Under the pieces are notes generated by a model. The model had not been told where the DNA came from and did not search any database. It saw only the letters and a list, made by a program, of their open reading frames with translations. A DNA stretch of 64,000 bases from Spirochaetia bacterium (lineage in GTDB: Bacteria > Spirochaetota > Spirochaetia > DSM-16054 > Sediminispirochaetaceae). Position numbers and translations under genes: made by a program. The DNA lies in the NCBI GenBank assembly GCA_034520965.1, contig JAXHMY010000003.1, positions 384,001 through 448,000 of the forward strand, written 5' to 3'. Positions 1 to 64,000 of this stretch are shown here, piece after piece. Every line of letters starts with the position of its first letter. Within the stretch, counting starts at the first letter, position 1.

Positions 1-648
1 GGTAACTGTGAAAGCACCACAGTCATATATACTCTACCCGAATTTACACAAGAATGCCACCTCCTGTATGCACATTATCCCTGTCCATTGTGCGGAAAGG
101 TTCATCCGCTGACGATTCACACGTCCCCGCGACGCAGTTGGTTTGACGCCAATGGTGAACGCGTATGGATTCGGGTAATAGTAATCAAGTGTGCCCATGC
201 CCGGGCGGCCGGAAAACAATACACCAAGCGTCTGCTGCCGGATTTCCTTATCCCCTATAGTCCTATCCGGTTGGATCGTGTGCTGGAAGCTGAACGCAGC
301 CGCCGAGAGGAAGGTGCGAGACTTGAGGACTGTAGTTATATTCTGGGGTGTCTGGAACTGCGGACCGTCCGAAAACATCTCAAGCGCCTGCATACCGCAG
401 CAGCCTCAGTTGCTTTGCAGTTATCCGAGTACCTGGCACATATCCCGCAGTATGCTCGTTTGCCGGAACCGCAACCGGGGCAGTGCACAGTCCTTCGACT
501 GAATAGCCTATACCACCGAACCACTGAGGCTGCCGGTGCAGCAGGCCGCCCGGTGACCAGTCTGCGGCAATCCCTGCAGGAACAGTGGTGGAAGCTTGTC
601 GGTAAACCACCAACCAGTTGTGTATCACGTGTTGCCCGTCCCCCATGA
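1..648 (+). CDS. DUF6431-like zinc-ribbon/HTH protein (5' end probably outside window)
   Basis: Frame is open from base 1, giving YPCPLCGK...IKCAH...TKRLLPDFLIPYSP (CxxC plus an LLPxFLxPY motif); directly upstream of a DDE transposase. Confidence 0.7.
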   Translation, partial: GNCESTTVIYTLPEFTQECHLLYAHYPCPLCGKVHPLTIHTSPRRSWFDANGERVWIRVIVIKCAHARAAGKQYTKRLLPDFLIPYSPIRLDRVLEAERSRREEGARLEDCSYILGCLELRTVRKHLKRLHTAAASVALQLSEYLAHIPQYARLPEPQPGQCTVLRLNSLYHRTTEAAGAAGRPVTSLRQSLQEQWWKLVGKPPTSCVSRVARPP

Positions 649-680
649 TATATCCAGGGTACTACTGTGAAGGAGGCCCT

Positions 681-1387
681 ATGAACGGGAATGACTGGAA
701 GAATCTGAATTCGAAGGAACTCGACGCATTTCAACGCCGCGTGGCGCTGGTTGAGACGTTGCTGGATGACAACATCGATGAAGCCGTGCGGCAGGAGGTG
801 CGGCGTGCCTACCTCTATACCCAGGGAGTCAGTGACCGGACGATCCGTAACTACATTCGTCGGTATCGCATGCAGGGACAGCATGGACTGCTGTTCTATC
901 GTCACACACGATCGGCTTCACCGCGTATTCATGACGAAGCTCTCCGTAACAAAATTCTGGAGCTGATAGAGGAACGGCCGCGACGAACGGTTCCTCAGCT
1001 GCGCAGACTGCTCACCGTTGATGAACAGTTTGCCCCACGCATCGAACTGGTCTCGGATCGTACCATCTACCGGTTTTTGTATGAGCAGGGCCTTACTCAG
1101 AAGGCTCGGATGGCCAAGCGGATACACGGAGACAGGGCGGCATTTCATCGCTTCGAAGCAAGCTGCTCTCTGCAGCTGGTGCAGGGAGATGCCCGTGACG
1201 GAATATGGCTGCCGGCACAGCCGGGCGACACAAAGACCCGGAAAACTTATCTGTTTGCCTGGGTTGATGACTATTCGCGGCGAATCCTGCATGCCCAGTA
1301 TTTCTGGGATGAAAAGCTGCCCAGAATGGAAGCGACCTTCAAGACCATGGTGCTGCGTTGGGGAATACCGGAAAAGCTGTACCTCGA
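681..1387 (+). pseudogene. DDE (rve/Mu-like) transposase, N-terminal part, interrupted by RIT
   Basis: AGGAGG RBS at 671-676; HTH region; VQGDA (first D), FAWVDDYSRRI, WGIPEKLYLD then breaks at the RIT junction. Confidence 0.9.
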
Positions 1388-1475
1388 TTATGCCGAAGAA
1401 AGCGTAATGCCGAAAACGATGTGCTTCTACTTTCTTTGAAACGAAATAGCCGCAAAAACTTCGGCATAATGTTTT
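1388..1475. repeat. RIT left terminal inverted repeat (88 bp)
   Basis: Reverse complement of 4773-4860 with one mismatch (position 1416); core sites TTATGCCGAA (1388), TAATGCCGAA (1405) and inverted TTCGGCATAA (1460). Confidence 0.95.
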
Positions 1476-1479
1476 GTGG

Positions 1480-2511
1480 CTATAATCCGCACAGCCTCCG
1501 CAAGGTTTCCTCGTTCTTCCATGACGGCACTTCACCGGCGATATCAGGATCAGCCGTTTCCAGTGCGTTGCGGAGCATGTCGGTACTTGCGGTAGCGTAA
1601 ATCTCGGTAGTGGTAATACTTGCGTGTCCGAGAAATTCCGCGACATAGGATAGCGGCATGCCGGCGCGATAAAGGTGCATCGCTCGAGTGTGCCTGATAA
1701 GGTGCGGGTTAACTCTATCAGGAACATCCGGACATGTTTTCGCGGCCCTTTCACCACACGTTTTGAGTATTACGCTAACCGCATCGGTAGACAGCGAGCG
1801 CGGATTACCCCGGTGTATGGAATAGAATAGTGGAGCAGAGTTTACAGACACCTCGTTAGGATGGAACCGGTCTATATACTTCCTCAAGTGTGAAACGGTC
1901 TTGTCCATAAGGGGGATGCTTCTTGGTTTGTTTCCTTTTCCCGTCACGATCACGAACGGATCGCCTACTGCCAGGTTAAGATCCCCAACTTTCAGGTCCA
2001 CAAGCTCCTGCACTCTACATCCAGTGTCGTATAGCATAATCAACAACATTCCGTCTCTCGCAGCCTTCGTGGTTTTTCCACTTGCTTGTGCCAATATGGC
2101 TTTCATTGCCGGTTCCGACAAGTATTGAATCGTCGACTTCGGAACCTTCATCATGGGAACGCTTTTGATCTCCAGATACATGGAATATAGACGCAGGTCC
2201 TCGTCGGCACAGTACTTGAGAAACGACTTGATCGCAGAAAGTCTGAGATTGCACGTTGTTGATCGGCAGTTTCGTCGGCGCAACCATTGGAGAAACTCAA
2301 CGACTGTCGTTCTGTCGAAATGGCTGAACGAGATAGCAGAGAATTCGGTTTGGCACGTCTCCTTGAGAAACGTGCAGTACGTTGCGATCGATTGCCTGTA
2401 TGATTCGGATGTTTTCGGGCTGAGGCAACGGATTCTGGGTAGATAGACGGTAAGGTACGAACGAACATACTGCCAAAATTGCCGTTCAGATTTCCTGTTA
2501 TTACTGGTCAT
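1480..2511 (-). CDS. Tyrosine recombinase (RitC-like, third gene of trio)
   Basis: GCRVQE, GKGNKPR, PHLIRH, LGH...TTEIY catalytic motifs. Confidence 0.92.
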   Translation of the reverse strand: MTSNNRKSERQFWQYVRSYLTVYLPRIRCLSPKTSESYRQSIATYCTFLKETCQTEFSAISFSHFDRTTVVEFLQWLRRRNCRSTTCNLRLSAIKSFLKYCADEDLRLYSMYLEIKSVPMMKVPKSTIQYLSEPAMKAILAQASGKTTKAARDGMLLIMLYDTGCRVQELVDLKVGDLNLAVGDPFVIVTGKGNKPRSIPLMDKTVSHLRKYIDRFHPNEVSVNSAPLFYSIHRGNPRSLSTDAVSVILKTCGERAAKTCPDVPDRVNPHLIRHTRAMHLYRAGMPLSYVAEFLGHASITTTEIYATASTDMLRNALETADPDIAGEVPSWKNEETLRRLCGL

Positions 2512-3463
2512 GGCGAAACTCCGGAATGAGATTTTCTGTACTTCGCAGCTTCTCGCGAAACGTGTGGAAGAACTCGGGTACGAGGTGAAGGTAGTAGTCG
2601 GTGCTCTGCAGACACGCGTGCCCCATGTACGTACTGAGATAGGGAAGCATGCTATTGAGATCGGCGCCGGCGACTACCCATCTATTCAGATTAGTGAGTG
2701 CAAAGTGATGTCTGAAATCATAGGCACGAGCCTTATTCCCGTACCCGCCTCCAGGCACTGCCGTATTCCAGATTTTCCGAAACGCTATACCCAGACTTGA
2801 TTGCGCATAGCAGCGCGATGGTGTCGTGGGGAAAAAGAAGATTCTGTCCTGGTATACGGTCGATATCTGCGTATTGTACGTTTGCAAGAGTTCCAGGAGA
2901 TCGCGACCTATTGGTATTCGACGGCTTCGTTCTTGTTTCGAAGCAACGATATCGATCTGCCCGAGATGTAAATCAACATCCTCGACCCGCAACGTTCGCG
3001 CTTCACACGTGCGCAAACCGCAGCAATACAGCAGTCGGAACAAGACCGGCAGGACCCAATGTCGAATGGGGAACGAACCGTGAGGTTTCAAACTGTCGCA
3101 GGCATGAAAAAATGAGAAAATCTCATCTTTGGTGAAGAAATGCGGTACATAGCGCGCAGTTTTACGGTGCAACCCGGTGGGAAGCACAAACGCTTCGGAA
3201 ATCCCAATCGATTGGAGGTATTTGCCGAACTCTCGTACCGGTGATATCCGTACTTTGTGGGATGCCGGTTTTTCGTTTGTAGCTTGTGCCCACACAAGGA
3301 TCAGCTCTCGGGAAAAACATCCGTCTTCCGCATGCTTGCACGCATATCGATCAAACCGCCACAGCGAATACTCGGCGCTTTCATAGCGGTATCCTGCCGC
3401 TCGTTTCAATGCGACAAAATCCTTAAGATCGGAGGCGAAAACACTGCAATACCGGGGGCTCAT
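2501..3463 (-). CDS. Tyrosine recombinase (RitB-like, middle gene)
   Basis: CGLRTCEA, YDFRH, LSTYMGH...STDYY motifs; overlaps both neighbours. Confidence 0.92.
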   Translation of the reverse strand: MSPRYCSVFASDLKDFVALKRAAGYRYESAEYSLWRFDRYACKHAEDGCFSRELILVWAQATNEKPASHKVRISPVREFGKYLQSIGISEAFVLPTGLHRKTARYVPHFFTKDEIFSFFHACDSLKPHGSFPIRHWVLPVLFRLLYCCGLRTCEARTLRVEDVDLHLGQIDIVASKQERSRRIPIGRDLLELLQTYNTQISTVYQDRIFFFPTTPSRCYAQSSLGIAFRKIWNTAVPGGGYGNKARAYDFRHHFALTNLNRWVVAGADLNSMLPYLSTYMGHACLQSTDYYLHLVPEFFHTFREKLRSTENLIPEFRHDQ

Positions 3464-4702
3464 TTCAGTTCTCCAAGAGACAGTGGAATCCCGGCAAGAT
3501 TAAGCGCACACTCTCGTAAGCGGTTTTGATCCGTTGATAGATATACTTCGGTAGATGTCTTGTTGGAATGGCCAAGCATTGACGCTATAGTCGTTACCGC
3601 TACCCCTTTCGCCAACAGTCTGCGAGGCGACGGAATGACGGATCAGGTGTATCCCTTTTCTCTCGGAACCGAGTCTGATTCCCGCTTGGTGAAAGGCCTT
3701 GCGCACTATAGCGTAGCACGGTGAATGACCGGATAACGGTCTGAACGGCGCCTGGACACGAAGAAATACATGCCGGCTGTCCACTTGGGGTCTCTCTTCG
3801 AGAATATAACGACTGAGCGCATTCCCGACGTCGACGGTCAATGGAATCCGGAAAGGCTTCCGAGTCTTCACCTGGGGTATAACGATGCTTTCGTGTATCC
3901 ACTCGATATCCGACAATTTCATATTCACGATGTCGATCGCCCTCAAGCCGGTACGGAGTGCCAATGTGATAATGGCGTTATCCCGTAGCGACACCATATC
4001 CGTCTGCAATAGACGCTTGAGAGCTGAATTTTCTTCTTCCGAAAGAATCGGTACGATCGGATTCTTCCTGACACAACGTGATGGAACCGCGCGGACAAGA
4101 CGCGGCTCATCTTCGGCGTATGTAAGAAACGAACGAACGTGTGAGGCGACGGTCCGTATACTTGTAGATTGGTAGGTGGCCAGTAGATGTCGGAAGAATA
4201 GGGGTACAGAAGCAGGAGGTACCGTTGACAGGTTGTGGTACCCGCTATTTTCCAGAAACATGAGGAACTGCCGTATGATGTTTCTTGATGACTGTATCGT
4301 GTTTGAGCTCTTGCCACGTTGCCGCAGATCACCAAGAAATTCGGAATACAGCAGGACGAACTCCTCCGCTTCCGGCCCTCGAGGAACCGCCAAACCACCG
4401 TATTTAGGCCATGCAACTGATCCCGATGCGGCATAATCCCGCAGTATGAAAGCGGCCCGCCTCAGGTGATTTCTTCGTGAACGCCCATATTGTCCCTTTT
4501 GGTAGCATTCCTCGACGTGCTCCATGAAACGTTCATGCATCGTCTCGGTGTAAGAACTCATTTCCTCCATTTCGAAAAAGCACCAAATTCGTGCGAATGC
4601 CCGTTCATACTGATAAATTGATCCGGTACACAGCCCGAGTTCGGGTAGTCGTTCGAGTACTCCCTGAAAAAGGTCACTGGATAGTAAAGAATTCGTTTCC
4701 AT
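3460..4702 (-). CDS. Tyrosine recombinase (RitA-like, first gene); +1 frameshift near 3622
   Basis: AAGGAGG RBS before ATG at 4702; TGLRAID, HLIRH; shifting frame near 3622 gives RLLAKGVAVTTIASMLGHSNKTSTEVY and a stop overlapping the ritB ATG (ATGA). Confidence 0.88.
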
Positions 4703-4772
4703 CTGATTGTCCTCCTTGAATGTATGTGGACGGTATGTCCAGCTAACATTATAGAAGGGTCTCAATCAGGGA

Positions 4773-4860
4773 AAAACATTATGCCGAAGTTTTTGCGGCT
4801 ATTTCGTTTCAAAGAAAGTAGAAGCACATCGCTTTCGGCATTACGCTTTCTTCGGCATAA
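4773..4860. repeat. RIT right terminal inverted repeat (88 bp)
   Basis: Inverted copy of 1388-1475. Confidence 0.95.
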
Positions 4861-4863
4861 TCA

Positions 4864-4889
4864 AGGTTATCCCGAATTCGGGATAACCT
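4864..4889. repeat. Perfect 26-bp palindrome AGGTTATCCCGAATTCGGGATAACCT outside the right IR
   Basis: Read directly; each arm contains TTATCCCGAA, one mismatch from the IR core TTATGCCGAA. Confidence 0.95.
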
Positions 4890-4892
4890 CGA

Positions 4893-5574
4893 CAACGGCA
4901 ATGTCTATATTGCGAAACAATTTGCACGTATCCTGGCCGATCTGAAAATCAAAAAGATTCATCATGGTCCCTATCAAGCGTGGGCAAAAGGCAAAGTTGA
5001 GTCGGTTATGAAAACCCTCAAGCAAGAGTTTCAGGCCGAGGCACAACAGGCAGGGTTTGTCACCCTTGAAGAGCTCAATACCGCCTTGTGGGCATGGATC
5101 GATGTCGAATACAACCGGCGTAGTCACAGCACCACCGGCGAACCACCTGAGCAACGCTTTGTGAACGGACTACCCGAAACCCATCGCCGGGTGGAAGACC
5201 TGCAATGGTTTGAGAACCTGTTTCTGCAGCAGGACACCCGCAAAGTAACCAAATACGGAGACGTCAAGCTTGAGGGGAATCTGTATAAAACCACTGCCAG
5301 GCATGGGACAGTGGTCGAGGTGCGCTACAATCCGTTTGATCTGAAAAAGGTCTGGCGGTTCGAAAAAGGATTGGCTGTTGAAACCTTGGGGGTCAAAAAG
5401 CTTGTCCATGACCAGGCCAAAACCATCGCCGAAGAAAGCCCGGATGCGCCGCAGAAGACAAGCCGTGACTCGGCTCGCTATTTCGAAAAGCTACGCGAGA
5501 GTCAGGCTGCGCTCACTGCCGGGCAACAGAAGGTAAGCTTTAGCAAACTCAAGGGGCAGGAGGCAACACAATGA
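4893..5574 (+). pseudogene. DDE transposase, C-terminal part (Mu transposase C-like)
   Basis: Resumes in frame as (D)NGNVYIAKQFARILADLKIKKIHHGPYQAWAKGKVES, giving D(35)E spacing; YNRRSHSTTGEPP and VEVRYNPFDL motifs. Confidence 0.9.
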
Positions 5575-6356
5575 TCGACACCATTCTGAATCACTACGGG
5601 TTTTCCCGGCTGCCCTTCGGCAAGAATATTTCTGCTGATGAAATCTATCCCACCGAGAGCATGAACGAGGCCGGTGCCATGATTGAGCTGGGACTGGAAA
5701 GCGAGGATATTATCCTCATTACCGGTCCAATCGGCTGCGGAAAATCGCTGGCGGTGCGGCGGGTGGCCGGACAGCTGGATACCAACCGATACCAGCTTAT
5801 CTATCTGCGCGGCAGTATTGCCTCAGCAGCCGAGCTGTACAAAATGGTGCTGTTGGGAATGAAAATTGATCCTCCACACTCAATCGGGAAGGCCAAGCCG
5901 GCATTCTTTGCGGCAGCCAGCGAAGCAGCCCGCAAGTCGGTAGTGATCCTGGATGATGCCCAGGATGCCTCCCCCGATGCCCTGTTAGCACTCAAGGCAA
6001 TGACCAACTTCGAATCGGATTCGCGCACCCGAATCACCTTCATTCTGGCGGGGCAACCGGAGCTTCTTACCACTCTTGGCTATGCTCACTTCGATTCGCT
6101 GCGGGCCCGTATCCGGTTGTCGAACCACATGTCGGGTATGAGCCTTAGTGAGACCTGCGAGTACATCGACCATGGCCTACAGGTTGTGAAGCGGCAGGAA
6201 AAGCTTTTTTCAGACAACGCTAAAATGGAGATATTCAAACGCACCAATGGTATCGCCCGCCATATAAATTCGCTGTGCTATAAGGCCATTGTGCAGGGAG
6301 CCATCGACAAGAGGAGCATCATCGACACTGCCGACCTGCCGCAGGATGTGATATAA
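5571..6356 (+). CDS. ExeA/GspA-like AAA+ ATPase (transposition helper)
   Basis: YGFSRLPF N-terminus, Walker A GPIGCGKS, Walker B VILDDAQ, FILAGQPEL; ATGA overlap with transposase. Confidence 0.9.
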   Translation: MIDTILNHYGFSRLPFGKNISADEIYPTESMNEAGAMIELGLESEDIILITGPIGCGKSLAVRRVAGQLDTNRYQLIYLRGSIASAAELYKMVLLGMKIDPPHSIGKAKPAFFAAASEAARKSVVILDDAQDASPDALLALKAMTNFESDSRTRITFILAGQPELLTTLGYAHFDSLRARIRLSNHMSGMSLSETCEYIDHGLQVVKRQEKLFSDNAKMEIFKRTNGIARHINSLCYKAIVQGAIDKRSIIDTADLPQDVI

Positions 6357-6381
6357 TTGTCACAGAGTTCCGGCAGTTGCC

Positions 6382-6420
6382 AGGAAGTTCCGCGGGTATA
6401 CCGCTGGAACTTCCTTTTTT
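6382..6420 (+). terminator. Rho-independent terminator
   Basis: AGGAAGTTCC...GGAACTTCCT stem followed by a T run, just after the ATPase. Confidence 0.8.
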
Positions 6421-6475
6421 CAGGCGGCGGAAATCAGCCGTGGCAAGGCGGGGAAGGAACTGCTGGCGGGGAACA

Positions 6476-6740
6476 CCATCAGCGCATCGATTTGCGGGGC
6501 AGATAAATGGGATGATATAGAGCGCTCGAGCGAGAAGTTGTACTATATTTCAAGCTGTAAAGCCGACGCGCCACTGCTGGCTTCTGCTATAAGCGGGCAC
6601 TGTGGAATAGAAATTTCTCTGCATTGGTTTCTTGATATAGCTTCCTGCACACGGAGTATCGCAGGTAAACAGCTGTTGGCCGGCTGGGACACCGGGTATC
6701 TTGAAAAAGTTTTGTTTAAGGTCTAACTGCGTTTGCCCTG
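6476..6740 (+). mobile_element. Internally deleted ISAs1-family relic with right terminal IR
   Basis: One frame joins ISASICGADKWDDIE, YYISS...AISGHCGIEISLHWFLDI and AGWDTGYLEKVL, segments normally far apart in ISAs1 transposases; ends TGCGTTTGCCCTG (6728-6740), like ISAs1 CAGGG ends. Confidence 0.75.
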
Positions 6741-6820
6741 GACCAGGTTGGTCTTGATTTTGACTTCGTTTCTATACCTGATGCGTACAGGTTCATTCTG
6801 ACCGACAAAATGCTGATGTT

Positions 6821-6958
6821 CGCCCCGAAGTAACAAAGAAAGAAGAATATGGCTTTGGGCTTACCCTGGTCGAAGGCTATACAAAACAGTTTGACGGAAC
6901 CATGAGTATAAGCACCGAGGGAGGAACAAGGGTAAGTGTGGTTCTTGAGCTTGAATAG
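6821..6958 (+). pseudogene. 3' remnant of a sensor histidine kinase (HATPase C-terminus)
   Basis: EEYGFGLTLVEGYTKQFDGTMSISTEGGTRVSVVLELE* resembles the G2 box and terminal strands; no 5' part present. Confidence 0.6.
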
Positions 6959-7075
6959 TTTATATGAAGAGGAGATAAAATAACATCATTTTTTCTAATT
7001 ATGGCATTGAATACCTGGATCATTTTTCCTACCATTGGTCGGAGCAAAACAGCATCGGTTTTAGGAGTAAACAGA

Positions 7076-8563
7076 TTGGAGAGATTACTTAGCAAATTTA
7101 AGCATATAATAATAATTTTACTGGCCATTATAATGATCTATATTTTCTCAACACAATATACAAATATTATAGAAGTAGTAGAAGAGAAGTATAATAGTCA
7201 GCAGCAATTGGTCGAGAAAAATATTCTACAGACGGTAAATTATATAAATAATGCGTATAAAATTGCCGAACAGCAACTAAATCAGGAAATGAAAGAATAC
7301 TCAGAGCAGATGGTAGAAAAATACAAAGAGAACCCTAATGTTTTGGAATGGGATTTAGCTGAGCTGCAGGAGCATTTTTCCGGTTATGATATTTATATTG
7401 TCAATGAAGATTTAGAAATTATTGAAACAACCTATAAAAAAGACCTTGGCCTTGATTTTTCTAAATTTGGTAGTTTTGCTTCCATATTAAGAGATAGAAT
7501 GGCTGGAAATGAATTTGAAGTTGATAGAATAGATCTTTCCACTCAGGCAGGAGAGATTAAAAAGTACAGCTATATGCCTAGCCCGGATAATCAATATTTA
7601 TTTGAACTCAGTGTCAGTATTGACGAGAAATATCCTTCTTTTCAGAGTTTGAATCTATTTAAAAATGCTACTTCTTTGACTCAAGAATATAAGATGGTTG
7701 AGGACATAGGCTTTTATAGTGTGGAGCCGCTTAATTATGGAGTTGCCAAACTTAGAAGCAGCAAGCGGCCATATTTGAACCCGGATGTTCCTGATTTTGA
7801 AGAGGAACTTGCCAGACAGGCAGTTATTAATAATACCATGCAGAGCAGCACAAAAACTACAGAGGGAATACAGCAAAGCTATCGATTTTTTCCAGCATTA
7901 ATTAGTGAAGAAAAAAATGGGCAAGGCTGGAATTCTTATGTAGTTGGCATTATCTATAATAATCAGGTGATGCAGAAAGAGATACTAAAGCACAGGAATT
8001 TATTTTTAGTAAATGTTATTTTAATGGCTGTGCTATTTGTCAGCTTCATTACTGTTGTAGTATATTTGCTCAAGTATTTTGAACATCAGGCCCATCACGA
8101 CAAATTAACCGGACTGACAAATAGAAAATATTTTGTAGAAGAATTTAACAAGCTAAAAAATAAAGCTAGTTATAATAAAGGTAATATTGGAGTTGTTTTT
8201 ATTGACATCGATAAGTTCAAAGAAATTAACGATAGTTATGGACATGATACTGGTGATGAGGTATTAAAAAAAATTGCTTCCAGAATGGAAAATAGTCTGA
8301 AGGGGAAAGACTTAAAATCCAGAATGGGAGGAGATGAATTTGTAGTTGCTCTGACTGATTTATCCTCAAAAGAAAAAATAATAGAAGTAACAAATAGATT
8401 GATTATTGAACTTAAAAAACCACTATTCATTGATGGGAAGGAAATTCCTATCAGTGTCAGTGCAGGAGTGAGTTTTTATCCGGATGACAGCTACGAACTT
8501 GAAACTTTGATTAAAAATGCTGATTCAGAAATGTATAAGTCAAAGCGAAAAAAAAGGATATAG
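7076..8563 (+). CDS. Membrane-bound diguanylate cyclase (extracytoplasmic sensor + GGDEF)
   Basis: Two TM segments; DKLTGLTNR, FIDIDKFKEINDSYGHDTGD, RMGGDEF; AGGAG before TTG at 7076. Confidence 0.9.
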   Translation: MERLLSKFKHIIIILLAIIMIYIFSTQYTNIIEVVEEKYNSQQQLVEKNILQTVNYINNAYKIAEQQLNQEMKEYSEQMVEKYKENPNVLEWDLAELQEHFSGYDIYIVNEDLEIIETTYKKDLGLDFSKFGSFASILRDRMAGNEFEVDRIDLSTQAGEIKKYSYMPSPDNQYLFELSVSIDEKYPSFQSLNLFKNATSLTQEYKMVEDIGFYSVEPLNYGVAKLRSSKRPYLNPDVPDFEEELARQAVINNTMQSSTKTTEGIQQSYRFFPALISEEKNGQGWNSYVVGIIYNNQVMQKEILKHRNLFLVNVILMAVLFVSFITVVVYLLKYFEHQAHHDKLTGLTNRKYFVEEFNKLKNKASYNKGNIGVVFIDIDKFKEINDSYGHDTGDEVLKKIASRMENSLKGKDLKSRMGGDEFVVALTDLSSKEKIIEVTNRLIIELKKPLFIDGKEIPISVSAGVSFYPDDSYELETLIKNADSEMYKSKRKKRI

Positions 8564-8614
8564 AAAAATAGCAACACAAGTAAAAGTATATAAAGCCAGC
8601 GATTCTGATATAAA

Positions 8615-8651
8615 GCGGAGAACCTCTGCAACAGAAGCCCTCCGCATTTTT
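8615..8651. terminator. Likely bidirectional terminator between convergent GGDEF and cheW genes
   Basis: GCGGAG...CTCCGC hairpin with flanking A/T runs; paralogous to 28770-28798. Confidence 0.6.
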
Positions 8652-8667
8652 CGAATATAACGGTAAA

Positions 8668-9180
8668 TTAACTCACACCGGACTGGATAGACTCGATCTC
8701 TCTTTCTCCTACGAGTTTTTCCATATCAAGTAAAATAATTACCTGATCCTCCAGTTTTCCCAATCCGGCAATATATTTATTCTTACCCCCACTTTCCTGG
8801 AACGTTGGTGGTGGATCAATGTTCTTTTCGGGAATATCCACTACTTCGGTGGCCGTATCTACAATAAAACCGATTGAGTAGCTTTTGATGTTGACCACGG
8901 TTATCACCGTCCGATCGTCGTACTCCTTCGACTCCAGTCCAAACCGAAGCCGCATATCAATTACCGGTATCACATTCCCCCTCAGGTTTATCACTCCCTT
9001 TACATACTCGGGCATATCCGGCACTTCTGTGATTTTCTGCAGTTCTATAATATCGGTTACATGTTGTATATCAATCCCGTAAGTCTCGCCTCCAATTTTA
9101 CACATGAGAAACTTGTTCTCTTGAATCTCATCATCGGTCTCATCAAAAAAATCACTGTCCTGCATTTCATTTTTGCTCAT
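8668..9180 (-). CDS. cheW: Chemotaxis coupling protein CheW
   Basis: ITEVPDMPEYVKGVINLRGNVIPVIDMRLRFG signature. Confidence 0.95.
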   Translation of the reverse strand: MSKNEMQDSDFFDETDDEIQENKFLMCKIGGETYGIDIQHVTDIIELQKITEVPDMPEYVKGVINLRGNVIPVIDMRLRFGLESKEYDDRTVITVVNIKSYSIGFIVDTATEVVDIPEKNIDPPPTFQESGGKNKYIAGLGKLEDQVIILLDMEKLVGEREIESIQSGVS

Positions 9181-9218
9181 ATCTGCCTCCGGCGCCTTCC
9201 TTTAAGTTTAGAACTTTT

Positions 9219-11495
9219 TTAGAATCGGTCGAAATCATCATCCTCGAGGGAAATCTGATCTTCAGGTTTCACCGGGGTTATACCTGTCTCGTTGTTCGCC
9301 CTTTGACTGCTCCCGTCCCATCCGGAAGCCGCTTTATTCGTCCGAGCATTTTTACTCTGCTGAGTCTGTCTCCGAGGCTGTTGCTGCTGCTGACCAAGGT
9401 TATTCAGGTGGCTGCCCTGGGTAAGGAGCTTGGCTCCCGCGCCGCTGTAGCGCTCATTGAGTTTGAACTGTGCGACCATGCTGCGCAGCTGCTGAGCCTG
9501 TCCTGCAAGCTCTTCTGAGGCTGATGCACTCTCCTCGGCACTGGCGGTACTCGCCTGGGTTGCCTGATCTATCTGATCGAGCCCCTCGGTAATCTGTTCT
9601 ATCGCCTGGGCCTGCTCACGGCTGGCCTGGGCTATCTCCTCTAGGAAGTTGGCCACCTTTCCCGAACCTTCAACAATGGATGTGAGCTGTTTGCCCGTTG
9701 CTTCGGCGGCCTCGGTACCTTGTTTTATGTTGGTCACCGTCTCGGTTACCATCTGGGTAGTCTCTTTTACCGAGTCGGTACTCTTTACCGCCAGGTTGCG
9801 CACCTCGTCCGCCACCACTGCAAAGCCCTTGCCGTATTTACCCGCCCGGGCCGCCTCTACGTTTGCATTGAGCGCCAGAAGATTGATCTGGAAGGCAATG
9901 TCGTCGATTACTTTGACAACCTTGTTGATTTCATCGGAAGAAGCATTTATCTTCTCCATTATCTCGGAGAGCTGCTGCATCTGCCTGTTTCCCGCCTCCG
10001 CGTCCTCGGTGGCTTTTTTGGCTATTCCGTGGGCCTCGGTGGCGTTTTCGGCGTTCTGCTTGCTCTGGCTGTTGATCTCATTTGTCGAAGATGTAATTTC
10101 CTCGAGACTGCTCGCCTGTTCGGTGGCTCCCTGACTGAGGTTCTGGCTGGCCTGGCTTACCTGATCGGCTCCGCTGTTTACCTGCTCAACCGAGCTGTTC
10201 ACCTGGCCGAGGAGCTCGTTAAGAGATTCCACCATTGCGCGCAGGGAGTAGCCGAGTTTATCCTTGTCCGAGGCGGGTTCCACCTCTACGGTAAGATCCT
10301 TCTGAGCTATCTGTGTTACCACCCGCTCCTTGTACTGCAGGCTTTTGAGCATAAAGCGCAACGCATCGGCAAGCTTGCCCACCTCGTCTTTCTGCTCTAC
10401 ATCCAAATCGATATCAAGATTGCCCGAAGAGACATCCTCGGCAAAGCGCACACCCTTCGCCAGTGGTGCGGTAATACCCCGGGTCAAAATGATTCCCAGA
10501 ATAAGGGCCAGGACGACTCCTAAGATCATCCCGATTAATGCTATTAACTCCACCTGCGTCCCATCGGCAGCGGCGGTTGCTACGCTCTCTTCGGCTATAT
10601 TCTCATTTATATGAATAATCTCATCGAGGATAGCCATAGCCTCGTAGGCCTGATCGGTTATGGGGCCAACCACGAGCTCGGTCATCGCATTACGCTGTGC
10701 ATTCGCTCTATCTGCAAGCCCGAGAAGCTCGTCAAAACCTTCGAACACCTCTTCAGAGGCAGCTATCATCTCATTTTCGAAGATATCTATGGCGGCCTCT
10801 ACATTCCCCGCCCGGTACTCATTGCGAATATCATCTACCGCAAAGTGAAAGCGGTCGTGGGGCTCCTGTATCTCTTCAAGAAGTCCGTCCAGTTCCGAAT
10901 TGCGGGTCGAAAAGTCACGGAGCCATCGACCAAAGTTACAGGCGGTGGGGTCTCCCCCGCCTTCGAACTCTTTTCCGCTGAGCAGGAACTGGGCTACATT
11001 CAGCTCCAGGGCATAGTGGTCCTTCTGAAACTGTTCGATCAAAGCGACCAGGCTGGCGGGATCCAAAATATCAAGAGCTTCAAACTCTTGGTTGAGCTGC
11101 AGCCACCTGTCGTTCTCCTTGGCCCAGTCGCCGATCTCCTCTTCAAACTGACTGCTCAGCCGTTCCTCTTCGGCGGTGGCTGGGAGGGTGAGGAAGTACT
11201 GCCATACTTCGTAGTACTCGGCCCGTGCCTCGTTAAAATCTTCCAAATAGACAGCCCGGGCGTCGGCATCGAGCTGTTCGGACATAAGCGTCCGCTGGGC
11301 AAGCAGCAACTCCTCCAGGGCAAGCTCAGCTTCCAGCAGACTCTCTATACTGGGAAGCCGAACTTCACCTATCTCGTTAATGTGCCCCTGCAGTTGACGG
11401 GAACCGTTCCAGCCAAAAAACCCGACTATCAGCACAATAAGTGCGACAATGGAAAATCCACCGATCAGCTTTACTCCAATTTTAATGTTCTTCAT
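9219..11495 (-). CDS. Methyl-accepting chemotaxis protein with four-helix sensor containing a CZB zinc-binding domain, HAMP and signalling domain
   Basis: Two TMs; KDH...CNFGRWL...PHDRFH between them; [35 protein letters not shown]-terminal DFDRF pentapeptide. Confidence 0.92.
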
Positions 11496-11738
11496 TCCTT
11501 TTTCCTCTCGATAGCTTCGTTTCAACTATTGTTAAGCGTTATTATCTCCACAACGACTTTTTATATTCTTCTTATAATTGTAAAAGTATCCGTCCTTAAT
11601 AGCAAACTTTCCCCCCCCCCCGTTTTTTTTTTTGCATTTATTATTCGTAAGAACAATAATAATTGGGCCTGGATCCACTGATCGATCAGTGTTTGTAGTG
11701 CGACCAAGAAAAACAGCTCGATTATTCCATACTTTTAA

Positions 11739-11904
11739 AAGGCACTACAGGTTTTTGCGGAGCAAAATACCTTGCGCATACCCCATATAAGGCACTACAG
11801 GTTTTTGCGAAGCAAAATACCAGCTCTACCCCATATAAGGCACTACAGGTTTTTGCGAAGCAAAATACCAGCTCTACCCCATATAAAGAACTACAGGTTT
11901 TTGC
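11739..11904. repeat. Tandem repeat, about 3.4 copies of a 48-50 bp unit
   Basis: AAGGCACTACAGGTTTTTGCGAAGCAAAATACCAGCTCTACCCCATAT-like units start at 11739, 11789, 11837 and 11885. Confidence 0.95.
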
Positions 11905-11991
11905 CAATTCTTTATCCCAATTTCTCCGATATTTCCGGGTTCCGGCTTGTGCTTCTCAATTATTTTTCCTATTGTTAATAAATGGTGACAT

Positions 11992-12834
11992 GTGAGTACT
12001 TCAATAGTTAAGAAAATACGATGGATAACTGCTTTACTGGGACCCCTCATCTTGCTGCTCGTCTCCTGCATGTTGACCCCGGTGAGCGAAGTCCCTGGAA
12101 CCGGAACACGAAAAATCTCCGTGATGACCTGGAACGTACGGTTCGACACTCCTGACACCCCTGCGGAGACACTCGAGGCGAAGCTCACACACATTCGGGA
12201 GGCGGGTGCCGATATCGTGCTGCTGCAGGAGGTCTTGACGATCGAAGACAAGGTGGTGAGGGAACCGGCGCGTTTCCGCCGTCTGCTGCAGAAAGAGGCG
12301 GAAGAGTACGGTATGATCACGGCAGAAGGAGCCTCGAAAACCGGCGGCTCGAACATGATACTCTACAACCGGGAGCGTTTCGTACCTATAGATCAGGGCA
12401 TCCGGTGGCTTTCTTCGACCCCCGAGATTCCCGATTCGACCTCCTATGGCAACACAATTGCCCGAAACTTCGTCTGGGCGGTGCTCTACGACAACAATCG
12501 TAATAGGCTTTTCACGACGGTTACCACCCATTTGTCACCCGAATCCGCGGAGACAAACGAACGCTGCGCCAAACAGCTCATCGGATTTGTATCTGATATC
12601 GCCGGTATCAAGATCATCGGTGGAGATTTCAACAGTCAAAGGGGAAGCACCCCATATCAGACAATGATAAATGTCTATCGTGATGCGGTTGATGCAGGAG
12701 CGACACTGGCTACGATGCCCGTACAGATCGACTACATTTTCACATCTTCCGGAGTGACGGTCAGCGATGGTATGGCGATCCATGCGGAAGGGTTGAGTGA
12801 TCACCGTCCCGTGTTTTGCGCGGTTGACTGGTGA
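11992..12834 (+). CDS. Endonuclease/exonuclease/phosphatase family lipoprotein
   Basis: LLLVSC lipobox; VMTWNV, ADIVLLQEV, GGDFNS, IDYIF, SDHRPV. Confidence 0.88.
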   Translation: MSTSIVKKIRWITALLGPLILLLVSCMLTPVSEVPGTGTRKISVMTWNVRFDTPDTPAETLEAKLTHIREAGADIVLLQEVLTIEDKVVREPARFRRLLQKEAEEYGMITAEGASKTGGSNMILYNRERFVPIDQGIRWLSSTPEIPDSTSYGNTIARNFVWAVLYDNNRNRLFTTVTTHLSPESAETNERCAKQLIGFVSDIAGIKIIGGDFNSQRGSTPYQTMINVYRDAVDAGATLATMPVQIDYIFTSSGVTVSDGMAIHAEGLSDHRPVFCAVDW

Positions 12835-13104
12835 TGATGCGCTGTAGGAGAAGCGTTATTTGGTACGTCGTACTGAAAATATATTACCAACGATATATTC
12901 GGAGAGACAATTGAAGAATATCCTGAAAGCTAACATGGAAATATTTCCTCATTAACCTTGGGATAGATGTTCCCACAGATTTAATTAAAGCTATATCTTT
13001 TCAGTTATCGTCAATTGATATTAAGAAAACCTGCCTATTAGAATCTCTTTAACCCAGGTTGGATCGGCTCTCCGATTTAAGCATACCGCCGGAAGGAGAC
13101 AAGA

Positions 13105-13507
13105 ATGAGGCATTTTGGAGGCGTTATGTTGTGGATTTTAGGTGTTGTAGCTGGATTAGGACTGGTGAATTTTTCTCCCATGATAAGTCTACACACTCCA
13201 GGGATGAATATGTACGAGGCAGAAGGAATTATAGTCTATGCAGTAGAGGCCGACGTAGATGAGGTTCCTCGAATAGCTGGACGGATTGCCAATAACAGAG
13301 ACAGAGTTGTTTCTTCCTTAGGGGATGCAATTCGCCAAGGTAGGGGGTTACTCCCTTGCCTATAAGATGATGGAATATCTTGAGACGCAGTACGGACGGG
13401 AAAAAGTCTTGGGTTTTCTCACTCCAGGGACCACTTATGAGGATGTTACCGGAAATCTCAAACAGGAGTTTTTCACTCAATGGAAGGAATGGTTAGCAAC
13501 TCTGTAA
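13105..13507 (+). pseudogene. Truncated/frameshifted secreted protein, possibly a peptidase MA-like remnant
   Basis: Signal-like N-terminal ORF overlaps a second frame GGYSLAYKMMEYLETQYGREKV...QWKEWL; no HExxH core seen. Confidence 0.4.
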
Positions 13508-13763
13508 CGGGTGAGAGCCGCCGGAACTGAGTTTAAATGTTCTGGTCTTCGGAGTATATTTTGCTAATTGCCCCACGAATAGCAGAACAGCATTTTATGC
13601 ATAGCTCAATAGTCGCGATTTCTCGCCGGCCATTTGTTCCAGATAGAGCTGTCAGCTAATGCGCCAAGTGCTATTTACTCCAGTACTCCTATGAGAGTAA
13701 TCGATAAAAGCAGAGCTGCCCCTAAACCTATTTAATTGACAACTATCCGGCTCGAAGAGTGGC

Positions 13764-14102
13764 TCAAAAGGTAAGGACCCTACGATCTTCCTTGAGATAC
13801 TCACTGAGGGGTTCGCCCATCAGTTTTACATCTATACCTAAGTTCTTGAGATCTTCGACTACTCCATAGTTCTCGGCGCAGCGCAGACAGGCCTCAAGCC
13901 TCACCCCCTCATCGATCATCTCTTTCACGGTCCCCTGTAACTCCGTATCCTCAGAGAGAAGCTTCGAGGAAGGCCCCCACACGATAAAGGTCACGTCCTC
14001 GAACCAGCCCCTCTTCTTTGCATTGAGGGTGTACATGAAGACCATATTCTTAGCCACCCCCTTGTCCCCGCTGGTCCATACCACTACCAGTTTCTCATTC
14101 AT
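13764..14102 (-). CDS. DsrE-family protein
   Basis: KLVVVWTSGD...MVFMYTLNAKKRGWFEDVTFIVWGPS...ACLRCA. Confidence 0.8.
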   Translation of the reverse strand: MNEKLVVVWTSGDKGVAKNMVFMYTLNAKKRGWFEDVTFIVWGPSSKLLSEDTELQGTVKEMIDEGVRLEACLRCAENYGVVEDLKNLGIDVKLMGEPLSEYLKEDRRVLTF

Positions 14103-14199
14103 CGCGCTCTCCTCCCTTGTTATTGCAGTCTGCAATTCATTATACTTAAACCTTAGAGAAACAATAAGCATAAGTCAAAGGTATTGGGAGAAGAGTACA

Positions 14200-14850
14200 A
14201 TGGTAGTTGGAATACATTCAGGGCGGAGAGGCAAGATTTCAGAAGGCGCCCTCCGATATGTCTTAGAACACACAAGAGAGGAATATAAAATCTTTGCTCT
14301 TACAGATTTGCCCCTTGAAACCTGCGATGCCTGCCTGGGCTGTCTGACGACGCACCGTTGTGTGAAGGATGATGGAGTAAATGAGATAGTAGATGAGCTA
14401 TGTAAAGCCTCCGCTGTAGTATTCGCTGCCCCGGAGTATTGGGATGGAGTCCATGGGAAAGCCCGCGCATTCTGGGAGCGGGTCTGTTTTATGAGTCGGC
14501 ACAATAGTGCCTTTCCCCTGAAACAGCTGTATGGAATCATTATTGGAGTTGCCGGTCACGGTGATGCTACTGCTGCAATTCGCGACCTGTCGGCTTTCTT
14601 TGAAGATGCTCAAATTCGTATAGTCGATACGGTGCATGTACAAGGCTCCTACGCCTGTTTCAAATGCGGCTTCGCTCAGACATGCGATGTAGCCGGAGTG
14701 TGGGATATCTTTCCTCAAGGTACCGAGATTCTTCCGGCAACAGTGCCGGGCCTATCCAATCAGGATCCGCAGCTATGCGAGAAAGAGAGACGAAAGGACA
14801 TACATCTGCGCTTAAAAGAGGCTGCAAAAAGGTTGAGCTCAAATTTTTAA
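14200..14850 (+). CDS. Flavodoxin-like / iron-sulfur flavoprotein (NADPH-dependent FMN reductase family)
   Basis: CDACLGC...CVKDD, VVFAAPEYW motifs. Confidence 0.75.
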   Translation: MVVGIHSGRRGKISEGALRYVLEHTREEYKIFALTDLPLETCDACLGCLTTHRCVKDDGVNEIVDELCKASAVVFAAPEYWDGVHGKARAFWERVCFMSRHNSAFPLKQLYGIIIGVAGHGDATAAIRDLSAFFEDAQIRIVDTVHVQGSYACFKCGFAQTCDVAGVWDIFPQGTEILPATVPGLSNQDPQLCEKERRKDIHLRLKEAAKRLSSNF

Positions 14851-14969
14851 TAACCGCGGGTTCAAATCGTTTCCGACACTCTCATCCCATCGCCTATTGA
14901 CCCTTATATATTCGGTTTGACACCGCCCCGCTAAATTAAGATACTCAATTAAGGAGAGTTGGATTGCAC

Positions 14970-15653
14970 ATGAAGATATTGGTTATCGATGATGAAACCG
15001 CCATCGTAACTACAGTTCAGGCCTATTTCGAGCGTGAGGGTTATGAGGTCAAAAGCGCCCTCGAAGGACTGCAGGCGCTTACGATCGCAAGAACGTTTAA
15101 ACCTGATGTGGTAATATTAGATATAATGCTTCCCGGAATCGACGGACTGGAGGTATTGCGGGAACTCAGGCGAAACGCCGACCCTTATATCATCTTACTA
15201 ACTGCTAAAACGAGCGAAGACGACCGGATAATCGGACTCAAAATGGGAGCCGACGATTACGTTCTAAAACCCTTCAGTCCCCGCGAGTTGGTGGCCCGAG
15301 TGCAGGCAATCGTCCGACGACAGAGAAAACAGAGCGACAATGAACTTGAGGTGCTGCAGAGTGGTGAGTTTTCCATTGATCCTTCCGCCAGAAGAGCCTG
15401 GCGGGAAGGGCATGAACTCGAGCTTACCCGCATCGAGTTTGATTTACTACTGACTTTGATGGAAAACAGTGGCCGTGTGCTTAGCCGTAATCAGTTAATC
15501 GAACATGTGTGGGGAGATGAATATTTTATCGAAGAGCGCGTAGTTGATGTACATATCCGCCGGTTGCGCAATAAAATGAGATTCTCAGAGGATGACAAGG
15601 AGTATATTACCACGGTTCGCGGAAGCGGCTATCGTTTCGAGGCCGAGCAGTGA
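14970..15653 (+). CDS. OmpR-family response regulator
   Basis: ILVIDDE, LDIMLP, KPFSPRELVAR, winged helix VDVHIRRLRNK...TVRGSGY; TTGACA at 14917. Confidence 0.95.
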   Translation: MKILVIDDETAIVTTVQAYFEREGYEVKSALEGLQALTIARTFKPDVVILDIMLPGIDGLEVLRELRRNADPYIILLTAKTSEDDRIIGLKMGADDYVLKPFSPRELVARVQAIVRRQRKQSDNELEVLQSGEFSIDPSARRAWREGHELELTRIEFDLLLTLMENSGRVLSRNQLIEHVWGDEYFIEERVVDVHIRRLRNKMRFSEDDKEYITTVRGSGYRFEAEQ

Positions 15654-16802
15654 AAATAAAGAAGCTGGTGACCAGCCGCCTGGGCCGTAAAATCTTTGTT
15701 TCTCATCTATTAGTCATAGGGGTCGGCGTAGTAGTCCTGTTGCTCACAGCCCGGCTCCAGGCACCCTACGCATTAAACCAGCATATCCGGCAGATGGAAC
15801 ACCTTATCGGTGAGAACGATTTGTTACGACAGAATTTAATGAACACTTTTCAGACTGCCCTAAACGAGGTGCTACTAATTGCTGCGTTCGGTGCCTTCCT
15901 GGCAGCTGTAATCGTAAGCAGTTTTATTGCGTGGCGAATAGTTTCTCCCATTCGTTCAATGATAAAAACGGTGGTAAAAATTGCAGATGGAGATTACCGA
16001 CAGCGAGCCCACTTCGTCTGGGACGACGAGTTAGGCGAATTGGCCAGAAACTTCAACCGAATGGCAGAGGCACTGCATTCCACCGAAACCCGCCGCGTCG
16101 AGCTTATCGGTAACGTTGCCCACGAACTAAGGACTCCCCTGGCATCAATGCGCAGTCTGATAGAAGGGGTTATTGACGGAGTCTTGCCGGCGGATTTTTC
16201 TACCTACTCGGCAGTACAAAGCGAACTTTCACGCCTGCAGCGCCTTGTTGGCGATCTGGAAAACCTTTCACAGGCTGAGGCAGGGCAGATCAAACTGAAT
16301 ATCCAGGAATTCGATCTGAAGGAACTGTTGGACCACGTAGTGCTGAAGTTGAAGCCCCAGTTCTTAGAAAAACAGATCGAACTGGAAATTGAAATGTCCG
16401 AGACAAAAATACTAGTACAGGCCGACTGGGAACGCCTGCAGCAAGTGCTTATTAACCTCCTCGGTAATGCACTGCAGTATACACCGTCCGGGGGCACGGT
16501 TCGTGTTAACACGGAAGCCCTCAATGATAAGGTCGTCTGCAGTGTCGAAGACAGCGGGATCGGCCTTACTGAGAGCAATATAGCTCAAATTTTTCGAAAG
16601 ATTTTACCGGGTCGATAAATCCAGGTCCCGCGCCGGCGGCGGAAGCGGTATCGGCCTGACAATAGCTCATCATATTGTAGAAGCTCACGGCGGCAGTCTG
16701 CAAGCCGACAGTCCCGGACCGAACCGGGGCAGCCGGTTTTATTTCACTCTTCCACTAAATGAGCTAATCTTGTCATATTCCCGTAATATTTCCTTCACCT
16801 AG
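15650..16802 (+). CDS. HAMP sensor histidine kinase (frameshift in T run near 16590)
   Basis: AHELRTPL H-box, [10 protein letters not shown]-box; shifted frame gives [22 protein letters not shown]. Confidence 0.88.
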
Positions 16803-16857
16803 CTTCATATTCCTCTTGTATATTCACACTACACACTATTTAAGAGGAGAAGAAAAA

Positions 16858-17382
16858 ATGAAGCGTGTAATAATTTTATCTGTAGTTCTGTTATCAGTTG
16901 CTTTTATCGCCTGGACGCTTACCGATACAAATTCCGACGAACATTCGGCAGATCCGGAACAGGTAATCAATGAGATTCGGAGCGAGATGGGGCTGAGTGC
17001 AGAAGAGACTATTGACCCCGATGCGGTTTCTGAGCCGTTTCTTGAAGAACTCGGCGATGCGGTCATGTCGGAGGTTCACCCCAATGAGCGAGTTCATTCA
17101 TGGATGGACAGAATGATGGGCGGTGAAGGTTCGGAGTCCCTGGCATCGGCACACCGCTGGATGGGATACCGGTATCTCACGGATAGCTCGGAATACGGCT
17201 ATGGCCGAGGGCGCATGGGTATGATGGGATCCGGCATGATGGGCCGAGGCTGGAGTCGAAATGGTTCTGAGTTCCAGTCTATCCCCTATAATTCACCGGA
17301 AGAAGTACTGAAGCAGCGTTATGCCCGCGGTGAAATAAACCGGGAAGAGTATCTGCAAGCTCTGGAAGATTTGGAGCGCTAA
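16858..17382 (+). CDS. Secreted Met/His-rich SHOCT-domain protein
   Basis: Signal peptide; HSWMDRMMGGEGSESLASAH; GMMG repeats; LKQRYARGEINREEY. Confidence 0.75.
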   Translation: MKRVIILSVVLLSVAFIAWTLTDTNSDEHSADPEQVINEIRSEMGLSAEETIDPDAVSEPFLEELGDAVMSEVHPNERVHSWMDRMMGGEGSESLASAHRWMGYRYLTDSSEYGYGRGRMGMMGSGMMGRGWSRNGSEFQSIPYNSPEEVLKQRYARGEINREEYLQALEDLER

Positions 17383-17527
17383 AACGCGAAGGCAGTTGAA
17401 TATGCAGTGGTTTATCAGGTGCCCGGAGATGTATGTGGGATGGTTTGTCATCATCCTAATAGGAATTGCCGCAGTTATGCTGCTGTTCCCCAAGAAAAAT
17501 TCATAAACATTTATTAGGAGGAATACT

Positions 17528-17926
17528 ATGAAATTTTACATAAGTACAAAGTTAAACGGAGATTTTGATGCAACAGTTGAACGCGTAAAATCCGAGCTGG
17601 CAGAGGAAGACTTCGGAGTGCTGTCTGATATCGATGTCGAAGCAACATTACAAAAAAAACTCGGCGTTGATTTTCGCAAGTACCGAATATTGGGCGCATG
17701 CAATCCGCCCTTTTCATATAAGGCTCTGCAGGCGGAGGATAAAATCGGAACTCTGCTTCCGTGTAATGTGATTGTACAGGAAACGGAACCCGGCTCAATC
17801 GAAGTTGCTGCAGTTGATCCGCAGGCTTCAATGCAGGGAGTTTCCAATGCGGAAATTGAAACGATCGCCGGAGAGATCAAAGACAGATTGCAGAAAGTAA
17901 TCGATCGCTTGACAACTAATAAATGA
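17528..17926 (+). CDS. DUF302 domain protein
   Basis: FGVLSDID...YRILGACNP...LLPCNVIV. Confidence 0.9.
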   Translation: MKFYISTKLNGDFDATVERVKSELAEEDFGVLSDIDVEATLQKKLGVDFRKYRILGACNPPFSYKALQAEDKIGTLLPCNVIVQETEPGSIEVAAVDPQASMQGVSNAEIETIAGEIKDRLQKVIDRLTTNK

Positions 17927-17943
17927 ATCAAAAGGAGTAGGAA

Positions 17944-18135
17944 ATGGGAATTATATTATTAATAGGAATTATAGCGCTCGCGTATGTAGCGTTTAACAAT
18001 TTTGCGAGCAAAACTTCGGACTGGGCTCCCTCACACGGGGAGTCCTCTTCACTCGAGATCGCTAAAGCCCGCTATGCAAAGGGTGAGATCAGCCGGGATG
18101 AATTCGAACATTTGAAAACAGAGCTCGGTTATTAG
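17944..18135 (+). CDS. Small membrane SHOCT-domain protein
   Basis: N-terminal TM; LEIAKARYAKGEISRDEF. Confidence 0.8.
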   Translation: MGIILLIGIIALAYVAFNNFASKTSDWAPSHGESSSLEIAKARYAKGEISRDEFEHLKTELGY

Positions 18136-18166
18136 TATACTTATATTACTACCGTAAGGAGGAGTT

Positions 18167-20164
18167 ATGAGTACTGAACATTCTCACCATGACCATACCC
18201 AGCACCATCGGATGATGATCCGTGATTTCAGGAAACGCTTTTATATCACCCTCGTTTTGAGTGTGCCGGTGCTGGCGCTCTCGGAACTCATTCAACAGTT
18301 CGTGGGGTACAGTCTCGAATTCTCCGGCGACAGTATTTTTGTATTTGTGCTTGCAACAGTTATTTTTGTGTACGGTGGTTGGCCATTTCTAAAGGGGCTG
18401 GTGGATGAACTCAAGTCAAAAGTTCCGGGGATGATGACCCTGATCGGTCTGGCAATTAGCGTTGCATATGTATACAGCGCTGCGGTTACCTTCGGCCTGC
18501 AGGGAACCCCCTTCTACTGGGAGCTGGCCACCCTGATAGCTATTATGCTGGCCGGGCACTGGATCGAAATGGCCTCGGTGGTCAGCGCCTCTTCGGCGCT
18601 GGAAAAACTCGCCCAGCTGATGCCCAGCGAGGCCCATCGTAGGAAGGATGGAGCAACCGAGGATGTTCCCTTGTCGGAAGTGCAAAAGGGGGATGTCCTG
18701 CTTATTAAACCGGGCGAAAAGATACCCTCCGACGGTAAAGTTGTGAAAGGCAGCAGTTACATCGACGAATCGATGCTCACCGGCGAATCAAAACCGGTCA
18801 GCAAGGGCGAGGGCGATGAGTTGATCGGAGGTTCGATCAACGGCGACGGCTCCCTCGAACTGCAAGTAGAAGGGGCCGGTGAGGATTCTTATCTGTCCAA
18901 GGTAATCGACATGGTCCGCGAAGCCCAGTCCGCTAAATCCAAAACCCAGGCGCTTTCCGACCGGGCGGCCATGTGGCTCACCATAGTTGCGCTTACCGTC
19001 GGGGCGGCAACATTGGCCGGGTGGCTGATTGCCGGTCAGGGGCTGCAGTTCTCGATTGCCAGAATGGCCACGGTAATGATAATCACCTGTCCCCACGCCC
19101 TCGGATTGGCGATTCCGCTGGTAGTTGCCCAGTCAACAGCCAAATCGGCCCAGAACGGACTCTTGATCCGCAACCGCACAGCCTTCGAGAATGCCAGAAA
19201 GATTTCCACCGTGGTCTTCGACAAAACCGGTACATTGACCAAGGGAGTTTTCGAAGTCGGCAGCGTGGATGTCCATAACGACAGCTATGAAAAAAACGAT
19301 ATTCTAAGGCTGGCCGCGGCGCTGGAAGGGCAATCCGAACACCCGATCGGCAAGGGAATTGTCGCCGCCGCCAAAGATGCAGGTGTATCAATTGGATCCG
19401 CCGACGATTTCGAAGCAATCAAAGGCAAAGGCGTACAGGGAACCGTGGATAAGAAACCGGTTGCGGTTGTAAGCCCGGGATACCTTGAAGAGCAGAATAT
19501 TGCAGCGCCTGCGGAGGCCGAACGTCGGGGCGGCGTGACCCGGGTCTTTGTTTTGGTCGATAATCAGATAGCCGGCTCGATTGCCCTCTCCGACACTATC
19601 CGCCCGGAATCGCACCAGGCAATCAAAGCCCTGCAGAAACGGGGAATCAAATGCTGGATGCTGACCGGCGATAACAGTGAAACCGCGGAGGCTGTATCGA
19701 AGGAGCTTGGCATGGACGGGTATTTCGCCGAGGTGCTGCCCGATGAGAAGCAGGACAAAATCAAGGAACTCCAGGAACAGGGAGAGTATGTGGCCATGAC
19801 CGGCGACGGGGTGAACGACTCCCCCGCCCTGGCCCAGGCCCAGATAGGAGTAGCGGTAGGCTCGGGCACCGATATTGCCGCCGCCTCAGCCGATATAGTG
19901 CTGGTAAACTCCAACCCTCTCGATATAACCGCACTAATCCTGTTCGGACGCGCAACCTATCGCAAAATGGTCCAGAACCTGATATGGGCCACCGGTTACA
20001 ATGTAGTCGCCATACCTCTGGCCGCCGGCGTTCTGTACAGCGCGGGAATCGTTCTGTCCCCCGAAGTGGGAGCAATTCTCATGTCACTGTCTACGGTTAT
20101 AGTGGCCATCAACGCGCAACTGCTGAGAGTAAAGAAGGAAGAGCTTGAAGAAGCGGTATCATGA
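18167..20164 (+). CDS. copB: Copper-translocating P1B-type ATPase (CopB-like)
   Basis: His-rich N-terminus, TGES, CPHALG, DKTGT, SEHP, TGDGVNDSP, YN and MSLS. Confidence 0.9.
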   Translation: MSTEHSHHDHTQHHRMMIRDFRKRFYITLVLSVPVLALSELIQQFVGYSLEFSGDSIFVFVLATVIFVYGGWPFLKGLVDELKSKVPGMMTLIGLAISVAYVYSAAVTFGLQGTPFYWELATLIAIMLAGHWIEMASVVSASSALEKLAQLMPSEAHRRKDGATEDVPLSEVQKGDVLLIKPGEKIPSDGKVVKGSSYIDESMLTGESKPVSKGEGDELIGGSINGDGSLELQVEGAGEDSYLSKVIDMVREAQSAKSKTQALSDRAAMWLTIVALTVGAATLAGWLIAGQGLQFSIARMATVMIITCPHALGLAIPLVVAQSTAKSAQNGLLIRNRTAFENARKISTVVFDKTGTLTKGVFEVGSVDVHNDSYEKNDILRLAAALEGQSEHPIGKGIVAAAKDAGVSIGSADDFEAIKGKGVQGTVDKKPVAVVSPGYLEEQNIAAPAEAERRGGVTRVFVLVDNQIAGSIALSDTIRPESHQAIKALQKRGIKCWMLTGDNSETAEAVSKELGMDGYFAEVLPDEKQDKIKELQEQGEYVAMTGDGVNDSPALAQAQIGVAVGSGTDIAAASADIVLVNSNPLDITALILFGRATYRKMVQNLIWATGYNVVAIPLAAGVLYSAGIVLSPEVGAILMSLSTVIVAINAQLLRVKKEELEEAVS

Positions 20165-20255
20165 GTGCGCGCATTTTTTCATTTTTGTTTGACTACTCGG
20201 ATTAAGTGGTCTACCATTCGCTCAAGACTAATAATCGAAATTATTGAGGACTCCA

Positions 20256-21164
20256 ATGAACCTATTTAAAAGTTATGCCAAACCCGGAACCCTTGACGAA
20301 GCGGTAAAAATCCTCTCCGAGGGACCGGAAAACACGGTGGTGATGGCGGGAGGGACGGATTTACTGCTGGACATCCGCCAGGGACGACACCCAGAAGTAG
20401 ATTTACTGGTAGATATCTCTGAGGTGAAAGAGATGGGCGCTATTACCCTCGAAGAGGACTGGGTTTTCCTAGGCGCAGGAGCGACTCACCAACAGATCAT
20501 CAGCAACCCGATTATCCGGGAAAACGGTCAGTGTGTCGTCGAGGGTTGTGGTTTGGTCGGCGGACCCCAGGTAAGAAATATAGCTACTATTGGAGGGAAT
20601 GTGGCCCATTCACTTCCAGCCGCAGATGGAACCGTAGCCCTACTGTCGATGGACACCGAGGTACAGTTAGCTTCCCGGGAGGGAACCCGCCGGCTGCCCT
20701 TGATTGAGATCTTCGCCGGTCCGGGCGAAGTTACTTTTGACCGTGGCCGGGAATTAGTTGTTGGTTTTCGCTTCCAGAAGAAAAGAGAGGGTGAAGCATC
20801 GGCTTTTCACCGGGTGATGCGGCCTCAGGGGGTGGCCATTGCTATCCTCAACATGTCCGCTTGGGTCAAGGTGGTCGGGGAAAAGATAATAGACCTCCGG
20901 ATTGCCTGCGGACCGGCAGGCCCAAAGCCCTTCAGGGGCCATGAAACCGAAGAATTTATCAAGGGAAAGACGATATACGAAGGCTTCTTTACAGAAGCCA
21001 GTCGTATTCTTGGGGAAGAAGTAAGTTTACGCACCAGTGCCCACCGGGCTACCCGAGAGTATCGCCGGCAGCTGCTGCCTGTCCTGCTTCAGCAGGTGCT
21101 CGAAAGGGCCGTTTCGCGCAGCATCAAGAAACCCTATCACCTTAAGGATGGAAGCCATGAATAA
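20256..21164 (+). CDS. FAD-binding subunit of a xanthine dehydrogenase / CO dehydrogenase family enzyme
   Basis: AGGTDL and QVRNIATIGGN motifs. Confidence 0.9.
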   Translation: MNLFKSYAKPGTLDEAVKILSEGPENTVVMAGGTDLLLDIRQGRHPEVDLLVDISEVKEMGAITLEEDWVFLGAGATHQQIISNPIIRENGQCVVEGCGLVGGPQVRNIATIGGNVAHSLPAADGTVALLSMDTEVQLASREGTRRLPLIEIFAGPGEVTFDRGRELVVGFRFQKKREGEASAFHRVMRPQGVAIAILNMSAWVKVVGEKIIDLRIACGPAGPKPFRGHETEEFIKGKTIYEGFFTEASRILGEEVSLRTSAHRATREYRRQLLPVLLQQVLERAVSRSIKKPYHLKDGSHE

Positions 21165-23941
21165 ACTTACTTGTTGGGTAAATCATAAGCAGGTAACCGT
21201 ATCTGTTGAACCAGGAGAAATGCTTTCGGACATTATCCGCTATAGTTTGGGCTTGACCGGGACCAAAGTCAGCTGCAATGAAGCAGAATGCGGTGCCTGC
21301 ACCGTGTTGGTGGACTCCGTCCCTGTTCTCTCCTGTAATTATCCCGCACTAAAAGCCCAGGGAAAGAAAATTGTAACCATTGAAGGCTTGGAAGATAAGG
21401 GAACCCTGCATCCCCTGCAGGAAGCGTTTATCAAATACGGTGCCTCCCAGTGCGGCTTTTGCACCCCCGGGCAGATTATGACGGCAGCAGCCTTATTGGA
21501 AGAAAAACCCGAACCTACCCGGGAGGATATTGAATACGCCTTGAACGATACCCTCTGCCGCTGCGGGGCTTATCCGGCGATCACTAACGCCGTTCTGGCT
21601 GCAGCAGATTACATTCAGCACGGGAAACCAATTGAGTTCCCGAGCCTTGAGTTTGAAGGGGAACTGGATGTAGTCGGACAAACTGTACAGCGACCGGAGG
21701 CAGTGGAAAAAGTTACCGGCAAGGCGGTGTATACCGATGATATCACCTTTCCGGATATGCTTTACGGAGCGACCCTCAGAGCGGGAATTCCCCATGGAAA
21801 AATCCTATCGCTGGATACTTCCCGGGCAAAGAAGCTGAAAGGTGTCCGTGCGGTGTTGACGGCCGAGGATATTCCAGGACGAATTAACCACGGGCTGATC
21901 GTTCAGGATTGGCCCGCCCTGGTGGGAGTTGGAGAAAAGGTCCGTTATGTCGGCGATGCAGTGGCCGTGGTGGCTGCGGATACCCGGCATATTGCCGCAA
22001 AAGCGCTGACGTTGATTGATGTAGAATATGAACCGCTCCCGATTGTCACTGATCCTGTGGCTGCTAAAGAGCCGGATGCGCCCCTGGTTCATGAAGAGGG
22101 GAATTTGCTCAAGCATATCAAAGTAGATAAAGGAGATATAGTGCAGGGATTCGCTGAAGCGGATATCATCATGGAAGATCTTTTTACTACCCCAACGTAC
22201 GAGCATGCCTTCATGGAGCCGGAGTGCAGTATCGCCCGGATCACTGAGGATGATCGGGTGGAAGTGTATGTCGGTTCTCAGATTCCCTATTCAGACCGTG
22301 ATCAGATCGCCGCTGCACTAAATATCCCCAAGGAACAAGTCCGAGTCAGAGGGCCTTTGATTGGGGGCGGCTTCGGAGGGAAAGAGGATATAGCCGGCCA
22401 GATCCATGCTGCATTGCTTTCACGGGCGACTCGGAAACCGGTCAAAGTTCTGTATGACCGCCACGAAAGCATGCTGGTTCACCCCAAACGACATGCTACC
22501 CGGATCCGTGTAAAACTGGGGCTTAAGAAAGACGGTACTATCACAGCCGCTCAAACCGAGCTTTACGGCGACACCGGGGCTTATGCCTCCCTGGGCGCTA
22601 AGGTGATGGGCCGGGCAACCACCCATTCTACCGGGCCTTACATAGTGCCGAACGTCAAAATTGACTGCTATGCAATGTACACCAATAATCCCCCGGCTGG
22701 TGCCTTCCGGGGGTTTGGGGCTCTGCAGGCGGATTTCGCCATTGAGGTTATGATTGACCAGGCGGCGGAAGAATTAAAACTGGATCCTGATAGAACTCAG
22801 GCGGAAAAATGTCCTTAGAACCGGATCGATTACCAACACCGGGCAGTATTTGAAGGACAGCGTCGGCCTGCTGGAATGTATAGAAAAAACCGAAACAGCT
22901 ATGCGTGAGTATCTGCCGGAGGGAGATCTTTTCCGCTCCCGCCCTGTCCCCGGGGTACCCGATAAACGCCGAGCCTGGGGCTATGCGCTGGCTTTCAAAA
23001 ACACAGGCCTTGGCGAGGGGGCTCCGGATAAAGCTACCGCCGAAGTCGAACTGCTTCAGGATGGAACTGTAGAAGTGCGTACCTCCTCTGCCGAAATCGG
23101 GCAGGGCTTGGTCACTGTACTGCAAATGGTCACCGCTCAGGAACTGGGAATGAAACTTGATCAGGTCAAAGTGCTGCTGTCGGACACCGATTTGACCCCT
23201 GATGGGGGACCAACCACCGGCTCCAGGCAAACCTATATCTCCGGCAACGCGGCTAAGTACGCTTCAATTACTTTGCGAAAAGCGATGCTGGCCACCATTG
23301 CTGAAAAATACGATATTGCTTACGACAAAGCATACGAAGAAATCTCCATCATTGATGGTTCAGCCCGGATAAACCGGAAGAGCCTTTCCTTTGCAGAGAT
23401 CGGGAAGGCAATGCGGGAGAAAGGCCGGGACCCAAAATTTGAGTATGAATACTGGGCTCCGGAAACTACACCGCTGGGTGAAGAAGGGGATAAACACTTT
23501 GCTTATTCCTTTGCGGCCCAAGCGATAGAGGTGGAAGTCGATCTTAAAACCGGTGAGGTTGAGGTGCTCAAAGCCGTCGCTGCTACCGATGTCGGGAAAG
23601 CCATCAACCCTTTGGGTTTGCAGGGACAAGTCGAGGGCGGAACCATCATGGGCTTAGGTCATGCGCTTACCGAGGAGTTCATACTGGAAAACGGACGGGT
23701 AATCACTGATCATCTTTCCAGGTATCGGATGCCTTCTATCAAGCACGTACCCGAGGTAATGAAATCCTTTATCGTTGAAGACCCCACCGCGGATGGGCCT
23801 TACGGAGCAAAAGGGGTTGGCGAAATCTCTACCATGCCGGTTCCCCCGGCAGTGGTCAACGCAGTGTATAATGCAACGGGGGTCCGTTTTAAACGGCTGC
23901 CCGTGGACCAGGACTGGCTGGCCCGCCGGCTTCAGGACTGA
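21157..23941 (+). CDS. Xanthine-dehydrogenase-family molybdopterin subunit with fused 2x[2Fe-2S] domain (frameshift near 22790)
   Basis: CNEAECGAC, QCGFC, CRC; GGGFGGK, GAFRGFG; correcting the frame gives LDPIELRRKN joining the two ORFs; AKGVGE. Confidence 0.88.
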
Positions 23942-23999
23942 CCGCACTGTCGGCACCTGGAGTACTTGATAACGAGTGTACGCAATATAATATACCCGT

Positions 24000-24371
24000 C
24001 TATCTAGGCTTCAACTCCGGGAACTCGTAATACACTATTCCCGCATCATCTACTTCCATGCGAATTCGCACACCGTCGGCCATAGATTCCAGCATCTTTT
24101 CAGCCTTTTTCGGTTCAATACCCATATCCGTAACTACATCGGAAACTGTAATTGTACCACTAAGTTTTGCGGCTAAGCGATATATCGATGTTTCAACAGA
24201 TTCTTGCCCCCGCCCATAGGCTTCAGTCCTATCGGCAGAAGCGTGCTGCCTATTGGGTTTGGAATTAAAGAAACGGCGCATAATAAAATATCCGGCCACA
24301 CCAATTATCAGCCACAGAAAAGGGCCTCCCATAAAAAAAGGAAAACCAAAGCCAAATCCATTCATCATCAT
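24000..24371 (-). CDS. Hypothetical membrane protein
   Basis: TM helix followed by a winged-helix-like C-terminus (ITVSDVV...GIVYYEFPE). Confidence 0.65.
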   Translation of the reverse strand: MMMNGFGFGFPFFMGGPFLWLIIGVAGYFIMRRFFNSKPNRQHASADRTEAYGRGQESVETSIYRLAAKLSGTITVSDVVTDMGIEPKKAEKMLESMADGVRIRMEVDDAGIVYYEFPELKPR

Positions 24372-24459
24372 ATTAAGTGCTCCTATAGGGCGGTTATAGT
24401 TTCTTACTCTAAAGTATAGTAAAATTGTAAACAAAATGTGAAGGAGATGTAGATTATTC

Positions 24460-24488
24460 TTGACAATTCAAGTAAGTTTTTATATACT
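24460..24488 (+). promoter_or_regulatory. Sigma70-type promoter for Rrf2-cysK
   Basis: TTGACA (24460-24465), 17-bp spacer, TATACT (24483-24488). Confidence 0.7.
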
Positions 24489-24535
24489 TCTTTGTAGACC
24501 TCTTTGGTAGTATTTACGTAAGTTTTGGAGGATGT

Positions 24536-24946
24536 ATGAAAATGTCTACCCGCAGCCGATACGGATTACGATTCATGTTTGAGCTGGCACTTCACTATAA
24601 AGAGGGACCGGTTTTACTTAGGGATATTGCTGAGCGTCATAACATTTCAGAAAAATATCTGAGTAAACTGGTTATCCCCCTTAAAGGGATCGGACTTATC
24701 AATACCTATAGAGGCGCTCATGGCGGGTACAGCCTTGCAATTGAGCCGGAAAAAATCACGGTCAAACAGATCGTCGATGTACTGGAGGGTGATACATCCT
24801 CGGTAGAGTGCATACAGGATCCATTGGATCCTACATGGGAAGTGTGGAGCGGGCTTGATAAAACCATTTCGGATTACCTGGAGAGTATAAATTTGGAAAC
24901 TGTGGTTCAGAATAACCGGAACCGTCAATTTACCTATGTTATATAG
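24536..24946 (+). CDS. Rrf2-family transcriptional regulator (CymR-like)
   Basis: MSTRSRYGLR...ISEKYL...RGAHGGY; lacks the three-Cys IscR motif; upstream of cysK. Confidence 0.9.
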   Translation: MKMSTRSRYGLRFMFELALHYKEGPVLLRDIAERHNISEKYLSKLVIPLKGIGLINTYRGAHGGYSLAIEPEKITVKQIVDVLEGDTSSVECIQDPLDPTWEVWSGLDKTISDYLESINLETVVQNNRNRQFTYVI

Positions 24947-24974
24947 GTGTTCAAAGTAAAGGGAGTCACACAGT

Positions 24975-25904
24975 ATGAATATTGCAGAGAACATTACAGA
25001 ATTAATCGGCAATACCCCCCTCGTCCGCATCAATAAGCTTAACAAGGGTGGTACCGCAAAAGTGGCAGTAAAACTTGAGTCCTTCAACCCGCTATCCAGT
25101 GTCAAAGATCGCATCGGCTTTGCCATGGTCGAAGAAGCTGAGGAACGCGGTCTGTTGCACCACGGTTCAGTAATTATCGAACCGACCAGTGGAAACACAG
25201 GAATTGCACTTGCCTATGTGGGCGCCGCAAAGGGATACAAAGTTATCCTTACTATGCCCGATACGATGAGCGTTGAACGGCGGAAACTCTTAAAAGCCTT
25301 AGGGGCGGAGATTGTGCTAACCGACGGGAAACTGGGCATGAAAGGCGCCATCGCAAAAGCCGAAGAGTTGCAAGCTTCCATTGAAGAAAGCTTTATACCT
25401 CAGCAGTTTACAAATCCGGCAAATCCCGATATGCACCGTAAAACTACCGCGGATGAGATTTGGAGAGATACTGAGGGCAGCGTCGACATTTTTGTTGCCG
25501 GGGTCGGGACCGGCGGAACCATTACCGGTGTAGGCGAGGAATTGAAAAAACGCAAACCAACAGTGCAGGTGGTAGCAGTTGAGCCGGAAAAATCTCCAGT
25601 TATCTCGGGGGGAGAACCGGGTCCCCATAAAATTCAGGGAATCGGAGCAGGATTTCTACCGGAGGTGCTGAATACAGATGTAATCGATGAGGTTATTAGA
25701 ATAAAGGACGAGTCCGCCGGTGAAGTTACGCGGAGCTTAGCCGTTGAAGAGGGAATACTAGTCGGGGTTTCATCGGGAGCCGCCCTCCAGGCTGCTCTGG
25801 AGCTGGCGAAACGTCCCGAGAACAGCGGCAAGCTCATTGTCGCTCTGCTGCCGGATGCCGGAGAAAGGTACCTTTCAACCTGGTTGTTCGACAGCGAAGA
25901 ATAA
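24975..25904 (+). CDS. cysK: Cysteine synthase A
   Basis: [11 protein letters not shown] lysine, [21 protein letters not shown]. Confidence 0.97.
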
Positions 25905-25941
25905 TCATATACTGCAGGTGGACGTAGGCGGAGTTTTCTTG

Positions 25942-26058
25942 CGGTAATATTTTGCTTCGTAGCGGCGGAGGATAACCCCACTAATTCCCTGCCGGTAATA
26001 TTTTTAGTTTACTATAGCGGCGGAGGATAACGATTAAATTACGGTAATATTTTTAGCG
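25942..26058. repeat. Degenerate tandem repeat with period of about 50 bp
   Basis: CGGTAATATTTT at 25942, 25993 and 26042; TAGCGGCGGAGGATAAC at 25960 and 26015. Confidence 0.75.
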
Positions 26059-26142
26059 GAATATACTATTCTGCTATGACAAAATCTGACACCGAAAGGT
26101 CAAGAGCTAACCTTTGTTCTCCCAGACTGTAAGGAACTGCTG

Positions 26143-27613
26143 ATGATAAAGTATAGAAATATGAGTTTGCTGCATATCAAAGCATTGCTCTTGGGCGTTA
26201 TTGCCATGAGTCTTCTTGCATTCGCCGTAAGATGGTATTACCAAAGGCGAAACTCCCAGGAAGAGTCCCACTTACAGTCTCAAAGGATTCACTATCTCGA
26301 TGTGATGCTCTGGTCCCCTGACTTTGTTGAAAAGCAGAAGTTTTCTTTCCCGAAATCCAAAATAACGGCCGGAAATGCTCAAGATGCCGACCTCAAATTG
26401 CCGAGACGGAAAGGAAATACCGGACCAGACAATTTTTCCATCGAAATTACGGAGCATGGAGTTTTCTTTAGCGCTTCGCATTTTCTCCTGGTAAACGGGG
26501 TTGCTGCGAAGCAAAAAAAACTTTCACCGGGAAGCAGAATTGCGTGGGGCTCAGAACGAATTCTTTTTCAAGGTACCCATAGTGTCCCCATATACCCTGA
26601 AAAAAAGCCGGATTTCCTTCCTGCATACAGTATCCCCATTTTTGTAGTATTGCTCACTCTTGCTGCGGGTCTTGCACTGCAAAATCTCTCCGGTACTAGA
26701 GAGGCTACTATACCGGGGGGAGAATCAGAAAGCAGCACTGCAATTATTAAAACAGATTATCCGACTCTTCATGATGGTAGCAAGGAGTACGGAGGACTCC
26801 CCCTGCTCAAGCCACGCATGATTAAACCCGGCGAAACACCGGAGTTTTTCGATGCGGATATCATGTGCATCCACGCTCACCCGGATGACGAATCGATAGA
26901 TTTTGGGGGCTTCACGGCTAAAGCATCACGGCACGGGAAAAGGATTGTTACTGTTCTTTTTACTGATGGGGAGTCCGGCGTTGTAAGGAGTGACTTCCCT
27001 GGTCAATATCCCTCACCTCGTGAGCTGGCGGTAATCAGAGTAGGAGAAACCGAAAGAGCTCTGAGCCACCTTGCTGTTGCAGAGTACGTGCGTTTGGGTT
27101 TGAAAAATCACCCCTATAGCAGCAGTACACAAGTTCTGGGTAAAGCAGAAGTGCTTAAGGCTTGGGGAGGGGAAGCGGACCTTATAACAACCCTTATAGA
27201 ATTGATCCGGGGGTACAGCCCTTCAGTTATCCTCTCTCCCAAAAACGACAGTGAAGCGCACGAGCATTTCGAACACAAAACGGTAGGATACCTTGTTAGC
27301 AAAGCCATCGACCAACTAATGGAAGAAGGCCAGAGCTCCATCAAGGGACACCTGGTTCCGGTCGATGCCATGGAAAATACTATAGGAGATGCGCACTACC
27401 CCGCAGTAGTGGGGATTTCGATGATGGAAACCGGAAAACCCGGCAGCTCTGCCGAGGAGAATTAAAGCTCAGGCTCTGCGCCAACACCGGACCCAAAGGG
27501 ATGCTTCGATTATAGCACTTGCCCATACACTTGACGTGCTGCACGAATATTATAGTATTAAATTGTGGAACTACCCTATAACTGTAGAGGAGTATCTCTC
27601 AGGCAATGAATAG
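26143..27613 (+). CDS. Membrane protein with FHA-like region and PIG-L/LmbE deacetylase domain (frameshift near 27450)
   Basis: HAHPDDES, FTDGE, HEHFEH; shifted frame gives KAQALRQHRTQ. Confidence 0.75.
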
Positions 27614-28691
27614 AAAAAGAACACAAGTACACGGATTTCTCTTAATTGTCCCAGTTGGAATGGCTTTAATCTTACTTCTGAGCGGATGCGCCTCCACCGC
27701 ATCTGTAGATGAGGAATTTGACAAAGAAACAGCAAAATATAGCTTCGAATACCGTATAGCCCCCTGGTATGGGTTTAGCCCTTCGGCTTGTTCCATAACC
27801 TTCGATGATGGTACCCTCGACCAATATCTTATAGCCTTTCCCGAACTGGAGAAGCGAAATATTAGGGCCACTTTTTTCCTCATTACCGATCCGCGGGAAA
27901 CCGGGATATGGGAAGACGGATCTATCAAAAGATTGCTGTTTTCTTGGGAACAAGCCCGAACCATTACCGCAGCTGGTCATGAAATCGCAAGCCACAGTAG
28001 CACACATACCGATTTATCCGGAAGAACCGTTAATGCATATAGAGAATTTGAAAAATCGAGAGATACAATAAGGATGCACATTCCTGCACTTCCAAAGGGA
28101 ATGACCCTCAGCTGGCCGTACTGGCGCAGTAGCGCTGCAACCCAGGAAATCGCACATACCTACTTTATCGGGGCAAGATCAGGCGGTGGAAGGCTAAGCC
28201 ATTATCCCCACAGATTCGGCGGTATCCCCCAAAAGACTCCGCAGAACTTCTACCAGATCAATTCTATGCGGATAAGTGAAAAATTCGATATTCGGGAGAT
28301 GAAGAGACTCGGGAACCAAGTCTTCGAGGAAGGGAACTGGTTAATAGGCGGTTTTCACGGCATCGACGACGGCAACATCCCCAAAGATGCTCTTGGCTGG
28401 GATCCTCTTTCGCTCCACAACTTTAAGGCTGTGCTCGATTACATTGAAACTAAGGATTTTTGGATTGCCCCATTTGGAAATGTGCTCCGATATATAAAAG
28501 AAAGAGACGCCGCATCGGTAAGACTACTAGGGCATTCACCCACTACCATAACCTTTTCGGTGGAAGATGACCTGGAAGATGAAGTGTTTTCACAGCCCCT
28601 CAGTATTGAGTTCGTTGTACCGGAACAATGGCGTGCAGTAGAAATCTACCGCAACGGTATTTACGATTCCCGCAGGTGTGATATCGCCTGA
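27606..28691 (+). CDS. Polysaccharide deacetylase (NodB/CE4) lipoprotein
   Basis: LLSGC lipobox; ITFDDG, ATFF, GHEIASHSSTH; C-terminus may be frameshifted. Confidence 0.85.
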   Translation: MNRKRTQVHGFLLIVPVGMALILLLSGCASTASVDEEFDKETAKYSFEYRIAPWYGFSPSACSITFDDGTLDQYLIAFPELEKRNIRATFFLITDPRETGIWEDGSIKRLLFSWEQARTITAAGHEIASHSSTHTDLSGRTVNAYREFEKSRDTIRMHIPALPKGMTLSWPYWRSSAATQEIAHTYFIGARSGGGRLSHYPHRFGGIPQKTPQNFYQINSMRISEKFDIREMKRLGNQVFEEGNWLIGGFHGIDDGNIPKDALGWDPLSLHNFKAVLDYIETKDFWIAPFGNVLRYIKERDAASVRLLGHSPTTITFSVEDDLEDEVFSQPLSIEFVVPEQWRAVEIYRNGIYDSRRCDIA

Positions 28692-28769
28692 TGGGAGTGA
28701 GATTGTATTCGTGGGGCAGCTTTACACTGCTAATCAGAGACGATAGTCCTGTTATTGTCTATGAAAATA

Positions 28770-28798
28770 CGGAGGGCTTCTGTTCCAGAAGCCCTCCG
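28770..28798. terminator. Hairpin terminator downstream of second cheW
   Basis: Perfect 13-bp stem CGGAGGGCTTCTG-TTC-CAGAAGCCCTCCG. Confidence 0.7.
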
Positions 28799-28822
28799 CA
28801 GCATAATAAAAAGAATCGTGGT

Positions 28823-29335
28823 TTAACTCACTCCGGACTGGATAGACTCGATCTCCTCTTGTCCTACAAGTTTTTGCATGTCAAGCAATATTATTACCTG
28901 GTCTTCCAGTTTTCCCAAGCCGGCAATATACTTTTGCTTTCCTCCGTCCTCTTGAAAACTCGGGGGCGGATCGATGTCCTTCTCTGGAATGTCCACTACT
29001 TCGGTGGCTGTATCTACTATAAAACCGATTGAGTAGTTTTTTATATTGACCACGGTTATCACCGTGCGGTCATCAAACTCCTTCCACTCCATTCCAAAAC
29101 GAAGACGGAAATCAATTACGGGTATCACATTGCCCCGCAGGTTTATTACTCCCCGTACGTACTCGGGCATGTCCGGCACTTCGGTTATCCTCTGCATTTC
29201 TATGATGTCGGTTACATGTTGTATGTCGATCCCGTAGGTCTCGTTTCCGATCTTGCACATGAGAAACTTGTTTTCTTGGATCTCATCATCGGTCTCATCA
29301 AAAAAATCACTGTCCTGCATTTCGTCTTTACTCAT
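28823..29335 (-). CDS. cheW: CheW (paralog of 8668-9180)
   Basis: Same length (170 aa) and near-identical sequence to the first copy. Confidence 0.95.
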   Translation of the reverse strand: MSKDEMQDSDFFDETDDEIQENKFLMCKIGNETYGIDIQHVTDIIEMQRITEVPDMPEYVRGVINLRGNVIPVIDFRLRFGMEWKEFDDRTVITVVNIKNYSIGFIVDTATEVVDIPEKDIDPPPSFQEDGGKQKYIAGLGKLEDQVIILLDMQKLVGQEEIESIQSGVS

Positions 29336-29373
29336 AGTCGCCTCCAGCGCCTCCTTGTATTCTTAGGACCTTC

Positions 29374-32053
29374 TTAGAACCGGTCAAAATCATCATCTTC
29401 AAGGGATATCTGATCTTCCGGCTTTACCGGAGTAATCCCGGTCTCGCTCTTAGACTTTTGGTTGCTTCCGCCCCATCCTCCGGCAGTATTCTGCTGAGGC
29501 TTTTTACGGGCCTGCTGCTGATGTCCGAGATTTTTCAGATGACTTCCCTGGGTAAGGAGCTGCTGTTCCCCGCTGCTGTAACGCTCATCAAGCTGGAATT
29601 CTGCCACCATGCTGCGAAGCTGCTGGGCCTGTCCGGCAAGCTCTTCTGAAGCTGAGGCACTCTCCTCGGCACTGGCGGTACTCGCCTGGGTCGCCTCGTC
29701 TATCTGATCGAGTCCTTCAGTTATCTGTTCAATGGCCTGGGCCTGTTCCCGGCTCGCCTGGGCAATCTCCTCTAAGAAGTTGGCCACCTTTCCCGAGCCT
29801 TCTACTATCGCGGTAAGCTGCTTGTTCGTCGCCTCGGCCGCTTCGGTACCCTGTTTGATGTTGGTGACTGTGTCCTCCACCATCTGGGTGGTCTCTTTTA
29901 CAGAGTCGGTACTCTTTACTGCCAGGTTCCGCACCTCGTCCGCCACTACCGCAAAGCCCTTTCCGTACTTGCCTGCCCGCGCTGCTTCTACGTTTGCATT
30001 GAGGGCAAGGAGGTTGATCTGGAAGGCAATGTCGTCAATTACCTTTACCACCTTGTTAATCTCATCGCTGGAAGCGTTTATCTTCTCCATGCTCTCGGCG
30101 AGCTGCTGCATCTGCTGGTTGCCCTTCTCCGCGTCCTCGGTGGCCTGTTTGGCTATTCCGTGGGCCTCGGTGGCGTTTTCCGCATTCTGCTTGCTCTGGC
30201 TGTTTATCTCGTTGGTGGAACTGGTTATCTCTTCGAGGCTGCTGGCCTGTTCGGTGGCCCCCTGGCTGAGGTTCTGGCTGGCCTGACTTACCTGGTCGGC
30301 TCCGCTGTTTACCTGCTCTACCGAGCTGTTGACCTGGCCGAGCAGCTCGTTCAGGGCACTGACCATCTGCTGGAAGGATTTTCCAAGGGTATCCTGTTCC
30401 GAAGATACCGAGGCTTGGACCCGAAGGTTTTTATTCGCTATTTTCTCGGCGATCTCCGCTTTTTCCGTCTGATAGTCAATTACACTGGAGAAGGAATCTC
30501 CTATAACTCCCAGCTCATCACTTCTCTCTCGTTTAATCTTGTCGAACTCGTTCTGGATTTACACTCGAGAGGCTAATGTCGCCTATCGCAAGGTTTTGTG
30601 CTCCCGCAACAAGCAGTAGTATCGGCTTCGATATCGTCCTCGCAAAGAGTACCGCCGCTACAATAGCGATAAGGATCATCACCAGGGCGCTTATGAGGAT
30701 AAACATGGTAAGGGCATTAATCGGCTCGCGCACCTCCGCCTCGTCTATCTCCGACATGAGGGCCCACTGCGTGTCGTATACCTCGACCGGTCCATAGGCC
30801 GAGAGCACCGGATTGCCGTTGTAGTCGATAATGATTTTTGCGTCGGTTTCTCCGGCCAGCGCAGAGTTGGCTGCCTCAGTATCGACGCTTCCCGTGGATG
30901 GACGGGCAAAGGAGGCCGTTACGCTGTGGTTCTCCGGGTCGAGATAGGAATCCGACCGCATGAGTTTTTTCGGTCCTACGAGGTAGCTCTCTCCGGACTC
31001 TCCCATGCCGGTGCGTTCCCGCATGATCGAGTTTACCCGGTCCAGGGGCAGCTGCAGGGCGACGATGAGTTCCACATCTCCCTGACGAACGATAGGCTGA
31101 GCGATAAAGGAGGCCGGCTCACCGCCGGAGGGCTCGTAGGGGCTGAAGTCACCGAAACCAAAATCCTGGGTATCTATAGATTCCCGTACCGCCTCTCCCA
31201 AACTTGAGTCTGCATACTGCCCATCTATGATGTTGGTCCCGTAATCGGCCTCTTGCGCGACAGTGTAGAAGATCCTTCCCTCGGGATGGATGAGAAAAAG
31301 GTCGGAGTAGCCGTACTCATCGATGTATTCGGTAAAGTAGTCGCCCGTCCGCCCCTTGAGGGTCGGCACAATCGCCTCTTCCATATTCATCTTGCTAATC
31401 ATTACAAAATCGTAGCCATCGACAGTAACCGGAGAGTAGACGACCATGACCAGTTCTCCCGCGCTGTCGGTAAATACCTCCGAGCCCTCTCTTCCTTCAA
31501 AGGCTAGCTCTAAATACGCGGGGGCAATGTCGGTGGCATCGTAGCCGAAGACGAAGTCGCCCCCTCCCATAGTCTCCATCGCACTGCGGAAATACATACG
31601 TCCGTCTACCTGTTCCATAAGATAGCTCTCGCCGGTCTCTCCCATACCCGTACGGTTATCGAAAATTCGGTTCATAGCCCGGTTAAAGGTGCTGTCCGGG
31701 CTTATGTCGTTTCGGCTAACCTCGTTTGTGCGAAAGTAATTCTCCACCGCATCCCTTTTGTTAGAATGTACCGCCTGGAGCTTCCTGAATGCGGCTTGGC
31801 GTATGGACCCCACCGTCTCGTTGAGCACATTCATGTCACCCCTGCGCTCCCCGAAGTAGTTCTCGATCTGACCCTTTTTAATCTCCCGTATTGCCGACAG
31901 CTGCCCGTACTGCGCCTCCATAAGAGAATCGGTAGACTGCTGCACCGCTAAAAAGGTGACCACTCCTATGGCAAGGGCCACCACAACCACAAACATCAGG
32001 GTAATCTTGCCCCCTATACTCTTGAAAAACGATATTTTTCCCTCTTTCATCAT
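29374..32053 (-). CDS. MCP with Cache-type sensor (split by frameshift near 30555)
   Basis: TM-Cache(YSDLFLI...[11 protein letters not shown]...[11 protein letters not shown])-TM-HAMP; signalling domain near-identical to that of 9219-11495. Confidence 0.88.
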
Positions 32054-32074
32054 CTTCCTCCTGGATTTCTCCTG

Positions 32075-32437
32075 TTATCTATTATTAAGCCGTACGATTT
32101 CCTCGACGACCTTCTCGTACTCTTCGGTTTTATCAAAAAACAGATCCGCCCCCAGATGCAAACTTTGTTCCCTTATTTTCTGCCTTGAATTATTGGTAAG
32201 CACTATGATAAAAGGCCTGTCGGGGTGATTTTTCAAGTAACGAAGCACATCTAAACCGCTTCCGTCGGGAAACTGGATATCGAGGATCAGGACATCTACC
32301 GGTAGTGAATATAGATTACGGAGGGTGTTTTTCACATCGGAAGAGTTTTTCAGGTTGATATCTTCTATTTTCTGGGTAATAAGTTTCCCAAGGTTGCTTC
32401 GAATAAGGGCCGAATCATCGGCGATAAGAATGATCAT
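32075..32437 (-). CDS. Single-domain response regulator
   Basis: ILIADDS, LDIQFPDGSG, GADLFFDK. Confidence 0.85.
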   Translation of the reverse strand: MIILIADDSALIRSNLGKLITQKIEDINLKNSSDVKNTLRNLYSLPVDVLILDIQFPDGSGLDVLRYLKNHPDRPFIIVLTNNSRQKIREQSLHLGADLFFDKTEEYEKVVEEIVRLNNR

Positions 32438-32614
32438 GTAAAAAAGTATAGGGGGAAATTCCATCCCTGTATGTCACAAAATGTGCTACATTGCCTGTCG
32501 TAAATAATATGACAAAGAGATTTCTATCTTATCTGTTCATAAAAAGCGGGGTTATCGTACTTTTTACTTGAATATTCGTATTGACTCTCTGATTATTCAA
32601 TGATAAAATCCATT

Positions 32615-33757
32615 ATGATACCCAGATCGCAGTATAAAAACCACATAGTAAAAGCAATAAAGCGTTCCAAAGTAACAGCTATATTAGGCCCCCGGCAATG
32701 CGGGAAAACCACCCTGGCCACGGAAATCTCCAAAGAGATACAATCTCATTTTCTTGATCTGGAATCTCCCTCTGATCGGGCAAAACTGCAAAATCCGGAG
32801 CAGTACCTTACAGGTATCCCCGGTCTCATTATTATTGATGAAATCCAGCAGAGCCCCGAACTGTTTCAGGTACTTAGAGTGCTTGCCGATAGGTCTGATA
32901 AAAACGGCCGATTTCTTATCCTCGGCAGCGCCTCACCGGACCTTTCAAAGAGAGCTTCCGAATCTCTGGCAGGACGGATTGAGTTTATCGACCTGCACGG
33001 TTTCAACATCTCGGAAACGGGCTGGGAAGATTATCGCAGGCTATGGACCAGAGGAGGTTTCCCCCCTTCCTATCTTGCACACACAGAAGAAGACAGTATC
33101 GTATGGAGAGAAGGATTTGTCAGGACCTTTTTGCAGCGTGATATTCCTCAGCTTGGTATACACATACCTTCTGCAACCCTTCGCAGGTTCTGGACCATGC
33201 TGGCCCATAGTCATGGGCAACTTCTAAACAGTTCTCAACTCGCAAAATCCATGGGGATGAACGATAAGACCATCCGCTCTTACATTGATATCCTGACCTC
33301 TACCTACATGGTCCGCCAGGTACAGCCATGGCACGCAAACCTGAAAAAGCGTCAGGTTAAATCGCCAAAAATCTATGTTTCGGATACCGGTCTTCTTCAT
33401 CATTTACTAGGGCTCAGTGACATGGAGGACCTCTTGGGTCATCCTCAATTGGGCGCCTCCTGGGAGAGCTTTGTAATAGAACAAATACTGCGAAACATTC
33501 CCGCTCTTGTTCCTTACTTTTGGTCAACTTACAGCGGGGCGGAGCTGGACTTTTTTGCATTACATCGGGGGAAAAACATCGGTGTGGAATGCAAGTTTAC
33601 CGAGTCACCAAAAACAACTCGTTCCCAGCACGTTGCGCTTGAAGACCTGAAGCTTGAAAAAATATACGTTGTATATCCAGGGGCCGCACGTTATCCTCTG
33701 CATGAATCCATAGAAGCGTGTCCGTTGCCCGAACTTATCGCGGAACTGCGTAATTAA
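32615..33757 (+). CDS. AAA_14 ATPase with DUF4143 C-terminal domain
   Basis: GPRQCGKTT, IIDEIQ, ESLAGRI, RGGFP, KSPKIY, GAELD...ECK. Confidence 0.88.
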   Translation: MIPRSQYKNHIVKAIKRSKVTAILGPRQCGKTTLATEISKEIQSHFLDLESPSDRAKLQNPEQYLTGIPGLIIIDEIQQSPELFQVLRVLADRSDKNGRFLILGSASPDLSKRASESLAGRIEFIDLHGFNISETGWEDYRRLWTRGGFPPSYLAHTEEDSIVWREGFVRTFLQRDIPQLGIHIPSATLRRFWTMLAHSHGQLLNSSQLAKSMGMNDKTIRSYIDILTSTYMVRQVQPWHANLKKRQVKSPKIYVSDTGLLHHLLGLSDMEDLLGHPQLGASWESFVIEQILRNIPALVPYFWSTYSGAELDFFALHRGKNIGVECKFTESPKTTRSQHVALEDLKLEKIYVVYPGAARYPLHESIEACPLPELIAELRN

Positions 33758-33814
33758 CAGAAACCGGTACCGGCAATTTTCATCGTTTCGGCTGCCGCGC
33801 AGCGGCATGGGAAA

Positions 33815-34444
33815 CTATACCAAATTATGGGTGTAGGCGTAGCGAATAATATCTGTATTTGCTGTTAATCCCGTCTTATCGAGGATTCGTTTTCTGTACG
33901 TGTTGACGCTGCTTACGCTTATGTTCAGTTGTTCGGAAATCTCGCTTACCGATTTTCCCTGCCCGATGAGGACAAAGATCTGATACTCCCTGTCCGAAAG
34001 AAGCTCATGCGCCGGTTTGTCCCCTGCATTAAAATCCTTCGTATACAACTGCCGGGCCACTTCCTCGGTTATGTAACTCCCTTGGTGGTACACCTTTCGA
34101 ATAGCGTCAGCTATAGTCTTTGCCGCATAATCTTTTGTCAGGTAACCCGCCGCTCCGTTTTTGATAGCTCGCTGGGCGTATCTGTTCTCCGGATGCATAC
34201 TGAGCATCAGAACTCTAGTTTTAATTCTCTCCGCCTTTATATCCTTCAGTACTTCGATACCGTCTTTATCGGGCAATCCAATATCCAGAACCACCACATC
34301 TACACTATTGGTTCTGAGCAGCTGCATCGTCTCCTCTGCACTCTCCGCCTCGCCTATCAAAGTAATATCACTCTGTTTTTCAATAAGCTTGCTCATTCCG
34401 TCCCGTAACAGTTCGTGATCATCGGCAATTACCACTTTGATCAT
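33815..34444 (-). CDS. NarL/LuxR-family response regulator
   Basis: IADDH REC domain plus LSDREYQI HTH. Confidence 0.95.
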   Translation of the reverse strand: MIKVVIADDHELLRDGMSKLIEKQSDITLIGEAESAEETMQLLRTNSVDVVVLDIGLPDKDGIEVLKDIKAERIKTRVLMLSMHPENRYAQRAIKNGAAGYLTKDYAAKTIADAIRKVYHQGSYITEEVARQLYTKDFNAGDKPAHELLSDREYQIFVLIGQGKSVSEISEQLNISVSSVNTYRKRILDKTGLTANTDIIRYAYTHNLV

Positions 34445-35875
34445 TATTGTACCTCATTCTCAGAGACCGGAATTGTGAGCTTCACTGTTGTCCCTGTGCC
34501 GGGAGTACTTTCTATATCAAGAGTTCCAGCACACTGTTTGGCTCTCTCTTTCATTCCGATAAATCCAAAACTCATACTACCCTCTATCTCATCCACATTA
34601 AAACCGTATCCGTTATCTTTCACTTCAATTGACAAAATCCCGTTTTTAATTGCAGTTGAAATATGAACTTTGGTTGCTCCGCTGTGGCGCACACAGTTGG
34701 TAAGGGACTCCTGGACTATCCTAAACACGTGGAGCGATTTCTGTTTTCCCAAGTCTACATCCCGCTTTAGTGTAGATAATGTAACCGATATATTAAAGTT
34801 TTTTTTGAACTCCTCCACCTGCCATTTCAGTGCTTCTATGAGGCCTTCGGCATCAATCACACTTGGTCTCAGTTCCGTGGATATCTTCCTAACCTTTTTA
34901 ACCGTAGTTGTGATAATACGTTCCATATCATGAACAGCTTTTTGCAGATTTTCTTTGTCCGGGTTCTCATCTTCAAGGCATTGCTCTAAGAAAGTAACAT
35001 TCATTTTGAGGGCAGTTAATGATTGTCCCAAATCATCATGTATTTCCCGTGAAAGCTCAGCATTCTGCTCCTCACGTATATTCTGCAGATGTGCAGAGAG
35101 TTCCCGATACATCTGTTCACTCCGCCTCAGTTTATCCTCTTTTCTTGAAAGTTCGGTTATATCCCGGAAGGTGTACAGCCGTGTCCCGCCTTTGATATCA
35201 ACACTCTTTACGTTTACCAAGAGCACATGTTCCACTCCATGTGTATCAGCGAAAAGTTCTCTTTATATTGTATACTTCTCCCTTTTCCGCAGATCCTCAT
35301 TAGAGACTCAGGGGATCCCCAAAAAAAATTAGAGATATGTGCAAAAGATTTTACCTGCTCGGGAGAATAGCCAAAAATCACATGTACATTAGGACATATA
35401 TAAACAAACATCCCGGTTTCATCGGTAAGTAGCACTGTATCGGATATGCTTCCAAGAATCGTCCGGTGGAAATTCTCCGATTCTTTTAATTCGGTCTCGG
35501 TGGAATGAAGCTTTAGAGCCATTTCGACGGTTGCAAGAATGAACTGCTCATTACCCGGTACTTTTTGGATATAGCCGTACTTTATCATGTCCTTGGTCGT
35601 ATCCAAGGTTGTCTTATCAGTGTAGGCCGAATGAAGTACTACGGGGATATCGTACTTCTCATAAATTTCTCGGTGACTTCGGAACCGGTCATACTGCCCT
35701 TTCCAAGGTTTATGTCCATGAGAATCAAATCGGGCAGCGTTCCTGAATCTAATCTCTTTAAGCACGGCTCTCCGTGGGCGAACATCTCTACGGAATACCC
35801 GTTTTTTTGGAGAAAACGCTTTAACTGTTCATTGAGGATCATTTCATCTTCTACGATAAATATCTTTTTGTTCAT
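34444..35875 (-). CDS. REC-PAS-HisKA_3 sensor kinase (two frameshifts, near 35660 and 35320)
   Basis: Three overlapping ORFs give REC (IVEDE, LMDINL), PAS, then SREIHDDLGQ, QESLTNCVRH, DNGYG. Confidence 0.8.
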
Positions 35876-35936
35876 ATACTATTGTGTTTCCGATGGAGGT
35901 AGAATAATTATTCAAAGACTTGCATAATAGCTTAGC

Positions 35937-36831
35937 ATGAAATTTTCCATAATCACAACTGTTCTTATCTTCGTAATCAGCATTTCCGCTCTCGCGATGG
36001 CAAACGAAAAAGAGTTCGCCCCCGTATCGCAGGAGGAGTCTGTCCCTCGCCCGGTGTATCTTGTATACGGAATTGCCTATCAAAATGTCGAGTGGCTCAT
36101 GCGGTCCCTGCAGGAAGTTCAACTAGCGCTTCTGGATGATGGGGTTCCCTCTTTCATAACAGAGAAAGACGCATTTGCTTCAATCGAAGAAAACGCCCGG
36201 GTGATGAAGCGGGAAGTTCTGAACTATCTTGCCGAACATCCGAACTATATGCAAGTAGATATCATTGCACACTCAAAGGGAGGTCTCGAAGCGCGCTATA
36301 TGATCAGCCGCCTGGACATGGCGGACACATGTAGCAAGTCTGACTACTCTCTCAACACCTCACCGAGGAACACCGGTCGCAGAGTTTATAACCGAAGATG
36401 CGGGAGAGGGAGGGCGACTAATAGCAACAACCGTTGCAGATGCGGTAGGAACCCTGTTGGGAGACAGTAAACCTGATTCGGATAGTGCCTTTCACCAGCT
36501 CACCCCCGCTTATTTAGAAGGTTTTAACCAGAAGACGCCGAACCACCCGGGGGTTTACTATCTAAGCTTCGCATCCCAGATTGGAGAAGAGTACCCAAGC
36601 CTTCTCTACCGAACCATAGGAGAGGCCGTACATGAGGTAGCGGGAGCAAACGACGGCTTTGTTCCGGTAGAATCGGCCAAATGGGGGGACTTTCGCGGGC
36701 TGGTCTGTACTCTTTATGGGCACGAGGGGCTCAGTCACAGCGATATTATCGGGGGAAACCCGCTGACCTACAACGTAGATTTTGATTTTGTGCGCTTTTT
36801 TAAGGATATAGTGGAAATAATTCAGCAGTGA
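35937..36831 (+). CDS. Secreted alpha/beta-hydrolase (lipase-like), frameshift near 36328
   Basis: IAHSKGG nucleophile elbow; shifted frame gives VASLTTLSTPHRGTPVA; NDGFVP...SHSD. Confidence 0.8.
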
Positions 36832-37253
36832 ATCTATTCCTGCTCTCCCTGCTCATCTTCTAAATCAGTTGTTTCATTGTCAATCGAAAAAATATCCACC
36901 TGCACATTTAAGGAATGAGGCATTATCCGGTTACCGCACCTTCGCTGGCCGAGGATACCAGTTTTGCATACTTTGCAAGTGCCCCCCAGGTGTAGGCAAT
37001 TATTACTTTTTTTGTCATGTTTAGTCTAAAATCGGTGTCGCCTTCCTTCTCGATATTTTAAAGCACTCCAAAAACTCCGACTTATTCTTTGGGTACCCTA
37101 TTTTGTCACATAGATTTGAATAGAGAGCCCAGAATATAGAGATTTTTAATTTTTGAGCCGCCAAATTTGCCTAAAAGACCGGTAATAGCCTTGTCCCTTT
37201 TTGTTCATTTTTGTATGCTCTTATTGATATCTGCCAACAGGAAGTAAGAAACT

Positions 37254-38573
37254 ATGGTAAAAACGAGTTTTCCTAAGGGAGTCCATCCTCCGGAAGAGAA
37301 AGACCGCACATCGAGCATTCCAATTGCCGATCTGCCTCTTCCAGAGAAGATTTCGATACCCCTATCACAACATCTTGGTAAACCCGCAAAAGCGACGAAA
37401 GGCCGTGGTGATACAGTGACAGTGGGTGAGCGAATCGGTGAGGCCGACGGCTTTATCTCTGCCCATGTTCATTCTCCAGTTTCTGGAAAAGTAAAAAAGC
37501 TGGTCCAGCTTCCGCTTCCCGGCGGGCGCATGGGTGAGTACATGGAGATCGAAGTAGACAAAGAGGCAACCGAGGCTTTCAGTTTCCCCGAGAAAGAGTT
37601 TGACCTTGAAAATGCCACTCAGGAGACAGTAGCACAGACGCTCAAAGAAGCCGGAATAGTCGGCCTGGGCGGAGCAACCTTTCCTGCAAACGTAAAGTTT
37701 ACTCCCCCGAAAGGAAAGACATTAGACAGTCTGATTATTAACGGGGCGGAATGCGAGCCCTATCTTACCTGCGATCATCGGATGATGCTGGAGCATGCTG
37801 CGGAAATTATTGCTGCAATCAGAATACTCCACAAAGCGTACGCCTTTGAACAAATACTCGTCGGTATAGAAGAGAACAAAAGTGACGCCGCACAGGCTCT
37901 TAAGGAAGAGGCCGATAAATATCAGGATCTTCCGATTCAAGTGGTTACCACGAAGGTAAAGTATCCCCAGGGGGCGGAAAAGATGCTTATCCAGGCCCTT
38001 ACCGGTCGGATAGTTCCCAAGGGCAAACTCCCGCTTGAGGTGGGAGCGGTCGTCTCAAACGTGCAGACCGTGTATGCCATGTACGAAGCCTTCTACCGGG
38101 AGAAACCCTTAATAGAGCGGGTTCTGACAGTTACAGGCGACGGTATTGCAGAACCAAAGAATATCCGCGCTCCCCTTGGTACTCCAATTGCAAAACTGTA
38201 TGAGTTTTGCGGCGGGATGAAAAGCGAACCCCGAAAAATGATCGCCGGCGGACCTATGATGGGGGTTGCATTGCCGACTATCGACTATTCAGTGATGAAA
38301 GGTTCTTCGGGCTACCTTCTCTTTGACAGTCCCTCGGTACCGGAAGAGGGACCGTGTATTATGTGCGGACGCTGCGTGCAGGCCTGTCCTATGAACCTGG
38401 TTCCACTGCGTATCGCAGCACTGGCGAAGGCCGAGCAGTACGCCGAGGCTAAGGAGTACGATGCCACCTCCTGCGTGGAATGCGGTGCCTGCGCCTTTGG
38501 CTGCCCTGCAAAAATTCGTCTGGTCGCCTGGATTCGTTATGCGAAAAATTTTATCAATATACGTGGTCTCTGA
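37254..38573 (+). CDS. rnfC: Rnf complex subunit C
   Basis: GIVGLGGATFP, NGAECEPY, two 4Fe-4S motifs. Confidence 0.95.
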   Translation: MVKTSFPKGVHPPEEKDRTSSIPIADLPLPEKISIPLSQHLGKPAKATKGRGDTVTVGERIGEADGFISAHVHSPVSGKVKKLVQLPLPGGRMGEYMEIEVDKEATEAFSFPEKEFDLENATQETVAQTLKEAGIVGLGGATFPANVKFTPPKGKTLDSLIINGAECEPYLTCDHRMMLEHAAEIIAAIRILHKAYAFEQILVGIEENKSDAAQALKEEADKYQDLPIQVVTTKVKYPQGAEKMLIQALTGRIVPKGKLPLEVGAVVSNVQTVYAMYEAFYREKPLIERVLTVTGDGIAEPKNIRAPLGTPIAKLYEFCGGMKSEPRKMIAGGPMMGVALPTIDYSVMKGSSGYLLFDSPSVPEEGPCIMCGRCVQACPMNLVPLRIAALAKAEQYAEAKEYDATSCVECGACAFGCPAKIRLVAWIRYAKNFINIRGL

Positions 38574-38675
38574 GATAGAGGACGCAGAAAGGCCGGGCTG
38601 CGTACAGCTTAGGCGGCGGCCGAGTGGGTCTTTCCGTCCGTACCTATGCACGCTCAGGAAAGGAGTTGCAATTAG

Positions 38676-39668
38676 ATGACAGAAAAAAGAGAAGGTTATA
38701 TCATAACCTCTTCCCCCCACCTATTCTCATCTTCGACTACCCCAAAAATTATGTATACGGTACTCGCTACCCTTTTACCGGTGGCTCTAGTATCGGTGCT
38801 TTTATTTGGCATGAAGGTGTTACTGTTGTATGCAGTCTCAATAGCTACAGCTGTGGCGACCGAGGCTGCAGTGAAGGCGGCACGCCGGAAAAGCATCCGC
38901 AGCATTTATGACGGCAGCGCCGTTATCACCGGACTCTTGCTGGTAATGGTAGTTCCCCCCGATTTGTCCCCGGTGTTTGTTGCCCTCGGTGCCTTTGTGG
39001 CTATTTTCATTGGTAAGGAAGTCTTTGGAGGGCTTGGAGCTAACGTGTTTAATCCGGCCTTGGTCGGACGTGCCTTTCTCTCGGCATCCTACCCAGTACA
39101 GATGACCAGTTACTCCCAACCCCAGGCACTGTTTCCCATTGCCGGCGGAGTGGATGCAGCAGGAGGGGCAACCCCCCTTGCAGCGGCCCGATTCGAGGGA
39201 GTAGTTGCACCATTGAAATCACTGCTCTTGGGTCAGATCGGCGGAAGTATCGGTGAAACCTGTGCTCTGCTGATTATCATCGGAGGAGTAGTACTGATAG
39301 CACTGAAAATAGTTGATTGGCACCTGGTACTCTCCTACCTCGGAACGGTCTTTCTGTTGACGGGTTTGTTCTATTTAATCGATCCTGGTACATACCCTTC
39401 CCCTCTATTCCACCTTCTCTCCGGAGGTTTGATGCTAGGGGCCTTTTATATGGCCACCGACATGGCTACATCCCCCTACACTCCCTGGGGTAATGTTATT
39501 TTTGGAGTCGGTGCCGGTTTGATTGTAGTAGTGATCCGCCTCTTCGGGGGATTTCCGGAAGGTGTGATGTATTCAATTCTCCTTATGAACGCTGTAACTC
39601 CCTTAATTAACCGATACACCCGGCCTAAGACCTTCGGCAGCCCCTCCGGGAAAGGAGCGGTCTCATGA
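38676..39668 (+). CDS. rnfD: Rnf complex subunit D
   Basis: SSPH, FGGLGANVFNPALVGRA, GATPL. Confidence 0.95.
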   Translation: MTEKREGYIITSSPHLFSSSTTPKIMYTVLATLLPVALVSVLLFGMKVLLLYAVSIATAVATEAAVKAARRKSIRSIYDGSAVITGLLLVMVVPPDLSPVFVALGAFVAIFIGKEVFGGLGANVFNPALVGRAFLSASYPVQMTSYSQPQALFPIAGGVDAAGGATPLAAARFEGVVAPLKSLLLGQIGGSIGETCALLIIIGGVVLIALKIVDWHLVLSYLGTVFLLTGLFYLIDPGTYPSPLFHLLSGGLMLGAFYMATDMATSPYTPWGNVIFGVGAGLIVVVIRLFGGFPEGVMYSILLMNAVTPLINRYTRPKTFGSPSGKGAVS

Positions 39669-40237
39669 AAAAGATGATTATCGTTCTTACTGCAGTTGCA
39701 ATTATTTCCGGTACCACCCTGGCAATCGCCTATTCGGCATTTCTGCCTCGCATCCAGCATAATCAACAGGTTGCACTGGAGCGTTCTCTGGGTGCACTCT
39801 TCGAGCAGGGTGAGAGCCCCGAATTTTCCGAAATCGAAACCGAGGGACCGACAATATATCGAGCCCGCGCGGAGGGCCAAGTAATCGGCTACGCCGTGAG
39901 AGTAGTGACCACCGGCTATGGTGGTGAAATCCGCCTGCTGGTTGGTATTGGCCCCAATCTGGAAGGGATTACCGGAATGGAAGTGGTAGAACATGTTGAA
40001 ACTCCCGGTTTGGGAGGTAAAATTGACGACTCTTCCTTTAAGAAGCAGTTCGAGGGTCTGCAGCCCCAGCAGGATATTTCCTATGTGAAGGGCGGAGATA
40101 CTCAGGCGAAAGAGAATTCGATAGAAGCGATTTCGGGAGCAACCATCTCTACTGATGCGGTTGTCAGCGGAATCAATAAAACCCTAGATTCCGCGCTCCC
40201 GGCACTTACCGATAGAGCCGGAGAGGGAGGGGAATAA
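39665..40237 (+). CDS. rnfG: Rnf complex subunit G
   Basis: GYGG, ETPGLG, ISGATIS FMN-attachment motif. Confidence 0.93.
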   Translation: MKKMIIVLTAVAIISGTTLAIAYSAFLPRIQHNQQVALERSLGALFEQGESPEFSEIETEGPTIYRARAEGQVIGYAVRVVTTGYGGEIRLLVGIGPNLEGITGMEVVEHVETPGLGGKIDDSSFKKQFEGLQPQQDISYVKGGDTQAKENSIEAISGATISTDAVVSGINKTLDSALPALTDRAGEGGE

Positions 40238-40860
40238 TGAAAAACGAAACGCTATTAAGCCATTTTGGAAAAGGATTGATAAAGAACAATCCGGTGTTTG
40301 TGCAAGTATTGGGTATGTGTCCCACCCTGGCAGTAACAACCAGTGCAGTCAACGGCCTTGCCATGGGAGCGGCAACTACTTTTGTACTTTTTTTCTCAGC
40401 CACCATTGCCACGATAGTAAACGTAATCGTTCCCAATCAGGTACGAATTCCGGTGTATGCAGTAATAATTGCTACCTTTGTGACGATCGCCGACTTGATT
40501 CTAAAGGCCTTTTTTCCTCCGCTGTCGGCAGCACTCGGACCTTACGTCCCGCTGATTGTGGTAAACTGCATGATCATGGGACGCATTGAGGCCTTTGCAA
40601 CACGCAACCCTATTCTGCCCTCGCTGGCTGATGCCCTGGGAATGGGGGCCGGTTTTACCGCCGCACTGATGATACTTGGTGCTGTCCGCGAACTTTTGGG
40701 TGCCGGTGAGATTTTCGGCGCGGTCATTTTTGGCTCAGCTTATCCGCCTATGCTGATTATGATTCTTCCGCCCGGAGCTTTTCTTGTGCTGGGAATTTTG
40801 ATGGCTCTCTTCAATCATTTGCAAGAGAAGGATTCTCCAATTTTGAGGAAGGCAGGTTGA
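40237..40860 (+). CDS. rnfE: Rnf complex subunit E
   Basis: LGMCPTLAV, PLIVVNC. Confidence 0.95.
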   Translation: MKNETLLSHFGKGLIKNNPVFVQVLGMCPTLAVTTSAVNGLAMGAATTFVLFFSATIATIVNVIVPNQVRIPVYAVIIATFVTIADLILKAFFPPLSAALGPYVPLIVVNCMIMGRIEAFATRNPILPSLADALGMGAGFTAALMILGAVRELLGAGEIFGAVIFGSAYPPMLIMILPPGAFLVLGILMALFNHLQEKDSPILRKAG

Positions 40861-40861
40861 T

Positions 40862-41440
40862 ATGCAGATAGTTGCGGTTTTTATTGTAGCGGTTTTAGTA
40901 AACAACTTTGTACTCTATTATTTTGTGGGAATCTGTCCCTTTATCGGCGTCTCGAAAAAAGTTGATGCCGCCACAAGTATGGGGATGGCGGTGACCTTTG
41001 TAATGACCATTACCGCTGCGGTTACCTGGTTAATCAATAACCTGGTGCTGATACCCTTCGGGCTCCCCTTTCTCGAATATGTCTCCTATATCGTAGTAAT
41101 TGCCTCGTTAGTACAGTTTTTGGAAATGTTCATCAAAAAAACGTTTCCCGAACTTTACAAAACCCTGGGGATATTTTTACCTCTGATTACCACCAACTGT
41201 GCAATTCTATTTGTTGCACTCATCCAGGCCATGCGTGCTTACGGGTTTATTACCAGTATCGCCTTTGGTTTTGGGGCGGGGGTCGGTTTTACTCTGGCAA
41301 TTGTGATTATGGCGGGCATTCGAGAGCAGCTGGAGGTAGCCGACATTCCACGGCCCTTCCGCGGTGCGGCAATCACACTTATTGTCGCCGGAGTACTCGC
41401 ATTGGCTTTCATGGGATTTACCGGACTGGTGTCCGCATAG
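40862..41440 (+). CDS. rnfA: Rnf complex subunit A
   Basis: GICPFIG, LPLITTNC. Confidence 0.95.
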   Translation: MQIVAVFIVAVLVNNFVLYYFVGICPFIGVSKKVDAATSMGMAVTFVMTITAAVTWLINNLVLIPFGLPFLEYVSYIVVIASLVQFLEMFIKKTFPELYKTLGIFLPLITTNCAILFVALIQAMRAYGFITSIAFGFGAGVGFTLAIVIMAGIREQLEVADIPRPFRGAAITLIVAGVLALAFMGFTGLVSA

Positions 41441-41456
41441 TTATAAGGAGTTAGGT

Positions 41457-42341
41457 ATGATTATCATACAAGCAATACTTCTCATGGGTGTTCTCGGAGT
41501 AGGCTTCTCAGTATTTTTGGGATTTGCCAATAAACGCTTCCATGTAGAAACCAACCCCAAAGTTGATGAAGTCGAAGAGGTGCTGCCCGCGGTAAACTGC
41601 GGCGGCTGCGGCTATCCTTCCTGTGCCACCTATGCCGAGGCAGTGGCGGAAAACGGCGAGGATATCGACCTCTGCGTTGTCGGTGGAGCCGAAACAACCA
41701 CAATGATCGCCCATGTGATGGGGGTCGAGGTTGCCGGCGAAGACAAAGAGAAGCTGGTGGCAGTGGTCTTCTGCCAGGGAGATTCCGAGGCCGCCGGTTT
41801 TCCCGGTGAGTACCGGGGGATACTCGATTGTGCAGCTGCGGTTTACTCCCAGGATGTAGCAAAACGCTGCAAATACGGCTGTCTAGGGCTCGGTTCATGC
41901 GTCAATGCCTGTCCCTTCGATGCAATACATATGAGTGAGACGGGCATCCCCTACGTAGATGCGGAAAAATGCACCGCCTGCGGTAAATGTGTAACCGCCT
42001 GCCCGCGAGACCTTATTGAACTGCATCCAGTTTCGCATGAGGCCTTCGTGTACTGCAAATCACAAGACCCCGGTGCTATTGCCAGAAAGGTATGTAAAAA
42101 GGCGTGCATCGCCTGTAAAATTTGTGTAAAGGCCGCCGCTGCGGACGATAACCCCGAGGCAGTTACAATGAACGGGAACCTGGCAGTGGTGAATACCGAT
42201 AACTATACGGCTAAAGCGGAGTATGGCCAAAAGTGCCCCACCGATGCCTACAGTAGCCGCAAGAACAGCGTAAACTATGAGAGTTTCGTCAAAGACAAGC
42301 CAAAAGAAAAGGCCCCTGCGGGAGAGAGCGACAAGGAATGA
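41457..42341 (+). CDS. rnfB: Rnf complex subunit B (polyferredoxin)
   Basis: LPAVNCGGCGYPSC and multiple CxxCxxC motifs. Confidence 0.93.
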   Translation: MIIIQAILLMGVLGVGFSVFLGFANKRFHVETNPKVDEVEEVLPAVNCGGCGYPSCATYAEAVAENGEDIDLCVVGGAETTTMIAHVMGVEVAGEDKEKLVAVVFCQGDSEAAGFPGEYRGILDCAAAVYSQDVAKRCKYGCLGLGSCVNACPFDAIHMSETGIPYVDAEKCTACGKCVTACPRDLIELHPVSHEAFVYCKSQDPGAIARKVCKKACIACKICVKAAAADDNPEAVTMNGNLAVVNTDNYTAKAEYGQKCPTDAYSSRKNSVNYESFVKDKPKEKAPAGESDKE

Positions 42342-42826
42342 TCGAAGAAAAGGCGGCGGTAGTTGAAGTTGGACAGGAGCAGGTGGTGTTCCAGGTGACC
42401 GGGGAAGAGGCCTGCGAAAGCTGTGATTTGTCGGAACAGTGCTACCGTGACGGCGGGCTGCTGCGCATTTCAAGGTCAGGTTTAGACGGCATACCTGCAG
42501 AAGAACTTACACCGGGCAGAACGGTTAAGCTGAAGATGGAGAACACCAGCCTGCTCGGCCTGACTGGAATTGTTTACGGAATCCCGCTGGCTTTGTTTGT
42601 GAGCGGGCTGCTTATAGGTAATTTCCTCCTGTTTCCCCAGGCGGCGGAAGCCGGGCGTGCCCTCGGCTCCTTTGCCACCGGGGTGATACTAGTTGCTGTA
42701 TCCTGGCTGCCGATCGTCCGCCTGGATAAAAAAACGGCCCGCCGCGTGCGCTACCGAACCGAGCCGCTTTCAGACACAGAGACCGAACATGACTACTATT
42801 ACCGAACCTACTCAGAGGACAAGTAA
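42338..42826 (+). CDS. rseC: RseC/MucC-family protein
   Basis: ACESC...C, YGIPL, two TMs; last gene of rnf operon. Confidence 0.8.
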   Translation: MIEEKAAVVEVGQEQVVFQVTGEEACESCDLSEQCYRDGGLLRISRSGLDGIPAEELTPGRTVKLKMENTSLLGLTGIVYGIPLALFVSGLLIGNFLLFPQAAEAGRALGSFATGVILVAVSWLPIVRLDKKTARRVRYRTEPLSDTETEHDYYYRTYSEDK

Positions 42827-42836
42827 TCTGTATTCT

Positions 42837-44024
42837 CTAAATAACTCCTAAATCCTTCCCCACCTTGGTAAATGCAGCAACCGCTTTGTCAATCTCTTCA
42901 CGGCTATGGGCGGCCGACAACTGCACCCGAATACGGGCCTTTCCCTTTGGTACTACCGGATACACAAACCCGATCACATAGATGCCCTCCTGCAGCAGGG
43001 CGTCGGACATAGAAAGGGCCAACTGCTCGTCGTACAGCATAACCGGTACAATAGCCGTCTCGCCGGGTACAATATCGAAGCCCGCGGTTCCCATTCTCCC
43101 TTTAAAATACTCGGCATTCTTCAGTACCAGTTCCGGCAGATCGGGGTTCTCCTCTACCAGTTCCAGAGCTTTAAGAGTGCCGCCGACTACCGCCGGGGCC
43201 AGGGTATTTGAAAAGAGGTAGGGCCGCGAGCGCTGCCGCAGCATCTCGATAATCTCCCGTCGACCGGAAGTACAGCCTCCTGAGGCACCGCCCAATGCTT
43301 TTCCAAAGGTGGTGGTAACAATATCTACCCTATCCTGTACACCGTAGTAAGCGGGGGTACCCCTTCCGCCGGGCCCTATATAGCCGGTGGCGTGGGAATC
43401 ATCCACCAGAACCAGTGCCTCGTAGCGGTCGGCTAAATCGCATATTTTATCGAGTTTTGCAATGTCCCCGTCCATGGAAAACACACCGTCGGTGCAAATT
43501 ATCTTCCGCGGGGCCGCCTCAGCCTCTTTAAGAGCCTGTTCCAGCTCCTGCATATCCGAGTGGGCGTATCTGAAGCGCTGCGATTTTGTGAGCCTCACCC
43601 CGTCAATGATCGAGGCATGGTTCAAGGCATCGGAGATAATCGCATCTTCCGGACCAATCAGCGGCTCGAACACCCCTCCATTGGCATCAAAACAGGCGGC
43701 ATACAGGATGCTGTCCTCAGTGCCCAGAAACTGGGAAACCCTCTGCTCTAAATCCTTATGAATTTGCTGGGTTCCGCATATAAAGCGCACCGATGAGAGG
43801 CCATACCCCCACTTCTCCATTGTCTCCTGGGCGGCCTTTATGATACCCGGATTGTTTGACAAGCCTAGATAGTTGTTTGCACAAAAGTTGATTACCCGTG
43901 TATCGCCACCAACCTCGATGGTACCGCTTTGCGGGGAAGTAAGAACTCTCTCGTTCTTGTAGAGTCCCTCACGTTTCAGTTTCTCAATTGCATCCTGTAA
44001 GTTATTTTTTATTTTCCCGTACAT
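42837..44024 (-). CDS. kbl: Glycine C-acetyltransferase (2-amino-3-ketobutyrate CoA ligase)
   Basis: NFCANNYLGL, SVRFICGTQ, TFGKALGGASGG. Confidence 0.95.
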   Translation of the reverse strand: MYGKIKNNLQDAIEKLKREGLYKNERVLTSPQSGTIEVGGDTRVINFCANNYLGLSNNPGIIKAAQETMEKWGYGLSSVRFICGTQQIHKDLEQRVSQFLGTEDSILYAACFDANGGVFEPLIGPEDAIISDALNHASIIDGVRLTKSQRFRYAHSDMQELEQALKEAEAAPRKIICTDGVFSMDGDIAKLDKICDLADRYEALVLVDDSHATGYIGPGGRGTPAYYGVQDRVDIVTTTFGKALGGASGGCTSGRREIIEMLRQRSRPYLFSNTLAPAVVGGTLKALELVEENPDLPELVLKNAEYFKGRMGTAGFDIVPGETAIVPVMLYDEQLALSMSDALLQEGIYVIGFVYPVVPKGKARIRVQLSAAHSREEIDKAVAAFTKVGKDLGVI

Positions 44025-44025
44025 C

Positions 44026-44979
44026 TCATCCCCCTTTTCGTTTTTCCAGCGTCCCCAGCATATCCTCGGTCATCATCTCCAAATCAAAGTCCGGGGCCCA
44101 GCCCCACTCTACCCTGGCCGCATAATCTTCCAAACTGTTAGGCCAGGAGTTTGCAAGAGCTTGTCGCACTGGGTCAATGTCGTAAGAAATTTCAAAGTTC
44201 GGAATATGCTTACGGATATAGGCAGCCTGATCTTCCGGACAAAAACTCATGGCTGTCACATTAAATGCATTCCGGTGGCGCAGTGCGGCCGGATCCGCCT
44301 CCATAATATCGATGGCCGCCTTAAGGGCATCCGGCATATACATCATATCCAGGTAGGTATCGCCCTTCAGAAAACAAGTATAGTGGCCCTTTTCGACTGC
44401 CCCATAGTAAATATCCACTGCATAGTCGGTAGTCCCCCCGCCGGGAGGAGTTTTGTTCGAAATAAGTCCGGGATACCGCACTCCGCGGGTGTCCACTCCA
44501 AACTTGTGGTAATAATAATCGCACAGCAGTTCTCCGGCCACCTTGGTTACCCCATACATCGAACTGGGACGTTGTGGGGAATCCTGGGGGGTATGGTCTT
44601 TTATGGTGGTTGGTCCGAAGGAGCCGATTGAACTGGGAGTAAACACGGAGCACTTTTTCTCGCGGGCAACTTCGAGCACCGTATAGAGACCGTTAATGTT
44701 AATGTCCCATCCCATCTGCGGCTTGTGCTCGGCGGTAGCCGAGAGCAGCGCTGCTAGATGATATATCGTATCAATTCTGCGTTTTCCAACCAGTTCCGAC
44801 AAGGCCTTGCCATTCCGGCAATCCAGAATTTCAAAGGGGCCGTTTTCAATAACTTCCAGGTTTACATCATCGCGAATATCCGTGGCCAGCACATTGTCCC
44901 GACCATAACGCTGTCTGAGCAAGACGGTAAGTTCAGAACCGATCTGGCCTAATGCACCGGTCACTAAAATCTGTTTCAC
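44026..44979 (-). CDS. tdh: SDR-type L-threonine 3-dehydrogenase
   Basis: TGALGQIG, YGVTK, GGGTTDYA; adjacent to kbl. Confidence 0.88.
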   Translation of the reverse strand: MKQILVTGALGQIGSELTVLLRQRYGRDNVLATDIRDDVNLEVIENGPFEILDCRNGKALSELVGKRRIDTIYHLAALLSATAEHKPQMGWDININGLYTVLEVAREKKCSVFTPSSIGSFGPTTIKDHTPQDSPQRPSSMYGVTKVAGELLCDYYYHKFGVDTRGVRYPGLISNKTPPGGGTTDYAVDIYYGAVEKGHYTCFLKGDTYLDMMYMPDALKAAIDIMEADPAALRHRNAFNVTAMSFCPEDQAAYIRKHIPNFEISYDIDPVRQALANSWPNSLEDYAARVEWGWAPDFDLEMMTEDMLGTLEKRKGG

Positions 44980-45554
44980 TACTCTCCTCCCTCTTTGAAA
45001 CGAACCACCATATTGATGCGAGCCGTCTCTTCTCCAATATTTTCAATACAATGCTCTATATCCGCATGGTAGCGAATAAAATCGTCCGGCTCCAATCGGG
45101 CTTCGTTCTCCCCCGCTTGAACGCTGATACTCCCCTGCACAACGGTTAGGAATTCTTCAGTTTTTGTGGGATGGGGCTGCGACAGGAGCCTCTGTCCAGG
45201 CTTAAAGGTGAGCGTGTACACCTCCAGATCTTCAGCCATACTAAGAGGACTGAAAACCCGAATGTGGACTCCCTCCTCCTCAGTATCAAATCGGGTAATT
45301 TCATCCTTTCGGCTGACGTCAAACATCGGTCGCTGTTTTTCTAACCCGGAAAGCAGAGACTGAATATCTATCTCAAGGCCTTCGGCGATTTTCCATAAAG
45401 TGGCGATGGTAGGATTGACCTTGTCAGCTTCAATCTGGGAGAGGGTGGCCGCTGAAACCCCGCTTTTCTGTGAAAGCGCGCTTAAAGTAAGCTTATGGGC
45501 CTTACGCATTTTCTGGATACTGCTGCCGATACTTGGATGGGAATTGTTCTGCAT
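44979..45554 (-). CDS. XRE HTH + cupin transcriptional regulator
   Basis: LSQIEADKVNPTIATLWKIA plus cupin domain. Confidence 0.9.
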   Translation of the reverse strand: MQNNSHPSIGSSIQKMRKAHKLTLSALSQKSGVSAATLSQIEADKVNPTIATLWKIAEGLEIDIQSLLSGLEKQRPMFDVSRKDEITRFDTEEEGVHIRVFSPLSMAEDLEVYTLTFKPGQRLLSQPHPTKTEEFLTVVQGSISVQAGENEARLEPDDFIRYHADIEHCIENIGEETARINMVVRFKEGGE

Positions 45555-45748
45555 ACGCCTCTCTTTTTTCAACCTTTTTTATTAAACTGATGATTTTTTA
45601 GCATAGTGAATATTATTACTAGTGTGTTCATCTGTCAAGAATATTTATCTCCAAGCTGCTCTCTAACTGCTCTCTACCGTATATTCAAATTCAGCTTGAC
45701 ACGCGCGAATGGGGTACGACTCATTGAATGAAATCATAAGGAGAGGCT

Positions 45749-46318
45749 ATGGATAAAAAAACTCCGCTTCATATCGGTAAAAATATCAAAAATATTCGTG
45801 AGAAACACCAGATTACCCAAAGCATTCTGGCCGAAAGATGCGGGGTGAGCAAAAACATGCTCATTCAGATAGAATCAGAGAAAGTAAACCCTACAATTGC
45901 CACGGTCTGGAAAATTGCTAAGGGTCTAGATGTCGACATCGATTCACTGTTGACCGGCCAGGAGCATCTTCAACGCAGCTTTCAGGTCAGCCGTGAGGAG
46001 TATATTACCCGCCTGGAGACCGAGGAGGAGGGAGTACATATCAGAGTCCTGAGTCCGCTCTCTATGGCTGAGGACCTTGAGATGTATATTCTCACCTTTC
46101 AAGCCGGACAGTCCCTTCCTTCAAGCCCCCATGCCGCCCGCACTAAGGAGTTTCTCACCGTTTTAAAAGGAGCAATCAAAGTTTCAGCCGGCACAAACGT
46201 AGCAGAACTATCTAAGGGAGATTTTATCCAGTATCACGCCGATATTGAGCATACCATCGAAAACATCTACGACGGTGAGTCTGAAATCTATATGATAGTT
46301 CGCTTTCAGAGCGAATAA
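45749..46318 (+). CDS. XRE HTH + cupin transcriptional regulator (divergent paralog)
   Basis: IESEKVNPTIATVWKIA plus cupin domain. Confidence 0.9.
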   Translation: MDKKTPLHIGKNIKNIREKHQITQSILAERCGVSKNMLIQIESEKVNPTIATVWKIAKGLDVDIDSLLTGQEHLQRSFQVSREEYITRLETEEEGVHIRVLSPLSMAEDLEMYILTFQAGQSLPSSPHAARTKEFLTVLKGAIKVSAGTNVAELSKGDFIQYHADIEHTIENIYDGESEIYMIVRFQSE

Positions 46319-46357
46319 CACCTCTAATCGCCAGTACAGCTTACATGTACAGCTGCT

Positions 46358-48378
46358 TTATACCAGATTGCGGGGTATTCGGCTGTCCCAACTGCGGCTG
46401 AATACCCGGCTCGGACCCTCATATGCATCCAGGTCGGCCCGGATGCGGAACTCGGTTTCATTAGAGGTGAGCAGGGTGCGGGTAACCGTCCGGATTTCCC
46501 AGTCCTCCCTCTTGAACTTCCGCTCCCAGCGCGTCTCACCTGAGAGAGAGTTGTATTCATCGTTAGTGAAGCTGTAGGACTCCCGAGTCCGAGAACTGAT
46601 CTCTAAATTGATTTCATCGTAGCGGGTTGTGCCCGTATCAAGGAGAACCTCCAGGGTTGAAATATCCTTCCCAAGCTCTTTAATAACCTTCCAGGACTCC
46701 TCCCCCGGCCGAATCAAGGTAATTGGTAAAGGAGCAGCTCCTTCCGGTTCATCGAAGGGACGCAAGGCTGCATCTTCAGCACGCGGAGGCCGAAGGGGAA
46801 GCAGGAAAGAACTACAACCGGCGTATACAGTAAGCTGCACCGGCTCGGGAGACGGCCATGCCAGGGGCCAATAGCTAGTAGAAAGGGATAATCGCAGGCG
46901 GTGCCCCTTGGGAAACCGCTGGGCGACACCATTGAGCACAACCTTTGCCGTATAGCGTTTTCCCGGCACGAGGGGCTGGGGGTTCTCATGGCTCTCCCGG
47001 TGGGTAAGGTTCAACAGCCCGTAGGTAACCCGAGTAGCCTTATCATCCGGGGCTACATCGGACAACCGCGCGGCCACCATGGCCACCGGACGGTTAGACG
47101 ACAGCTCCAGCTCCACTATCGGGGAACCGAAAATTTCCAGATCCTCCTCAAGCGCCTTGCTTTCAAACACCAGCGCACCGCCGTCCTCCTGGCGCTGATC
47201 ATGGGGAAGATCAGGTGGAGCCTGATAGCTGCACCATTTTCCGGCAAACAGCCCCACCGACAGGGGCGATTGAATTGTCAGCGGTTTTTCGGGAACTCCT
47301 TCCGTCGTCGCCGCTAACCGGCCTTGATCAAGAATAAAGCTTTGATCGAGAATGTTCTTGCTCGGCCAGCTGTCTTCGGCGATCCAGCGGCCGGGTCGCT
47401 CCCGGTAACTGGTAGTTGGAGGTACGCTGTCCTGCATCCACACTCTAAACATAGGTTCATTTTCGATCCCGTTTTCCTCGTCCTTCAACCAGCGATCCCA
47501 CCACCTGCGAATCTCCTGCAGAAAGCCAATCGCCGGTCCGGGAACTCCTTCGTGGGGATACTTATGACTCCAGGGACCAATCAAACCCTTGCGCGGAACC
47601 GAAAGGTGTGACATCAGCCGAAACACGGTATTGGAGTAGCCGTCCGCCCAGCCGCTTACCGCCATTACCGGACACTTGATGGCCGTATAGTCTTCACACA
47701 CCGAACCATGCTTCCAGTACTCGTCCCTGTGCTGCCGGCGCATCCACTTTTCAAGCCACAGACCGCTCTCTTCCAGCCGCTGCATCCACATTTTCCGCCA
47801 TTTGTCCCCTACCAACAGGGGATCCGGGGGATGGGTATTTTGATCAAACATAGTCGAGGCCCAGGAGAGGTTGTCCCCGAGCAGGCAGCCGCCCATATAA
47901 TGCACATCATCGGTATAGCGATCGTCGGTAGAGCAGATACTTACCACTGCCTTCAGAGGCTCCGGCTGCAAAGCTGCTAACTGCAGTCCGTTAAAACCGC
48001 CCCAGGATATCCCAATCATTCCTACCGCTCCACTACACCATTTCTGCCGAGCCAGCCAGTTAATGACCTCTACCCCGTCGTCCAACTCCTGCTGCAGGTA
48101 TTCATCGGTTAATATCCCCTCCGATTCGCCGCTGCCCCGCAGATCAACACGCACTGATGCATACCCGTACCCGGCGATGTATGGATGGTGGCGCACATCC
48201 CGCTCTGCTGTGAGATCGCGCTTACGGTAGGGAATATACTCGAGAATGGCCGGCACCGGCTCTGATTCGGCATCTTCGGGAAGCCACATTCTAGCTGCCA
48301 ACTGGGTTCCGTCGCTCATTCTGATGCTAAAATGCTCAATCTCATGTACCTTCCGGGGAATTCATTCCTTGTTTTCAC
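46358..48378 (-). CDS. CocE/NonD-family (peptidase S15) serine hydrolase; frameshift near 48355
   Basis: EYIPYRK, GISWGG, GPWSH; probable GTG start at 48378 with AGGAG RBS. Confidence 0.88.
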
Positions 48379-49687
48379 GGGACTCTCCTGTTTCAATAGG
48401 CTCTATTTCAAATGTCAGCATCTCCTGGCAGCGGATATATTTATCTAGAAGATCCTTCTGATCCTCTCCGCCTATAAACAAGTAACAGACGGCATAACTG
48501 TAACTGTCCTGCTCTAACAACTCATCCAACCGCATGCCGGGACTTACCTGCGGCCGTATTACCGTACCGGGGATCTCACGCTCAACACGCTTTATCTCCT
48601 CGTCTGTAGGTACGGATTTTACAACCCCATTCTCAAATACTCGCCAGAAGAACTTAGCTGCCCGCGGAAATTCTCCCTTCTGATAAGGAAACTCCGGATC
48701 CCGGCCTAGGGCAACATCTACGGTAATGGCCTGATTTGAAGCCCCGTCGACTTTTTCAAAAATATCGGAGTGGGATTCACTTACTCTGGTGTTGATCTCT
48801 AACAGCCAAATTTTATCTCTTCCCCGATCCCAATAATATTCAATGTTAAAGGCGCTGTTGTCAAAACCGATCGAAGATAAAATTTTCTCGGTAATGCGGA
48901 TCATCCGCTCCTGGATTTTATACGGAAGGCTGGAGGGATATTCATAACGAAAAAAACTTATTCCGTTCTCATACCTGATCGAGTCTACTATTCCGGTGCT
49001 CTCTATCCAACCGTTAAGGACATAGCCTTCCAGGGTGCATTGCCGGCCGCCGATAATACCTTCGGCCATGCAGTAGTGTGGTTGCACCCAGGCTACCTCC
49101 GCCGGCAGCTCAAGCTGCTCCAGGATATAACCAAAGGGGTCACTGATAAGTCCTATCTGCTCACGGATCAGCGGTACAGCTTCTAGAAACTCATTCTCAT
49201 TCTCGATTCTAAAGCCCAGAAAAGAGCCGGAAGATTTAATCGGTTTTATCCAGAAGGGGTAATCAAGCTGTATTTTGTCTAAAGCATTATCATCAAAGGG
49301 ATCAAATGCTGCGAAGGCTGGTATGTGTTCCGCAATACTCTTCTGCTGTTCCAGGCGGCTCCAGTACTTGTGTTCACACTTCATCAAGGATTCAAGACTC
49401 GGCGAACGTGTTCCAAACTCTCGGCAGATTAATGGCAGCATGGTGCTTACCGGAAAATCGTTATAGCCGCAAATAGCATCTACCGACTGGTTGGTCCTTT
49501 TCTGAAACTCCCGGATCTGCTCAATACTGCGGCGAATCATGTCTGCTATAGGAAAGTCGTAGGTCTCAAACAGATCCGCATGACTTAGTAAACCGTTAAA
49601 AATGTACTCCGAAGCATGCGGGGTTCTTTCCAATAAACGGCGGTTTGCATCATCTAAACCGACAACGAATACGTTTTTGTTTATCAT
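48362..49687 (-). CDS. ATP-grasp domain protein
   Basis: CEHKYWSR, YPFWIKP, FNIEY, LLEINTR. Confidence 0.85.
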   Translation of the reverse strand: MINKNVFVVGLDDANRRLLERTPHASEYIFNGLLSHADLFETYDFPIADMIRRSIEQIREFQKRTNQSVDAICGYNDFPVSTMLPLICREFGTRSPSLESLMKCEHKYWSRLEQQKSIAEHIPAFAAFDPFDDNALDKIQLDYPFWIKPIKSSGSFLGFRIENENEFLEAVPLIREQIGLISDPFGYILEQLELPAEVAWVQPHYCMAEGIIGGRQCTLEGYVLNGWIESTGIVDSIRYENGISFFRYEYPSSLPYKIQERMIRITEKILSSIGFDNSAFNIEYYWDRGRDKIWLLEINTRVSESHSDIFEKVDGASNQAITVDVALGRDPEFPYQKGEFPRAAKFFWRVFENGVVKSVPTDEEIKRVEREIPGTVIRPQVSPGMRLDELLEQDSYSYAVCYLFIGGEDQKDLLDKYIRCQEMLTFEIEPIETGESRENKE

Positions 49688-49945
49688 ACTCCAATTTCTC
49701 CTTCTTTCTTACTTCCTCTAGTATATATGAAGACTTTAAATTAGAAATGTCAATAAATTAAACAGAAATGAGCGCCTGCACACTGAAAATCTGAATACAT
49801 TCAGTACAAGGAACCAGATATCCCCCGGCTCAGCCGGCCTAACGGGTTGAAGAAACTAATATATCTGGTTAAATTTGAGTTACAGGTTTTGTATGTGTAC
49901 TTTTATATAAACCTGTTGTCTGTAACTATTTTAAGGAGGTGTAGC

Positions 49946-50473
49946 ATGGCTACCCAAAATTCTCAAGATAAATCTCAGCAAGAGCACGCCGCACTTAGTA
50001 CCAAACAGACTATCGGCGCGGGTATCGGCATTTTGGTACTGCTGGGGCTGCTGTTCTTCGGAACATCCCAGAACGCTCCCGCCGGAGCGGAGCTTATTAC
50101 CGACGGCTCGAAACCGAATCAGAGTGTGTATCAAGAAGATGCATCGGATTTAAATTATGAAGATGCACTCTTAAGGAACTATGATCAAGGGGCACTGCTT
50201 GAATTGAACGGTAAAGTAAACCGAATTTTAGACAAACCCTTAAAGGGCCAGGTAAATGTGTTGATTGACCTCCCACAGGAAAGTGGAGGTGCAGAAAACA
50301 TGGAGTCAAAGCAAGTAATGCTGGTATATGTCGATAGTACCGCCCAGGTGGAAGAGAACCAAAGCGTACATCTGTTTGGGAGATATATCGGTACGTTAGA
50401 GTTTGAAACCTCTGTCGGAGGGGAACAAGAAGTACCCGCAATCCAGGTGGACTATCTGACCGAACAGAGTTAA
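49946..50473 (+). CDS. Hypothetical membrane-anchored protein
   Basis: AAGGAGG RBS, single TM, beta-rich C-terminus. Confidence 0.65.
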   Translation: MATQNSQDKSQQEHAALSTKQTIGAGIGILVLLGLLFFGTSQNAPAGAELITDGSKPNQSVYQEDASDLNYEDALLRNYDQGALLELNGKVNRILDKPLKGQVNVLIDLPQESGGAENMESKQVMLVYVDSTAQVEENQSVHLFGRYIGTLEFETSVGGEQEVPAIQVDYLTEQS

Positions 50474-50546
50474 ATTGACCAAAACCCTAGGGCTCACTGC
50501 CCCGGACCCTTATGCGGTTTCCGGGGCAATTTTTTTGAGATCAAAG

Positions 50547-51243
50547 CTATGAGAAAATCGAAGCAAGCGGCTGCGAGGGCTTGGTACGGCGGATGAATAG
50601 TGCAAACAGGCTCAACAGCCCCAGGCTGATCAACGCCAAGAGCAGTGCCAGCAGAGTTGCTTCCCATCGCGGCCGGACATAACCGCATCCCAAATGGCCA
50701 GAGAGACCGTCTGCGTTTTACCTGGAACACTTCCCGGATCATATCAGGAATTCCAAACTCCCCCATAGCCCGCAGAAATGCGAGTATGAAACCGGCGGAA
50801 AGGCCGGGTATAGATATTGGGAGAATAATTGCGGTAAGAAGAGTCCTTCTACCGGCCCCGTCTACCGCTGCTGCTTCGAACAAGTGTAGCTCGATGGATT
50901 CGAAGAAACTCTTTGCTGTTCGGTAGTATAACGGCAAACCGGCCAAAGCTGCGGCGGTAACCGCTGCCCCTCGGCTGAACAGAAAGGAGGTACCGGTTAT
51001 GGCGGACCATACGGACCCTCCGCTGCCGGAGTTTCCTAAAAACAGAATAAGCCCATAGCCGAGTACGGTTGGCGGAAGAAGCACGTGGACACTCAGGAGG
51101 TAATCGGCAATAGTGGCAGCAAGACTGCGTTTGCCTGCTAGCCACCACGCACAGAGCGTTCCAATGCCGGTGACCAAAAGAGTTGCAGTACATGCCACGC
51201 TCAGGCTTATTTGCAACGGAATCCACAGATCCGCAAATATCAT
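50547..51243 (-). CDS. modB: Molybdate ABC transporter permease (frameshifted 3' end)
   Basis: LPPTVLGY, EAAAVDGA, RAMGEFG; alternate frame gives GSVPGKTQTVSLAIW. Confidence 0.85.
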
Positions 51244-51245
51244 AT

Positions 51246-52129
51246 TCACTTGCTCACTCCCACTTTCATTTCTACCTTTGTAACAACCGAAAGAAAGCCG
51301 TTGCTTTTCAGAATTGTAGCTGCTGTATTCGATCGAGAAAGGTTGAAAAGTCCTGGGCTGCTGTTCGCTTTGAGTTGAGTTGTTCCTCAGAGAGGTGTTC
51401 TTCACTGCGAATGATCGCCGCCGGATATTCAATCGGCCTTTGATCGATAATCTTCCATTCCGCGGCAATACTCAGCTGCGGAACTAATCCGGCATCGGTC
51501 CGATAAAGAAAAGCAGCATCTACTTCTCCAGCCTCGAGCCAGGCTAGTGCCTGCCGCACGCTCCCGGCAAACACCAGTTTATCCTGCAATTGACTATAGA
51601 GTTGTTCGGACTTCAAAAGCTGTGCAGCGTAACGGCCGGCAGGCACATAGTCGGGATTACCCATACCTATCCTCTCGATATTGGACCAACGCAGATGCTG
51701 TAGCTTCGACCGTTTTCTCGTACGGTCATCTAAAGCAACCAGGTCTTTTTGGGCTATGTTTGCTGAATATACCAGCACCAGCGAGTTAGTACACAGCACT
51801 ATTGGGGCGTGCCCGTCGGTATGCCCGGATTCGAAGACTCTCTGCATGTGATATTGTGAAGCGGAAATAAATATATCTACCGGCGCTCCCCTAATTATTT
51901 GGCTTGCTATTGTTCCGGAAGCTGCCGTATGAATCTTTACCTGTATATCCGGATTCCTGGTCTCATAAGCTTCCGACAACTGGGTAACAGCCTCACTCAT
52001 ACTGGCAGCCGCCGAGACCTGCAAATTCTGCTTTCCTGATTCACAACTAACAAGAGTGAATGTAGTCAGCAAGAGTATGAACAGCAGAAAAAGTTGATTA
52101 TTATTGGAATAGTAAGCTTTCATCACCAT
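51246..52129 (-). CDS. modA: Molybdate-binding lipoprotein (probable frameshift near 51330)
   Basis: LVSC lipobox, VSAAASM, GAPVDIFISA, VPAGRYA, YRTDA. Confidence 0.9.
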
Positions 52130-52322
52130 TATTTAGAACTCTGCATATAATGGAAATGTCGATCTATTAGCTATAATCTCCCACCTTTACTTTGAAGGGC
52201 AGGAAATTAGTTTTTCCGGGTTACCTTTGTGATAAAAATATGCTACATTAAGTGGGTACATATTTTTCACCAATAACTGCAATTAACTAAAAATATTCAT
52301 TTGTACGTAGAAGGGTTTCAGT

Positions 52323-54164
52323 ATGAAGATAAAGACGCGATTAATTTTTTCTAATGTGTTAGTAGCCGTGGGTATGCTCGGTCTGGTCATGGTGATGTAC
52401 TTTTATGGCGATTTGATTAACCGGTATAATTCTCTGCAGCTTGAAGCAAACCGGATTACAACTAAAGTCTACCAGACTAACTCGGCTCTTAAAACCACCC
52501 TGTTTACCGACGACTTTAAGCGGGATTTTGAGGTGTTTGAAAAGCAGTACCAGGACCTCTACACCTCGATTGAGAACTTTGTGGAGAACGATGATTTTAA
52601 AAGAATAGCTGCTGTTTCTGAAAAAAGCCGTGAAGAACAGCAGTCGCTTTTACGCATTTTAGAGATGACCGATGAAAAATATGCAGGAACCCAAGAGACG
52701 GCTCGGGCACTGATTGAAAGCACCTCCGGGTCTTTGCCCGGGCCCCTGGAAATTGATGAAGAGTTCTTTGAGGGAGAACTGTTTCAGGTAATACGCGCCG
52801 CACGTGACCTGGAAAACCTCACTATCTATCTGGGCGATGTGTTTGAAACGACCATCAATAGAGCTACCAGCATCATCAGTGAAACTGCGGAAAAGCAGCT
52901 TGTGACTATACAAATAATGGCCACCGCAGTAGCAGCGGTCATTTTATTAGTAATTGTAGGCTTTCTTTTTGCGATTATGTTTAGTTTAAGAAAAAAGCTG
53001 GATATTCTACAGGCATCTATCCAGATAATCGGACAAGGCGATTTTACTCATCACATCAAATTGAAAGGAAAAGACGAACTTACCCAGTTAGGCGATAGGG
53101 TAAACAGTTTTGTCGATGAGTTTTCCGTAATAATAGAAGAGGTGAAACAGAGAGCAGCCGCTACCTCCGCGCAAAAAGAGGAAGTAACCGGGGCCACCAA
53201 CGAATCTTCCGCCGCGGTGCATCAGATGAGTTCAAACATAAGCTCTATCTCACAAGAAATCCGACAACTTGTACAGCACATCTCCAGTTCCCGTGGTTCT
53301 ACGCAGCAAATTACCCAGAAAATTGTCGAACTTACCGAAAAAATCGAAACCCAGTCATCGGCAGTCACCCAGTCGACCTCGTCGGTCGAACAGATGAGTG
53401 CCAGTATCGAAAACGTCAATACCATCAGCGACCAGCGTAAAGAAGCCAGCGATCAACTAGTGGAAATTGTGGAACAGACCGATTCAAAACTGAGTGAAAC
53501 TAACAAGCTGATAAGCCAAAACGCCGAAGACACCAATCGGATTTTAGATATCATCGGCATCATCAACAATGTTGCCAGTAAAACTAACCTACTGTCGATG
53601 AATGCAGCTATTGAGGCTGCCCATGCGGGAGAAGCCGGGCGGGGGTTCGCGGTAGTTGCCGAGGAGATCCGCAATCTAGCTGAAACTACCAACGAAAACT
53701 CCAAGCAGATTCGCAGTACCATCAACACTATCGCAGACAGAATTACCCGTATTCAAGAGATGAGCACCGAAAGTCAATCCGCCTTCACTCAAGTAAAGGA
53801 GGAATCCAAGAACTCCAGTGATTCAATGGCGGAAATATCTTCCAGCATGGGCGAGCTGTCCCTCGGCAGCAAAGAAATAATGGAGGCCATGACCTCTCTG
53901 AGCCAAACTACCCAAAACATTCAGGAATCTGCCGGAGAAATGCGCGATAACACCAATGAGGTAAACAAATCCCTCGAAAAAATAGAGACCATCGGCCACC
54001 ACGTTGACGACGGCATCCACGAAATTGAGGATGGAGTTATTAACATCAGTACCTCAATGGAACATATCAACGACCTTAATCAGCAGAATGAAGAATCTGC
54101 CCGAAGCCTTACTCATGCAGTCCTCCGCTTTAAAACAGCTGAGGCAGAAGGACAGGGCGACTAG
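52323..54164 (+). CDS. Methyl-accepting chemotaxis protein
   Basis: Two TMs, [34 protein letters not shown]. Confidence 0.93.
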
Positions 54165-54245
54165 AGCTGCAGCCACCACTCAGGCATAGCGGCGAAGGGT
54201 CTGAGTGCGCGGGGCATTAATTTCTTGACTCGGTTGGAGCAGGAT

Positions 54246-54890
54246 ATGACAGTTATAATAGACTTGATAGTAAACTCAATTTACCTTTTAGCCGTTATAA
54301 ACCCTCTGAGTAAGGTGGCCCTTCTAGCAATGGGCCAACAGGCGGAAGAGGCCGAAGCTGCAGCAGCGTACCAAGTAACGGATAAAGTTAAGATTTTTCC
54401 CCTTATCCTGCGTTCAACCATTGTCGGCGCCCTGCTGCTGTATGCCTTAATTATTTTTGGTGAGGCAATTCTCAACCAGGTGTTCCATGTGGAGATATAC
54501 TCTTTACGGGTTGCAGGTGGACTGGTGCTCTCTACTGTAGGCTTTCAGGCCCTTAAAACCGGAATGTTTTTTGGCCACGACAACCACAGCAAGTTCGTTG
54601 ACCTGGCAATAGTTCCCCTTGCCTGTCCCATGATCGCCGGCCCTGCCTCGATTACCGCCTCCATCACCCTCTCGATCGAAATAGGCATACCCATAACTCT
54701 GATTGCGGTGAGTATCGCCCTGGCCTTGAACCTCGGAATCATGGCCTTCTCCCGTCCTATCAGCGCGTTGCTCAGCCGCTACAATGTGCTGGGCGCCTTC
54801 ATCCGAATTACCGGTCTGGTGGTCATGACCATCGGCGTACAGATGGTGTTCAATGGCATATCCGGCTGGATGACAGCGATGGGGCTCTAA
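54246..54890 (+). CDS. MarC-family membrane protein
   Basis: VINPL, AIVPLACPMIAGPASI, RITGL. Confidence 0.88.
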   Translation: MTVIIDLIVNSIYLLAVINPLSKVALLAMGQQAEEAEAAAAYQVTDKVKIFPLILRSTIVGALLLYALIIFGEAILNQVFHVEIYSLRVAGGLVLSTVGFQALKTGMFFGHDNHSKFVDLAIVPLACPMIAGPASITASITLSIEIGIPITLIAVSIALALNLGIMAFSRPISALLSRYNVLGAFIRITGLVVMTIGVQMVFNGISGWMTAMGL

Positions 54891-54914
54891 GCGACGGTTT
54901 TCTTAGTATTCGAC

Positions 54915-55777
54915 CTAGTATTCGATCACCAGACCACTGCCCACTTCTGTAAGCGGAGCGACTGTAGACAGGGCAATTTTACTGTGTAGGTCAGTGCAGT
55001 GACAGGCCCTTAGGCTGGGCAGCTTCAGGCTGCTCAGATACTCCACGGTTCCATCCAGCTGGGCCTTGGGGGGATCCAGCAAATGTAAGCCGCCGATAAT
55101 ATCCACTACCCTTTCAATCCCCGTAATACGGCGGGCGGCCTCGACAATGTTGCAGACCCCTGCGTGGGAGCAGCCGGTAATAATGACCAGTCCATCATCG
55201 GCAAGGTATGCCAGGGCAGTGTCATCGAGGAGCTCATCCGGCTGGAGGTAGTTTTCATTTTCGGTTGTCCGATAGCCTATGGGACCAGGATGTTCGAACT
55301 CCATGATACGCTCGATTTCGCCGCAGAAATACCAGGCGATCATCCAGCCACAGGGGCTCACGGCTGCTGTGCAGATGAAAGCTGCGGGATAGAAGTTCCC
55401 TCCCAAGGGTTGAGCCGATGGAGATGCCTGGTGAGTCGGGAGAACAGGATTCAAGGAATTTGGGAAGAAACGCATCGGGGTGAGCTACCAGACGAGGGAC
55501 CTTATCGAGGCGGCGCTCAAAGCGGGCCTCCATATATTCCTTAAGCAGCACATCGAGCCCGCCCGTATGGTCGATATGCCCGTGGGAGAGAACGAGAGTG
55601 TCGATGCTGAGCAAATCGATACCGAGGGTATGGGCATTACGCAAAAAGGCATCGGAATAGCCGACATCGAAGAGCACCCGGCTCTGCTCGGTTTCCACGA
55701 AATAAGAGACTCCCGGTTCGCCGAAGTAGTAGCGGTCTATAAGGGTATTGTTGTCGACGTAGTACTGATAGTTTCAT
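54915..55777 (-). CDS. MBL-fold metallo-hydrolase (two frameshifts, near 55759 and 55330)
   Basis: MKLSVLVDNNT, SHGHIDHTGG, TGCSHAG, GGLHL, CHCT. Confidence 0.8.
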
Positions 55778-55853
55778 ATATCCATAATAGTGCTCCGTGA
55801 CAAGATTTGCCATGAAAAAAAATTACAAGTATACTTTGAGTAAGGAGTACCAT

Positions 55854-56093
55854 ATGTTTCCAGTCAAAAAACGCCCTAATGTCATTGCTATCGAAAAAGA
55901 GATTGATGCCCGCTATCTTGAGTCGGTTCTGAAAGACCGGGAGATTCCCTACCATATGGTTTCGTACCACGACTCTGCCTACGCCGGCCTGTTTCAGCTG
56001 GAACACGGCTGGGGACATGTAGAAGTTCCCGAAGATAGAGTTGAGGAAGTAGAGCAGATTTACCGTGAAGTGCTGGAGGCAGGGCCTCAATAA
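55854..56093 (+). CDS. Small hypothetical protein (DUF2007-like)
   Basis: AAGGAG RBS; LESVLKDREIPY...SYHDSAYAGLFQ. Confidence 0.6.
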   Translation: MFPVKKRPNVIAIEKEIDARYLESVLKDREIPYHMVSYHDSAYAGLFQLEHGWGHVEVPEDRVEEVEQIYREVLEAGPQ

Positions 56094-56118
56094 CATTACA
56101 AATTGTAAGGAGGACACT

Positions 56119-56286
56119 ATGATCACTCCAATTTTTTGGCTGGCTCCGATTACGTCTCTGATTGCCCTCGGAGCAGCGTTTTACTTTTATAAGCAAACAT
56201 TGAAAGAGAGCGAGGGCACCGCCCTGGGGGCGGCCGCAGCCGGCTGCCCCACAGGTGAGCGCTCTACTGGAAGAGCATTTTTTTAA
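56119..56286 (+). pseudogene. N-terminal remnant of a membrane-bound Na+/H+-translocating pyrophosphatase
   Basis: AAGGAGG RBS; IFWLAPITSLIALGAAFYFYKQTLKESEGT resembles HppA TM1 plus the EGT motif, then ends. Confidence 0.55.
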
Positions 56287-56293
56287 AATACTC

Positions 56294-56818
56294 TTAAAAA
56301 GTAAAGCGTGCGAATACGTCGCCAATATAGGCAAAGTTGTTAAAATCGGCCGCTTCCGGGGCGAAGAAGAACCCGGCTCCGGTCCCGACGCTGAAGCTTT
56401 CCGAGAAGCGATAGGCGACCGAAACCTCCGGTAGATAGTACTGGCCGGTGTTGATGTCGTTGTACAGACCGAAGAATAAGAAAACTCCGCCGCCGACATG
56501 GCTGCTGAGGGTGAATGGCCCGACATCGGTTTCGAGAGTGACAATGGGATAGGCCATCGTTTCGAGGATAATCGTAAACAGGCGGGCACCGACACCGATT
56601 TTGATACCCGATTCGTTGAAGAAGTAGTTGTATTTGACATCCGGTACCAGGAACGCATAATCGAGGGCCGCCCCCATATCTCCTTCGTCATCTGCCGCTT
56701 CAACACCGATATAATAGGGAATATGCAGACCGATATCCACCTGCGAATCCGCTGCTGCAGGTAAGGCTGCACCAAGCAGTATCACTACTAATCCGACAAT
56801 TACCGTTTTTTTACCCAT
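56294..56818 (-). CDS. Hypothetical exported, probably outer-membrane beta-barrel protein
   Basis: Signal peptide, alternating aromatic strands, terminal Phe (FARFTF). Confidence 0.6.
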   Translation of the reverse strand: MGKKTVIVGLVVILLGAALPAAADSQVDIGLHIPYYIGVEAADDEGDMGAALDYAFLVPDVKYNYFFNESGIKIGVGARLFTIILETMAYPIVTLETDVGPFTLSSHVGGGVFLFFGLYNDINTGQYYLPEVSVAYRFSESFSVGTGAGFFFAPEAADFNNFAYIGDVFARFTF

Positions 56819-56911
56819 ACCCTGCCTCCTGCATTAAGTATTACACTAGTAAGTATACCACTTATTTGTAAAAATACAGAATTAAAACGGTTCGGATCTG
56901 TCGGCCGGCGG

Positions 56912-58153
56912 CTAAAAACTTTCACTGAGCATAATTGGCAGACCGGGCTTAAAGAGCAAGGAAAGCTCCGCCTCGGCATTCGGAGTAAGCAATCCCATCT
57001 CGGCGCTTGAAACCCTACCGGCAAGAGCCAATTGCTGCCAGCTGTAGGCTCCGAACAGCAGTGACGAGAAACTCTCGAAGGAGATTTCGTTCTCTCCGGT
57101 AAAGGCTCCAACCGATAGCTCCCCGGAATTTATTGTATAAGTGGCCGTATTGGCCTCAATCATCGGATCCTGCAGGGAGAAGCGAAGGGTTCCGGAGTAG
57201 CCGGACTGCTTCATTTTCATTTTTAGAAGTTCCTGCACTGCTAAGGGACGGGCCATCCACTCCGAATCTGATGTAATTTTTATCCGAGGCTCCCCCATCA
57301 GCAGGTGGACCGGGACATCCCGGGGGGTACGCAGGACTATCTCTAGGCACTGATCCCGATGCCGGGCCAAAAAGCTCATAAGAGCCCGAAACCCCTCAGT
57401 GGTTAAATAGGCAAAGCGCTGAACCTCTATCCGTACGTTATCTTCCCCGACCGGTCGCATTTTATACTGCAGGTATCCAACCGCCTGTCCCTCCAAATTT
57501 CGGTACAGATAGGCTTGCTCATTTTGAGAACCTATATAACGGCGCTGCTGTTCGGCTGTCATCGGCAGTTCTATTCCGAGGCTGTAATTTTCCGTCCAGC
57601 CGTTATACACCTGCTGTGCCTCGGCAAAACGCTGTGAGAACAAGTCGATCATATCCGGCTTATCCAGCTCTTCACGGCCGCTTACCAGGGGCTCGAAAGT
57701 ACCGGCTACTTGCGAAAGCAGTTCCGCCTGAATATCCCGAGGGGTGAAGCGATAAGAATGCCGCGCTCCAAGGCTTCCATACCCAAACTTGGCGTAAAAC
57801 TGAAACAGAAAAGGGTAAAGTGCCGATGCGTGAAAGCCGGCTTCATAGGCGTCCTTTAGAATTCGGTTCATCAGTGTCCGCACATGGCCTTTGTTTCTCG
57901 CCTCCGGGGCTGAGGCAACGTAGGTGATTCCGTGGAGCCTAATGGGCTGCCCCCACAAATTGGAATTAAAATCACGGCTAATGATTCCTGTCTCTAATCG
58001 ATCCTGCTCAAATAATCCATATGCTTCATCCTCATCGCCAAGGAAAGAAAATATTGGCGCCGACTGGCTGAATTCATCGCTGAAACAGTAACGGATCAAC
58101 TCCCGGTAGCGGTTAAATTCCTCTGCGCTTTCCAGAATCCGAACTTCACTCAC
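56912..58153 (-). CDS. Eis-like GNAT acetyltransferase
   Basis: VASAPEARNKGH, SALYPF...FYAKFGYG, SCP2-like C-terminus. Confidence 0.85.
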   Translation of the reverse strand: MSEVRILESAEEFNRYRELIRYCFSDEFSQSAPIFSFLGDEDEAYGLFEQDRLETGIISRDFNSNLWGQPIRLHGITYVASAPEARNKGHVRTLMNRILKDAYEAGFHASALYPFLFQFYAKFGYGSLGARHSYRFTPRDIQAELLSQVAGTFEPLVSGREELDKPDMIDLFSQRFAEAQQVYNGWTENYSLGIELPMTAEQQRRYIGSQNEQAYLYRNLEGQAVGYLQYKMRPVGEDNVRIEVQRFAYLTTEGFRALMSFLARHRDQCLEIVLRTPRDVPVHLLMGEPRIKITSDSEWMARPLAVQELLKMKMKQSGYSGTLRFSLQDPMIEANTATYTINSGELSVGAFTGENEISFESFSSLLFGAYSWQQLALAGRVSSAEMGLLTPNAEAELSLLFKPGLPIMLSESF

Positions 58154-58288
58154 TTTGCTGCCTCCTGTCTTCCTTGCGATCAAAAACTACTGATACCACA
58201 CCCGGCTGCAGAGCGTCAATGAGCGCTTGAATAATTGGGATAGCTGTAATATAACTACATAATCTTGTAGCGTTTGAGAAACTTGCGT

Positions 58289-59107
58289 ATGTCGGAACGA
58301 CAACTTTCTATACTGGTAGTCGATGACAATCCAGTTAATCAACTCTATTTAAGGACCCTTCTATCCAAAATGGGCCATAGGGTTACAATGGCCTCCGATG
58401 GTGCAGAAGCTATAAGGCTTTTTCAGCAAGAGGGCATCGACCTTATATTTATGGACGTGCAGATGCCCGGAACCGATGGGTTTAAAGCGGCTATGCGAAT
58501 CAGAGAGATTGAGGCCACCGCAGATCCACCTCGGCAAAGAACTCCGATCAGTGCCCTTTCGGCTTACCCGCTGCGTGAAGAGACTCATCGCGAAGAGATT
58601 GTTCATTTTGACTATTATCTGACCAAACCGGTAACCACGCAAATGGTCAAAGATGCAATTGAGCGGCTCATCCATCAGAATCGGACTTACCCTGAACAAG
58701 CCCAGCTTGAGCTACACCTGGGATCAGATGCAGAACCGGGAAGCGTGAGCCATAAACAGACAAGCCCCTACCTGCAGGCCCTCCTGCATGAGTATCGGAA
58801 TAACCAGGATGACCTCAGAACCTTGTTGCAAATGGCCTTAAAGGAACTGCCCGAAAGCCTCTCACAAATGGATTCCTGCCTCAGAAGCAAAGAACTTCAG
58901 AAAGGCTGTAAAAAAGCCCATTCGATTGCAAATGTAGTTGGGATTCTCCAAGCTGCCGCCGAACGCGACCTTGCACTCAGAGTAGAAAGATTGCTTCAAG
59001 CAGGAAACTGGGAACGTGCCCGTTCCGATTACCTCAAGCTTCACCAGCAGGTCACTGAGCTGCTGAACATGTATCGTGTACTGCTCACTCGCGAACTGGG
59101 CAATTAA
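58289..59107 (+). CDS. Response regulator with C-terminal Hpt domain
   Basis: [27 protein letters not shown] Hpt-like motif. Confidence 0.8.
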
Positions 59108-62100
59108 TTTCTTGATAAGTCCTTTGATAAGTGGAGCGGCCGCACAAGCTTCTGCTGGGTGCGGGCATAGCGAATTCCCTGCAGAGTTGCCCAGGCAGCA
59201 GTCGAAGTGGTGGTATAGGGAATACGCAGCTTCACCGCTTGTATCCGCACTTGCTCATCATCATGCTGCGAAAACTGCCCCATAGGGGTGTTGATAATGG
59301 CTTGAACCTTTCCGCTTCGCAGATAATCCGCCAGGTTCGGTCGCCCCTCATGAAGCTTAAGCACAACCTCGGGAAAAACCCCATGCGTAAAAAGATACTC
59401 CGCAGTGCCGCGAGTAGCTAAAATGTGAAAACCCATCTCGGAAAGCTCCTGGACAATCGGAAGAATAGTTGCTTTGTCCTTGTCATGCACCGATACAAAG
59501 ACAGCCCCCTCTTTAGGCAGAGTACTTCCGGCGGCCGCCTGCGCTTTAAGAAAGGCCTCTCCCAGGCTATCCCCGCTGCCCATTACCTCTCCTGTAGACT
59601 TCATCTCCGGCGACAAAAGAGGATCCAAACGCTCAAACCGTTCAAAGGAAAACACCGCTTCCTTTACCGCCCACTTCTCCAAAGGAGTACCTACACCAAA
59701 GCCGTCCGTACAGAGGCCAAGCTCCTCAAGGTTGCCTCCGGTCCACACATGCACCGCCGCATCAACCAGATTAACCCCAGATGCCTTCGCTAAAAAAGGA
59801 ATAGTCCGGGAGGCACGGGGATTTACCTCAATAACATATAGCTCCTCGTCCTTTAGGGCAAACTGTATATTAAGCAGGCCTTTCACCTCCAGCGCCCGAG
59901 CAATTGTGGTCGCAACCCTATACATTTCCTGATTTTTTTCCGTCGAAGTCTTATAGGCGGGAAATACGCAGGCACTGTCACCGGAATGAACACCCGCCGA
60001 CTCAATATGCTGCATAAGACCGGCAATATACACGTTTTGCCCATCACACAGCAAATCAAGATCGTACTCAAAGGCATCCTCCAGAAACTGATCCACCAGT
60101 ACCGGATGCTGCTCATCGACTTCCAGCTGGGTGTGCAGCAGCAGCTCCAACTCTTTTTCTGTAAAGGCCACACTCATGCTCTGTCCTCCCAGCACAAAGG
60201 AGGGACGCAATAAAACCGGGTATCCAATTTCAGCCGCGTACTCATGCACTTGCACAACTGAAAGGGCGGTTAGATTTCGTGGTTGCCGAATCCCCAAAGA
60301 GGTCATGAGCTCACTGAACTGTCGGCGATCTTCGGTGCGCTGGATGCCGGCAACCGAGGTACCGATTACCTCGATACCGGAATCTGCCAACTCTTCGGCA
60401 ATATTCAACGGTGTTTGTCCCCCCAACTGAACCACCACCTTTCGAATTCCCTCTTTCTGCAACACCGACTGTACGAATTCGGGATGAACCGGTTCAAGGT
60501 ACAGGCGGTCGGAAATGTTGAAGTCGGTAGAGACGGTTTCGGGATTAGAGTTAATCATGACCGCCTTAATACCTCGACGGCGGTAGGAAAGGGAGGCCAA
60601 GGTGCACCCGGTGTCAAACTCTACCCCCTGTCCTATGCGGTTGGGGCCGCTGCCGATAATCAAAACCGCTTCGCTGCCCAGGGGATCCCCCTCATCAATC
60701 TCACCATAAGTTGAATAAAAGTAAGGAGTCTCAGCACTGAACTCTCCGGCACAGGTATCCACCAAATGATACCCCGGCTGCAGTTTTAGGCTGAGCCGCA
60801 GAGCAGTCAGCTTCGCTGCAGACATTCCAAATCGGCGGGCAATCCGACGATCGGTAAGTCCCGCTCGTTTAGCCCGTAGCAGCAGATCGAAACCCGGCTC
60901 TCCGCTGTTGGACCCACTGTGGAGCGATCCGGCATCGGCAAGCTCCTCCTCCACTTCGGCAATTTCTGAAAGATTATACAGTACCCAGGGGTCGAATCCG
61001 GTTTTTGTAGAAAGAGCTGCAATTGCGCGCTTCCCCTCCCGCCGGATAACCGTATAGGCCGCCCAAAGGCGCAGAGGATGGGCGGTCTCCAGCATTTTAT
61101 CCAATCCGTCATAGCCCATATCCAGCTCTTCCAAGCCTTCATACCCGATTTCAGCCGCACATACTGCCTTATTAAGCGCTTCAGGAAAGGTCCGTCCGAT
61201 TGCCAGCGCCTCTCCTACCGACTTCATCTGGGTACCCAGTTGGGTATGACCATGGGGAAACTTTTTCAGTTCAAAACGAGGAACCTTTACCGCACAATAA
61301 TCCAAGGCCGGCTCAAAACTGGAAACGGTTTTCCCGGTTATCTCGTTGACTACCTCATCCAGTGTATAACCCACGGAGAGTTTTGCCGAACAGCGGGCAA
61401 TGGGAAAGCCGGTAGCCTTACTTGCCAAGGCCGAGGAGCGAGAGACCCGCGGGTTCATTTCTCTTACAATCATGCGTCCGGTATCAGGGTCGACTGCAAA
61501 TTGCACATTCGAACCTCCGCAATCCACCCCAACCTTCCGCATAATATTCATAGCCGCCAAGCGCATCTGCTGATATTCGCGGTCGCTGAGGGTCTGTGCC
61601 GGAGCAACTGTAATACTGTCGCCGGTGTGAACCCCCATTGGATCAATATTTTCAATAGAGCAGATAACCGCAGTGTTGTCCGCCTTATCCCGGACCAGTT
61701 CCAGTTCATACTCCTTCCATCCTACGAGGGACTCCTCCACTAAGGCCTGGTGTACCGGGCTCACAGCCAGGGCGTTGCTGATAAGTTCGGCAAACTCTGC
61801 TTCGGTTTCGGCAATACTGCCCCCCTGTCCACCAAGAGTATAGCTTGGCCGAATAATGATAGGCAGCCCCGACTGCCCCTTAAACTCCAGCGCTGCCTCA
61901 AGGTCACCTATCAATGCCGAGTTGGGTACCTCTATTCCAAGCTCACCGGCGAGCTGCTTAAACCGTCCACGATCTTCGGCCAGTCGTATCGCATTGACAG
62001 TAGCTCCTATCATCTCAACACCAAACTCCGAAAAAGTTCCCGCCTCATACAGTTCGAGGGCTAGATTGAGGGCGGTTTGTCCTCCCATCGTCGGGAGCAC

Positions 62101-62355
62101 CGCATCCGGTCGCTCCTTTGCAATAATCTCTCGCACATAGTCGGCCGAAAGCGGTTCGGCATAGATTGCATCGGCCAGGCCCGGGGTTGTCATTACCGTA
62201 GCCGGGTTCGGATTCACCAGCACAATCCGGTAGCCCTCCTCCTTCAGTGCGCTCACCGCCTGGGTCCCCGAATAGTCAAACTCACAGGCCTGTCCTATTA
62301 CTATTGGCCCCGATCCGATGATTAAAATGCTGCTAATATCTTGTCTGGCGGGCAT
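59104..62355 (-). CDS. carB: Carbamoyl-phosphate synthase large subunit
   Basis: [17 protein letters not shown], duplicated ATP-grasp domains, MGS domain. Confidence 0.97.
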
Positions 62356-62356
62356 G

Positions 62357-63553
62357 CTAATTACCTCCCTGTGCAATTGATAAAAACTCGTCAAAAACCC
62401 ATAATGTATCGTAGGGGCCGGGGGCAGCTTCCGGGTGAAATTGTACGGAGGCTATTCTCTTTTTCCGGTGACGAATTCCCTCAATCGTCTGGTCATTTGC
62501 ATTTTTCATCCATAACTCAAGCCCTTCAGGCAGCAGTGCCTCTCCAGACACCGCAAAACCGTGGTTTTGAGAGGTAATGTACACCCGGCCGCTCTCCTCA
62601 TCACGTACCGGATGGTTGAGTCCATGATGACCGAACTTCATTTTGTAAGTCTGTGCACCGAAGGCCAGGCTAATTATCTGATGACCAAGACAAATACCAA
62701 ACAGGGGATAGTTTTTTCCTATATCAGAGGCCAGCTGGATAGGGCCCCCCAACACGGCCGGGTCGCCTGGTCCGTTTGAAAGCAGAACTGCATCCGGACC
62801 AATTGCATCTACTTCCCGGCGAGATACCCCAGCCGGTAAAATCGTTACGCGGCATCCACGATGGATGAGTTCCCGTTTAATATTGGCCTTGTACCCAAAA
62901 TCTATCAGTGCAACGTGTAGGTTTTTCTTTTTTGAGTACCTAGCTGGTTCAGCCTTCTGCGCGGTTTTTCCCTCATCAAGGCCTTGATCAAGGGCAGCCT
63001 CACGCCGCTCTTGCAGCTGGGAGACTATATCGCGCCCCTCCATATCCGGATACCCGGTTAACAGGGTAATACATGCAGCGGTCTCGGCATTGCTCAGCGT
63101 GTCGGCTTCGCTAGGGCTGACAATCATTCCCTTTTGATTTCCACTGGTACGGATCTTGAGGGTAAGAGCCCGCGTATCTACACCTGAAATTCCGGGAATT
63201 CCACGACGTTCCATGAAGCTATGCAGTGACTCTCGGCCGGCCGGGACTGCTCCGCGATATACACTTCGCACTATAAGCCCCGCCGCCCCAATACCGGGTA
63301 CTTCTGATTCCGACCAATCTTCATGGTCACCATAGTTACCGATGTGAGGATAGGTCATCAGGACCAGTTGTCCGATGTAAGACGGATCGGTGAGAATTTC
63401 GTGGTAGCCGGTCATGCCGGTATTGAATACAACCTCTCCTATGCCCGCTTCAGCCTGCTTGGCTGCTTCATCTACGGTTGGAGCCACAGCTCCAAAAGCA
63501 ATTCCTTTAAGTAAGCTTCCGTCATCCAAAACTAGAAAAACCTGTTTCTGCAT
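62357..63553 (-). CDS. carA: Carbamoyl-phosphate synthase small subunit
   Basis: [31 protein letters not shown]. Confidence 0.97.
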
Positions 63554-63640
63554 ACACCCTCTCTGCATAATTATGCGTTTATTAAAAGCAGAGTATTATA
63601 TTTATGCAGAATTGGTCAATACCTATTTATATTAAAACAG

Positions 63641-64000
63641 CTATTCCCACTCGATGGTCGACGGGGGTTTTGACGAGCAGTCGTACACTACCCGGCCGAT
63701 ATCCTTGATGCTGTTGGTGATCCGGGAGGAGATTGCCTGCAGATGCTCGAAGTCAAAATGGTACACATCGGCGGTCATGCCGTCGGAAGAGTTCACCGCC
63801 CGCAGGGCAAGCACATACCCGTAGTGGCGGGCATCTCCGGTGACTCCCACCGAGCGAATAGGCAGCAGTACGCAGAAGGCTTGCCAAATTTCATCGTTGA
63901 GCCCCCGCTTTTTTAACTCCTCCACATAGATAGCATCCGCCTCGCGCAGGACCTCACACTTTTCGGGGGTCACCTCGCCGAGGATACGCATTGCCAGACC
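63641..64000 (-). CDS. guaA: GMP synthase, 3' part (runs off window)
   Basis: [11 protein letters not shown]...[11 protein letters not shown]...[10 protein letters not shown]. Confidence 0.95.

What the first reader, a model, noticed from the sequence alone, without database searches (positions are those of the whole stretch)
1370..4910. RIT inserted exactly in the catalytic Asp codon (YLD|NG) of another element's DDE transposase
Seen: removing 1388-4892 rejoins TAC CTC GAC AAC GGC and restores an uninterrupted 462-aa transposase with D(35)E spacing. The crossover hexamer CCTCGA covers the Leu codon and the first two bases of the second catalytic Asp codon. The target flanks have little resemblance to the RIT core site. 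Inference: this RIT may be a hyperparasite that homes to the conserved xDNG active-site coding sequence of DDE transposases, a recurring non-essential target, and switches off its host reversibly. How it recognises the target is unexplained; no target-matching sequence was seen in the short RIT non-coding segment.
Basis: partly seen in the sequence, partly recalled or inferred. Interest (0 to 1): 0.72.

Follow-up and report, generated by a model that had tools for sequence, protein, structure and literature searches.

The report
Recombinase trio homing to transposase codon
A 3.5-kb mobile element with three recombinase genes sits exactly in the codon for a catalytic aspartate of another transposon's enzyme, a second copy in the same genome and most relatives do the same, and it likely finds this spot by reading a loose 30-base DNA pattern, which gives testable attachment sites for an element class whose movement has not been worked out.

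Summary
Confirmed. Removing 1388-4892 restores a 462-aa Mu/rve-type transposase (D170, D236, E272); the RIT splits the D236 codon. It is not chance. A 99.9% identical RIT on contig C8 sits in the same codon of a paralog only 65% identical, with its body inverted. Of 155 distinct flanks of related RITs, 118 lie at this Asp (Mu-like/IS481, IS3, IS30); among the closest relatives, 29 of 33. Other RIT clades use other motifs (IS256, IS66 TnpB, sortase). A 30-bp matrix built from other RITs' flanks ranks the two occupied sites 1st and 2nd of 6.7 million. All 6 non-transposase 3' flanks keep its GG and T (background 1.5%), pointing to DNA readout; no guide was found. A 20-bp palindrome between two 6-bp spacers always faces the target's 3' half (orientation 25:25); only the spacer's last two bases are fixed. 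Likely route: a circle with two back-to-back cores and mismatch-tolerant exchange. Excision and 'reversible switch-off' are unshown. RITs, this end layout (MIC, 2008) and RITs inside transposase genes are in print; the codon rule was not in the papers I could read (Ricker 2013 unavailable). This scan found the same rule before on other DNA.

The parts
1..648 (+). Host transposon gene 1, DUF6431-like (open at the window start; the host's left end lies 137 bp before the window, G000 C3:383864)
   Evidence: Pfam PF20020 E 1.3e-5, just under its cut-off; end mapped
681..1387 (+). Host DDE transposase, 5' half (M1-L235 plus GA of Asp236); holds first catalytic Asp170
   Evidence: HTH_32; IS481/ISNCY models below cut-off
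1382..1387 (+). Plain-end 6-bp spacer CCTCGA (crossover region)
1388..1475 (+). RIT left arm; 10-bp half-sites at 1388, 1405 and (inverted) 1460
1480..2511 (-). ritC, 343 aa tyrosine recombinase (GCR, HLIRH, distal H..Y motif)
2501..3463 (-). ritB, 320 aa tyrosine recombinase
3460..4702 (-). ritA, 413 aa in the C8 copy; the window has one extra base at 3622, likely an assembly error; ATGA overlap with ritB
   Evidence: the extra base is absent in all 8 runs laid (in one run placed at 3623)
4773..4860 (-). RIT right arm (inverted copy of the left arm); half-sites at 4779, 4834, 4851
4861..4866 (-). Inner spacer (CCTTGA on the minus strand): second crossover core
4867..4886 (.). Perfect 20-bp palindrome made of two half-sites
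4887..4892 (+). Outer spacer CCTCGA, direct repeat of 1382-1387
4893..5574 (+). Host transposase, 3' half (third base of Asp236 to the stop); holds Glu272
   Evidence: Pfam rve_3 and Mu-transpos_C
5571..6356 (+). Host ExeA-like AAA ATPase
   Evidence: Pfam AAA_22 E 6.6e-18
6452..6475 (.). Host transposon right terminal inverted repeat (24 bp, TGT...ACA ends)

Best explanation
This is a RIT element that sits in the second catalytic Asp codon of a Mu/rve-type transposase, and it likely gets there by site-specific tyrosine recombination in which the Rit proteins read a degenerate DNA pattern of about 30 bp that happens to be the invariant bases of the active-site codons. Shown: the insertion point, the second copy, the pattern, the end anatomy and both orientations. 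The pattern is T at -10, (T/C)A at -8/-7, four free bases, GA, then Y(A/C)(A/G)NGG, and T at +14. Inferred mechanism: recombination between the two direct spacers (1382-1387 x 4887-4892) would release a 3,505-bp circle whose junction reads arm - spacer - palindrome - spacer - arm, i.e. two equivalent back-to-back cores. Either core would pair with the asymmetric target, the target's 5' half replacing a palindrome half-site and its 3' half replacing an arm. That leaves the palindrome on the target's 3' side with the gene body in either orientation. Strand exchange likely needs identity only at the terminal GA and tolerates mismatch in the other four bases, as IntDOT does. The payoff is likely a recurrent, dispensable landing site in mobile DNA. 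Odds by step: targeting real about 0.97; DNA readout by Rit proteins about 0.8; excised double-core circle about 0.6.
For: Second copy, 99.9% identical, at the same codon of a host paralog with 299 of 462 identical residues, body inverted and palindrome still 3'. One circle with CCTTGA on the ritA side and CCTCGA on the ritC side explains all six spacers of the two copies (my reading). 118 of 155 distinct flanks lie at this Asp: 75 Mu-like/IS481-like, 34 IS3-type, 9 IS30 (anchored). Matrix from 75+57 other flanks ranks the two sites 1 and 2 of 6,678,462 positions; from distant RITs only (<45% RitB identity), 1 and 13. Six of 6 non-transposase 3' flanks keep GG(+5,+6) and T(+14), against 1.45% of GA sites in G000 (the two sortase flanks are kin, so five events, one of them doubtful). 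Of 62 two-ended elements 50 have one plain and one palindrome end, split 25:25 by orientation. Inner versus outer spacer mismatches by position are 10, 16, 14, 30, 0, 0 of 78. Target class needs 8-11 changes on RitA, RitB and RitC trees against at least 31 in 200 shuffles (kin share labels). IntDOT needs only two identical bases at the first exchange (PMC2817482, abstract).
Against: No circle, empty site or inversion joint was seen (contigs only). The matrix mirrors protein conservation: wobble positions +4, +7, +10, +13 carry almost no information, so its rank shows sufficiency, not cause. Non-transposase 5' flanks mostly score like background (L003C in the top 0.1% of its locus; amidase 5%; L005C, L010C, L074A 33-77%). 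One loose end in run X3 has GA rather than GG at +5/+6. Twelve of 62 two-ended elements are plain-plain (9) or palindrome-palindrome (3), which needs further recombination or misassembly. In-place inversion explains the two orientations equally well. Which Rit protein reads the target is not resolved: all three trees track target class alike.
Confidence: 0.7

Rival explanations
1. Same DNA-directed target, different route: the element inserts in one orientation, perhaps by a copy-out or hairpin intermediate that leaves no empty site, and then flips in place between the plain and inner spacers.
For: The plain and inner sites are inverted copies with a 95-bp IR; in 26 of 50 elements all three spacers are identical; mobilome data on RITs showed free DNA without a resolved circle and suggested hairpins (PMC5737581, passages); related SEs move by copy-out (PMC10214605, passages).
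Against: The outer spacer repeats the plain spacer in 32 of 50 elements, as expected from one crossover; foreign spacers at either direct position (L011, L066, L068, L158) fit carry-over from an earlier host through a circle.
Confidence: 0.2
2. Targeting is guided by an RNA from the RIT or by contact with the host transposase or its translating ribosome, not by DNA readout.
For: Identical RITs use quite different target sequences (L062/L063, 99.9% identical); conserved target bases are the non-synonymous ones.
Against: Best 10-base matches between target flanks and the non-coding ends are at shuffle level in 14 of 14 elements tested; Rfam gave one sub-threshold hit; insertions in sortase, amidase and open-frame-less DNA keep the 3' pattern.
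Confidence: 0.07
3. Chance plus purifying selection: the RIT inserts loosely at short GA-containing sites and only insertions in dispensable genes survive.
For: About 15% of flanks are not assigned to a transposon gene (23 of 155); L005, 99.7% identical to on-target L004, sits in an amidase gene.
Against: Selection cannot pick one codon within a dispensable gene; both G000 copies hit the top two of 6.7 million matrix sites; clades differ in target.
Confidence: 0.02
4. One ancient insertion was spread by the host transposon as a composite, so the many cases are not independent.
For: Nearly identical Tn::RIT composites were reported in two A. ferrooxidans strains (PMC3414803 section 11).
Against: In G000 the RITs are 99.9% identical while the hosts are about 70% identical in DNA and carry the RIT in opposite orientations; targets span several IS families.
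Confidence: 0.01

Closest known systems
RIT (recombinase in trio) elements, C. metallidurans CH34 and others (PMC3414803, section 11 read whole and supplement searched; PMC2864759, passages; Ricker 2013 not held, seen only as a reference)
   Same: Three overlapping tyrosine recombinase genes, about 3.5 kb, terminal IR plus palindrome at one end, identical copies in one genome. RIT2 is reported in the transposase gene of a Tn6049-like transposon in A. ferrooxidans, other RITs in radC and IS66 tnpA.
   Different: [quoted passage not shown] A 2023 table lists RIT target specificity, empty site and movement as not tested (PMC10214605, passages). I recall that Ricker 2013 discusses recurrent target genes, but could not check it.
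Mobile integrase cassettes (MIC) of Bifidobacterium longum (PMC2430713, passages and supplement legend; the PDF figure not opened)
   Same: Three contiguous integrases, a 96-bp IR beginning GA-TTAAGCCG, a 20-bp palindrome, lying between IS3-type sequence on both sides.
   Different: Read there as sandwiched by two IS elements, not as one insertion into a catalytic codon. Whether MIC splits the HSD|xG codon I did not test.
CTnDOT / IntDOT (PMC2817482, abstract) and Tn916 coupling sequences (recalled)
   Same: Tyrosine recombination that tolerates mismatched overlap regions and needs only a 1-2 bp identity at one edge.
   Different: One arm-binding integrase, large conjugative element, one core per circle; here three arm-less recombinases and two predicted cores.
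GInts and strand-biased circularizing elements (PMC10214605, passages; PMC5385486, search listing)
   Same: Several recombinase-like genes, site-specific insertion, 6-bp flank carried in the intermediate.
   Different: Four genes, cargo-bearing, Gammaproteobacteria; the RIT has no fourth gene and no cargo.
Homing endonucleases, inteins and group II introns that target conserved motifs or IS genes (recalled)
   Same: Specificity concentrated on non-wobble bases of conserved codons.
   Different: They splice out and spare the host gene; the RIT breaks the host enzyme.
Host: Tn6049-like three-gene transposon (PMC2864759 passages; PMC3414803 supplement sheet S5 head rows)
   Same: Small ORF, DDE transposase, ExeA/GspA-like ATPase; about 3.1 kb empty; TGT...ACA ends.
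   Different: Membership judged by gene layout only; I did not compare sequences with Tn6049 itself.

Membership tests
RIT element | Three adjacent, co-oriented tyrosine recombinase genes | tested here: met
   PF00589 in all three
RIT element | Short overlaps between the genes (4-8 bp in PMC3414803) | tested here: met
   ritA/ritB ATGA overlap of 4 bp once the extra base at 3622 is discounted; ritB/ritC overlap is 11 bp, slightly longer
RIT element | Order A-B-C of the RitA/RitB/RitC subfamilies | tested here: inconclusive
   No Rit-specific profiles in the libraries used; sizes 413/320/343 aa fit, and RitB hits the middle gene of the pHG1 trio at 34%
RIT element | Catalytic R...RH...Y motifs in all three | tested here: met
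   RitA GLR/HLIRH/distal Y, RitC GCR/HLIRH; RitB GLR, DFRH, YMGH...YY read from the translation
RIT element | About 3.5 kb with terminal IR and a palindrome at one end | tested here: met
   3,505 bp, 95-bp IR, 20-bp palindrome
RIT element | Mobility as a unit (identical copies at different places) | tested here: met
   C8 copy with 3 differences in 3,487 bp
RIT element | Excision to a circle and restoration of the target | tested here: inconclusive
   No joints in contigs of 8 runs; no raw reads offered
DDE transposase of the rve/Mu superfamily (host) | D-D(35)E triad with the split Asp as second D | tested here: met
   D170, D236, E272; rve_3 and Mu-transpos_C; alignment start at TnsB 287 / integrase 116 for the intact homolog
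Tn6049-like transposon (host) | Small ORF + transposase + GspA/ExeA-like ATPase within terminal IRs | tested here: met
   6-bp target duplication around the C8 host, none around the window host
Tn6049-like transposon (host) | Sequence kinship to Tn6049 TnpA | not tested
   Tn6049 itself was not fetched
RNA-guided insertion (IS110/IS1111-like) | Non-coding RNA with target-matching guide | tested here: not met
   No match above shuffles in 14 elements; no Rfam family

The most novel reading that the evidence does not exclude
RitA, RitB and RitC form a heteromeric recombinase in which different subunits read the element's conserved half-sites and the two unlike halves of the target, with RitA's tandem core-binding domains reaching the +14 base; swapping subunits retargets the element from one catalytic motif (DDE Asp, IS256 YTTN, IS66 TnpB, sortase) to another. 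RITs are then a family of hyperparasites that disarm and ride other mobile elements, and a natural library of retargetable, mismatch-tolerant integrases with a two-core circle.
Probability: 0.3. Interest if true: 0.85.

Novelty: new member of a known kind. Interest (0 to 1): 0.63.

Why it matters
RITs are widespread, yet why they need three recombinases, where they insert and how they move are listed as untested as late as 2023 (PMC10214605). This locus, with two near-identical copies in opposite orientation at the same codon of diverged hosts, defines the predicted element and target sites to the base, so excision, integration, orientation and subunit roles can be assayed directly. If right, RITs are codon-homing parasites of insertion sequences that can silence a transposon family: both copies of the host family found in this genome are interrupted (2 of 2 matches; genome 86% complete). 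The element is ordinary as a RIT; the target rule and junction logic are the new part.

Tried and rejected
Guide search: best 10-base matches between target flanks and RIT non-coding ends equal shuffles in 14 elements; Rfam gave only a sub-threshold miRNA hit; no sigma-70 promoter in 4650-4950. Reads: no RNA holder listed; no joints in contigs of 8 runs, which says nothing about rare excision. A contig in run X1 that joins two 3' target halves through the palindrome can be an assembly artefact, since both copies share a 33-base stretch there, so I did not use it. Viral contigs gave no relative of the host 3' half. Twelve end calls were dropped by eye as internal half-sites or uncertain, 46 for having under 45 bases of flank, and 15 as duplicates (228 to 155). 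L014A and L049A are doubtful (rearranged ends). Only 83 of 132 eligible flanks went to Pfam and 15 to NCBIfam; 57 of the 118 on-target ends were assigned by in-register BLASTP, the weakest at E 0.012. Of 8 distant plasmid RITs (RitB 32-37%), 4 gave readable junctions and none of these was at a DDE Asp; the other 4 were not resolved. So the rule is lineage-specific. Trees could not tell which Rit protein sets specificity (FastTree, long-branch warnings). No structure or complex prediction was run: look-alike solved recombinase oligomers would make a pass uninformative. Ricker 2013 is not held. Literature searches; none listed a codon-level RIT target rule; subscription papers and theses are not covered.
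Full report
Observation. The window holds a three-gene transposon (DUF6431-like ORF, DDE transposase, ExeA-like ATPase) with 24-bp TGT...ACA terminal repeats, from 137 bp before the window to 6475. Its transposase is split by 3,505 bp. Leaving out 1388-4892 gives one frame of 462 aa with D170, D236 and E272. An intact natural homolog of similar length with YVDNG at the same place exists (L168), and its Asp is where alignments to CAST TnsB (residue 287) and retroviral integrases (residue 116) begin. The insert carries three Phage_integrase genes on the minus strand inside a 95-bp inverted repeat. The apparent frameshift near the end of ritA (extra base at 3622) is absent from the second copy and from all 8 runs laid, so it is likely an assembly error.

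End anatomy. The left end reads target - CCTCGA - arm. The right end reads inverted arm - inner spacer (CCTTGA on the other strand) - 20-bp palindrome - CCTCGA - target. Arms and palindrome are built from one 10-bp half-site found eight times. There are therefore three spacers, not two.

Second copy. Contig C8 holds the same RIT with 3 differences in 3,487 bp, in a host paralog with 299 of 462 identical residues, at the same YLD|NG codon. Its gene body is inverted relative to the host, yet the palindrome is again on the host's 3' side. The RIT therefore moved on its own and chose the same codon twice. These are the only two matches to the host 3' half in the genome, while three other rve-type elements were found and none is at a RIT position.

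Relatives. I fetched the best 80 of 109 RitB relatives from genomes, the best 80 of 311 from metagenomes and 3 more from 400 genomes of the phylum, and called ends by the arm motif. After the exclusions listed under Tried and rejected, 155 distinct flanks remained, including the four from this genome. Of these, 118 abut the second catalytic Asp of an rve-superfamily enzyme (75 Mu-like/IS481-like, 34 IS3-type, 9 IS30), 12 the YT|TN motif of IS256, 2 IS66 TnpB, 6 class B sortase, 1 an amidase, and 16 are unassigned (61 of the 118 anchored on Pfam or NCBIfam hits, many below curated cut-offs because they are half genes). In IS3- and Mu-type targets the split falls at rve profile position 72|73. 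Among RITs with at least 55% RitB identity, 29 of 33 flanks are on target. Loose ends of near-identical elements in other runs add host-family flanks (WGIPKxCYLD, DNGxVYIA) and one uninterrupted host allele, but also two or three flanks that do not look like transposases. Target class follows the recombinase trees: 9, 8 and 11 changes on RitA, RitB and RitC against at least 31 in shuffles, 84 elements; kin share labels, so this shows lineage-specific preference, not co-evolution. Four more distant plasmid RITs with readable ends sit in other motifs, by eye a nuclease-like D, a recombinase's distal Tyr region, an HExxH motif and one unidentified.

How the target is found. The flanks give a pattern: T(-10), (T/C)A(-8,-7), four free bases, GA, then Y(A/C)(A/G)NGG, T(+14) in 57 of 57, and Y(+16). 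A matrix over -14..+16 built without this genome's sites ranks the two occupied sites 1st and 2nd of 6,678,462; a shorter one (-10..+7) ranks them 2nd and 32nd; one from distant RITs only, 1st and 13th. This shows that DNA sequence is enough, but the matrix also mirrors protein conservation, with wobble positions empty. The discriminating cases are insertions outside transposases: all 6 such 3' flanks keep GG and the +14 T, which only 1.45% of GA sites in G000 have. I noticed this after the fact, the two sortase flanks are kin and one flank is doubtful, but the feature was defined on transposase targets. The 5' flanks of such insertions mostly score like background, so the 3' side seems to carry most of the signal. 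No guide-like match was found.

How it moves (inferred). Of 62 elements with both ends, 50 have one plain and one palindrome end, 25 in each orientation; 9 are plain-plain and 3 palindrome-palindrome. Recombination between the two direct spacers would give a circle with two equivalent cores back to back; use of either explains a fixed palindrome side with free body orientation. One circle with CCTTGA on the ritA side and CCTCGA on the ritC side accounts for all spacers in both G000 copies. The last two spacer bases never differ between inner and outer spacer (0 of 78) while the first four differ in 10-30 of 78, and plain and outer spacers differ in 18 of 50 elements, sometimes putting a foreign codon or a stop into the host frame. 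This is what mismatch-tolerant exchange anchored on a 2-bp identity would leave, as described for IntDOT (PMC2817482, abstract). In-place inversion or a copy-out route cannot be excluded, and no intermediate was seen. RitA is reported to have two core-binding domains (PMC8138268, passages; bioRxiv 10.1101/542381, passages), a candidate reader of the extended target; that is conjecture.

What is known. The element meets the RIT definition. RITs in a Tn6049-like transposase, in IS66 tnpA and in radC are in print, as is the IR-plus-20-bp-palindrome layout between IS3 sequence under the name MIC. The papers I could read give no codon, pattern or core model, and a 2023 table marks RIT specificity, empty site and movement as not tested. 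Ricker 2013 could not be read and may describe recurrent target genes; supplements of bioRxiv preprints were not seen. This scan's own notes report the same rule and the double core on other genomes; I had the second copy and the homolog flanks before reading them, and they are not independent support.

Verdict. Real, non-random, and a clean natural experiment. A new member of a known kind, with a target rule and junction model that make an open question testable. Reversible control of the host transposon is possible here, since either spacer restores YLD, but is unshown. Interest 0.63.

Noticed in passing
window 3622; G000 C8 ritC (position matching window 1983): Each RIT copy has one single-base indel that breaks a different gene; runs laid on the window lack the extra base at 3622 and show no indel at 1983, so both are likely assembly errors.
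   Followed up: yes
window 6475 and G000 C3:383864; G000 C8:9269-15918: The C8 host transposon has a 6-bp target duplication; the window's host has none, suggesting a later rearrangement at one flank.
   Followed up: partly
L150, L152, L154, L156: RITs over 99.6% identical sit in the same Q(Y/C)S|DYG codons of different class B sortase genes; their clade nests among transposase-targeting RITs.
   Followed up: partly
L018, L022, L023, L028, L040, L051, L155, L157; L036, L160: One RIT clade has spacers ending in AC and sits in IS256 at YT|TN; another has GC and sits at the start of IS66 TnpB.
   Followed up: partly
L180, L183, L185, L186 (plasmid records): Distant RITs with the same end layout sit in other motifs, judged by eye: FFVD|LLFFH, a recombinase's TYTY(W)|YL region, LLHEL|THAK (HExxH) and YDRA|YLG.
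   Followed up: no
L005, L029, L051, L072, L075 (plain-plain); L013, L014, L076 (palindrome-palindrome): Elements joining two 5' or two 3' target halves, as expected if RIT copies recombine with each other and rearrange the chromosome, or from misassembly.
   Followed up: no
run X9, loose end at window 4867: A palindrome end followed by a D-N-M frame, which resembles the IS21 IstA motif (recalled) and does not fit this clade's GG rule.
   Followed up: no
window 11729-11922: Four tandem copies of a 48-bp unit, two identical, between a chemoreceptor gene and a nuclease/phosphatase-like ORF.
   Followed up: no
window 6641-6741: A 101-bp stretch 96% identical to G000 C2:348018-348118, just outside the host transposon.
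   Followed up: no
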